This document shows, in pieces, positions 1 through 64,000 of a stretch of 64,000 nucleotides of DNA. Both the position numbers and the translations under genes were made by a program. Each line of letters starts with the position of its first letter. Position 1 is the first letter of the stretch. The DNA is from Rhizodiscina lignyota (lineage: Eukaryota). The notes beneath the pieces were generated by a model. The model saw only the letters and a list, made by a program, of their open reading frames with translations, was not told the origin of the DNA and searched no databases. The stretch is taken from positions 682,001-746,000 of the forward strand of contig ML978126.1 of assembly GCA_010015805.1 (NCBI GenBank), given 5' to 3'.

Positions 1-475
1 TCTTATGAAAGCGATTCACACATATGCTTCTGATTTCTACGGAAGTGAGGCCGTACTCAGGGGTAAGACTCGGGCGAAGAGCAAGGATTGGGAAAGCATG
101 GACGAGACTGCTCTGATGGCAATGGGCATCTTGCTTGAAGAGGCAGCGGCAGAAGCGCTCGGCGACTCCGGTTATCTCGCGTTTCTTGAAGAGGATGGCA
201 CGAAAGAAGATGATGCACCGCTAGTATGGAACGGTAGACGCTGGGTGAAGAGTGTGATTCGTAGTAGACGTGAGCATCGTGGCATTGGGGTCGAACCTGA
301 TGGTAGCGAAGATGATGAGCTTCGGGCACAGGATGATGGTGGGGAGATGGAAGACGAAGCGACATCTTCAGATCAAGAAGAGACAGGGGCAGAACAAAAG
401 GGAGACAAGAAACGTAGAGCCCTCCCAATCCTTCGGGCAAAAGCTGGAGGTATGTGGACAGCAATCAATGATTGA
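1..475 (+). CDS. 3' part of a conserved fungal protein, probably RNA Pol I upstream activating factor subunit Rrn10-like (5'-truncated by the window)
   Basis: Frame is open from the window edge: (L)MKAIHTYASDFY...WESMDETALMAMGILLEE resembles the UAF Rrn10 family motif as I recall it. Acidic tail follows. Confidence 0.5.
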   Translation, partial: LMKAIHTYASDFYGSEAVLRGKTRAKSKDWESMDETALMAMGILLEEAAAEALGDSGYLAFLEEDGTKEDDAPLVWNGRRWVKSVIRSRREHRGIGVEPDGSEDDELRAQDDGGEMEDEATSSDQEETGAEQKGDKKRRALPILRAKAGGMWTAIND

Positions 476-797
476 AGGAGGGAACCATCAGTCCACTGCT
501 CTTGATGCGTGTTCTCTTCAGTTAATGCAGGCGGCGTGCGTTGGAGCCGTGGATTTTCAACAAATACTCTCCGAAGCATATTGAACCATGCTATTAAAGA
601 TGTTCTCGATTGTGTTGAAGAGCAGTGCTCGGTCACACGTTAAGGTACCGTCTCGTCTGGATTAGACGTGTCTTGGCACGGCTTTGGTCCTTAAAGAAGA
701 TGGATGCACGGCGCGTCCAGTGCTGTCCATCAAAGAACGACCAAGTGAACCGGAAATTTCATCCACATTCGGTTCCATTACGTATATTGAGAATACA

Positions 798-1520
798 ATG
801 GTAAACTCCCAAAGAAATATTGATGAAATTGCCTATGTTGCTGACGTTTGAGACCAACAGGCACCCAAGTCCTTACCATCTGCTGCGAAGCAGGCCATCA
901 TCCACAACTACTTCCTCAAATCTGGTGTCGCACACAGTATTAAAGACCTCGAGAAGGCTCTTCCATCCGTTGCGTCCATCAATGGCATGCAAGTTAAGGA
1001 CTTTCTGCAAGCACTTACCGACGACAACAAAATTAATGTCGAGAAGATTGGCAGCGGAAACTGGTACTGGGCATTCCTTAGCGAGGCGAAGAAGGACAAA
1101 GAAAATCTGCACGCAAAAGCCACTGATGAACGGGAAAAGGCTGCTGTTGTTGTGTCAGACCTTCAGGCGAAGGTCGATGAAGCTGGCGTGGCCCGTGAAG
1201 AAGACGAAGACATGCTGCTAGAGTCTGGCAATGATAGGAAGTGCTTGACGACAAAGCACGCTGGTCTGACGAAAGAGCTGGAGCCGCTGAAGGTGGAGCT
1301 TGCCGGATACAGCGAGAATGATCCGATTGAGGTGGAAAAGAAGCGACAGCGAACAGAAGCTTCGAAAAGGGATGCGGAAAAGTGGACAGAGCAGATCCAG
1401 TGTATGGAAGGTTATATTAAGGGTCTGATAGGGGGTGATCGGGAACAGCTATTGAACATGAAGAGGAACTGGTACGGCGACCAGTTCGATGAGGAAGAGC
1501 AGGGTCTGAAGGAGCTCTGA
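798..1520 (+). CDS. MND1: Meiotic nuclear division protein 1 (Mnd1)
   Basis: ATG 798-800, intron 801-860 (GTAAAC..GCTGAC..CAG), then APKSLPSAAKQAII...IKDLEKALPSVASINGMQVKDFLQALTDDNKINVEKIGSGNWYWAF (Mnd1 winged helix) and a coiled coil. Confidence 0.92.
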
Positions 1521-2146
1521 ACTCATTCAACAGGCACAGTCTTCCCCGGAACAGCAGATGCTTGGAAACGATGTGATTCGTCTCTTAAGGGACGAAGTTT
1601 CCCACGTCATCAATGACTGACTGGGCAGAGGAGAGTTGCAGGCTACCTCTTTTGCTGTCTCGTTTTCAGATTCGAGTCATACATGTACGAGATAGGTTAT
1701 TAGAAGTGCGCACCTTCTTGTTCAGGCGTCTGCGGTGAGGTTCTATGACTCTGATCAAACGCCGAATATGGCCTGCGCCACAGTGTGCCTGGGTGTATCA
1801 AGCTGAGTGACAAATCACACGGCGAAGCTCCAGACATTTCCACGGAAGCTCTAGCTGCCCCATTACTTGCCAAAGCGCTTGACTCAGCATTCATATTGAT
1901 TGTCCTTATGATAGAGTTTGCCACGGCCCAAAGCTGAAATTTGTACCTGTCAATCTTGCACGTTGTGCCACAAACGAAAATCCCCCACTTCGCGCACAAA
2001 CCCCACGATCTCTCATCTAACGAACTTCAACACTTACTGCATATCTCCTTTGCGCCATTGTGACAGCTATATCGCTGCTTCCTTTGCCCTTCGAAGAAAT
2101 TCCCACCTTGCCTCCATCCAATTGCTCCCGCCAACGCTCACCTACG

Positions 2147-4710
2147 ATGGCGTCCACATCCGAAGTTTCAATACCGCCTGGCGCACCCGTAGACCCAGTC
2201 CACCCAAATCCATCACGCGGTCGAGGAAGAGGTGGACACGGTGCTGGTAGAGGAGCAGAATCGTCTGGCAATAACTCTGGGCAAGGCGAAAGAGGCAGAA
2301 GCAGGGGAGGTAGAGGACGCGGTGGGGGCAGAAGTCGTGGAGGGTTCGAACACGACTATCGTGGCCGCGAAGCCGCACACACTCGGCCATCTGGAGGTCC
2401 TGGAAGACAATTTGGAGGCCAATTGACGGAGCAGAGTGCCAATACCAATGGGAGGGGGCTTCTTAAGGGGCAAGGGGTCAGTGGAGAGGCGCCCGCAGAG
2501 GAGGACGTAGATGCAGAAGTGTGCTTTATCTGCGCATCTCCGGTGGTTCATAACGCCATTTCGCCCTGCAATCATAGGACGTGCCATATCTGTGCACTAA
2601 GGCTGAGAGCCTTGTACAAGACCAAGGCTTGTGCGCACTGCAGGGTAAGTGTCTTCCCCCTCACAAATGAGAATGAGATTTACTAACAGCATTGAAGACG
2701 AATGCCGACTATGTCATTTTCACCGATTCGCCAGATAAACGCTACGAAGATTTTACAAACGATGACTTTACGAATACTGATGACAATCTTGGCATCAGAT
2801 ACGAGAAGACCGACATATTCGAAGATACGGTCCTGTTGTTACGGTACAACTGTCCGGACCCTAGTTGCGATGTTGCTTGCCTCGGGTGGCCCGATCTTCA
2901 TAGACACGTCAAAAGTGTGCACCACAAGGTCATGTGCGATCTGTGTACGAGAAATAAGAAAGTATTCACACATGAGCATGAGCTTTTCACTCAGAATGAG
3001 CTAAGGAAGCATGAGAGGTTCGGCGACGACAATCCCGGCGCAGAAGACCAGACGGGGTTCAAAGGCCACCCTGAGTGCGGGTTCTGTCGAGAACGTTTTT
3101 ATGGAGATGACGAGCTTTATGCACACTGTCGAGACAAGCATGAGCGATGTCACATTTGCGACCGTCGAGATGGTGGCAGATCTCAGCAATATTATGTTGA
3201 TTACAATTCGTTGGAGGTTCATTTCCGAAAAGACCACTTCCTCTGCCCCGATCAGGAGTGTCTGGAAAAGAAGTTTGTCGTTTTCGAGAACGAGGTGGAC
3301 CTTAAGGCACATCAATTAGAAGCACACCCGAACGGTCTCACCAAAGATGCAAGGCGGGATGCGCGACGTGTCGATATGTCAGGATTCCAATTTCGTGAGC
3401 AGTATCAGCAAGACAATCGCCGTGGAGGTCGCGGTGGTGGAGGCCGTGGTGGTAGAGGCCGCGGACGTCATCCTGACTCTGAACCGCTACCTCAATCAAC
3501 TGCTCAACCCATGCGACGCGATGAACTTGCATACCAGCGTACAATGGCGATTCAGAGCGCCCAGTCGGTCTCAAATCGGTCCTTCGGTGGGCAACTTACA
3601 CCTGCGGAGACTTATGCTGCTCGGCCTCCTGCGCAAGCTGGCAGCCCACCTACTGTCACTGCAACTAGAAGCACTGCTACGGCGAATGAGGACGGGTTTC
3701 CGTCCCTCAGTTCACTCAACATCTCCAACAGTACGTCCGCACCTTCATCACCACCCCAACAAGCAGCGACTCTCACCCCAGCCGAACAAGCCCGTCGTCT
3801 TCGTCATAATGCAGTGACCGAGCGCGCTTCACAACTCCTTCGCGGCGACTCTGCCAAACTGAATCAGTTCCGGACACGCATCTCAGATTACAAATCTTCC
3901 AAAATTACCCCGTCTCAGCTGATCGATGCATTCTTCACCCTCTTCGATACCGGTTCTACGGAGCTCGGTAAGTTGGTGAAAGAGCTTGCCGACATATTCG
4001 AGTTACCAAAGAAGAAAGAAGATCTCCTGAATGCATGGAACAATTGGAAAGCTATTAATGAAGACTATCCAAGTCTACCAGGTCCGACTGGTGTACCTGC
4101 GGGCTCGTCTGCAAACCCAAGCTCATTGGGAAGCGGGGGTATGCGCGTCCTGAAGCTGAAGAGCTCAACAGCTCAATCGGGTCGCTCTGGCCTTGGTCGA
4201 CAGCAGAGCTGGGGTTCGGCTGCGAGCAGTGGGAGCGGCGGTGGAACGTTAAACTTTCCGCCCCTTGGGGCTCCCATTGGGGCTCCAGCCCAACCTGTAA
4301 CTGCCAGCAGAGCTCGTCCGGCATGGTGGGCCAACGCAACAAGCGGGTCTTCGAATACTGCGGATACCAAAGTCGTGGTATCGTCGCGTAACTCGCCCGC
4401 GACTTCGGGGGCTCCCAGTAGGACCGCGACACCGAGGATGAATAGCAGCGAGGCTTTCCCGGCGCTTCCAGCGGCCGCGAAGCCGACCAGCACATACTTC
4501 AGCCCTGGGTATGCAGGAGGTGCCGTGAGGCGAGATGTCGGCTTTGGCGGGGCACCGAGGCCAAATACAGGGAACGTATGGGGAGCCAGTGGTGCTACTG
4601 CAAACGGTAGTAATGCGACTACGGGAGTTGAGGACGCGGTGGAAGAGAGCGTGGGAGGAAAGAAGAAAGGTAAACAGGGAAAAAAGCAGACGCTCATGAA
4701 ATTCGGCTGA
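2147..4710 (+). CDS. HEL2: RING/C2H2 E3 ubiquitin ligase Hel2/ZNF598 (ribosome quality control)
   Basis: RGG-rich N-terminus, RING CFICA...CNHRTCHICALRLRALYKTKACAHCR, intron 2645-2697, C2H2 array including FKGHPECGFC and HERCHIC, C-terminal KKKGKQGKKQTL. Confidence 0.93.
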
Positions 4711-7347
4711 GATGGCGGCGATTCCTATGTGCCGATCCATCGTGTTCGGTTTGGAGTTATCAATATCAACGACAGGGAGCACCAGTGGAGCACTGCCTTC
4801 AAACTTGCCGTCGATGTCGTTCGGCGTACTCATAATATGTGCAAGCAGAAACAATATGAGGAAGGCATTTGCTAAAAGGCTCACTGTGCTACCAGAGTGT
4901 CTCAAGACATCTTGTCAATTAGATAGTAGTATGGTATGTATCAGAATATCCAATGCCACTGATGGCCTTGGCCGAACCAAACAAAGCTCCTCTGTACAAC
5001 TCACCGCTCTGGAAAACTTCTACCGCAATCCTCAGGCTTCACTACTGCGTCCTCCACGTGGGGCGAATATCTCACGTTCCCCTTGTGACGATCTCGGAGT
5101 ATGAAGTGTGCCCGTCAGTATGCACAAAACCACGATCATCACCATCCTGCATCCGTAGTAACCTCCACCACCAGACGCCCACTGGACGCCTTAGAAAACT
5201 TTAAAATGGAGATACGCCACGATAATGCATGCATGCTCGGATCTCGGACAGAGGCCGTCTTGAGGCTCGTGGAGTGTCTCACATTGCGCAATCGACGATT
5301 TACGGCCGTCCATTTGACATGTTTTCGTACAAGTCCATGGATGTCAGCATGACTCGAGCACGAGGCGTTCGCGAGACTCGAGTTCCAGGCGTGCGGCGAC
5401 CCACGAGCTTGCAGAATTCCAGTGACCTGGCAAGCCACAAGACCCAGAAGAGACGCGTTCGCTGCTCCACCGCACTACGTCGGCTCGCTCTTGATATCAC
5501 AAATCCTCCACTCCAAGAGTTCCACTTTTGTTGCGTACATGCCCTAAGTCGAATGATTTCCGGCCGCTGATCTTACGGGATATTCTTGACCGTGGATGGA
5601 CCAACGTGCGGACAAGGCGCTAAGGAAAAGGATCATAAGGTTCTGCATGGGGGAAAGACGGAAGCCCGTTTTAGCCAGTCCTTGGGAGAGGTTGGAGGCA
5701 CGGAAGAGTTGCTACAACCGAATCCGGCATGCGGGATTTCTGAACGACGGAATCGGCAAGTAGTTATAATGTCAAGCCAGATTACCTTTTCAGCATCGCG
5801 GGGATTTAAGATTCGTTCGATCTCGTGCGAGTGGGAGTTGTCTTGGGAGCATAATCTCGCTAAGGTCGAGGAGGCTTTTCTGTCGCTCAACCTGTCGAAC
5901 GGTGGTGTACCCACGCATTCAGATGCGAGAGAAGCCACTTCACAGCTGCCGCTGAGATTGAACGACCTTTCATTCTTGTTAGCACTCAGCTGCATTTCAT
6001 CGACCCCATCCTGACATTATATCGACTGCCGCGAAATGGCGGTGCGTAACCCAACTGAATGGATCGCATATGCGGCGGAACGGCTCCAACTGCGCTGATT
6101 CGCTGTCCAGCCAGATTTACCCCGAGCTCTACTCCAGGCTATGCCCTGATAGGAGGCTCAGAAGAGATGATTGGCCTGTGGCAGAAAAGCAGCTCGGCAT
6201 TTTTCTCTGTCGTCACCGCGTCCGCGTAGAGCGGGAGGCCAAAAGCCAGGCACGGGAAGTGGAGTCTTGTCTTTTTCCATGAGGTTGTTTTTCTGTGGCT
6301 TGAGAAACCTAAAAAGCCGCCGTTGATAGTGGCAAGGGTAAGCTGGCATCGTTCGGCGGACGTGGAGCTTGCTTTTGCCAGGCCCTGCTGCAGGAGCTGC
6401 GCGATTGGGAAGGCTCTTGTGTGAGTATACATATACGTGGGACCTCCTGTGAGATTCGTCCCATCTTTCGTCTTCATCCGCCCAAGCTACGAAGCGGTCC
6501 TAGAGAGCTTGTGTCGCACCTTTCAAGCGGGTCTGCTGTCTTGTCCCGCGCCAAGGAAGAGGCACGAGTGAGCTCCTGCTGGGGAACCTGGAGCTGTGAG
6601 CACCGCATCCCTCCATTGCTACTCCTCTGCATCTTCCCATATCCACTTCCACGCCGTCTTCACTGCTCTGCAACGTTCCCGGGCATCAGTGCCTAAGTGC
6701 TCTCTCTCAATTGACGCCATCTAGCGCCACTGCGATCCGCTCGCCGACCTAGCGCATACCGTTTCCGGTAGATTCGGCGCGTTTGCGACTACATCCAAAG
6801 CCGCACCATCAACCTTCTGCGCCTGTCACGACATCTTTTGGTCCCTTGCAACTCTCTGCCTGCTCAGAAACCTGGGTAATTCTCCGCCTCACGAATTCGC
6901 CATCTTGGGTTGCACGACACCGCTGCTAAGGACTTGGTTCGTCCCAACGCCGCAGTTCGAGACCTACTTGTACCACCTCTCATCCCGAGTCTGCAGCTCT
7001 CCAACCTCGTCCAATAGCAATTATTGCACCATAAGCTTCGCGCGGGGATATAACAAAGTGAAGTGGGAGAGGAATTAGGCCTCGATTACTCCACGTATTG
7101 CCCATTGCGCTGCTTTGGCGTCAAGAGGGTTGCAGTCGGAGTCGAGCAATTGAGCTGCTGCGTGCAGGATTGCAATTGGTGAATATTCCAATTGGGATAT
7201 ATACAAGAGCAGAGCTTGAAGTTTCTTCATTTGGAATCGCTCACGCGCGATTCGTGCTTTCCCTGCCGTTTCTGCCGCTGCGCAGCGAGACCGTTTGGAG
7301 GAGCGCATCCACACTTTCGCCTATAAATCCACCGTTTCTCTCTTACC

Positions 7348-8742
7348 ATGTACCCTCGACGCGATCAACCACAGCCGATACCAAACTTGGCCCAAAATCC
7401 ATCTCAATCATCGCCGTCAAGGGGCGACCCATCACAATCTCAACACATGAATATGCATCCATCGAATAGCGGCGCTCCATATGGCGCGCAACCTCACCAC
7501 GCGAACGGTTCGTCGACTATGGCGCTGCCGGAGGGTACAGTGTGGCAGAACGACCAAGCAAGGAGAATGGGGACGGTAGACCATCCGTTGTCAGTGCACA
7601 AAGATGGAAGGCGATACACGTAAGCTTTCTTGATTCGACTGTAGACTTGACTTTTTATGCGACGATGATTCTAATCGCAATTGCAGTTTATCCGTCGAGC
7701 AACAGCCCGTTCGCGCACGCATGTGCGGCTTCGGTGACAAGGACCGACGTCCCATCACCCCTCCGCCATGCATTCGACTTATCATCAGAGACATGGCCAC
7801 CGGCCAAGAAATCGATCCTGCCGAAATCGATAGCACGTATTTCGTCCTGACCGTCGACCTATGGAACGACCAAGGCGATCAAGAAGTCAACCTCGTCCGA
7901 TCCTCAAGTCATGCATCTGCCGTCTCAATATCCGCCACAGCGACCACACCATATCCTCCTCCTCCAGAGAGACATCTTGTCCGCGTTGACATGGCCGTCC
8001 CCAGTCAGGGCTATACGCCGCAGCCAATCCCTGGTGCACAATACCCAATGGCACCATTGCCTGGATATCCTGGCGGTCCACATACGCTATCTCCACATCA
8101 TCATCCCGCAGATCCGCACCAACAACACTACCAGACGCATCCACAAGCTCCAACTCATGCGAACCCTTATGGCCAACCACCTCCTCCACCTGGCCATCCC
8201 GCATCCATGATACCTCCGATGATGCAGACTGGTCCACCACAACCCGTGCCGCAAGCACCCCCTGGCTACATGGTGCAGGTCCAGAGTGTCGCGTCCCATG
8301 CACCTGCCAGCGGTATGTTTACTCGCAACCTGATCGGCAGCTTGAGCGTAAACGCATTTAAGCTCGTAGACACAGAGGGCAAGACAGGCTTCTGGTTCGT
8401 GCTGCAGGATCTCAGCGTCCGAACAGAAGGCTTCTTCAGGTAAGCCATTACTACGTCAAGCACTATCTATTTGCGTGCGCTATACTGATACATCTCAGAC
8501 TCAAGATGAACTTTGTCGACGTCGGCACTAACGACGGCAGTAATCGTCTCACGACTGGCAAAGCGCCCGTCTTGGCTAGCTGCTTTAGCAATGTCTTCCA
8601 GGTGTACAGCGCCAAGAAGTTCCCAGGCGTGATTGAAAGTACCCCCTTGAGCAAGGCGTTTGCCAGCCAGGGAATTAAGATACCGATTCGCAAGGATGGA
8701 CCGAAGACAGCCAATGCGGAGGAGTATGAAAATGATGATTAG
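7348..8742 (+). CDS. velB: Velvet-domain regulator VelB
   Basis: Three exons (introns 7620-7686, 8440-8498). Split velvet domain: [28 protein letters not shown], a Pro/Gln-rich insert, then FTRNLIGSL...[12 protein letters not shown]...[31 protein letters not shown]. Start could also be a downstream ATG. Confidence 0.92.
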
Positions 8743-9751
8743 GCAAGAGTAGACCCCGCGCACGGTGCACGCAGCGCCACAGCATAGAGATAGTCGATAT
8801 TGAACACAGTTCTCATGCAGCGCACTTGCATTTCATACGCCATGAGGAGACATGTGGAAGAATGCTGCGAATGTAGATGTGCGTGTTGCAGGCAAGAGAG
8901 ACGGAGAAGCCATGGAAACTACACTGGGCAGAGGCGTAAGAGCCAATGTCCTGTGTGGAGGAAGAACATCTCGAGGATGGGGAAGTACGACGCATGCGAC
9001 GAGGAGGTGGACCCTACTGAAGGAACTGCGATTGGCTGTCAGGCGAAATTGGCGCCACTGTGTGTGGGGAATAGAAGTACGGCCGTACGCAATCAAGGCG
9101 GTCGTGGAGGAAGCGCACTCCGCAAGAAAAGAAGGGTTATTGTTGATTGAGGCGATGTTGCAACAACAAGTCAGAAGGTCAGAAGAACGAACATCCATGA
9201 TTGAAGTAATGTTAGATTTACTATGAGCTTTCAGTAGAGAAATGTCAGTCTGTGCTTAAAGCAATGCTAAAGCAACCATGCTCGGAGATCTGAAGAATGG
9301 TTTTCGATAATCGAATCAATGCTCCAGTAATATTACTCTCCAGTGTTTACGGAAAGGCCTGTTTTCACCAATCCCCGACTTTATTTGCCAATGGACCCCC
9401 TCGAACTTGGATGGAAAAACCTTTCGCTTAGGAGGAGAACATGCTTGAGGGGGATTAAGTGTGAGTAATTCCGCATCGTCCAGAACTGTTTCCGCTACTT
9501 CCATTGATTGCTTATTTGTAGGCAAAATGGCATATCCCTAAGAACTACGACAACGAACGCAAGCGCCGCGGCGCGCCTCAAATGATTACGACCACGAGCG
9601 TTCGGAACATGTACCGGGGACCAATTCTGGGCAGGAAGAAGCAGAAGCAGAAGAAATGGTAGATGCAGTGAGTCAAATTACTATATCAATTATGGACTGC
9701 ATTGAAATCAGCTGTTTGGTATTAAGCGGAATCCACAGTGAAAATGGAACT

Positions 9752-10312
9752 TCAAGCAGTAGCATGGTCAACCTCGACGTCCTTGTGCTCTACCTTCGCC
9801 TCTTCAGCCTTTGGAACCACGAGGGACAACAGGCCAGATGAGAGCTTCGCCTTCAACTTTTCCCGATCCACTGCCACGGGAAACTCGAAGGCCCTGACCA
9901 GAGTCCCTATCTCCCTCTCGCGAACAAGCTGATGAACGGCAGTCTCAGGCTCCCCTTCCTTCGGAGCTTCCGCGCCAGCTTCTGGCGCCTCTTTGATCTC
10001 GCTGCGTTCCTTCGTTGCTTCCACAATCAAGGTGCTGCCGCTTAGCCACTTGACTTTGAGATGCTCTTGCGACTGTACGCCGGGCAGCTCGACGTCGACG
10101 TAGTAGTTGTGGAGAGTTTCGCGGATGTCGGCGCGAGGCGCCGGTATCTGGTTTGGAGGAGTGAAGGCATTATGGATGCCATGCGCAAGGCTGTGCCGAG
10201 CGTGCTCTAAAGCATGATGGTGCTCCGGAAAGCTCTTGTGTACAGATGTGATGGTGTATGGAGGAGGAGCGTAGTAGACCGGATACCAATTCATGTTGTC
10301 CATGTAGACCAT
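9752..10312 (-). CDS. Small heat shock protein (HSP20/alpha-crystallin family)
   Basis: PRADIRET..YYVDVELPGV...EREIGTLVRAFEFPVAVDREKLKAKLSSGLLSLVVPK alpha-crystallin domain; intronless. Confidence 0.9.
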   Translation of the reverse strand: MVYMDNMNWYPVYYAPPPYTITSVHKSFPEHHHALEHARHSLAHGIHNAFTPPNQIPAPRADIRETLHNYYVDVELPGVQSQEHLKVKWLSGSTLIVEATKERSEIKEAPEAGAEAPKEGEPETAVHQLVREREIGTLVRAFEFPVAVDREKLKAKLSSGLLSLVVPKAEEAKVEHKDVEVDHATA

Positions 10313-10485
10313 AGATGTTTTGGTTGTTTTCGATTGTTTTCGAAACTCAATTGATTGATGAGACGGATTGAAAGTTGCTTGCGATTTTTGTGAGCTCCAG
10401 CGCGTATTACGCCATTATGTACTTTTTTTCGCGCGTTCTCGCGTCAAGCGGACGCGAACGTCACGAGAGTAGTATGTCCCCGCAG

Positions 10486-10500
10486 CTTCAGGAAGGTTCC
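10486..10500. promoter_or_regulatory. Heat shock element (HSE) upstream of the sHSP gene
   Basis: cTTCagGAAggTTCc is a perfect three-unit nTTCnnGAAnnTTCn, about 175-190 bp upstream of the sHSP start codon. Confidence 0.7.
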
Positions 10501-11940
10501 CTTGAAGCCGTACTGTGAAATGGTTAGAGATAATGCATTCATCTGCTGATACTGGGCTGAGTAATTGCGAATCAGGAGTTGTCACTCCACCAGAAGTGGA
10601 TCAGGCGATGGGCCAGCCCACTCAGCGGCTGCGACGGAAGTCAGACCCCTGCAGGCTGCTCGCGCAGCTTGCTGGCCTGCCAGTAGCAATGCATCCATTT
10701 CTCATATACGCACCTAGAGTCCAATGGCCATCGAGTACCAATTGCAAGTCCGTCACTCTCTCAAACTCGAAATTTCATTGTGGTTAAACATTTATTACAC
10801 GCTATGTGGGATTTTCGAAGCCTACTCCATGAAGTCCGCTCCAAGACAATTGCAAACGCTTGAAGTACGCGATGACTCTTTCCTTTTCCTCCCTCAGTAT
10901 CGCGCAGACGCGAGCGTGCCCATCCGGGCAGGATGTTACCAAGCGTTGTATTCGAGGCCAAGCCTTGTCATATATGACGACGTGCCGGTCGCACATGATA
11001 TTCAGATACTCCCCAATTTGCCACTTGCAGAGTCCCGAACACATTCCATCCACCTCCGGCTCCGCCCACCTTAACCTTCTTTACAATTCTGGACTGCTGA
11101 CTCGACCACTTTACATGGGTAGGTCTGTCAACACGGGCTGAGAGGAGTAGTAGGATAGTTTCTGGAGATGCTGGTGGCTCGGATCCAATGTCGTCTGTAC
11201 GACAGAGTACATTAGGTCCTCTACCATTGTGCCTTTGGTCATGAGAGGCCGATGATTGTTCTCTTTCATGTTAAATAATAACGAGTTGAAGAAGAAATAT
11301 CCAACGATCGAAGTCATTGAGGTGGGGGTCGTTTATATTCAATCTCATCCCTCAGAGCCCCTTGTCGCGGGAAGTTGCGCATCTTCTTTGGAGTGTATAC
11401 TATCACAGCAACAATTTTGGAAAACTTGAGGCTATATTAGAAATGGAGGCCATACACTCAAGCTGCCGGGTAAAGTTGTAACGAATAAGGGCAAGTAGAT
11501 CTTGCTCTTTGAGCCAAGCGAGAGCCTATCTGAAAGTTCGGTTCTGCATCCTTTGGAGCGTCACGCCGTAGCTGTTCAGTGTTTTGAAAGTTGCAGCTGC
11601 TCATATTCCACTTCACTTTCTGCTGATCCTGCTTGTGTTCTCACTCCTACCTGACTTGAGGGGACTGATTGCATCTCCGGACCGACCGCTGTAGGTGTCA
11701 TTGGTAGAATCGCCGGCGTTGGGCGGTTCAGGAGTTCAGTGTTCTTAGCGAATATCTGGCGTTCATGGTGGAATTTTTCATACGAGTATTGATGTGAGGC
11801 TATATGTAAAGGAATGAAAGCGATGGCGATGAGGATGGGGAAGGAGTTGAGAAAGAAAGGTTCCAAGAGCCGGAACAAACTGAAGCGGAGGGGCCTTTAT
11901 CTACTGGTAGAGCAACTCTGGAACTCGACTCTTGGAGAGA

Positions 11941-12130
11941 GATGCCTGAGGAAACTGACGATTGATTGTAAATGGGCGTTCTCGTACGAGTGAAGCACCT
12001 CTTAAAATCAAATCTTGGAGATGGATTGTGAATGGGTGTTCTTGTGTGAGTGAAGCCGCCTTCAAAGTCAAATCCTCACGCGGTGGAGTGATGCCTGATG
12101 GAGCCTACGACCGATTGTGAATACCGTGTT
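11941..12130. repeat. Degenerate direct repeats (60-bp and ~150-bp periods)
   Basis: gattgtRaatgggYgttctYgtRYgagtgaagc...tcaaatc at 11964 and 12024; partial copy at 12113; gatgcctga at 11941 and 12090. Confidence 0.7.
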
Positions 12131-12569
12131 AAATGAAACCCAAAATATTACCGAGTTTCCGGAGCCTGAAAACCTTATCTCTACAGCGGTGATACTATCG
12201 ATAGGGCTTTTGGTGGGCCTTAGCATACCGAATCTGAAAGCACGGTTAGTGTTGACTTCGCCGCGTTTGAGCTGAGCGCACTTGATCAGGACTGCGGCAC
12301 TCGTTAGGATTAGATGAAGGCAACCTCTTCTAACCCACCTTCTCGTCTTTGTCTGAGTGCAGCTAAGCACCTTAAAACAAGAACCTCTTGAATACTCGGG
12401 AACCACAGTAAAGGACCAGTACGGGCTAGAAAATGCAGCAGAGCAGCCTCAGCTCGGCACCAGCTCGCACCAGTGCTTCAACCGCGCCACACACAGCACA
12501 ACAAACCCCAAAAAAAATTAAAAATTGAGATTCGTCGATATACAACCGTAAAGGGATTAAATGAACACC

Positions 12570-12577
12570 AAAAAAAA
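12570..12577 (-). terminator. RNA polymerase III terminator (T8) of tRNA-Arg
   Basis: Run of 8 T on the minus strand 6 nt after the tRNA discriminator base. Confidence 0.75.
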
Positions 12578-12583
12578 TTGTTA

Positions 12584-12718
12584 TGAACACGCCAGGGGTC
12601 GAACCTGGAATCTCCTGATTATCGGAATCGTAGTCAGGCGCCTTGCCATCTATTAAATTGTTAGTCAAACTCTTATTGGTCGTGTAGGGTATGGAGAGAC
12701 AAACTGGGCCACGTGTCC
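12584..12718 (-). tRNA. tRNA-Arg(ACG) with two introns: canonical 8-nt intron (12620-12627) and a 55-nt spliceosomal-type intron in the D-loop (12650-12704)
   Basis: Spliced sequence GGACACG TG GCC CAATGGCAA GGC G CCTGA CTACGAA TCAGG AGATT CCAGG TTCGACC CCTGG CGTGTTC A is 72 nt with all four stems pairing. Anticodon ACG at 12631-12629, B box GGTTCGACCC, T8 terminator. Closely resembles fungal tRNA-Arg(ICG). Confidence 0.9.
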
Positions 12719-14399
12719 GAAAATCTGTGGTTCGGAAACATAATTTTTGAATATAATAGCACGTCATCAAATTGCGTAATGCAGACAAATCCCCGCTCCG
12801 CCCCATCCCGAGCAGTGTCTCAGCACCTCCGCGAGAAACTCCGACGTCAAAATGCTATGTTTCTTAGCCTTTCATACTTTATGTTATGCGTATGCATATA
12901 TCGTTTCAAGCTTTCTTTATCTCGGCCAGCCAGTCCGACTAGCTTTATGAACATATTACCATGCTCGAAATGGCGCTTAATCCTAAGTGCTAGCAGATGT
13001 GCCTGATGATAAGCCTACTGGCTCGTAACACTATTCTTCGCACCGCTATAATTAAGACTAAACGTGCCGCAGAGCTTTTGCCAAAGACCTTCAGGCCCAT
13101 CCGCTACCCGAAGCGAGAGCTTTGCGTGAAAGCCATGATATAAATCATATATCCTTCGTCATGCCAGGTAGTACTATCTCCGAAGGTTCATATGTCTATG
13201 CTCCGGACTAGATTCGAACAATAAACACTTAGGCGGTGAGTATATTCCATTACTGTAGAAGATCCTTAGCACGCGACCAGCGCGGTCTTGCTAAGGTTCG
13301 GTAGGGCGCTGACGAACCCGAAGAATAAGTGAGGAATGCCAAAAGCTAGGTCGTATGTGCCTAATATCGAGGACATAGAGATAGCTAAGGATCTCTCAGC
13401 CCACGTACCGAAAAGCAATACAATCTATACCTACGATTATCAAGGACTCAGCGATGTTGATATGACGGCACTCCGTTTAGAGCATACGGGCCGAATGCGC
13501 GGTCAGCTCAGGACGATGTTCAATCACATGAATTTGACGCAATTCGATACCGATAGTCATGGGAACAGCTTAACGACTTGCTCGATGAATAACTATGCGC
13601 TTACAAAAAGACGGGAAATACATTACTATTGAGTGCAAGTTGTGGAGAATTTTAACTGATATATCAGACCGTCTTATTATCGACGACATACGATTCAGTC
13701 ATGGCATCATTGACAAGCTCCACATTGCCCTGAAAGATCGTACAGATGAGGTTGCCGTCTCTTGCTCTCTAAGCTCGACCATATCGTGGACGAGCGCAAG
13801 AATATCCGCCGTAACTTATGGTCGCGAGTCTGGCTCCAGTGCCGTGGCTTTTCCAAATAAGGGGGATGGGGTCGGGGGCAAAGTCAAGCGAATTTGCAAG
13901 CCTTTTGCAGCAGAATTGGCATTTTGAGGGCTGAGAGACTGCTTATGGAAACTGAAGAAACTCAAGACATAAAGAGCTACACTCGGTAGTCAAGGCTATA
14001 GATAAACTAGGTCTGGCTAAGAGAGTGCATCACCTCTGCAGAACCCTCACATACGGGCCGTCAAGGCTGCTGCACTTCGTGCGACGCTATACTTAAAGCG
14101 GGGCAGAGGACATTTTGTATAATAATAAGTTAAACTTGAGGTTAAGTTGAGATGAGGCGCCAGAGGAGGCACGTACACCTCATCTTCACAGTACTATACT
14201 ACTATATATATACTCCTTCCCTTCGAGCAAGAACTATCTTTCTTATAATAATCTAATCTCTTCAACTTAATTATAATTCTTTCCTTCTTCTGTCTTCTAT
14301 TTCTATAAGAGCACTATCATCATATACCGTCAGCACATCCACATCAGTCACACCGGGAGTCAACTCAAGTCACTCGGTACCAACGAAGGTGTGGTAACT

Positions 14400-15847
14400 T
14401 ATGGCGCAACTATATGAAGGAGTTCAGGCAGGAACTCCTTAGGCAACACTGGGCTTCCGTCAAGCAAGGCAAGCAGAAGTCTACCACGAGTTGATATGAA
14501 GGAGTTGGTTTCCAGTGAGCGAATGAGAGCTGCAACGGTATCTCTGTTCCGTGCTATCAAGAGGCACATCTTCTAAGGCAGGCTGGGTAAGCTACTACTT
14601 CATCAATGCGAGGAAGTTCCTTAGAAGTGCCGGGGCCAACTCTGACGGCGTCGCTCTATAGACTGCGCACTCGCTGGAAACCAGCTCCTCCGTAACGGCA
14701 CTCCGCCTTAAGCATACTCGTCTGACGCGCGATCAACTCCGGCGATGTCAAATCAAGTCTGTTCATACTATACAATTGAAGGTAGGACAGAAACAACACT
14801 ATGTAAATTGGAAGGTCCACATTTGCGGCGTGCAACCCGGGTCCTTTACAGTGGCTCCTGGGTACGCGAAGGGTGACTCTCTTGGTGAACCTGGTTGCTA
14901 CCGAGAGCAGGATGAGACATTGAGGTGGGAAGACGTTGAGTTCGTCCGAAATCCCACGGGCATCGGTGTGGATATCAAGTAGGTCTTCAGAATTTCCAAC
15001 AGACTGAACACTAATCATTCCTTTAGGTTCCGCTTAATGAAAGGCCACCGCAATCCGTACGCACGGAACCATCGCGATGGGACGAAGCAGTTCCGCTTGC
15101 CGCCGTCAAAATCGTTGTATGAATTCGACTTTTCCTTTGTCTTCTTCGCAATTGCTTTTGAACGAGGCCTCTTCGGCTCGGATCTACAAACGCTCTATTC
15201 AGGGGATGGGCTCTTCCTGCGAAAGAATGTAGAAGTAAACCACCAGGCGATCTTTCTCACGCCTGGGGCCAACGAGAAGCTGGATTCCAACGTCCCGATG
15301 CTTAGCTCTGCAGTTAATGCCAAGCTAGGGCAAATGTGTGAGTTGGTTGGGATAATGGGTCGCAACACGATCTATTCTTTCCGCCGCACCGCGATAGTAG
15401 AGCCCAGGCGCTTCCACGGTACAGAGTTGGCGAAGCAAGTCACCGGTAACTCTGCTCAGAGTCACAGAATTGGCGACTACGACCATTAGGTAAATAATAC
15501 AACTTTCTAAGTAGTTTCACCCTGTTCACACGAACCGGCCTACCGTGGACGTCGACATTTCCGCGGCCCGTCTCCAGACTCCAGGCATGCCCCACGCGGC
15601 GATGAGAAAGATCTTCGCACAAGCCAATACCAGAGTGCAGCCCAACGATGGTTCTAGAGTGCTGGACTTTCTGAGGTCAAGAGCAAAGCAGAGGATGGAG
15701 TCTGAGTTTGAAAGCAGCGAAAGGCCTACGATGCTCGAGGGCGCGAAATACGTGGCAAACGCCCCCGCAACACTTTCCAAGCTTCACCCGAAGTATAAGG
15801 AACTTCAGTGCACAGAATGCAATGAGGAACTCGAGACTAAGGCTTAG
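14400..15847 (+). pseudogene. Degenerate tyrosine recombinase, DUF3435/Starship captain-like
   Basis: Fragments: GVQPGSF (RPGS motif, R>Q), ETLRWEDVEF, intron 14979-15026, KFRLMKGHR, IYSFRR, VTGNS (GH>GN), DYDH. In-frame stops and a broken 5' part. Start coordinate approximate. Confidence 0.65.
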
Positions 15848-16506
15848 CTGAAAAGCCCAAGACTTCCAAGTTCGCCCACGACACACGAATAGATTCCGTT
15901 GATATTTACATTAAGGCTCACCAAATACCTGAGGTTTAGTCTTTAAGGCTTCTAAGCTGATTGAATTGATACTCTACGTATGAGCAAGATTTAGCGTTTG
16001 ACAATGGGAGACAATGGCAATTACGTATGTGACTTACTTCGCGAGAGTCTCACCGACAACCTTGTCTAGGAGTAATCATAATTCTTTAAGTCTGTGTACA
16101 TAGTACGAGTGGATCCCATGATTAAGCATATTAGTCCTCGCCAAATATGGAAGAATTAGGGTTTGAAGCTTCTAACTGTGGCAAATTGATGCTCGATTTT
16201 ACGGCAGCGTATCATCCTCATTCTCAGACTGCTGCCACTGCCATACTGCATTCTAAGAAATGTCCACGCAAAAATGATCATGTTGAATAGCAAGCTCATG
16301 CCATCGCACGTTGACTAGTGATCCAAAGAAGAAAAATTGTGAACTCCTTTTGTTGTATGCATACTCCGTACCTAAAGTGCATTTCAACCCAAGACATCCC
16401 AAAAAGCAGCACTCTCGCTCCCACGCCGGCGAGCCTAACCAGGCATCAGCATTTCAAATCCCACCACACCCCTCTTCAGCACTATGAATCATGAATTACA
16501 CTCCTC

Positions 16507-17721
16507 TTAGCTGCCTTCCGGTGCAGTCGTCTCCTTTTCGCTGTCTTCCAGTACAGGCGTCTCCTCTTCAGCGTCTCTGGGTGCAGGCGTTGTTGTCAAG
16601 TTGAGGGAGCTTGGGACATCTGTGAATGTGATTTCGCCGAGAAGGTATTTCTTCAGACGAGTAAGCATAACAACCTCACCCGAAAATATGATCTAAATAA
16701 GAGCCATCAGTAAGTAAGGACTAGAGAATATAGGAGGACACGGCGTACCTGCGCCTTCCAATTGGACATGAAGTCCATCGCAGCCTCTTTGTCCAAAGGT
16801 CTTCCAAAGAGATCGTCGATATCCATTAGGCCGCAATGCTTTTGCCGATCTCTTATGATTGCGATGGCCATATCGATGTTGCCTATCGTGGTTTCTGAAT
16901 CAGAAGGCATAAGCTCCTTGAACTTGATCCATTCAGTAATGGTAGCCATTTCAGGGTTGAGAAACGAGAACGCGCCCATGGTTATTGGTAGCCTGTTTTT
17001 CACAGACTCTCTTTTGATGCGAACAAGGTGTACGAGCACTCGGCGTCCGGGGACAGGGCCATATGACATTCCCAACTCTTGGAGGACTGAATCAACAGCC
17101 GTGTACCAAGTCCACTCTGGATAGTGGAGGTTGAGCTCATGTGCATCCAGATAATCAAACCACTTGGATGTGGTGTTGATATCTGGGGACTCTATTTTTC
17201 GTAAGTCTCGCTTAGGGTCCCATCCGTAGTCCAAGAGTCCATCTAGAAGATTGGCGCGCCTCAGGTCGGCCTTGAGGTTTCCACGGCGAGTCCGTCCTGG
17301 GTACTTGCTGATGATGTGATTCATCATTTCTACGATAGTGTCATACCGGAATTGGAGCACGGTAAGATGCTGTTGTAGGAGTGATCGTGCCTCCTTGATT
17401 AATGGCAATTCTGCGTGTGTATTAGCAAGATTGTAAGCGAATTGGCTTTGTTTGCTTACCTTCTGCTTGTACTGCCTTCTCCGATATACTGGAACCGTCA
17501 TCACTCATATCTGCATCATCTCCATCTATGTCACTATTACTGGTGCACTTCATGATATCGTCTTCGTCGTCGTCCTTTCTTCCCACGGCCATTTCCCCAC
17601 CGGGGACGAATCGCGTTTCGTCGAGCACCTTGGCAGGAAGACCAGCTTCAAGGTTGGAGAGAAGCTGATTTTGGTCTAACTTCTCATGGTACGATGTGCT
17701 TTCACTTAGGGTCGCAGCCAT
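16507..17721 (-). CDS. Hypothetical (orphan) protein, 3 exons, ~370 aa
   Basis: Introns 17411-17459 (GTAAGC..GCTAAT..CAG) and 16693-16748 (GTACGC..ACTGAT..TAG) join the ORFs 17422-17721 and 16707-17504 and a last exon ending in TAA at 16507 into one open frame. Acidic N- and C-terminal regions. Confidence 0.7.
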
Positions 17722-19420
17722 CGTGGCGAGAATTGTGCGGTGTTGTTGGAAAGAAATAGCTTTGTGTAGTCTTTTTTTGTGCCTGGTAGCAAAACGTGAA
17801 TTCGTCGACTAACAGTCAAAGGAGGTATTTCAGAATTCCCCGGGTTGTGCTATGTGTGGTAGCAGGTGATGGTCTTGTTTCCAGGGTGTTATTATGGCTG
17901 AAAGTTCGTGGATTGCAAAATGAGGTTGACTAAATAATTGTTAGTGAGTTGGAACAGCGCTATTCGTGACGTGATACGAAAACTTGCCCAATATCAAGTC
18001 CTGTTGAACGCAGCAATGCGCTTCCGAAATGTCGATCAGAATCATCTCAGTTTTGTGCTCGGTAGTTGCAAATTGGTCATCAGATTGTTGATTGTTGATT
18101 GGTGATCGACGTATTTGCAACCATAAAGGTAGTGTGCCTCAGCTATTTGGGTTGTATCAGATCATCAATTGATCGACCAATTGTCAATCCTAGTTGACGG
18201 TGTTATCGTGGCTCCTAAAAATTAGCATTATATAAGTACTAAAAGCGGTGTTTAGGCTGGTCGCGAATCTGAACTGGTCGACTAACTTGTGCTGTGTGAT
18301 CCACCCGTGCAATGCCGGCCGCCGGAGGATGCTCAAAGGTGGAGTTGGTAGACGAATTGTTGGATTCTCTGGTTGTGTAAAGTGGGAAGAATCGCTTGTG
18401 GGGTTAATGTTATATAAAGATTCGAGTGTCCCGCCCGACAGTGAAGCAAACACTCCTCTAGCTATGATAAATTCCTTGTTATACTACATGATATGGAGGC
18501 AAAGTTCAGCAAATGTTGTAAGATATTGTGGATCCTCTCAGAGATTCATCTGTGGATGGCGTTTCCTGAAAAGCCTGTCTCGGCGTTGATAATGGCTTTC
18601 GAATGCAGGCTAAGGGCTCGTAAGGTCCATCCTTCTTCATGACATGCCTCAGTGCTCGGGTGACTTGTGATTAATAGTCGTAGAAAGTGCTCCTTAAGTA
18701 CCGATCGAGGTCGGCCACGTCCCATGTACGGTCCTTTTCGACCTGTGTGGTGCAGCCGCCTTGAGCCCCTAACCTCATCTGCGCTGAGGCGGAATTCCAT
18801 CGCAGCATATGCAACTCGAGGCTTTCCACTCACGAGGCGAGAAAGGGCGCGGTAAAACTATGCCTTGCTCCTCAATAGAAACTAGAGCATCGCTGGAGGT
18901 TTAATGATCTATACTTTGGACTGTGGCTGTCAATCTTGTACACCTTCAGTGAACTTAGGCAATCTTAATTGAAGAGGCTATACGTACTAGCAGTCCGGAA
19001 TGTCGAAGTTGACCCTTGAATGCCGGATGTGCTAACATTAGTGCCAAAGCCTGTGGCGATTGCCAACGCCTTGCTCGCCGGCTAAGAGGGTGCCCTTTGC
19101 CACCGTTGATTGCTCTCTTTGGATGATTTGGGCAAGGCCTTCCTCTTGGTACCAAAGTAATGGCACAGGTTTGGTGAGTTTTATAGAAAGTATGATTCTA
19201 TTTTTAACATGGTCCTTGATCAGTACTGGCGCCTCCAACAGCCTTCGGAGGTTCAACTTGAGGTTTTCGACTCGAATTGCGGTCAATTCTCGACCATTCC
19301 ACATTCAGATTGGTAGTCTGTTGCGTTTCACTTATAAGAGAGGTGTAAGGTTTAACTAGCTTACTGGTCCCTGTGCATAAAATCACTCTGATTCGTAGAA
19401 CTCGTTGACTAATTCCGCTT

Positions 19421-19755
19421 CTCGACTCCCGATGCGAGGCTATGGCCGGCGTATATGGTAGCTTCATCGAAACCTACGAATGAATCCCCTACTCCTTAGC
19501 AACTTCTTTTGAATTAGTCAACCGATCCCACATCTCGACTCATGCGAGGCTGCAGCTGGCGCATATGATCACATTCATCGAACCCCACGAATGAATCTCC
19601 TTACTCCTTAGCAACGTCTCTTGAATTGGCCAACCAATTCGGTATCTCGACTCATGCGAGGCTGCAACCAGCTCCCCTATTTAAACCACACTCATCGATT
19701 CCTACGAAGCACTTCTACTCCTTTGCTGAATCTTTAAATCGGCCAGCCAATTCAA
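19421..19755. repeat. Three-copy ~113-bp tandem repeat
   Basis: ctcgactc..atgcgaggct...tcatcga..cc.acgaa...tactcctt.gc units begin at 19421, 19534 and 19646; the third copy is more diverged. Confidence 0.85.
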
Positions 19756-19949
19756 CGCATACGAAGCAGGTATCTGAGTCATCCGATCAAATCTCCTCCT
19801 TCATACCACAGCCAGAGACCCGTTGATCATTCTCTACAATTTCACAACTCCAACGTACAATCAATTGCCTAACCAGCTTTGGCCGCATTGGTCTACATCG
19901 ACTGCTCGACATCTACCCGTCTTCCAACTCGACGAGTACTTTTCGTTGT

Positions 19950-20411
19950 ATGTTCCAAGACAGCGTGGCGAAGTTGAATAAACAGCGAAAGCGGAAGATG
20001 CAAGATCCAGAAGCTGAGTATTCGGCCAGCGGGGAGGATATCGAAAGACTTAGCAAGGTGGCCAGACTTGCAAAGGAGCAGCTTGATACTTCTGTACAGC
20101 TGGCGAATGAGCAGTCGAACGAATTGAGAACGGAGATAGAAAATCTTGAGCGCACGGTAGAGGAGAAAGACGCGGCTGTGATCGAGAAGACAAAGGAGGT
20201 GGAACAACTCAAGGAGAAAGTGAAACTTACAGAGAATGACCGAGATGAGTGTCTTCAAGAGAATAATAGGTACCGGGAGGACCATCAGCGCTTGCGCACG
20301 CTCGTGTGCGCAATACGCGACCGCAGAGTCAGCACGGCCGTCGATGTCGGGGGCTTCTATGACTTGGTGTGTGGTATGATGAGTAAAGATGAGATCGCTG
20401 CTCTCCTTTAG
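19950..20411 (+). CDS. Hypothetical coiled-coil protein
   Basis: 153-aa ORF with a basic KQRKRK stretch and an E/K-rich heptad region. Start uncertain. Confidence 0.5.
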   Translation: MFQDSVAKLNKQRKRKMQDPEAEYSASGEDIERLSKVARLAKEQLDTSVQLANEQSNELRTEIENLERTVEEKDAAVIEKTKEVEQLKEKVKLTENDRDECLQENNRYREDHQRLRTLVCAIRDRRVSTAVDVGGFYDLVCGMMSKDEIAALL

Positions 20412-21284
20412 CTCCTAATTGTACTAGCGGGGTATCGGGAAACAAGCTCATCAGCGTTGAAAATCGGATTGTTTTGAGAGGGGTTGATGAAGAAAGGTAC
20501 TTCACTGGGCATTTTGGCTCTTTCATTTTCAGCGTAAAAGCTTCTTACAGCGTTAAAAGATAACTTATTATGCGGCCCTGTATCAAGAGCTGGATAATCA
20601 CGGCTGGTGGATGGCGTTTGACTTGTTCGGGGGCATTACTGATTTTAATACAGAGGACCACGCTTTGTGCATTTCATTCCAGAGATATGAAAGCACTACG
20701 GAGCAACGATCTCCACAATCTCTTCAAATTCAAGTGGTATTGGTTGAACTTGCACTGATCTGGACTCTTTCGCGGTCGGCTATTGCAACGGAACTCCTGC
20801 GCTGAAGGTATTGTTTCATTTTGAAATATAGAACAGGACAAGGGGCAAATAGTTTAGCCGTACGATCATTAAATACGTACCAGTGTAGTGGTGCTCTTAC
20901 TGAAATAAATGCGATTCACGATACTGCGTTCGCAAACAGTATATCCTCTCTGTACTCGTACAGGAGTGTTTTGGTGTGAGAGAAGATTCACGTCAATAAT
21001 GCGTTAGACTACGGACGGGAGTAGTGAGGGCAACATGAATTCTCGTATTGCCTTGCTATCGTATATCCGTCTACGAGTCAGTGTAGCCACAGTACGGAGT
21101 AGACTATCGGATATTTCTCCCGAGTCCCTGAAGTTATCTAGCCAGATAGAAAAAGCGCATTGCATAATAGGGTATATTCTCGGCCGACAATGTGCCCCTC
21201 AAATCATGAATGAAACCCACACTCCATGTGCACGAACTCTCGTTGCTTTCTCACCAGCCACACAACAGCATCGAGGATGGCTCC

Positions 21285-22056
21285 CTACGATCGGCGTAAA
21301 CGTCTTTTGGGTCGCACAGGAATGTCATCGTCATCGTCGGAAGGAATTATCTGAGTCCTTCGCCTTTTTCCTGCACCATCGGGCGACTTGGGGGCGCTGT
21401 CGGAGGCTACACGGACTGTGGCTCTTTTGTCATTCTGCGCATTCTCGACGACCTTCTTCCTCCCCTTTTCGTTCCTTTTTCTTTTCTTCGTCGGCTCCGC
21501 GACGTCATTTGGCTCGAGCTTCTCACCAACGCAAACAGTTGCGATGAGACCATCACACTCTCTGTGCCACTGTGTTGCAATAGCATTGAAAGTATGTAGA
21601 AATCTCTTAGCCCACCAAGAGATATCATCCTTCAGATTCCAAAGGACGTTGGGACGGACTTTATCGCCAATATCCCCCTCGCGCCCTTCAGTGTAAGTGG
21701 AGATAAAGAGCTTCGTGTTTGAGAGGATGGTGTCAGCACTCCATATATCCTCAGTGCGCATGGATTCAGCTCCTGTCCTGTGTAAGTGAAGTGTTGGCCT
21801 TCATGAGTGAAACAACGGATCGCATACCTTGACGCATCTGCACGAACAGTTCGAATTTGGCGCGCGCATTGTCACGTCGGGTTCTCACTTGGAGAGGCGC
21901 GCCGTCGAAGAATTCCGCACTCTCAGAATACTCCGCATGTTTCTCGAGTTTCGTCGGATCCGCAAACAGTGCCTGGAGGCGTGCCTTTTCCCGACTCGAC
22001 ACTTCCACAACAGGCGGCGCAACTTTGACACGTGCAGCGATGCTCTTGGGCTCCAT
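21285..22056 (-). CDS. Hypothetical protein (~238 aa, 2 exons), possibly related to the N-terminal domain of fungal tyrosine recombinases, with a basic NLS-like tail
   Basis: Intron 21773-21827 (GTATGC..CTTAC..CAG) joins MEPKS...QMRQG to AESMRTEDIW...VRPNVLWNLKDDISWW...KKRKR...PKRRLRRS in frame. Confidence 0.6.
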
Positions 22057-22088
22057 GCTGGTTGTCGCCCCACAGGATGGTAGAAACA

Positions 22089-22222
22089 GACGATGAGAGA
22101 CAATAGGGCGACGCGTTTACAACACGGTGCGACAGACCTTTGTTGAAGGATTGACGATGAGAGAAAATAGGACGACGCGTTTACAACACAGTACAACAGA
22201 CCTTTGTTGAAAGATTGACGAT
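22089..22222. repeat. 64-bp tandem duplication
   Basis: gacgatgagaga.aatagg.cgacgcgtttacaacac.gt.c.acagacctttgttgaa.gatt at 22089 and 22153; a third unit start (gacgat) at 22217. Confidence 0.85.
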
Positions 22223-23216
22223 TCGGGCGCATTTAAATGCAGGCACCGAGGTGGCAGCGCGACTTCCTCATTTGCGGCTTCCTCGCTTGGAATTGCCGCG
22301 CCGATGTGAGTCGCGTTCTCGCCAAGGCCTCGAGCGCAGCTGACGGTCTGAAGTAGGCATCCTACTTAGGACGACAGCGTGACTTCCTCGCGAGCGACTT
22401 CCTCATGGTCGACTTCCTCATAGGCGACCTCCTCGCATAGGGTTTCCACGCTGGCGTGGGCCTTGCCATGGCCATGAGGACAGCCTGACCATATATAAGA
22501 CGGGTATCCTACTTACCAGAGAGGCCTACCTCTCCTATTCGAAACCTCGCTGCTCTTTACAATCCGTCTACTAATTGTTCGCTTGACCTTTCTATTCACT
22601 GTACGAGATCTTTTGAATGGCATGGAGTCGTCAATCGTCATGGACTCCACGACTTTGAAGGCGTGTCGCAAGCCAGCACTGGTGCAACTCGCGAAGGCTC
22701 TGAAGCTCCGCCGACCCGAAACTAAATGGCCGTTAATTCTGTGCTGCAAGAGATAGGTAAAGCATATGTGGTGCCGCTAGGAAGTACTGCCTCGACCATA
22801 TTAATTAGAACCTCCGTTAATGCTCGGACTACTGCAGAAGAGCAAAGCTCGATGCAAGTACGCCCTTCAATCTTTACTGGAGTTTGTCTCTCACTATCTC
22901 TGCTACAAAGTTAAGTTAAACTCATCGAATCCGTGCAAGGGGGTTAAGCACTCACCAGTATACTGCATTGAGCTTTCAGCAACGCTCTCGATTAAGCCGA
23001 AGAGTGAAACTTGTTCGCGCATCCACGCTCCACACTCCGTCGGGCTAGGTTGTTTGTCACTCTCGAGATGGGCCTCACTGAGATGAACAGCTACAACTGA
23101 AATCATCACATAGCTGAAAGATGGGAGTTTCTTGCCTTTGAACACCGTGTCCGTACATGTCCCTTGCATGCACTTTTCACTACCTTACTCCAACCCAGGG
23201 GTATATGAAATCTATT

Positions 23217-26200
23217 CTACTTTGCCTTCTCCTCTCGAGTAGCGCCGACATTATCATCGCCTCCGGTAGCGACTTCCACGCCTCCCACAAAAACCTCGCC
23301 AACCCCCTCCAACCCTGCCACAAACACGCCCAACATACTCGCAATGACAAACTTCGTGATACTCTCCCCAATATCCAACCAACTGCCCTCGTCCTTAACC
23401 AGCCAGAAGAACCTGACCGTGAGCCAATCGCCCATCACCACGCCCACCATGCCCAGCACGCCCTGCCCGAGCCCCAGCAGCCTATTCAGGATGCCCAAGT
23501 TGGCGGAGATGACCACGAAGGGGACCATGATCTTGAGCAGCAACAAAGCGCCCTGGCTGAAGGGGTCGAAGACGGGTATAAGGCGGTACACGGCATCGAG
23601 GGAGAAGGATGAGATGCTCGCGATATTGCCGGTTGAGAAGAAGGCCGAGTTGAGGAGGAAGAGGAAAAACAGCGAGATGCGAGCGTCTGCGAGCGTCACG
23701 GTCCGGAAGGCGCCGGAGATTTCTTTCTCCTTCTGCTGGGTAGATGTCGCGGCTCCGTTGGACTTGAGCGCATGCCCATTCGAGGGTGGTGCGGCAGAGC
23801 CATTCGCCGCTCTCACCGTCGCGACAGCAGTGGCCAGACGGTGCCGGTAGACGTGGTGCTCGAGGCGGACCCACGTCAGTACCAAGGTGCAGAAGGCGAA
23901 GTAGAAGAGGCCTTCGTAGGAGATTGTGAGGATGATGAACATGGGTGCGAAGGTTAGGAAGATTACGGTGAGGCGGTGAAGGTAATGGTTATTGGGTCGC
24001 AGGCCATGGAGGAATGGAACGGTGAGCGATGCGACGAGGACTATCCATCCGACGACTTGCGTGCCTAGCGGCAGGCCTTGACGCGCTTGAATGGATGTGA
24101 CGCTAGATCGTGTAACGAGCATTGAAAGTGCGATGAGGCCAACCTTTAGTATGTTAGCCTGAGCTCGACTGCCACTTAGTAAGCTCAAATTACCTGAACT
24201 CCCAGGATCGTCCTCGACAGAGAATCCGGCTTCGTCTCCGCCAATTCTCCCTTCGCACTCTTCGAGTCCAGAAGGATGCTCTTCTCCAGCAAAAGGTACA
24301 AAGCACCGACTGCAAACATCAAAAAGCCGCCCACCAATCTATCAGTTTGTCAGAACAGCATTCGGTGAAAACATCCAACACCATTAACGCACATAAGATT
24401 AATGCTCTCCGTCTTGATCGCCGGTAGAAGAGTAAATGTGCTCATCATGGCGCAGCTGAGCGCCCACGTGGCAATCAGGACGACATGTTGTTTCATAAAT
24501 TCAAACCCATACGATGCCGGCCATGCCATTCCAAGGAGATAGCAAATCGTATACATCTCTCTGTGAAAATAGCTCTGTGCCTGTAAAAACTGTCAGCTAC
24601 TCCTGGTCGTATTAAATTTTGAATGGAGAGAGCATACCAGAGCTTCCAAAACGCCAGCAAATAACAGAACCGCAGCAAAGAACCCGAGATATGCTTTGGT
24701 GCCATCTAAATGCCCAAGCAGGATCTTCCGACCTTCTACCCATACGTTGCGACGTGCAAAAACGTCCTCCCAGAAAAAGACGGGAAAGAACGCATAGGCA
24801 TAATACGTTGGTCTCGAGTGCTGAATGAACAAGAACGAATATAGTGCTACAAGGATCGAAGAGAACGCGACTGTCGAAGCCGTAGTGCGAAGCATAGGAG
24901 TCCCGCTGTGAAGAACGTAGATGTCGATGATGGTCGTAAAGGCGAATGCTACAAATCCAATATAGCCCAAAGTGACGAGAGTGCGAAGAAAGAGCCAGTC
25001 GTAAGTTTGTAAGTAGCGGATGGCTTGGAGCGTGGTCTGGACCAGAGCGGTGCAATCGGTAATGGCTTTGTCGTAATCGCCAGAGTCGATAGTCGCTTGG
25101 ATACCCTTGATCCTGTTCTCTGGAGAGTTGACATCGCCAGCAAAATCAGGGAACGCTTTGTAGCCCACTTCCGTGGCCATCTTTTCTTGCTCTTTCACTT
25201 GGTACATCTCCAATATACCTCGCGCATTGACAAGAAGCGCTTCCGCCTTGGCCTTTGGTTCAGCATCGAGGTAAGAGAGTGGCAGCTCTCCGACTGAATT
25301 GACAGGAAATTCCAGTCCCGCCAAATATGCCATCAGTGCGGCCACATCTGCTTGCGCAACATCATGTCGCTGAACATGGCTCAGTCCCCAGTCAGACGAG
25401 AACTCATCTTCATGTCCAGGGGCGATTCCTTTCTTGACAGTGACAGGTTTCGCGACTCCAGAGCCCCAGGCAATAAGTGGTGTGCGTGTATTGTCCGGAT
25501 GTCCGTCGCCGTGACTACCCCAATCGCTCATGCCATGATCTGCGGTGAAGACAAACGCAGTCTTTCCGTCGCCGTAAAAGCGCTCAATGAGCTCTGTAAT
25601 CTCTTGCACGCCTTGGTCCACAATCTTGATGTTGTGTAAATATTCCTTTGAATACGGGCGGAATGCGTGGCCGGTGGTATCGAGTCCCAGCAGATGCAAA
25701 AAGAACACAACTTTGTCATCCTGCAGAGCTGCATGCAACGTCTCATTTTTCTTCGCCTCCTCAAACATCGCCTTCACCTTGTCAAAGACCCATGTGTCTA
25801 GTTTCGTCGCTTCTGCGGTAAAGTCCTCTTCTTCTGCGCCATAGCAGTCCGCATCGATTCGTCCAGGTACCGCTCCTTCTTTGAACATTGGCAGAATATC
25901 CGGACTACCCCAGCTCCATGTGTGGCGACTGCGGTTGAAGACACTATCGAAATTGACCGGATTCAACTTCCATCCGGTCATGACGGCAGAGACATCCTCG
26001 TACAGTCCCGCAATGAGCGCGACATGACCGGGACGAGACTCGGTCGGAACGCGAGTATGCGAGACACCAAACGTGCCATGTGAAAGCACTCGTGAGCGAA
26101 GAAATGGGGCGAGTGGACGTGGAGTCTCCGCGTCGTAGGAGGGATCGTCTGGTGGGGAAGGATCTGGGAAGGACTGGAAAGCCTTGTCTGCGCGAAGACC

Positions 26201-26440
26201 ATCTCCTGCGAAATTCGGTAAATATTCATGTACGACAAAAGAGTTTCAGACATTCGCATCTCCCGACTTACCCACGAAAAGCACCAGTCGCCTTGCCGGT
26301 GGTTCTGGCGCATCCACGCCAAATGGGCGCATTCCAGAAACGATGGGACTGACAAAGTATATATCGAAGATGGACCACGCGTAGATGAGGTGGAATATGA
26401 CCGCGACGGCCAGAAAGCCGCGGCGACCCAGTCGCGCCAT
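23217..26440 (-). CDS. MCD4: GPI ethanolamine phosphate transferase 1 (Mcd4/PIG-N), multi-exon
   Basis: IFDIYFVSPIV, RLVLFVGDGLRADK, SHTRVPTESRPGHVALIAGLYEDVSAV, FTADHGMSDWGSHGDG, and the C-terminal PigN membrane domain FFSTGNIASISSF...VKDEGSWLDIG. Confidence 0.96.
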
Positions 26441-27431
26441 GGTACAAAAGGAGCGGCACGTCTCTGAGAGACTGGCGGGTTCGAAGACGCGTTGATTGAC
26501 GTGGGTGAAAGTTCACTGCTCGCAATTGCGGACACTTTGGCCCTTGATGGCCTTTTGACAGGGGTGGAGGCGGCACGCCCGACGCCTCCTTTTTCTGGCG
26601 TCGCCTTGTCGAACTTAAAGTTGACCTCACTAAAGACATATCTGCCCTTGAGAAATGCGTTTCCATTGCCTGGCCTTGGTGTACGTGAAGTTCGTGTCCA
26701 ATGTCAACATTACTAGCAAAGGGTACCTTCCAATCTCAAGATACTATTTATATCGAGGGTTAGGGTAAACAAGCACATTCTTGGTGCAGAGAAAAGAGCC
26801 TCCGTATCCTTTGGAGGGCTGAAATAAAGTCAAAATGAGGTAGCCTGGGGCTCCTCAGATGCCCCCATCAGTTTTCTATGCGTTCTTTCATCTGTGCGTT
26901 GACTAATTCCCATGTTCATGTAAATGATGCATTTTAGGATCCACGACAACATAAAAAGTATGCGGACATATCCCGTCTCCAAGGCGGAGACCACACCATT
27001 GACATACCCCAAATCTAAGATTTACGAAACGGTTTACGCACCGCACCGCAACATCTCAATGGCATGCACAAAAAGACAAGTCAAATGTTCTCTTCAATAC
27101 GGGCGAGAGTAAAGCATCACTCGCAGCCACATGCTCTAGCTAGGGGGTATTAAGCGTACACAGCCTCGTTGAACGTAACCAATCTTGACCAAATATACTG
27201 TGTATCCCAGGGTTCTCCAAGTTGCGGCGCAATCTTTTGTCATTCACGAGGTAACCGGCGCCACCACCCATCCACGAGGGAACTGTTCGCCTTGCGATCC
27301 CATCCAAACAGTCTTATCGCCAATTTAGTTCCTATGCAATACTTTCCACGTCCTCTTCTGGCCAACTTTCATTCCGGTGTCCCTATTCACGCCATCAAAG
27401 GACCTGAAGCAGGCGACGAGGCCTGCATTAT

Positions 27432-28175
27432 CTACGTCCTCTTCGTCTTCTTTATCGTCTTCTTCGCCATCAACTTGTTGTAGTAATCCTCCGTAAACGT
27501 CCTAACCGCGATAATGTCCGCAGAAACGTTAGCAGGCGTTTTCCACCACTTGAAGGTGACCTTCTCAAAGCCGGTCAGTCGCGCGAGAGGCCTCACGTGG
27601 ACGTCGTTGACGCAGTGGTTAGGCGTGTACTTTCTAATGTTCCAGGGAAGAGTAGGAAACATGAAGAATGGTGGGGCCGAGGAAATGATGAGGTGCTTGA
27701 AGCTCTGCCTGTTCGGGCTTGGATGGATGTACTTCTCGAGCGCCTCCAGCGCGTGCAAGGTGTGCTTGCCACGGCATTCGACCGTGTGGCCGCACTCTTC
27801 CAGATCGTACACACACCTCCAGGCAAACCAGGCTAACTCTAGGTTGATGACCGCCTGGCGGCCCTGCTTGCCGATGACTTCGATAAACTTGGGCACGAAC
27901 TCCACGTTGACGATGAACACCGGTTTCAAGCGGCGCATCACGGCGAAGGCTTCCGCTCGCATGCGGCGGTTGATGCTAAGCACAGAATTGACGCCCTGGC
28001 GGATTTCGTGCGTTCGAGTGCCATTTTTGCGCCGGAGCTGATGGTTTGCTGCAACTCGGATCTGGTTGGGGATGAATTGCGCGTAGATCATCTCTCGGAT
28101 CTCTAGAGGCAATGTGGTGAAGAGATTGTATAGAGTCGGGGCATTGCGTCTGACGCGGTTGCCTTTGGGCGGCAT
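27432..28175 (-). CDS. Hypothetical protein with N-terminal F-box-like motif
   Basis: LFTTLPLEIREMIYAQFI followed by SINRRMRAEA, typical of fungal F-box-like orphan proteins; intronless, 247 aa. Confidence 0.7.
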   Translation of the reverse strand: MPPKGNRVRRNAPTLYNLFTTLPLEIREMIYAQFIPNQIRVAANHQLRRKNGTRTHEIRQGVNSVLSINRRMRAEAFAVMRRLKPVFIVNVEFVPKFIEVIGKQGRQAVINLELAWFAWRCVYDLEECGHTVECRGKHTLHALEALEKYIHPSPNRQSFKHLIISSAPPFFMFPTLPWNIRKYTPNHCVNDVHVRPLARLTGFEKVTFKWWKTPANVSADIIAVRTFTEDYYNKLMAKKTIKKTKRT

Positions 28176-29161
28176 GTCTAGATCGGATGTTGTTTGTGTC
28201 GCTGGAGCATCGACATTTCACTTCTACGGAGTGAGGTCAGAGAAAGATGGAATATTTATACACAGCAAAGTTCGGTTGCAAAAAAAGGTCTTGGCAAGTT
28301 ATACAGAGTAATATCTTACCTGTAATGTTGCTCTTAAGTGAAGTGGCAAAGTGAGCCGAAGTGGTTGATTGAGGATGAAAGCTTCAGTGCAGAGTGCGGC
28401 TTTATATACACGACCACGGCTAGGCAACAACGCGCCTCTGCGAGCGGGATACGAGGCCTCGAATGTGGGCGTGCCTCGACTCGAATGTACGGGTGTGAAA
28501 AAAATCGAGGGCCATGGAGAGGTTTATATACACACTAAGACTGACCAATAAGAAGTCCCCTTGACCAGAGTGCGCATCCTGGCATCCAACGGTACGCGAG
28601 GAGTGCAAGGCACGCGCTCAGTCGAGAGATGTAAGCTCTTATCTTATCTTATCGATAAGCCTAAAGCGGCTTAGTAGGCCTTACCAAAGGGGATATATTC
28701 GACCTTGAATAGGCTTAGAGAGTGCTCGAAAGGGTTCGATATGGTTATACACTCGACATCCACACCAATCTAAGGAGGCGAGGCAGGATCCAGTCCATTG
28801 AGACTACTGGTCGTGAATTGCCTACGGCACCAAAAACTCGGCCGGAAGCGTACGTCCCAGAGGGACAGTCATGAATATCACGCCACAGTCGCAGTCTTGC
28901 AAAGTGCCATGTAGCACAATACAACCGGGTGTCATATAGTTACACAACAGTCCGGCGCTCTGCGAAGCCATTGCAAAGGACAAAAGCTCTTGAAAGGCAC
29001 GGAAACTTTCGACCCGCACTCACCCATTGGAGGAATAGCACCTTGGTCAACCCGCTCCATTGAGAGTGCATGAGAGAGCATGCAGAACAGACGAAGCCGC
29101 ATACATACATGCTCCGAAGAAATGGAAATGAAAATGAAAAGTGGTGTAGTGCATCGACGAT

Positions 29162-29863
29162 CTACACATCAGGCCAGAATCCGGTCTCAAGCTCCAGCAC
29201 CTTCTTCCACACTGCCACACACTTCTCTTCATCTGCCTTGGTTTCTGCGTACAATTCATCCACTAGCTCGCCAAGAGTCTCGACAAACTGCACAAACTCG
29301 TCGTTCGTCCAGTTCGGGATGAATTTCTCCCTTACCGCTTTCGAAGCTGCATCTCCGCTCCCACTGCTCTCCTCCGCCTTCGATCCTGCGAACTGCCACG
29401 CTCGCAGGTACACCGTCTCCGTAGCCCACAGGAGCGTCATGCCTTCGAGCAGCGAGCCGTTCCTGCCGGTGCTGTCGAACAGGTCGATATAAGGTTGCGT
29501 CGCGGAGTTCGGGGGCGCCTCGTGTGCGTGCTCCGACAGACCGTAGTCTTTAATCACTTCCGAATAGAACGACTCCTCGCGGCGCAGATTCGCTGCGGCG
29601 CCGATCAGGACGTCGAGTATGCGGTGCGGGAGGCTGTTGTTCTGGCCACCGATTTTGATGGATGAGGGGAGCGTGAGCTTGACCATCAGGTGGCCGATAA
29701 ATGGAACGTAGGCATGCTGATAGTGCTCATCTTGGACAAGCCAGGCGATTAGAGTATCGGCCGAGAGAGTGCCTTCGCCTGCTTTGATGAGGAAGTTGTG
29801 TTGAGTTGCGGATTGAAAGAGGTCGCTGTGCTGGGACAAGAGACGGTTGGTGAGAGATGCCAT
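29162..29863 (-). CDS. TenA/THI-4/PQQC (heme-oxygenase-like fold, thiaminase II-like) protein
   Basis: ATQHNFL...WLVQDEHY...LWATETVYLRAW...FIPNWTNDEF...VLELETGFWP. Confidence 0.85.
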   Translation of the reverse strand: MASLTNRLLSQHSDLFQSATQHNFLIKAGEGTLSADTLIAWLVQDEHYQHAYVPFIGHLMVKLTLPSSIKIGGQNNSLPHRILDVLIGAAANLRREESFYSEVIKDYGLSEHAHEAPPNSATQPYIDLFDSTGRNGSLLEGMTLLWATETVYLRAWQFAGSKAEESSGSGDAASKAVREKFIPNWTNDEFVQFVETLGELVDELYAETKADEEKCVAVWKKVLELETGFWPDV

Positions 29864-31300
29864 TTTTGAGAGGACGGATGACTGTTCAGTGTTGAGGCGT
29901 ATAGGGTTCAAAGTTGTGGAGATTCGGAATTTATGTAGTTCAAGAGGGTAGGGTAGATGCTGATGACGCAGCTATTCTTTTCCGCCGAAGAAAAGAATGT
30001 TCGTAACACGAGGCCAGAGGAGGTGGCTTGATTAAGATCGATAGTCTTACTTCACGGCATGTGACATGGTGGGAACGTTGGCATGGAAGTGTGAATCAGA
30101 TGGAGAACTGAAGTTGAAGCTTTGAAAGAAGTGAAAGCGGAAGCGTGAAGGGACGATATCGGAGCTCGGAGTAATGCAACTCTGGTGTCACTTGACTTGG
30201 AGACGAGTGGTCGAATGTCAAACTCGAATGGCGCACACAATGCGCATGTAGAAAGGTACCATTTGTCCAAATTAACCTACCCATGGCTATAGCACCATCC
30301 ATAAGGCTGGTGGCAGGTGGTGGCTTCGTTCGGTACGGCCCGCTCACGCGATCTCGGCCGGTGACGTGGTTACAGCGTGAGGCAGTTCGCGAACGCTTTC
30401 CCAACGCCAAGTGAAGGCTAGAAGTCTGTTGGCTTCAACGAGTTCAAAGGACCGCTCAGAATGCCATGATTGGAATCGCGTCTACACTGCAAAGAACAGA
30501 ATAATCCCCGGCGCTGCGGAGTACCGAATGTTGGGGAAGATGCCACGTTTGCTGCAGAATTGTCCGAGAAGCTGCGCGACGATCGACCAGATGAAGAGAC
30601 GCTTGGAGAGAAAACCTGCCATTTCCAAGGAGAAGATGGCGGAGAGCCGGTGAACTGGATGCTGACTCGGGCGGCGTTCGCATTTCCTTGGTCGTGGAGC
30701 CTGATGCCCGACAGGGGGGTGTCGATAGTTGTGGGGAGCGACTTGGCCCAGCAACGCCTCATTTGCCCAGCAGCTGCGGTGGCACGACCAAGTGAAACAA
30801 GACGGCCGGGTGCAAGACAATTGGACGGCGTGGCAGCGCAATCCGGCCTCGTGCAGCGGGCAATACATACAGGATGATTGCTGCTGCAGAGGATTGCAGA
30901 GAATTGCAGGGCGGGCATGCGGGCGCACGGCCCCATCATCTACCGCCACGCCTAAAAAAGAGTTGGACTCGTCACTCAAGACCTGCTCCATCACCGCCGC
31001 GACCAGCTCTTTTCCTCCAATTCGTCGACACTCGTTCTTCAATTGACCAACATTGTTGCTTCTGCACTTTGTCGTCTCACCCTTACCCCACGGAACAGTG
31101 AAGAAACTCGTGGTCGACGTTCTGCCGCCCAACCAGCCATCGCGCTTTGCCAACCACCATCACCAGCCTCTCCCGCCGTATTTCTGAGCGCCGCCTCACG
31201 AGCTAATCTCGACCCCTAATCCTACCCACGCCTTTACCACGCGCTCTTAAAACAGCTCCCCTGCACGCCCTCCCTCTGATTCCTCTTTTCTCTCTTCATC

Positions 31301-32531
31301 ATGGTGTTCTTCAAGCGACTTTCGCGTTCCAGCCGCTCAAATTCTTACGTCGACGACGGCTACGATTCCCCGCACTCGCCCTCTGCCAACGCAAAGTTCG
31401 ACCGTTACGACGCGGGCGCACAGCGGCCAGATAGTCAACGCCAGAGCCAGAGCCAGCACAACGTGCACTCTAACCCAACGCTGAGCAAAGAGTTCACACA
31501 CGTCAGCCCGCCTGGCAGCTCCGGCAACGACATGTATCGCGCACAACACCCAGATATGTTTGTGCACCAGGGTGCAATGCCTGGCTCGCGAGGAGTGTCT
31601 GGCACGCAGATGGTCAATGGCAATGGGATGGGCCACAATGCTTTGCCCATGGATGCCCCTGCTGCTATGCCGCCAAGCTTGCAATCAAAATCCCTCGAGC
31701 CCACGCCGGACTTGCTCACAAGAGCGTTCAACGAAGCCCTGCGACCGCACCAGGAAAAGCTTGACCAGCTGGAAGCTGACAATCAAGATATGAGAGCGTA
31801 CATCGAGTCACTCGAGCAAGAGAGGGCAGAGCTGCACAATTGGATCGATAAGCGCGGACTGAGACCTGGTACGTACCCACCCACGAACTTTATATTTCCT
31901 ACGTAGCGCTGGAATATTATTCTAACACGCTGAAACAGACGTCCCCCCCTCAATCGCCAAATCAATGGACGCCCCCAACCCCAACGCCGCCCAATCCCTT
32001 TCCAACCAACTCGACCGCAAAATCACAATCGTAAACTTCGACCTCCACCGCCTGCAAGACGATCTCAACGACTCCATCTCAACCCGCCACTTCGCCGACT
32101 CGATGCTCAAGTTCCTGCCCGACCTCAGCCGTCTCTCCGCCCTACCCACCGGCCCCAAATATGCCTTTGACCTGCTGCTCAAGCTTGGCGGCAACCTCAA
32201 CAGCCACGGCGGCCTGGACAGCCAGGACGAGGAGGACAAGCTGGTGCGCAAGGACTTCTTTGATCGCGTGGACAATCTTATGGTGGATATTGTGAGCAGA
32301 CGCTTTGAGGAGGGCGAGGAGTGGCCTGTCCAGCGCGAGATTCGCAGACTAGAAAAGACGGCGACGTACCTGAGGAACTTTGGCGTCGAGTCATACTTCC
32401 CGCGCGCCCTGGATTTGATGAAGTCAGAGTCCGGTGGTGCTGGGTATGGAAGCGACGGGCAGCATTCCGGTAGCGCAGGTGTGAATGGTGTCGGTGGTGG
32501 CGTTCCGAACGAGAATCCACCCAAATACTAA
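31301..32531 (+). CDS. Conserved fungal hypothetical protein (2 exons)
   Basis: Intron 31869-31938 joins ...WIDKRGLRP-D-VPPSIAKSMD...; helical C-terminal domain LDRKITIVNFDLHRLQDDLND...LLKLGGNLNSHG; coding-like composition. Confidence 0.8.
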
Positions 32532-34172
32532 GGCTTGAGTACCTGCATGGGAAAGAGCTGGATACGGCCGATAGTGTACTGGCATGGACTGGGGAGTTAA
32601 GCGTGGCGTTTTGCGTTTTGGATGCTCACACGATACACAAAAGCGGGCATTGGGTATGATTGCGAGGCTGGTGTACCGGTCTCTAACTTGGATGGCCGAC
32701 CTACATACAGCAATGTCTTCTCCTGTCGATAATACTTTTTCCATTTTGCCGACTTCGATGCGGCACGATCACGAGCTTTCGAGACCTGTCTTTGCTAGTT
32801 TTGCCACAAAATTCACTATTAGTATTCTAATGCACACATATGACTACTCTGTTCTCTGTTCTTTTCTTTGTTCTTGGTCATGAATTGACACGATCTCCCA
32901 GTGGATTGGGCAAGGTGGACTCGAGCACCTGCTACTTCTTCTTTGCTTTCGCCAAGTTCGACCAGGCCTTTTTTCAGTTTGCGCTGTTCCGCAATTAAGT
33001 GTTTGAGCATGACAGGAGTCAGCTTGTCACTCGCCCGAGCATTGAACCACTTTGAATTTGCGTAGCCGCGTAGTGTACTGCTATTCAGGCCGAATATTGA
33101 ATGGCTTTGCATTGTGTAAAGCGCGCATTGTATTGCCGATCCCGACTCATTGAAAGCTATCAAAGCAGAAATAACATCATGACTTTGTTTGAAAGGATGC
33201 ATCTTAGAGAAAACAGTTCAACTGCTCCCTCTATCGCCTTGGCTGCGCAGTTGGTGAACTTCATCTTCAGTATGGGAAGCCATACTAATCCTAATCCGAC
33301 CAGGAAGACACGCCGCGGCCGTACATCTTCTTTCAGAGTGGGACCATTTTCGCACTTCCCTTCAGAAGTACCACCGCGTCCTTGATCGACTTCTCTAATG
33401 CGTCCTTCCCGCTCAACTACTTTCCGCTCTTCAATATAGTAACTGCGGTTTCCACCGTCCGCAATCTTAAAGTTTTCTAGATCGCGGTGCTGGAGCCACT
33501 TTACATTCGACACCTCTAGCAGCTCCCCGTAACTGTGCGCGGGGACTCCATTGATCGAAGGTTCGAAGCCGAACAGATACGAAGGAAAGACATTTTGTAG
33601 AAGTGTTGAGTTGAGCTCGCTGATTTGCAGATCTGGTGGTTGGAACGAAGATGTGAGAGCTGCTGAGAAGTTGAGAATTGGAGGGAAGGAAAAGTAGAGA
33701 ATCGAAGGAGAGAGGCCGAGAAATGAAAGGAATAAGTAGGTCTTCACTAACACCTAAGAATATGATGTTTACTAAACTCGCACAAGTGTTGCTAGGTATA
33801 GAAGAATCTCCCGGTTAGTACAAGGTGTTTGTCGGCTGCAGTTTGGGAGATCACAATGCAGGGAATGCCTCTGTGAAGTACGGGAGATGATTGCGCCTGC
33901 ATTTGAATGTTGGCGCAGGTATACCAAAAGCACATGGTAGACTTGTTGATGTTAGAGCTCCGCTGGAGAGCTCCGCTGTGTTAGTTTGAATGTAATTTTG
34001 ATATATATACGTAGTATCGATATATATAATGTGGTCTCTCTTGAGGAGTGACCTTCAATTTGGATGTCGCGCTTTTGAGCATAGTGCCATGTACGCCGAA
34101 GAACAGGTTTTGACTTGTACGTCGTCCCAGACTGGGCTCTCCCGCACGCCTGCTACACATCCAATTTCATTC

Positions 34173-35885
34173 CTATAGATCTTCCTTGATCTCTTTGGTA
34201 TCCTCAACCTGCTCCGTGACAGGTGCTTGTGGCTTGCCCTCGACGTCTTCACGCACAAAGTCGGCCAAGTGCTTATGCGGGAGACGCTTCGCCACCTTGA
34301 CCGGGTCGAAGATGTTCCTGGATTGAGTGAAGATCTCGTCAATCTCTTCGAGGGAACGTCCTGTTGAGGCATTAGTGTAAAGTGGACAACCAAGAGCCGA
34401 GGAGCTTTATACCTTTGGTCTCCGGGAAGAAGAAGTATATGCAAGGCACGAACGCGGCGTTCAGTGCGCAGTAGACAATGAAGTACCTCCACTTGATATC
34501 TGTGAACCCGACCGGAGTCACCTCCGCAACCAGGAAGTTGAACAGCCACGAGACCGCGGTGGAAACACCACAAATGGCTGCTCGTTGCTTCGCAGGAGCA
34601 ATCTCGCTTGCGTACAGGAATGGTATACCGAGAAAGCCGATGCAGTACACCAAGTAGTACAAGTAGAGAACGAAGACCGCGGCTTTGAGAGCGGAATGGT
34701 TGTTCGGATTCGAGACGAGCCCAGTCATGGCAGCGAAGCAGAGGCACATTGCTGTAGCGCTGAAGAGCATCAGGGTACGACGACCGAATCGATCAACGGT
34801 GACAGAGCAGATGACCGATCCGAGGATAATAACGAGTTGGGAAGCCGCAGCAAGAATTTCTGCGGTTTTCGCCGGGAAGTCGAGATCAGACTCGTAAATA
34901 GACGACGCATAGTAAGTGATGGAGTTTACACCTAGAAGTAGCAATGAGCCTTGCGAAAAGGCACTAGTAGTAGGAAGACTTACCTGTCATCTGCAAAAAC
35001 ATCTGAACTGTTGACGCAATGAGGACTCTGTGGAACGTTCGCTGGGGGCCCATTTCAAGCAACGACTTCAGGGAAACGTTGCCTGATAGATCGAGAGATG
35101 CTTGGATGTCCGCAATTTCCTTCTCCACAGTCTCAGGATCCTCGTGAAGGATTTGCATAATCTCTCGGGCCTCTTCGGTTCGGCCGACCTTCATCAGCCA
35201 GCGAGGTGATTCCGGCATGGACATGATGGTTGACATTACAATTGCCGATAGGACAATTGGGAAAGTCAGGGGGAATCTCCAAGACGCCGATGATTTCACA
35301 TAAGACATGCCGAAGTCGACCCACAAGGCCAGGGAAAGTCCACTGCCACAGAAGATGCCGAAAGCAGAGACATGAGATCCTCGACTTTCAGCCTTCGACA
35401 ATTCAGATTGCCATACGGAGACAGTCGCGATGATACCTCCTGTCCCAAATCCAAGGACGAGACGAGAGACGATGAATTGCGCAAAAGAGAACGACGTGCC
35501 CTGGAGAAGACCTCCAATGGCGTTGAAGATGCACGCGAGGAAAATGGTCCATCTTCGGCCAATCTTGTCGCCAAGGACTGTGCAGGTGAGAGCACCAAAT
35601 GTACCCATCAATGTATACATTGCGATCACAGTGCCTAAGAGTATTAGCTTGTGACTGGATTCTGAACAGTCTTTGGCGCGTACCTTGAATCGTAGAATTG
35701 TGTTTTTGTTGTGCTCCAGTAGTGTCAAGGACATCCATCTTTGGGAATTGTCTGGCAAATGAGGCTGTTGTCAATACACCTCCAGCGGCCGCTTGATTGT
35801 AGCCAAAGATCATCACAGAGAAAAAAGCCTCTGCCCAGATGGCCGTGTGCAGCTTGGAGCCGCGCAGGCCAAAGTAAGGCGCCAT
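34173..35885 (-). CDS. MFS sugar porter family transporter (STL1-like), multi-exon
   Basis: MAPYFGLRG..., IFGYNQA, GDKIGRR, VWQSELSKAESRG, MPESPRWL, VDRFGRR, YASEIAP, FFPETKGRSLEEID. Confidence 0.93.
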
Positions 35886-37396
35886 ATTGCAGTATGAGAC
35901 CACGCTCTCGTCCTGACCTTGGTGAAAGGAGAAGAAATTCAATGATATAGCCAAGTGAAGCAAAAAGGGGAGCGGCTCCAGGATCTCCGCGAAGCTTTGG
36001 CGAAGCTTTTGTAGGTGCAAATGATATACATAGCGCTAAGGAAACAAACATCCGCTTGCCTCTCCTGCTGCGACAAAACCGACGACGTTTACTCCACACG
36101 TCATGTTTCGTGCCGCCGATGATTGCCTGTTTCGTTTGACCTGCGTCAGCGGCCATGTGGTTGATCCTGGCGGACGTCAGGTGGGGAGTATGACCGAATG
36201 GTTCATTCTGGGGCAAGATGCCATCCCAACGGATCCCGCGGAGCTCTAGTGTCCGTTACATCACTACGGTAGCGCGGGGAAATGAGGGCGTCAATCAAAG
36301 CGTGATGAAAATGGCCCACAAGAACGAGTCGTGGCTCTGGAGAAATGTGGAGCGTCACAGTAGAAAACAACTCGTGGCGAAACGTGCTCGCGAAAATCCT
36401 TGCAGTAGTCGGGCTGTCGGAGATACGTAGACAGTTGCCGAAAACCGCCGACAAGCGAGCGTTCCTGACATTGATTACTCCATGCGAACCAACGGGGTAT
36501 TTTCCTCCTAGGCAAGACTAGTAAGGAATTTCCCAGATACGCCCTGCTGCTATGTAAGAATTGAAGAGTCGCATTTGCGCATTCATGAAGCAAAAGCTCG
36601 CCTACAATAGTCCAGCGGCACGCTTGCTGTGAAATTGAGGCTTATTGCGTACAGGCAGGGCATAAGCCGGGAACAACATTCCAAGTCATGAATTGTAAGC
36701 TGTCGTCGACTCGTCGAAGGATGGCCTCGTGAGTCGTACGCCTCATCGCGGATTAGCTTGTACGAAGTGCGGAGTAGTGGTGAGCGCTAAGAAGCCGTCT
36801 GAGAAGATTTCCGGCGGCGCTGGCGGGCGAATTTGACACATTGTCGTTGTTGACGATTAGTTACGGCGATTTGCAGAAAACGGCGATATGTCAAGTGACC
36901 AAAAGAATGTGGATACAGCAGTGGGCATGATCTGATTCACGCAGACGAAAGTTCGGACAAGAACGCAGCCAGTTGACGAAATCGGGATTCTGTCCCCAGA
37001 AAAACCAAAATTGGGGCCCCACATCGCTTTTCTTAGTGTGATGTGAGCGCTCAAGCCATGAGAAGATAAGGCCCCACGGGTTTGAATCATCAGAATACAT
37101 TTATGAGCAAAGTGAGAGATGCAAAGGAGAGTTGATATTCAGTCTGAAGACAGAGAAGTTCAGATAAGCTCCAGCTTGGCGCGCTTGGCGTGGGAAGGCC
37201 TTCTGCCGGGAACAGGCGCCACAACCGCAGATTATCATCACTGACTATTTGGGGAAAGCGTCGGTTCCGGGCGGCCTGGAACGGTCTTTGGCAGGCTCGA
37301 AACAAACGGACGGGAACAACATTCGCGCAGCGTGCTATGTAGATGATCTACGAGAAAATTGACAATGGATTTCATCTGCAAATACTAAATAAAGAA

Positions 37397-39248
37397 TTAA
37401 GCTCTAATGTTGGTCAGTTTGATCAGCAGGGGCGACTTCTCCCACGTGTTATACGCCCGGAGCCCAGCGTGTTCGTTCGCAGGATTCCATAATGGTGCTC
37501 CATCCACGAACTCAAGATCAAAGTTCCACAGCAGTGCACCAAGAATCAGCCGAAGCTCAACATAGGTCAGATTGCGTCCAATACAGCCTCTCGGGCCGAG
37601 TGAGAAGGGTTGCGACGCCTTCTTTTGGTCGCTGTCGTACTCGGACGAAAGCCACCGTTCTGGAATGAAGGTATCCGGGTGTGCAAAGTTATTAGGGCTG
37701 TGAGAAGCTGCCCAAGAACTCACACAAACCGATGTCTGCGAAGATAAGCACGAATCTCAATCTATCAACCCGTGGATCAACTTACTCCGCCGGGTATCAT
37801 GTGTCCATCGATGTCTGAACCGCCCTCCGGTACCGTTCTTAGCAAGCCAATCGGCACTGGCGGAAAGATGCGAAGACCCTCTTCGATACACGCGTTCATG
37901 AACGGCAAATTGATCAAGTTGGCAATTACGAGATCCTGTTCCGTTTTGATAGCCCCTCTGATCTCAGCCTTAAGCCGGTCGAAGATTTCCGGATTTCGCA
38001 GCAAGTGGTTTGTCAACCCACAAAGGAGTGTTGCTGTCGTCTCTGATCCGGCAACTCTTTAGTCTGCGAGTCAGTATATTCCAAGTACCAGGAAAGCGGG
38101 TTCATACATGAACAGCGCAGCATTCATCAGGACCTCCTCATCGGAGACTTCGTTCTTCTTTTCTCGCTGCTTCAATATATAGTAGATGAAGTCCCTATGT
38201 TCAGTCTTCCGTGCCATGCGTCGGGTTGTCTTTTCCGTTGAGTTTTGCAGGTGCATTCTTCGCCTCTCACGAACGACACTTGGGATGCACCACATCAGGA
38301 ACTTCTGCATCAAGGTGCCATAAGCGGCGAACCGTCGAGTGGCTTGCTCGATCGCTCCAGACTTGATACTTTCGTAGATTAGCACGACCCATCTTGCGGA
38401 CTCACTGCCCTCTCCTGTACTTCGCTTAATAACAGCACATCATTGGACATTAATATTTTACGCACCTTCCTCAAGACATCCGAACGGCTCTCCGAAGGAC
38501 AGATCTCCAATAATGTCGAATGTGCAGAAGTTGTACCAGCTGACCATATTGGCCGGGGTACCCTCACGTGCAAGGCGGCGCAAATTGTCGATGAACTTAT
38601 TCACGTAGCCTGCAAGGATGTGCTCTTGTTCCATCAATGCCTTTTGGGAAAAGGCATGGGCTAATGCTCGTCGTTGGCGTGGATGATCGGCTTCGTCCGC
38701 CATGGTCAAGTTCGTCGCGCCAGGAATCGCCTCGACAGCGCCAACGTGAATAGGGTCCTTGTTCATGTTGACCCGTCCGATACGGTGTCCATAAATGTCA
38801 TCAAATGCGCGAGGAGTGTTGAAGGCAAGCTCGCTAGTGGTCTGTCAGGCTCTCCGCTAATGAAATTCTGGCTCTGTTACCAGGCACACGCACTTGGGCA
38901 TCACGCGGACGACTGGTCCGTACTTGTCATGCCATATCTTGTATTGAAAGGATATGCGTCCTATCAGAAGGTAGTAGATACTCGGGACCTTTGAAGTATT
39001 AGCCAACGCAGCTGGTTGAAGGAGTGAGAGGATGCCGCACTGGACTAATCGCACACAATATTGGACCCGGATATTTCGCAAGAGGATGAAGTGTGAGTCT
39101 ATACACTATTATTGCGACCCAATATAGCAGAATCTACAGATCATTAGCCTTTTGATTAGAAACGTGCATAATAAGCTAACAGAGGACATACTGCAGCAAC
39201 CGAGCCCAGGGCTGCGACCTTAATCGTGTCATAATCTAAAAGCCCCAT
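37397..39248 (-). CDS. Cytochrome P450 monooxygenase (CYP65/TRI11-like), multi-exon
   Basis: N-terminal TM then HPLAKYPGP, FDIIGDLSFGEPFGCL, AGSETTAT (I-helix), EGLR (ExxR), FIPERW and the heme motif FSLGPRGCIG. Confidence 0.93.
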
Positions 39249-40599
39249 GATGACTCTATACGAAACGAAAGACAGAAGATGTAAACTGATGTCGAGTTTA
39301 AAAGATATTTGAAGAATTGTGTGATATTTGTTCCTACTTAGCCTTTAGGTGCGAGAGCTCAATGCTGGAAAACGATTTCCTTGCGGAAGTTCACCAGCCA
39401 GCGTGTCCCGCGTTTCCAGGACCTACCCCTCGAGGTTCACACAAGTTCTTCTTCATATACCGTAACACATGAAATAATAGGAGGGAGGACAAGTGGAAGA
39501 AGAGAAGCTGCACTTCAGAGTTGTAGGTTCCGAGTGGGAGTGGGCTCGGCGTCGCGGCGATGAGCGTGAGAAAACCTGAGCGAAGGCCTTGCGCGTTACA
39601 GTTGTCCATACCGGCTCGAATACATCCTATGAGCATCAGGGTTGTCATTCTGAGCTGTCCGAAGTGTTGGACGAAGAGCTTTGGACGTATTTGTGTGACA
39701 TTGTCAATATTCTCCTTTCTCAAAGTCAAGGCCTTTCAGACTAGTCCTAATTCGGTAAGTAGGCGCCTTACTCCGCTACTCCGAACATCAACCAGATAAC
39801 AAGACAAGATATTTCACGTGTCTAGGTACTTTGCAAAAATTTCTTCTGAGTCTATCTACCTCTTCTTTAGTACATAACCAGTTTCACTCTTCGTTGAGGT
39901 GGTTGCATTCATATTACATTAAAAGAACACAAGGATGCTGAGCTCCGTCTGAGCTCCGTCCTCCGCACTCCGTAAAGCACTGTGGATACCACGATTTCCA
40001 TGCTGTTGTAAGCCTACAAGCAAATGCCAAGCACGGTCAACAGCGGAATTCCGTTCATCAGTTTTATATGGGATGTCGACCATTTTGGCAATGACGACTG
40101 CGAACTATACCGCTCAGCGGTCTACGAAGAGTGGATACTGGCTTTGTAATAGCATTCAGACGGGGATCAAAGCGGAATAAATCCACCCTCGCGGGTTATA
40201 ACCGTTTATGAATTCACATTCTCTCCTGAAGCCATGCAAATTGCAGGTGTCTATGCTTGGCGTAGATGTTCGGACATCGGGGTGGAGGTGGAATTCCTGT
40301 GGCAAGGACAAGAGTCAACCAATCAGCACAATTATAACCCGGGATGGTATGTTCCTTGATAGGAAAATGCAAGTTCAACATCCATCATTCAAGCAAAATG
40401 GATCGGCAAAGACATGTATGAAGCATCAAAAAGAGACCTTGAACATAGGCCCCAGCATGGCACTCGGACATTGGGCCCGCCGCTATACCCGCCATCGATA
40501 TATAAATCGTCCAGCTGAAATGAACAGGTCGAAAGATACAGCAAGTTCAACTCGACTTCAGCAAGGACAAAGAGAAAATTTATCCTGCATCATTTCAAT

Positions 40600-42457
40600 A
40601 TGGCCGAGACCGTAAAGGTGGATATTCTCATATGCGGCGCGGGACCTGTTGGACTGCTCTTAGCATATCAATTGAAACGAATGGGACACTCCATATACAT
40701 CATCGGTCAGCAAACTCTTGCCCATATTAGTATCAAGTTTACAGTTAACCATGAACAGATAGACACGATGCGGAAAAGCAGTCAATGTTTGGACGTGCGA
40801 CCTCATTGTTTCCTCGCACGCTGGAAATGTTGGACCAACTAGATCTGTTGGAGGAGATGAACCAAATTGGTGTAATTGGGCGGAGCAGCGTAACATTCAA
40901 GGATGGGAAAAGGCTGGCATCCCGCGGGTGGCATTCAATGTTTACAGAAATGGGAGAAACATACCTCGACTATATTTTGAACATTAGGCAAAAGTTCTCA
41001 ATGGATGTCTTTCGCCGCAGGTACCAGAAGCTGGGAGGGTTGGTTGGGACTGAATGGACACTGAAAGAGATGGAAATTCACGAAAAAGATGCAGAGCATT
41101 ACAGAGTCACCAGCATGCTCCATGGTGGCTCTGGTGGTACCAAGGTTGTGAAAAGGTGAGTGTGACTTGCAGTACTCCGTGATTCTTGCTCAAATTTCCA
41201 ACAGCAAATATATCATCGGAGCAGATGGCGGGAGGTCAACTGTGCGCCAGCTCGCAGGAATCGACTTTAACGGAGAAGAGAGAACCTACCGATGGGTTCG
41301 TATTGATGGTATATTCAAGACGAACATGCCTGATGCTGAGATCGGCTTTAATGCGATTGAATCCAAAAAGCACGGAAATGTGCTTTGGGTCCAGCTTGAA
41401 CATGGAGTGCAAAGGATTGGCTTCGCTCTGAATTCGGAGATGTACGCAAAGTACGGCGATACGATGACCATCGAACAAGCAAGCGCGGAAGCGAAAGAAG
41501 CCATGGCACCATTCACTTTCGAAATCGAACGTGTCGAGTGGTGGACACTGTACAAGTCAGTATTGATGTCAAGCAGTCAACTTACAAGATCAGTGATTAT
41601 TTCTCAGGATCCAACAAAAGATTGCGATGCACTTCGTCTCCGGGCCCGTTTTACTGGCTGGCGATTCCTGCCACACTCATTCGTCCGGCGCTGCACAAGG
41701 CATGAACACTGGAATGCACGATGCCACCAACCTTGGGTGGAAGCTTGGCGGAGTGCTCGGTGGATGGCTCAAAGAAGAGATCCTGAAGACATACGAATCA
41801 GAGCGACGCACAGCTGCGCAAACTTTGATCGATCTCGATGAAGACTTCTCGACCTGCCTCAGTGGACACGTCCCTGAACGCCATGCGGCAATGGGTGCAG
41901 ACCCGAACGAGGTATTCTTCCATCTCTTCCAACAATCCATTCAGTTCAACATTGGAATTGGCATCGAATTTGCCGCCAATATCCTAAATGTCGACCCGCA
42001 TGCAGGGATGGTCACTGCTGGCAAGAGAGGTCCTGATTGCCTGTTGCGTGCTCCAGGATCCCATATTCCAACGAGACTTTTCCAGGTCACGAAGAACACT
42101 GGCATATTCTCGGTTATTGTATTTGCTGGGCAGCCACATCTAACAGCGTCGGCTGTGCGAAGTCTGAGAAGAGTCATGGATAGCAAGACTACTCCTCTAG
42201 AGATGATGCCGAGAGGCTCATTCCGATTGCTAACGATCATCGCGGGCTATGCGATGAATGCTGATACCGCCCTGGGCGTAGAGAAATTCGGCGATGCGTA
42301 TTACGATGTTGACCATACTGCGCACGCGAAATATCACATCTCAACCAGCCGCGGCGCAATCGTCATTCTCCGGCCTGATGGTATCTTGGGCACAGCCGTG
42401 GACTTGGATGAGCCCGGGATAATTGCCCAGTACTTTTCGGCATTCACCCGAACTTAG
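40600..42457 (+). CDS. FAD-dependent monooxygenase (phenol hydroxylase/FAD_binding_3 family)
   Basis: ICGAGPVGL (GxGxxG), IIGADGGRS (DG motif), LLAGDSCHTHSSGAAQGMNTGMHDATNLGWKL (GD motif), C-terminal ILRPDG; three introns. Confidence 0.93.
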
Positions 42458-42836
42458 GTGAGAGCGCGTGAAATACTCGCCGCATTCCAAAGGGAACAGT
42501 GGAGTTGGTCATCAGTCTTATCATGATTTGGATGGATGTGACGTGTGAGGTGTATATTGAAATGGACTCTTGATTTGTCCACGTCTATAAGCCAATGGAT
42601 GGGAGTTCTTTTTTACTGCCTGGAGTTTGAAGACGTGAAATTAAGGCTCGGACCCTAAGGCGGATAACTCGGAACAGGAGTCTCCAAACAAAGCTTAGGC
42701 TGAGGTCACCTCACATGCAATGCGCGATTTGAATGCTTACCTAACCAACTACAACCTCCAAAGATCGAGACAGAAAGCTGGTGGATATCTCGAAACGGCG
42801 GTTTCAGTATATGTGTAGCCTTCGACATCTGAGCGT

Positions 42837-45588
42837 ATGGACGGCTTTTCAGAGCAGCTTCTTTCGACTGCTCAAAGCTCGGAATTCGCTCCTCAGCCGG
42901 GATCACAGTCGGCTTTCCCGAATCACGACGCCAGTCAGCAGCAAAAAGACGGTAAAGACCTCAAATACACCTGTCCACAATGCAACAAGAAATTCAGCAG
43001 ATCGTATGTCCTTCTACATGCATCACTCGATCGTAAGGCATGAAAGCTAAATAATCGGACATGTAGGGATTCTTTAAATCGCCACCTTCGAAACCGCTGC
43101 ACCGGCGGTCTTGACAGACGTCGGCGTAGAAAATCTTGCAAATCATGCGCATGGTATTAATTCGCCGCTCTTTGTTTTAGGTCTACTTACTGACGAACCC
43201 TAATAAGGGACAAAATACGCTGTTCTGCAGAGCGACCTTCATGTGCGGCATGTAGGCGAAAAGGGCGATTGTGTCAGTATGAGGGTCCCACATGGCCGAA
43301 AGAATCCTCGCCCGAACCGAGCCCTCAGGCTTCTGGCTTTCCCGATCCCTACTCCAGTGCACCTCAAATCGGGGATCTAGCTGCTTTTGACGGCAGTAAT
43401 GGACTAGATTTTCTACCCGCCGTCTCCGCCGGATTTGGCGAGCAGCCGCTGTGGGGTTATGAGACGATTCCGTTCGCAGGACTCCTCGATCTTCCAGACT
43501 GGACTTCATCTCAGGACTTTTCTAACACAGCCGCTCTCGCTAATGGCCTTAGCTGGTACTGGCCGCTTGACAGTCCGGAGGTTTTCACAGCACAAACAGA
43601 CTCGACTACCCAAACTCCAGTCATCTCAAATGATTTGCAGAGCTATGAGCACAACATTTCAATGCCGCGCCCTCCAGATACCGTCTCTTCTCATGGATCT
43701 GGATACGAGAGCCCCGTTACAGCTGTTTGGTCTGGCGTAGAGACAGTTCCGCCAAGTCCCAAGAAAGCCAAGAAAACACACAAGACTGACAGTGCGAATA
43801 AGGAGGACAGTTTCATGCGAAAAATTTGCGAATCGCTGAAAGGATCTCCTTGGGAAAAGATACCCTTGTCACAGCTTCCGACGAAACAGGGCGTTGAGCG
43901 ATACGTCAACCTGTATTTCACTCGATTCCACCCTGTACGTCTTCCTGCTTAACTGATACATATTATCTTACTGACATACCTTAGTACCATCCCATGCTTC
44001 ACAGGCCATCGTTCAATCTTGGTGAAGAACATGTCTGCTTGGTAATTACTATGGCAGCCTTCGGAGCGTATCTCAACGGGCCGGAGAGCAATCGAGTTCA
44101 TGCAGAGAACTTATTTGAGCTCGGTAGGAGGGTCCTCGTTTATCTGGTTCGCTAGTCCTCCAGCAGTTCTTATGCTGTAACCTTTGCTGACGAGCGAAAA
44201 AGGGCGAATCTGATCACAAATATAAGAAACAAAAATTCTTCGTAACCACTCAGCTTCTGCAGCTCATTTTCGCACGTTTGAGCGGAAATTCCAGGCTTTT
44301 CGACATCATGGAATCAGTGCGAGGCGCACTCGTCATCAACGCATGCGATTTTGGCCTTGTATCACCAGAGCGCAACAACGATTACGGCAATGGCTCTATT
44401 GAAGAACAATGGCGGACATGGATCGATCAGGAGAAGGACTGCCGACTTTCTTGGGGCGTATTTGAGACCGACTCATCTGCTACCTTCTTGTACAATGCAA
44501 GGCCTTATATACGACTGGCCAGGATGCATGTCAACATGACCTGTTCCGAGGAGCTCTGGGAGGCTGAAACGGCAGAGGAGTGGGCCGCTTTAAAATCTTC
44601 ACCGGGACTACAACTCCAAGGCCCATTTTTTCCAGACCTCCTTGACGAGCTCATTGGAAGCTGGGAAAATGGTGGGCTCGCAAGCCGTATCACGAACATG
44701 AGGCATCAGCGCGTCTTGATGCTTGCCACCGCCAGAATGCAGTGGACGCTGAAAGACATAAATACTTCAACGCCAATATATTACAAGAGTCGTGGAAAGT
44801 CTCTATTCAGAGAGGAAGCCAATGATATTTCTAAAGTTATGACCTCCTTCCAAGATGCCATTCGATCGTCTCTGAAGTCAGCGGTGCTGACCTCCGCGGA
44901 CTATCAGCATGCTGCACGCAATCTTCCAATCGCTCACATATCGCATCTGTATGCGGCAGGCGATCTTATGGACTGGCTGTATATGTTCCTCCAAACCGAG
45001 AAGAGTGAACTCCAGCGTGGGCGGATGCTCCGGGCGCGGTGGGCCTCGGAACGCCTGGACCGGGTCAGACAAGCCGCCTTTCACTGCGGCCAGCTTCTGG
45101 GCATTGCAAGGCACTATCCAAAGGCATTTCCGCAGCTTCCGTTCATGATATTTCATGCTGGCGCAGCGTTATGGTGCATCGCACCGTTCCTCAACGGCAA
45201 TCCCAGCAAAGCTCCAAGTATGGCGAGCATAAGTACGAGAGCGAGTACACCAGCGAACGAAGCCACTTCGGTGGACCGAGTGCGTATAGATTACTTACCA
45301 GAATTCGGAAACCTTGAGGCACTAGCAGATCCAGCCAAGGCAAGCGAATTATCCAGGTGCCGAACGGACCTGGACGTATGGTTAGCAGCAGGTGTGAATG
45401 TGGCGGGCGTGTCTCGACCGATGATTGTAGGGATCGAAGGCATAAGGGACGTGAGCACAGAGTCTGGTCGCCTGCAAGTTTTGAGGACCGCGGCCGATCT
45501 TCTGGCACAGCAATCTGCATGTGGCATTTCGGAAAAGTTCCGGGCGGTCTTTGAACTCCTTACGCAAAATCGCGAAAACTGGAAATGA
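42837..45588 (+). CDS. Transcription factor with a C2H2/C2HC finger, Zn(II)2Cys6 cluster and fungal TF middle-homology domain
   Basis: After splicing: YTCPQCNKKFSRSDSLNRHLRNRC, SCKSCAWDKIRCSAERPSCAACRRKGRLCQY, LYFTRFHPYHPMLHRPSF, EELWEAETAEEW. Confidence 0.88.
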
Positions 45589-46870
45589 GCTTCCAGGACC
45601 TGTAAATCTCGAATTACCTTGAAGATTTATCTCAGACGGAGCGCGGTTGGTGGCGCGCGACGGCATGCATAAGTGCCGGGTGGGATATAATCACAGGACA
45701 CTGCTACATGGTTACCGGTAATCGAACTATTGGGCAACTCCGATGGTATCCTGCTACAGCCAGCTCGCTGGCGGGATTTATTCTTTGCCCCAAAGTTGCT
45801 TCAAGCCGCAATGTACAGCGTGTGGAGGATATCGGAAGGTCGCAAAGAAACCTCGGTCTGATACTAAGATCTGGTTCTGCGCAAGACGAGATCAACAGTA
45901 TATTGATGCCGGTAAGTCTCCAAGATGTTACGCATCCTTTGTAGTGCGTGATGAGACTGATTTGGGATGACAGGATAGTGGGCCGCCGAGGAAGCTGTAA
46001 CGAGTAAGGTTGTAGCATCGCTTGCACTTAAAAGGAGGCGAAAGGGTGTCTGGAAGTTTAGTTGTACATTAGAGTATATGCACAAATAGCAGTCCTATTA
46101 AGAGACTTGTACGCCTTATTACTTACAGAAACTACAAGTCATTACTATTCAGTGTCTCGAAAGCTGCAGCAAGTCGTTGTCATCCTTAAGTTTATCGTTC
46201 AGGCTCACCGTGAGAAATCGCAAGCTAACAGGAGGTGACACGAGGGTGACAAAATACGAATAGCCGGTCGCCGAAGGAGTTGTAACATCTAAGAGCGAAG
46301 AGATATTGCACTGCAAGGCAAGTCAGACCATCTATGAAAGCTCTTGTTCTACTTTCTTCAGAGTGTATATGTAAATAACAATGCCAATGAAGACCTGTAC
46401 GCTGTATCAGCCATAGAAGACTCCAACCGCGGCCGGGCAAGCTGTAACGCCTATGGGCGAGCAGCTCTTACTCGTCGAAGTAAGCGTGAGCACCTCTGAA
46501 AGTTTAATTCTGCGTGCTTTAGAGTATTTCCGCCCTGACTGCCCAATGCCTTAAAAGTTAAGGACAGCTTATTTATCACCGTCAAGACGGGCTGTCTTCT
46601 GTCCGATGTAAATAGTCTCTCTACAATCACAAGACAGAAAATGCAACATGCACAGTATGGAGCAAGCTTAAGATATGCTAGATACTTAGACACTTATCTG
46701 TCTATTCATTCATGAATCCAAGAAAAAAAATGCCGACACATTAATGTGCCAATGAGACAGAGTACATCCTGTCTGCCTCCCCATCACGCTTTTAGCCACC
46801 AAAACGCCGCGCTGGTTATGCAATCAATCTCTATCATACATTTTGCTCCTCCTCTTCTGCCCCGTCCACA

Positions 46871-49800
46871 TTACCTCAATGCTCCTTCGATCCTCGCTCT
46901 CAACAGTCTCGACTCCTCAGTAGTGACCGGGGTCAAGACATTAGCACCCTCGACATTCTTCAGCGTCTGCAGCACCCCCATCGCATTCTCCTCGCCGCCA
47001 AAGACCAGCTCACCAGCAGCGCCATTCGCCAGACTGTCCGAGAACCAGCGCTGCACAACGTACACGATCCACGCGCCCACAATGCCGCGGTTCCTCCTAT
47101 CATTCCATGGCGCCTCGTTGCCGTAGAACAGGCCCTCGAGCACAACGACCATCGTCTCAAACGGCACCGAGAGATCTGCAAAAAGCGCCGGGACCCACTC
47201 CTGCGGCGGCATTCTGGCCTGGCGATTGTGGCCCAGGACACCGTCACCCTTGAGCACCTGGTCGACGTAGTACTTGGCAGCGAGTGGTAGGACGACCTGG
47301 ATTGCGAACGCCACCTCGCTGAGCTGCAGCTTTGCGCCCATGGTGCGGATTCTTTCGCCGACGCGCTCCCACGGCTGCGCTATTTGGACAGAGTCTGCAG
47401 CCTGCTCGTTGTAGATTTGGACCTGTTCGAATTGGTCCCGCTCGATCAGGCTTTCCCACGTCGCTGCGACATGTGGGAGGTTGCGGTAGTCGCCGATTTG
47501 GTAGATGACAAGGGCGAGGTCTTCGTAGGATGCTTGATCAACGTATTGGTGGTATAGCTTAGCGCAGGATGTTAGCATTAGTCCAATCAAAGTACCGAAA
47601 GTGAATACTCACCTCATCAAGAGTCTTGATCGGTCCATTCAAATCCTTCATAATCTCTGGCCTCTTATCTTTTGTCAGCCTGCGATCGCGGAGCAAACGA
47701 GATAGCAGGTCTTCCTGCAAATTTGCCAGTTCAAGCAGATCGTTGATCTCCCTGATAATCTCTTGTCGGCCCTGCCTGCTTCTACCCATGGAACTGCTCA
47801 ACCCATTCAGGCCTCTGAAGCTGTCTGCTCCGGTTTTTGTGCCGGCATTCGCCTTCGCTCTTGCAAGATACTCGATGCGCGCGTTGAGGCCGAGATTGAA
47901 GCCAGACTTTGCGAGTTGAAGCTGCACAGTTGCAGCCTCGAAGTAGCGAGCGTAATGGGTATAGTACTTCCACAGCAAATCTGCATGCAGGACGTCTTCT
48001 AGGCTCTTGTGCTGCAGGTAGCTAACCACGAAGGGTGACTTGATCTCAAGCAACCGGTCTGGCCAGCCTTGTGCGAGGTACCAGTCGTAAAGGTTCATCT
48101 GGAACAGCTCGTCTGATGAATTGTCGATGATTGAATACGCCTCGCTTCGGCGACGCTGCGCGATCGAAAGCTGTGTGTCGGGTATGTTTTGCGCGCTCGT
48201 GGCCTTGTCCACTTCGGTGATGATGTTATGGATGAGGTCGTAGCATGCCTTCCTCTGTTCGTAGAGTTCTTTCCTGGGATCATCGGTTGGCGATCCATCT
48301 TTCACCCAGCTGCCAGCTCGGTTCGCACGATCAACCTGCTTCGCAACCTCAAGAACGAGTTCGATCGACCCAGCCCAGAACTGCATTTTAACATACGCTT
48401 CGATCCCTTGTCGGAGAACTTCCATCCTAAGCGATCCAGCGACTTTCTCGAACAGACGTAGTGACTCGTTCAGTAGCCTACGCCCAGTCTCTGTGTCCTT
48501 GCCCGCCTCTTCTGCCTTCTTCAACATCTCTTGAGCCTTGAAGACGACAACGTCGTCCGCACTGCAGAAAGTGCCGCACTTCCGTCTCAGTGCCTCTGCT
48601 ACCGTCTCGACATTACTTCCCGCAGCGATGTTCCTGTTGACAATAGCCTTGACCAGCTCTTTCGCCAATTCCTTGCCTTGGGTGCTGGTGAAGAGGGTCT
48701 CGAAGGTGAGCTGCCTCACCGCTTGCCGAGCTTGATCTGAGAGCGACAGGATAATCTCGTCGACTCTGTTGTCGAACAATACCAGCACAAAAGCCATGCC
48801 TTCGATCACGTCCGCAATCAATTTCACCAATGAGCTCAAAGCCTGATGTTCGCCTTGCAGAGCCATCTCCTCTTGCTTGCTTCCAACGCGGCCCAACGCC
48901 TCTGGTCCTGCCAAGCCCTCGATGAAGCTTTTGTTCTGATCCAGAAACTCTTGCAGATTTGTCAGATCTCTCTGAACATCTCTCAGCTTCTCAAGCGGCA
49001 CGGTGGGGTTGACCGTCAGTCCTCCAGTTGGGGTCGCGGTCTCCTGCAATATCGGCGCCTTCCACACGGATCGCACAAGCCTGCCGATGTAAAGCGCCAT
49101 GCCTTCATGCCGTGGAGACGGTCGAACGGTATCGACGGCGGATTCGCCACGATTCAGAGCGTAATTCTCATTGACGATGGCTTTCCCACCCTGTGTAATG
49201 AAGACTTTTCTCGCTGCAGCAACAACCTCTGGGTCAGTCAGGCTCCCTACTCTCGCACCATCAGTGCTGACATCCAAAGCCTGGCCACATGTCACAGCGA
49301 GTGTAGTTGCGATGGTCTCGGCACGACCATAGAAGCGGACGAATGAGTTGACTGCGGATTCCAGCGACTCATCATTGATTTTGTGTTGCTTAAGGAGTGT
49401 AGCAAAGATGTCAACCATGCGCCTTCTTCTGATCGTATGAACGCCTGTGTGTGTAAGCACTGCAATCTCAGTTGTAGGCTTGTCGAATTGAACCGCGAGT
49501 TCATTGCCAAATCCTTGCGGGGTAGATGCCGCAGAGAACTCAGCAGTAACGAGACCGATGTCTTGCGCGATACCGCTGATTGAAAGCGTCATGCCGGTTT
49601 CAATGAACTTGGCGCCTTGTAATGTGTCCGAGCGTCCTGCTATCCGTCCCGTATCGGGAGCTGAGATGAAGAGATTGTCCATGGTGTTGTTGCCTTGGTT
49701 AAAGAGGTCGAAGAAGAAGCCCGGAGCGAAGCGAGCACTGCTCTGTGTGCCGGTGAGATAGCGAGAGTTCGTGTCGACAAGTTGATTCTGTCCATAAATA

Positions 49801-51180
49801 CGGTTTGGAGATGGAGTTCGCTTGGGGGAGCCTGCTCTGGATTTGTGCTCTGATGGCGGAAATTTGACGTGGTGCACTTGCATGCTTGAGGGTGCACTGG
49901 TGGAATCGGTGGAGAAGTAGGTGCCAGACGTAGCGCTGAGGAATATCCGACACCCTGTATTTGTCGTGGCCATCAGATTCAGTCTCGATGCTTCCCGTGC
50001 AGAGATGGGACTGATCGAAACAATCCCAACGCCCGGCCTGAAGAGCTCCGAGTTTCGAACCATGTGCATGACATTCGAGATCACGTTTGAGAGCGTCCTC
50101 GTAATCACCAGGTTCAGTGTCGAGCTGGTTGCCATGTGGAACACTCTGATGGTGCTTTGATTTGACAGCGTATATACCAGATTGCGTGTATCGTCCACAA
50201 TTATCTGTGTAACCGCTTCTGGAGGCCCTCTTGTTCCGAATGTGATGGTGGGCATAACAGAGGTCAAGCCTTTGCTTGTATGGTTCACTCTTCCACAGCG
50301 ATTTGCGAACCATTTCTCCTCTTGCTGGTACGTGAGCTCGTAGACGTCGTTCGATGATCGGCCGGCAAAGAATATGCGCCCGGTCTTGTCGCTTCCAGCG
50401 ACACAGGTTGCGTCAATGCCCTTGATTGATGCCTGCATCTTTGTTTGATACAGCCTGACAGTGACTACACCACTGGCCGCCTTTTCTGTCGCCAAGCCAA
50501 TGAGCAAGATATCGCTCGTCGTCGCGACAACGATCATATGTGTGATTTCCTTTATGAACACGCCCTCCCGCGGCTTCACCAGCTTCACGCTCATTATGCT
50601 GTTCGGCTGCTCTTCGAAACCAATGAGCTGTGGGTCTGGCGCTGTGTAGTCCCACAGATAGAGAGCATTGTCGATGCTTAACCACGCATGGTGTAGCTCT
50701 GCGAAAAGGCCCATCATTGTGTGAACCTGCGCTTGATTGTATTGCTCGAAGATTTTGTCCGGAAGAGCGTACGTTTTCATGCGCTGGAAAGGTGCCATTG
50801 CACCTGAAGGCGATGTGGAGATGTCGTAGTCAGAAGATATGCCCTCTGTTGATGTATTAGATCACTGCAAATAATTTTCACGCGTAAGACTTACGAATTA
50901 TGTAGGTATCGAGATCTGGATATCGAGCATCCACCGCGAGCATCTCATTCACCGTCCTTGCTGCTCTTGATGCCAAAGTTGCCGAAGAGCTTCCACCTAC
51001 TCCATTGACTTGCGACTGCGACTGTGATGGCGCTGGCCCCACCGGTCCGCCATTTTGCTGTATTGCGCTTCCAGAAGCGCCGAAAACTGGAGGCTGGGAA
51101 GCTGTCGCGCGACTCGGAGCAGGCGTCTGAATGAAATTCCCTGGAAGAGGTCGCTGTGGTGTGACTGGCGGTAGCGACAT
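46871..51180 (-). CDS. NUP170: Nucleoporin Nup170/Nup157 (Nup155 family), 3 exons
   Basis: MGLFAELHHAWLSIDNALYLWDY, ELTYQQEEKWF, HHVKFPP, GFGNELAVQF, SPRHEGMALY, LRRKCGTFCSADDV, RIEYLARAKAN. Confidence 0.95.
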
Positions 51181-51520
51181 TGTTGCGCTTCGCAGAAGCG
51201 CCTGTGGCGAGGAAGAGAGGAGAGAGGTTGAGGAGGGGATTGTGGTGTTGAAGCTTTCGAGATCCAAAAGTCGCGATGGTCGCGTTTGGAGGTCGGAGGG
51301 TGTGGCCCGTGCGCTATTCAAGCTTAAACTTTTTGGGGACACCAGCCTCCCAATCGCATTCTCTATTCACAGTGATTTCCTCAATTGAGACACAATAGGA
51401 ATGCGCTGAGTGTCCTTTGACTACTCCTATTTCCTCATTTAGTAGCTACAAGTTCCTTTCCTTCCGAGTCTACAGCGCACTCTTGATCAATCAAAGCTCC
51501 TTAAGCTGCTCACCTTCATC

Positions 51521-52144
51521 ATGGCAACAACTCTACGATTCGCTGCTTGCGCTCTCCGCGTTTCTTCAAGTCGTTCAATCACACCCCGTGCAAGCAATCC
51601 TTCCTCGATATGCCAGAAGTGCCTCCGTGCATTTTCCTCATCGCAAAGACGGTCGTCAACTGCACCGTCTCCAGCATCACCAATACTAGTCAAGCTCCGT
51701 GGTGACCTCAAGTCCGCAATGCGGGCAAAGGACACAGCCCGGCTGTCAGTTCTTCGTGCTCTGCTTGCCGACATCACTAATGCGTCGAAAACATCCTCTC
51801 CAATAACGACAAACCCACAATTCCTCTCATTACTTCGCAAAAGACTGGCAGCAGCGGAAACAGCTGTGGAGGAATTCAAATCTGTCAGCCGACAGGATCT
51901 CGTTGACAAGGAGGAGGGACAAATGGAAGTGCTGCAAGGCTATGTAAAGGACGTTGGAGGGGATACGATGAATCCGGAGGAGTTAAAGAGCGCCATAGAG
52001 GAGGTGGTAGAAGAGATGAAAGCACAAGGCAAAGTCGTAATGGGAGAAGCATTGAAGAAGCTCTTAGGCCCAGGTGGAAAGTTGGAAGGAAAGGGTGCGG
52101 ATGGGAAGGAGGTAGCGAAGGTTGTCAGGTCGATGATATTGTAA
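51521..52144 (+). CDS. AIM41: Mitochondrial YqeY/GatB-domain protein Aim41
   Basis: Arg/Ser-rich presequence, then LRGDLKSAMRAKDTARLSVLR...EEFKSVSRQDLVDKEEGQMEVLQGY; divergent from NUP170 across 340 bp. Confidence 0.85.
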   Translation: MATTLRFAACALRVSSSRSITPRASNPSSICQKCLRAFSSSQRRSSTAPSPASPILVKLRGDLKSAMRAKDTARLSVLRALLADITNASKTSSPITTNPQFLSLLRKRLAAAETAVEEFKSVSRQDLVDKEEGQMEVLQGYVKDVGGDTMNPEELKSAIEEVVEEMKAQGKVVMGEALKKLLGPGGKLEGKGADGKEVAKVVRSMIL

Positions 52145-55052
52145 GGGATATGTAACAAGTCATTTGCATTTGGCCATAACATCCAAAATCTATCAAGCTG
52201 GACATTTTCACCCATAGAGGATGAGACTTGTATAATAGAATCACATGCGCAGCGTATGCCACTCTGTACAAATAAATGTATCAAGGGCTGTCTGGTCATG
52301 ACTCTGACGCTGAGCTTCAGAGACTTGATCGAGGCAAGCCAGGGAGATCCAAGAAAGATTTGAAAATGCATTTAAGACTTTTCTCTGGCAGACTAATGTA
52401 TAGGGGTATCGCATGGTGTGTGTATTTTATGCTGGATGGCATCTCTGCCAGGGTTGAGGTGGTCTACTGACGCGGTTGTTCGAGCATCAACCGTACTTTC
52501 GAAGGCATTTCTTCCAGCGCGTCCGGACTCTGCGTGCAGCATTACTTCAATCGTGCGCCGGCTCTCAGCAAACAGCACGAACATCTTGTTTGAATCTCAA
52601 TTTAGACCCCGTCCGTCCAACTATCTATGCGGAAATAGAGCGCTGGATTTCACGTGCAATCCCGTGACCGGCCGATTTTACGCGTCTTAGCAACGAGGCA
52701 CTTCACTTCAAGTTTCCACCGCGAGCTCTCTCGCGCAACTCTATCTCGCTCCCCCTTCCTATTCTACTTCTATCCGTCGCTCTAATCATGGGTTTGGGAC
52801 CATATTGCCCGTACATATAACGATACCAACCTAACCGTAATTATATCGCATCTTCATAGCTGTCTACTGCTACCAACTTTACCATTACCTTCCTAGCCGA
52901 AAGTTTGACCAAATCAAGCAATGGGGAATGGGACAAGATACCTCCCTTTCATCTAGCATCCTCGGGCCTGGCCTGACCGTCATTCCTCAGCGAAGTGCGG
53001 CCTCCTTTACAAGAGAACTTCCCACTAGGATGCCTCTTTAGCTACGAGAACTGACGGTACCGATGCCAAATCTCGATAACTATAAACAGAAGGCTAATGA
53101 GAATGGCTACGTGGCAGAGTAGTGATGATAGTCGATTAACTTACGGATGTGTAAAGAGAGCATCTGCCTACACCTGCTCCTCAACTTGCGACACTCTATG
53201 TTGCCCTGTTTCTGGCTCGCAATGGTTCGGTCCTCTGGTCCGCTCATGACCTCCATGGTCGGTATAGCTGATGTTAACACGGTCGTTCCAGCTACTAATC
53301 CCATCAGTGACGCGGTCGATCCCGGTAGCAGTATAGTGGTCCTAAACGAGTCTTAGTGTTCAGAGAATCTATAGGATCATTACGACGTGACCAGAGGGCA
53401 TGAGAGCTCGAGTACTGAGGAAGGATGCTTCGGCGAAGAGCGTTTAGTAGTCTCTTAGAAGAGTGACATCTGACCGCCTCAGGTTGGGATCTTGCATAAA
53501 CGGACGTATGGAAGCAACCTGGATCGGCAAAAGACGCCTTGGGAAATGGGCCGTACGTAACGGTCAAAAATAGCGAAATTCATATCTTCTCTAATAATCT
53601 CTACGTAGGCTGAGTTGTCCGTCCAAGGAACGTATCAAAAGACGTCGGCTACACGCCCACGGGCCACCTCCACTGACCTTGGGCTTCCTTAGGGTAAGGA
53701 GGCCATTATTCAGCCGTGCCGATGTTATACCATACCGCATGATCGTCCCGAGCAGGATTCAAGATTCTGCTACCTTCCGTATTCCGTTCTAGCCTGTCTC
53801 GGCGTCACACCAGCCTCATAGAACAGCCGGTTACAGCCTCAGTTGTTTCGGCACGGTGGCCTGAGTTGTAGGAAGTAAATCAGCCTCCCCGTGTGTAATC
53901 AGCTTTGATCGACACGCGTCTTCCCTTCCGCGTCCACACTAAATATCCGTTGCAGATCTAAAAATTAGCAGTTTTCGGTGATGGTAGAAATTGACCATAG
54001 AACACGGGACGATCATACTAGTGCTTTTGGTCTAAGTACAGGTTCGCATGTCTACTAGTTAAAAGCTATCTACTTGACCTGTTCAGCACAATTTGGCTTG
54101 GAGAATTCACCCTAAATTACTTTGTTTGGGTAAAGCGTGTGGCTTTAAGCTAGTAGGCATACGAACTGACGCGTCCATGCTCTGTATAAACGACAGCGGC
54201 TGTGACTACCTTTGGCAGTTTTCTCGCGTTCACGCTAGATAATTAAAGAGGAAACTACTACAAGTCAATATCATTAGCCGCGGCATTTTCGAAGAGTGAA
54301 AGCGTGCACAAACCGCACAAAATCAGATCACTGTTGTTGGATTGGGTCGATTGGCTGACGCCCCTCACGAGCCACGCTCGTCCGCCAACACTAAATATGC
54401 CGGGTAACATAGTAGGCTGAATCGCTCATCCGTATCATTTTACTGTGTTTCACCTTAACAAATCTAGTATAGAATTGAAGCTGCACTTGAGCTACATCCA
54501 CACTAAACCGAATATGTCATGAGGCGCACCCGATATAGAAACAACCAACGCGAGAAGGATCTACGTGACGTCATACCCAACTTCATCGGAGATTAACATA
54601 TATGTCTTGGCGCTTCCTTTTTGGCGGTTAACGCTACATACTACTACGAAGATACCTTGCATAGTTGGTGTTGGAGGCGGAAATACGGGGTCGTCTCCTT
54701 GCGGAACGCAAGACGGTCAAATCAGCCTTGCGATCCTACTCGTATCTAGGCTCCGTAGTCTAATGACGGGTCGATCCTAACATGAATTATGCTGGGTACC
54801 GTTGTTGGCTTCATAGAGAGGAACATAGTAGGATTTGCACCGTCGCCTTTGGGAATCCGTTCTTTCAGTGCAGTAGTAACACAATGTTCGAGCAGTGCTT
54901 TGAAGGGGTATAAGTATGTAGCAAGATTCCTGTGTTATCGACCATTCCACACCTTCAACCATCGTCCCTTTGATATCTGGAGATTACTTGTCTTGATCTC
55001 CAACTTCCTTCATCTCAGACAAAAAGAACAAAAAAGGAACGAAACGATCGTA

Positions 55053-55877
55053 ATGGTTTCCCCAACAAGGCTCGCTCTGTCGATTGCGTTATCCCTGATC
55101 AGCACAACTCAAGGATACGTGATTAAAGTCGACAACCACCAAGGAAATCTCCACAACTACGAGGTCCGATCCAGTAATCTGACGGCGGAGGAATTCCTGA
55201 GAACAAGGGAACCAGTTACTTTCCGCCGTGATATCGAAGAACGGAATCTCGGGGAACGACAATGCTTCGCCAGCACCACCTACAGCTATAAAATCATTGG
55301 GAATGGCAATCCTCACCAGAACTACAAGATCGGGCAGGTTGCGAATACCTTGATCTCCTGCCCTGGTACTGTAGCGACAGGAGAATCGCACACATTTGGG
55401 TGGAGTATTGGTGGAGGGTTTAACCCCGGCTCTGAGGCGTACGACTTTGCCAGCGTCGGCTTCTCAGTAGGTGAGAGCGATACGAAGACAGTCACAGACT
55501 CTTTCGAATGCGCCGGCAGTATGACAGAGATATGTGCGATGCATTATACAGCCGTTACGGCCGTCACTGTGGACTTCTACTCAGTAACAGAAAATTGTGG
55601 TGTGCAGAGCACGCAAGACGAAGGCACTGGGGTGGTTTATCTACCTAACAGTAACGGCATAGGCAGCACAGTCTCTCGCGGTACCAACTTTGGCGATCGA
55701 AATATCATCCAGTGCCGTGGGCAGGCCGCACGCGAAGTCGACTTCTATTGTGGACCCGCGGGTGGGCCAGAATGGTTCGACACCAACGAATATGGTCCCT
55801 GGTCCGATGCATACATGGCTGCGCTTGACCCAGCTGGCTGCGCGGTCCCTATTGAGGCTCTGAAATTCGACAGCTGA
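55053..55877 (+). CDS. Secreted Cys-rich protein (274 aa), possible aerolysin/ETX-like beta-pore-forming or effector protein
   Basis: Signal peptide MVSPTRLALSIALSLISTTQG, propeptide ending in RR/ER-type sites, mature part with 8 Cys, GNGNPHQNY and a Ser/Thr-rich amphipathic segment ESHTFGWSIGGGF...ASVGFSVGESDTKTVT. Intronless. Confidence 0.75.
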   Translation: MVSPTRLALSIALSLISTTQGYVIKVDNHQGNLHNYEVRSSNLTAEEFLRTREPVTFRRDIEERNLGERQCFASTTYSYKIIGNGNPHQNYKIGQVANTLISCPGTVATGESHTFGWSIGGGFNPGSEAYDFASVGFSVGESDTKTVTDSFECAGSMTEICAMHYTAVTAVTVDFYSVTENCGVQSTQDEGTGVVYLPNSNGIGSTVSRGTNFGDRNIIQCRGQAAREVDFYCGPAGGPEWFDTNEYGPWSDAYMAALDPAGCAVPIEALKFDS

Positions 55878-56631
55878 TTGCACCTAGAGCTGAGGAAACG
55901 TTTGAGAGACGCAGTTCGGTAACGATGAGGCAGGACGGTGGTGGTTGAACAGACGTTTACTGCTCGGCTACGATAACCAGTTGTGGGAAGTGTTCGCTTC
56001 AAACACTTAGCGGTGCCAGGGAGAAAGAGTCTGAGAGGCGAGACGGCTTTTTGTACTCTGCAAATTTCTTTTGCCTATGTCTTGCGTTATCGATTCATGT
56101 ACATATGCAAGATCGCGTTCTCTTGGCGCTGCCACTCGCCTTTCCATTCCTCCGTGCAATCCAACGCGGCACTTCGGGCCTTTTTCCAGCGAAGCTTCAC
56201 CTCCGACGTCAACTCCTCTCTCTGCAACTGCAGTGTACTCCGCAACCCCAAAACCCAAATGCAAGGACTCTATGTAGATCTCAACGTGGAGCTTGAGAGT
56301 ACAATAGGCTAAGTGATATATTTCTCGTTTCATTATCTCCAATATCGAGTACAAACGTATCTCTCTCGAACCTTGAGTCTCTTTAGTCAGTGTAATCCTT
56401 CGGAATAAAGTGATTGTCACCGCAATTAAATGTTCCGTCAAGTTTCATGGCCTCCAGAGCTACCGCCGAAAGCCAAGTTTCCTCGAATGATCACCATGCT
56501 TTCGTTGTAGATCTCTTCCTGTTCCTGGGAGCAAATTGACAGTAGAAGGTACGTATATAGACAGACGATGGAGGTCAGACAATTGAACGCTTGACTTTCT
56601 CCATACGGTTGATGCTCCGGTAGAGGTCGAA

Positions 56632-57826
56632 ATGCGGTCGCCGTTACTTTTTTCGGTCTCTCTATCCTTACTCCCGTATCTTGTTGACGGTTCACCGACA
56701 CATCGTGGAGGCCCATTGACATGGAGAGATATACGCCATTTGTAAGATTACATTTCTGACCTATCATGAAATTCGTATAACTGACTAAACCAGAGTAACT
56801 TTCGGTGACTCGTACACATACGTCCAAGGAACGCGAGGTCATGTCAACTCAACCTTCATCGGCGACCTCCAGAATCTTGCATTCACTCCGGAGCAACTGT
56901 TAACAGACTACATTGTACAGAATCAGGTATGTGAGAATCATTGGTACCGGTTTCGAAAGCTGTATACTCACCTATTGCAGACAGGGACAGCAGAAGGTGG
57001 CCCAAACTGGGTGGAGTACCTTACTGGCTGCGGACTGAAGCCCGGGCACACACTCCCACGAACCTGTGACTTGCAGCTCTGGGATTTCGCATTTGGTGGA
57101 TCTGACGTCTCCGAAGAATTGTAAGTCTGCCAAAGGTCTTCTCTAACGGAGCTAACGACAAGCTTCAGTGAGCCATTGCATCATCCGTACACTGTATCGT
57201 ATGTGAACCAAGTGAAGCAGTACATCGATTACGGCCATGATAAAATTTCTTATCATGGAAACCGCGAATTTTTGGATTCGACATTGGTGGCCGTCTGGAT
57301 AGGCATCAACGACAGCGGCGATTCTGGAAAGTACAACGTATCGTTCCCAGCTTGGTACGCCAATCTCACTTCGACCATCTTCGATAGCCTGTCGGACATG
57401 TATGCACTTGGTTACACTCAATATATGGTCTTGACTCTCCCACCAATGAACCGCCGACCCGGTCTCTGGAACTCAAGTGATCCAGTTCCAAGTGCCCTCC
57501 AAATCGAAGAGTGGGACACTGCGCTCAACAATTCGGCCAAGAACTTCGCCGCACAGCACGAAAAGGCTGAAGTGCGAGTATATGATGCAGGGGCGTTTCT
57601 CAGCGGTCTCCTGGATGAGCCAGACAAGTATGGCTTCAAGATTACAACGGACTTCTGTCAGGCCTATGATCAGCCTGATATCGATACCAACTACGCTTCG
57701 TATGGATGTCTTCCATTGTGGGAGTATTTCTGGTATAATTCTGGGCACATGACAACTCATGTACACAAGCTGTTGGCTGCGGATATTAAGAGCTTCTTGC
57801 AGAAGCCAACATTGTACGGGTCGTAG
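56632..57826 (+). CDS. Secreted GDSL/SGNH acetylesterase (CE16-like), 4 exons
   Basis: Signal peptide MRSPLLFSVSLSLL..., VTFGDSYT, GGPNWVEYL, WDFAFGGS, WIGIND, YFWYNSGHMT. Confidence 0.88.
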
Positions 57827-58923
57827 CAGAATTCTGCCCGAAGCGATTTGGAGGCTGGAAGCACAACGGAGAACACTGTTCACGCATATAGGGAAGCCAG
57901 TGAATTGAAATGGTGAGAGACCAGACACCAAAAGTAGTGAAATATGATGTTCATTGCATTCGGTGAAGTGAGTTCTTCTCTCGGAAACATCCAGATCTTC
58001 ATCCAAGACTTCGATTCTCGTTTCCCTTCACCGGCGGAGGGATTAGCACTCGCGTGCTTCCATGGTTTTGGCCGGCTTCATCCCTGACCTGTTCCCCTGA
58101 GTCAAACTAATCTAAAGTCAGGCCCTCATTAGATTCCATTAGCATCCCCGTCTATTCCTTGGTTATGAGGCCCCAAGGCTTTCAAGCCCATACTCCTACC
58201 GAAAGTCGAACTTGAACGCCGCCGACGTCATCGGATCATGGCGAAAAGTGCACCGAGCGGGAGCAACCGAGAACACACGGCTAGCATGTTCCATGCACAA
58301 GCCACTGTGAGCGAGCCAATTGCCTTGGCTATCCAGGTTATGACAGGGAAATATGCTTCATCTGTGCTGATTAGAGGCCGGTGGATATTGTGAGGCTGGG
58401 CCTCCAAAGCGAAAATCAAGATCGTCGCTGCCCAAAAGTCGCCTCGGTGACGGCGGAATGGGCGATGCTTTGAGACATGGCCAGCCACAGAAAATCCCTT
58501 AAAGACCCATTGCAGAACTCTCCCGCCTCGCTGAGACCCTTCAACTCATTTTCCCTCTCTGCCTGTCGTGCGAGTCGCACAATATCTGCCGCTACTGCAA
58601 GGTGCAGTTTACGAGACGTTGACGTCGCCCGCGACTCGGCTGGTGGTGGTGGATGACGTTGCCGTTGCAGCAAGCTCCCCACACCACTTCACGCACCTCA
58701 CCTCACACCCTGTGAAAGCAGGCTTCGAGCTCAGTCACGCCCGGATTACCCTATCGCACGTGCATACCAACCACCCTTTTCTATCCGGCGAGCCTTTCTC
58801 CTTCACGCAGCTTCTCTCACCTCAATTCTAAAGACCCCTCGATTTCGCAAGAAGCAAACATCTTCCTTCTCCACCGACATTTGATCATAGCACTGTATCC
58901 GCCACCACAGCAGATATCCAACA

Positions 58924-60436
58924 ATGTCGCGTCGGGAGTCTCACGTCTCCGAACGTGACGTCGCTTTCTTCGACGAGCGGGACGCTCCTGCGCGCAATCG
59001 CTGGGACCGCGAGCGCTTCGACCTGCACACTCGTGGCCGCGGCGGCGGCGAACGTGATATCGACATCCGCATCAACGAACGACGAGGCTCTGGGCCCCCC
59101 GAACCCGCTCCTGCCCCTCCACCGCCAGCGCCCGCGCGCCGTTCAGTCGTTGAAGAACGAGAGCGATTCTACGAGCGAGACACCTACTCCCCACCCGGCC
59201 GTCGTCGCGACCCCTACTGGGACGATCCCACGCCGTCAGAAGTGGCGAGGACGGCCTTAGCACCATATCGTGCGAAGGAGGTTATTCGCGAATATGAGCG
59301 CCCTGAGAGGCCACGATTTGTTCGCCGACAGTCGTCCCTCGATACATTTGACAGGAAGCCCGTACGATACGAGCGTGAAGAATGGCGTCCGCCATCATAC
59401 GTCCCAATACCCTTGCCGATCCGCCGCGATCCTCGCCGCTACGAGGATTTTGAAGAGGTGCGCTGGCGGGAACGCGAGCGCGAGCGCGAGCGCGACCTCT
59501 CCCCAGGCTGGGAGGAAGAATACCGTGACGTCCGAGTCCATAGGCGCAGTGCGTCTCGCCGTCGTCGCGGGAAGAGTGTTAGGTCTGCCAGCTCTTCGTC
59601 ATCGAGCAGCTCTGGAGACCTCGTGAGCGTGAAGAGCTCCAAAACATCGAAGACTGTAGTGGCGCCGCTTCTGGGGAAGAAGGGGAAGACGAGGATGCCA
59701 AAGCGTCTGGTACATAAGCAGGCGGTTATTGACATGGGACTGCCCTTCGTCGAGGAGGAACACTTTATCCTTGTGCAGAGGGCATTAGAGAAGGAACACA
59801 TCGACGAAATCATCAAGAAGAGTGAGGGTTACAAGGACAGTATGTTCCAACCGCCCCATCTGCAATTCCAGGTACAAATAGCTAACCTACCAAACAGCAA
59901 AAGTAACATACAAATATGAAGAAGTAAAAGAAAGGGGCGGGGAGGTCAAGGAGGAAGAAAAGATCGTCGAAAAGATCATTGAGGCTCCCCCTCCACTTCC
60001 ACCACCGCCAATGTTCATGCCGCCTCCAATGCCCCCTCCACCACCAGAGTCGATGCACCATTCTCATTACCCCCATCAATCTCACGCGGGCTCAGTGACT
60101 GAGCTCATCGAGGAAAAGAGGATCTACGACAATATTCAGGAACGGGCACCCCGCAGCGAAATAGATCTTTCCGAGCGCTCCGAGCGCATTGAGCGCGTCG
60201 ACCGTCGCAGCAACCGATCCATCCGCGATGAGATCCGCGCACTCGAGGCGGAGCGTGAAGCCCTGCGCTTTGAACGTCGTGCGGACAAGAAGCTACTCGA
60301 GGCGGGTAGACTGAGGGAGGGAGAATACGACGTCAGAGACGTCGAATTGGTCGAGCGGAGACGGCCGGTCGAGGAGGTCATCCGCGTAGAGAAGGATCGA
60401 CGAGGTCGGTTAGCCCTGGTGAAATCTAATCACTGA
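58924..60436 (+). CDS. Conserved Arg/Glu/Pro-rich fungal protein (possible alternative last exon to 60554)
   Basis: RPRFVRRQSSLDTFDRKP and GKKGKTRMPKRLVHKQAVIDMGLPF...LEKEHIDEIIKKS conserved-looking blocks; intron 59840-59897. Confidence 0.82.
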
Positions 60437-61369
60437 GCTCTCATGTGAGTGCGGTGGGGTCATGTGAGAATCCAATCTAATATTGATGTTTTATACAGGG
60501 CGACGTGCTCCAGACCCGAAGGCGATAGCATTTGCCATGTCCACCCTCACTTAGGGGGCTAGTGGCGGCATTTGGTTCTTCGACTGCCGGTGCCTTTTAC
60601 AACTTCGTCGCAACTCCCAGTGAGGGAGCTCAAGATTGCTATTTTACTGCTTCTGTGCTATAAATATGGATTCGGCTTGGAAGAACGATTTTTGGTTCTG
60701 GTCGAGATATCACGGATGGCATACTGGTGGCTGCATCTATGGAGAATTTCGGAACGTTTCTAACGGTCGATGATTTGGATTCCTTTCACTCTGTACGATT
60801 TAACGGCGGCTATGATGACCCAATTTGATACCTTCAAAATATGGAAAATAGATTCTATGCTATCCGCCCCCACTGTGGTGAAAAAACCCAATCTCCGTTC
60901 TAAATTTGCCTATCACATAATCGTAACTCGAGATGTAGGAGCTCTTATTTTGGATCTAAGTTTAATGGAGTATGCTCTCGCAAACTTTGAGGAAGGTCTC
61001 CCGCAGCCTGAACTGTGCTTGACCGCTGCGTTCAATCATTGGAGAAGGCTACCCGAAAGCGGCGCACATATATCAGAACTTTGACCATAACTAGATCTGT
61101 CTTGACACTCTATCTGCTGCCAGAGCCCTTGATGCGCGATAATGAAATGTTTTTGATAAATGGACGTCTCCACTCACGTGACATCGCGTTTTGCTTCAGA
61201 TTCGTGTTCACTGGAGCTCGCTCAAGAAACAAACTTGAAACATTTCAGTTTCCGGAATCGTTCTATCAAAGAGGAATCTGCGGGTCTGAGAACGAACACT
61301 TTGTCCGGAGATCGAGCAGCCTTGACTGAGAATTGGCTTCCATGACCAGGGGATCCCTTGAGTGGAAAC

Positions 61370-62606
61370 ATGCCTATGTGCATTGAGTGTCGGTACGTAT
61401 CCATTCAAATAGTGTATATTCCATGTCTCTACGTACTATAAGAAAGCTTTTGATCACCACTTTAACTACTTGACGCGTTTGGTCTTTAGTCTTCTTCTGT
61501 TTCGCAAGCTTGAGTCCCCATAATGTCATTCTCGCTTGTTATTACCAACTCGGAAGCGCCACGAAGTCCTATTCTCGTGGGGAATATCGTGCTCACTTAC
61601 ATCTTAGATATCCTGTGAAATCATTATACACAACATACAGCAAAGCCGACGATCGCTCTCTCGGAAAGGGTGTCCGGCTCACCCAATGTCCGAGGTGCAA
61701 GCGCTTCGCAGACAAATATGTTGAGCATGACTTTGTCGTGCTATTCATTGATCTTGTCCTGATCAAGCCACAAGTACGTCACATTCCATCCGTTTTGGTA
61801 TTTTTTGAGTGATCGTGGCTCACGTTTTTGCTCCCGTCCTGACGATTCAGCTCACTTCATGCATATATCTTGCCCTTGTGCTGATGAAATTCTCAGGTAT
61901 ACAGACATCTATTATTTAATCGTCTCGGCCGCGAAGATGATCGATTCGACGTACGCATCTTAAGACCCTATCTATATTCCAAAAATTCACTCATCAAATG
62001 CTACAGGATTCAATAATCCGTCTCGCCGTCCTCCTTCTCCTCTTCGACGTCTACCTAACCTGGGCACGCATCGAGAAATCCTCGCACCCCGCCCACACCG
62101 ACAACCCGCTTCCCCCATCCCCGCTCTCATCCCAACCTCTCGTCCTGCAGTATCTCTTCTTTCTCGCGCTCTGCGCCATCTCCACACTCGCATTCCACCT
62201 CCCCATCCGCCTCCTCTGCAAATACCCACCGCACTACCTCTCCACCGAGACTCAAGGCGGATTCGGAATCTTCCCGTACTATCCGCACCCGAACCCGTTG
62301 TCGACGGCGCTGCTGGTGTCCAGCTGCACGAAGCTCTTCCCACTGCTGCTGATCGTGTGGGAGTACGATCTGCCGAGCTCGGCGAGCGCGGTCAGCTGGG
62401 CGGTCATTGTGAACAATATCGCAGCGCTGGAGATCCTGATGGACTGTGGGTATGTGAGGGCAGCGCTGCTGGTGGCAATTGGGGCCGGGTGTAGGGCAAC
62501 GCTGAGTTGGGCGGTTCTGAGGGCTGTGGGGATGGAGGGGAGGTTGGGGTGGAGTTGGCAAGATGTGCCAGGGAGCTCGTTGGTGGAGTGGGCTGTGGGT
62601 TGGTGA
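61370..62606 (+). CDS. ARV1: Arv1 sterol homeostasis protein, 4 exons
   Basis: MPMCIECRYPVKSLY...VRLTQCPRCKRFADKYVEHDFVVLFIDLVLIKPQVYRHLLFN (Arv1 homology domain), TALLVSSCTKLFPLL. Confidence 0.93.
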
Positions 62607-62866
62607 TTACGATTCTGTATGATAGTAACTGGAGTTTATGTGATTCGTGCTGGCTCGTCGCGGGTACATAGTGACAGCCCGCAACTTTCAAAGAAGGAAG
62701 TGAACTTGCTGGTATCCATTATGATTCGCGCGGAAATGTACAAAGATGATATCCACGTATTCAGCGCCGTGAAACTCCGTCCAGTGCTCAATATACAGGG
62801 ACGCTTGAGATCCTCTCCGGCCTCGACTGTAGATGTGATCTCCTTCCTCCCAAATGCACGCTAATC

Positions 62867-63238
62867 TCATCCGGCATGTGCCCTCAAATCATTCCGTCTC
62901 GGCTCGATGAGTGGATGCCATTGCGCAAGGAAGGTAATCGCCCACATGATGAAGCAGGACCACGCGGAGAGGATGAGGGAGGATCGCCAGACTCTGTTTC
63001 CGAGAAGCGCATCAGTAAGTCTCTTACTCACAGAATACCTCTAAACCCTAAGAGTACAATGTTGAAGGCAGGTTCGAGGCTAGACACATACGTTTGATTT
63101 TCGCCCTTTGGCGACACGAACCAGGCGACGGCGCTGAAGACGATGATGAAAACAAGGCCAATGATTAGGGACCAGCTGGGGACAATGTCAGCTCTCTGCA
63201 TACGAGGGTTAAGGGAGGAGAGCATACCCGTTCGCCAT
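62867..63238 (-). CDS. VMA9: V-ATPase V0 subunit e, 3 exons
   Basis: MANGWSLIIGLVFIIVFSAVAWFVSPKGENQTVWRSSLILSAWSCFIMWAITFLAQWHPLIEPRR after splicing. Confidence 0.92.
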
Positions 63239-63721
63239 TTTGACTGCACGGTTGTTCAGGATGATATCGGTTGATCTGAAGAGCTCCAGAGCTGCCTGCT
63301 CTCTTTCGATGTGATGTTCGGAGGTCGGAGTTTGAGATCACGTGACTTTAGATGATGCCACGGCAGAGTCTTATCTCCAATGAGAGCGTGCGAATTGCTC
63401 CTTCTTTCTTTTCTTTCCTTCTTTCTCTTCTTTTAGAATATTTTCAAGATATCTTTTTAATGATTCTTTCCATCAGCTGTCACGATTGTCCATTCTCGCC
63501 GAGCAATTGGTTAGAGGGACGGTTGAGCAAACCGCTGTTGAAATAAAAATTTACACGCTGTGCGACGGGCAAGCTTTTCAACTTCACATCACGCGAGACG
63601 AGTTAAGACTTGGAATCTTCCGTGCTCTACTTTTGGGTTCTCTTCATAGGTCTAGACAGCTTCAGCAACTATTCACTTCGCCAGCTAACTAGGACACCCA
63701 TCTCATCTTGAGAATTCCACT

Positions 63722-64000
63722 ATGGCAAACGGAGAATCCCCTTCTCTCGCTTCATACAAATCAAAGTTTCTATCAGACTGCGTGTCTGCCGAAGCGCTGA
63801 AGTTCGGCACGTTCACACTCAAATCGAAACGTATATCGCCATACTTCTTCAATGCTGGTCTTTTCCATTCAGCAAAGCTCGCCAGGTCAATCTCGGCTGC
63901 ATATGCCTCTACTCTAGCATCCGCAAACATTGAGTTCGACGTACTGTTTGGGCCCGCATACAAAGGCATCCCGCTCGCCGCTCTCACTGTCGACAAGCTT
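63722..64000 (+). CDS. URA5: Orotate phosphoribosyltransferase (3'-truncated by the window)
   Basis: [24 protein letters not shown]...[15 protein letters not shown]. Confidence 0.95.

Follow-up and report, generated by a model that had tools for sequence, protein, structure and literature searches.

A probable spliceosomal-type intron sequence in the D-loop of an otherwise intact tRNA-Arg(ACG) gene

The interrupted tRNA gene and its surroundings

The window analyzed here, meaning the whole 64-kb stretch of DNA, was found to encode a Velvet factor, a protein with a fungal transcription factor domain, a Nup170-like nucleoporin, and PIG-N. The Atlas matches of the Velvet protein were from Ascomycota, and the window is assigned to a filamentous ascomycete. 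A scan of the window for T-arm-like elements (G53, T-loop, C61, and a 5-bp stem) returned exactly one, and this lay in a tRNA-Arg(ACG) gene on the minus strand, the features of which are listed in Table 1. The gene was located within approximately 2.9 kb lacking recognizable coding sequence (10415-13332), with an Hsp20 gene on one side (minus strand, 9752-10414) and unassigned ORFs on the other, and was positioned approximately 2.2 kb upstream of the Hsp20 gene in the same orientation. Pfam searches of the ORFs around the tRNA gene gave nothing but Hsp20 at 9752-10414. The region 12450-12850 was covered by a single 44,480-nt contig of run X1 with 0 differences and no joints, although the window itself may derive from X1. 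At 85% likeness, the X1 contigs yielded no paralogous pieces.

Table 1. Features of the interrupted tRNA-Arg(ACG) gene and its flanks, in window coordinates
Feature	Position	Strand	Remarks
Interrupted tRNA-Arg(ACG) gene, whole	12584..12718	(-)	135 nt; from reading of the sequence and ARAGORN on the joined exons
TATA-like element TATTATAT	12751..12758	(-)	At -40 to -33, upstream of the tRNA gene
Exon 1	12705..12718	(-)	14 nt; acceptor 5' strand, U8, G9, D-stem 5' strand, C13, A14
Insert, probable spliceosomal-type intron	12650..12704	(-)	55 nt; D-loop, between tRNA positions A14 and A15
5' splice-site-like hexamer GTTTGT	12699..12704	(-)	From the sequence; absent from the 12 local introns
Branch-site-like GACTAAC	12660..12666	(-)	Followed by 10 nt; branch A at 12661, 11 nt to intron end
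3' splice-site-like TAG	12650..12652	(-)	Its AG is the first AG past the branch motif
Exon 2	12584..12649	(-)	66 nt including the 8-nt intron
Exon 2a	12628..12649	(-)	D-loop remainder, D-stem 3' strand, anticodon stem 5' strand, loop to A37; anticodon ACG
Intron at the canonical 37/38 site	12620..12627	(-)	8 nt; directly after A37
Exon 2b	12584..12619	(-)	A38, anticodon stem 3' strand, variable loop, T-arm, acceptor 3' strand, discriminator A
B box	12595-12605	(-)	Within the T-arm of exon 2b
T8 run, Pol III terminator-like	12570..12577	(-)	Starts 7 nt past the discriminator

Cutting by coordinates reproduced the split gene of the original prediction in both sequence and position, together with the signals that had been described for the insert (a GTTTGT start, GACTAAC placed 10 nt from the end, and a terminal TAG). 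With the 55-nt insert removed, the predicted exon junction reads GGCCCA joined to ATGGCAAGG. The intact 72-nt cloverleaf expected after removal was borne out: all 20 pairs of the doubly spliced product were standard, one of them being G-U, and ARAGORN named the product Arg(acg). Exon 1 paired 7/7 with the 3' end of the tRNA gene, and no further damage to the tRNA body was found outside the 55-nt insert.

It had also been claimed that tRNA finders would miss such a gene, and a comparison before and after in-silico removal had been suggested as a check. Both points were upheld. ARAGORN found 0 tRNA genes in the full 64-kb window, with the intron search either on or off, and Rfam gave no match in the window at the gathering score. 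At a loose E-value threshold (E up to 10), Rfam reported a 14.9-bit tRNA match covering the 3' part of the gene only and, outside the tRNA gene, an unrelated 14.4-bit match to a microRNA family at 12892-12979 (+). After the 55 nt were cut out by coordinates, tRNA-Arg(acg) was called by ARAGORN; cutting out both the 55 nt and the 8-nt intron at 37/38 gave a clean 72-base cloverleaf. No gene was found by ARAGORN when the 8-nt intron alone was cut out and the 55 nt were kept. The insert therefore had to be taken out before a cloverleaf with the conserved positions and the anticodon was obtained.

While the insert is present, the sequence of the A-box region is TGGCCCAGTTTG; in the mature tRNA it is TGGCCCAATGGC. 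The A box is split by the insert, the first bases of which keep the box nearly intact, the GT of the intron preserving the usual ...AGT of the A box consensus. The B box itself is intact, and its start is shifted from position 51 to position 114 in the precursor, so that the offset from the start of the A box (position 8) to the start of the B box increases from 43 to 106 nt. T runs act as stop signals for Pol III. The precursor contained T runs of 3 at most, meaning that none of 4 or more occurs in the insert, and Pol III could therefore read through; runs of T4-T5 were held by 3 of the 12 local mRNA introns described below. Upstream TATA boxes are described as having a role in fungal tRNA genes in PMC3978253.

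Uninterrupted relatives in metagenomes

A metagenome scan with the T-arm as the pattern returned 72 matches at 69 loci, a mix of bacterial tRNA-Gln, eukaryotic tRNA-Arg(ACG), and others. CTACG was located upstream in 44 of the 72 matches (Arg(ACG)-like), and TGGCCCAATGG was present in 32 of these 44. An 18-nt D-arm string was found uninterrupted in seven tRNA-Arg(ACG) loci (L010, L020, L023, L024, L041, L052, and L059). The window shows this string only after removal of the insert, in agreement with the claim of the original prediction that precise removal restores a conserved D-arm. The same seven loci carry ordinary introns of 21-31 nt at 37/38, and hence the 8-nt intron is at a site where tRNA-Arg(ACG) commonly has one. 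Its length falls inside the range of 6-133 nt given in PMC4090602 for eukaryotes.

The doubly spliced product was identical at 68/72 positions to L010 and L024, both fungal-like and with an uninterrupted D-loop, and at 63/72 positions to the other five loci. All 4 differences from L010 and L024 were located in stems, where pairing was kept or improved: one was a two-sided replacement of C-G by A-T, while a T-T mismatch was replaced by A-T and T-G by C-G. No relative with a split D-loop was present among the 72 metagenome matches, including the 44 that were Arg(ACG)-like.

The insert beside local mRNA introns and other intron classes

For comparison with mRNA introns of the same window, GT..AG combinations were collected that joined open frames and broke them if retained. 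This gave 419 combinations, a census too noisy by itself. A branch motif was present in 70 of the 419, and from these, 12 introns that were flanked by long frames and had a plausible 5' site were picked by hand, a selection that relies on the same signals and is therefore partly circular. The 55-nt length of the tRNA insert lay within the range of the 12 local introns (48-70 nt, median 54.5), as did its distance of 11 nt from the branch A to the intron end (10-14 nt, mode 11) and its G+C of 0.36 (0.35-0.48, with 0.505 for the window). The 3' ends of the local introns were CAG in 8 cases, TAG in 2, and AAG in 2, with TAG in the insert. The 5' site GTTTGT, on the other hand, was found in 0/12 ORF-supported local introns. 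The insert has T at both +3 and +4 and keeps the G at +5; T at +3 occurs in no local intron of the 12, which makes the 5' site the weak point of the insert. The usual exon-side consensus at a 5' splice site is AG, and the exon side of the insert is CCA, unlike this consensus. The original statement that the signals of the insert match those of the mRNA introns of the window thus stood for length, branch site, branch distance, and 3' end, but not for the 5' site.

By the features that define a spliceosomal U2-type GT-AG intron, the insert has the boundary signals, the branch site at its proper distance, and the length and composition of the class. Its host is not of the Pol II type, since the gene contains A and B boxes of the tRNA type, ends at a T8 terminator, and is not overlapped by a coding gene.

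Two ORF-supported introns of the window, at 2645-2697 (+) in a ZNF598-like gene and at 47558-47612 (-) in the Nup170-like gene, apparently end in AAG rather than YAG.

The frequency with which such signals arise by chance was examined in two ways. A loose intron-motif pattern occurred 53 times in the window, compared with 60-100 times in 10 mononucleotide shuffles. The motif-only census was not enriched over shuffles, so finding such a pattern somewhere in the window means nothing, and the census was dropped as evidence. In the second approach, all 127,892 55-mers of the window (both strands) were tested for GTNNGT at the start, a CTRAY whose A lies 8-20 nt before the end, and a terminal YAG, the strict form of the test requiring CTAAC. 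The loose test was passed by 2 of the 127,892 55-mers, and the strict test by 1, the tRNA insert itself. What is rare is the coincidence of tRNA-defined boundaries with GT...branch...AG, not the motifs as such. Moving the boundaries of the insert alters the product, and the GT-AG boundaries are those that yield the D-loop of the relatives.

The only other 55-mer to pass the loose test, at 38008-38062 (+), also starts with GTTTGT and ends in TAG. It contains CTCTGAT with the A 16 nt from the end, is flanked by short frames of 55 and 39 codons in phase 0, and showed no sequence likeness to the tRNA insert.

Folding of exon 1 together with the insert gave -6.3 kcal/mol, versus -13.2 +/- 2.6 for shuffles (z = +2.68). 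All 200 of 200 shuffles folded at least as well, indicating that the insert is unstructured. In the centroid structure of the whole precursor, the insert was likewise unpaired, and the acceptor, anticodon, and T stems formed.

Other classes of intron were considered and rejected. An intron of the TSEN/EndA type needs a bulge-helix-bulge, in which a 4-bp helix lies between two 3-nt bulges. When the last bases of exon 1 were tested against the last bases of the intron in 16 offset combinations, the best result was 2/4 pairs, and the endonuclease-type reading is therefore unsupported; the intron tail consists of A/T only, and the exon ends in GGCCCA. Self-splicing introns of group I or group II have a conserved core of hundreds of nucleotides, for which an insert of 55 nt is far too short, and no Rfam intron family was matched at E up to 10. 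The view of the original prediction that the insert is of the spliceosomal and not the tRNA type was accordingly sustained by its signals, size, and composition, by the missing bulge-helix-bulge, and by its lack of structure.

Readings of the locus, precedent, and gene calls

The data very strongly support that the insert is a spliceosomal-type intron sequence set without a scar in a Pol III tRNA gene that is otherwise intact. It is highly improbable that it is instead a noncanonical tRNA intron cut by the tRNA splicing endonuclease at a bulge-helix-bulge, or by another nuclease, with GT...AG being coincidental. Bulge-helix-bulge introns in the D- or T-arm do exist in Cyanidioschyzon merolae, Chondrus crispus, and nucleomorphs, according to passages of PMC3978253, PMC13578239, and PMC4090602, but here no more than 2/4 pairs were obtained over the 16 offset combinations, with an A/T-only intron tail facing GGCCCA; the insert folded worse than 200/200 shuffles, and the splice signals would have to coincide by a chance of approximately 1 in 60,000-130,000. 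That filler DNA or an assembly error resembles an intron by chance is scarcely credible. Loose intron-like patterns are indeed common, with 53 in the window and no excess over shuffles, but a match to the exact tRNA boundaries is rare (2/127,892). Exon 1, moreover, matches the D-arm of the relatives and pairs 7/7 with the 3' end, and the X1 contig, which may be the window's own source, agrees with 0 differences.

As to how a spliceosomal-type intron could have arrived, an excised mRNA intron may have been reverse-spliced into an abundant nuclear pre-tRNA, and the product may have been copied to DNA and recombined into the tRNA gene. Reverse splicing with recombination is the route proposed for fungal U6 introns in a passage of PMC5855946. 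The insert might also be a copy of a proliferating introner-like element that was inserted at the DNA level, a reading that concerns origin, would fit a live or a dead gene, and is considered very unlikely. Introner-like elements are known in some ascomycetes, but no second copy of the insert was found within the 64-kb window, where the best other match was 11 nt. In addition, the insert showed no relatedness when aligned with 11 other short introns or candidates of the window, and there was no target-site duplication in the sequence.

If the gene is live, Pol III would still transcribe it, given the nearly intact A box, the intact B box and T8, and the absence of any T run of 4 or more. In the nucleus, the three splice signals of the unfolded insert (5' site, branch site, and 3' site) would be exposed, and the insert would be taken out by the spliceosome. 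The elbow between the D-loop and the T-loop could form only after this removal, after which export of the tRNA would become possible and the 8-nt intron could be cut by TSEN. Judged from the sequence, a putatively live gene, with a transcript processed by the spliceosome first and then by TSEN, has nearly an even chance of being the correct reading, and it is suggested a little more tentatively that the product would be a nuclear tRNA dependent for its maturation on both eukaryotic splicing systems, one after the other, the tRNA endonuclease and ligase taking out the 37/38 intron in the second step. Such removal is favored in that all other parts of the gene are intact, the junction is scarless, T runs are lacking, and the structure is open. 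Against it is a 5' exon of just 14 nt plus leader, on an uncapped Pol III transcript.

A recently disabled copy fits the data about as well as removal by the spliceosome and then TSEN. In that case, the intron would have landed in one redundant tRNA-Arg(ACG) gene, either by reverse splicing and retro-recombination or by DNA-level intron transposition, leaving a young pseudogene in which the insert is unremoved or which is not usefully transcribed. We regard this as quite possible while stopping short of calling it probable. In fungi, tRNA-Arg(ACG) is usually multicopy, and the gene may be dispensable. A dead gene is also favored by the 5' site that departs from the local consensus, the 14-nt first exon, the split A box with its A-to-B offset extended from 43 to 106 nt, and the absence of the insert from relatives (0/72 metagenome matches). 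A short insertion in the D- or T-arm of one of many synonymous eukaryotic tRNA genes is, by the standard reading given in PMC4090602, the mark of a pseudogene. Everything but the insert is intact, however, including the 20/20 pairs, the B box, the terminator, the TATA-like element, and the three splice signals, and under neutrality the disabling event must therefore be very recent. The scarlessness of the insertion and the lack of Pol III-stopping T runs of 4 or more in the insert similarly argue against a disabled copy.

The two classes of intron are kept apart in textbooks and recent reviews (PMC5855946 and PMC4090602): spliceosomal introns belong to mRNAs and other Pol II transcripts, with rare snRNA and rRNA cases, and tRNA introns are cut by TSEN. 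A full-text literature search, with most subscription journals outside it, uncovered no paper describing a tRNA gene with a spliceosomal intron. The only U6 gene in S. pombe, which is a Pol III gene, contains an intron that the spliceosome excises and that has the B box inside it (PMC5855946). The present locus resembles fungal U6 in having a short GT...branch...AG intron within a small, highly structured Pol III noncoding RNA gene, in the reverse splicing proposed as its origin, and in having a portion of the internal promoter inside or beside the intron (the B box in S. pombe, while here the first bases of the intron complete the A box). Unlike U6, the tRNA host is no component of the spliceosome and is not known near its catalytic center, the 5' exon is just 14 nt long, a second, TSEN-type intron lies within the same gene, and removal is here a prediction from sequence.

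Spliceosomal introns have also been described in the U1, U2, and U5 snRNA genes of Rhodotorula hasegawae and in ascomycete rRNA genes (PMC5855946, in a passage citing Takahashi 1993, 1996, and Bhattacharya 2000). These share with the present case a spliceosomal-type intron in a fungal noncoding RNA gene, rRNA not being a Pol II transcript, but they differ in host RNA and polymerase, and none is a tRNA. The introns of C. merolae, Chondrus crispus, and nucleomorphs are similar in combining a D-loop site with a 37/38 intron in a nuclear tRNA gene, and they too are missed by standard finders. Those introns, however, are short or bulge-helix-bulge and are cut by the tRNA endonuclease, whereas the insert described here has spliceosomal signals and no bulge-helix-bulge. 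As in tRNA pseudogenes with a D- or T-arm insertion, there is a single D-loop insertion and the gene is rejected by finders; unlike in such pseudogenes, the boundaries coincide exactly with a full set of splice signals, and no other part of the gene is damaged.

If removal by the spliceosome and then TSEN does occur, the locus would be the first tRNA gene with a spliceosomal intron, and the spliceosome would be able to act on a pre-tRNA made by Pol III. It would also mean that abundant nonspliceosomal RNAs can be targets of intron transposition and that there is a class of functional tRNA genes scored as absent or as pseudogenes by finders, making standard tRNA gene counts too low. Even a dead copy would record, cleanly and without a scar, the arrival of a spliceosomal intron in a Pol III gene and would bear on intron gain.

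For 6 of the 72 metagenome matches, no tRNA was called by ARAGORN. Four of these (L001, L042, L043, and L054) were cut by contig ends, and the others were L022 and L060. L022 has a tRNA-like D-arm and T-arm, yet no gene was called; in L060, tandem copies of an approximately 18-nt unit precede the T-arm in place of the 5' part of a tRNA. With the intron search on, ARAGORN misnamed Arg(ACG) as tRNA-Gly (gcc or acc) plus an intron at eight loci (L020, L023, L041, L059, L008, L032, L067, and L011). Examined by eye, the same eight loci have CTACG in the anticodon loop and an intron of 31-88 nt at or next to the usual site, and those with long introns look alga-like.
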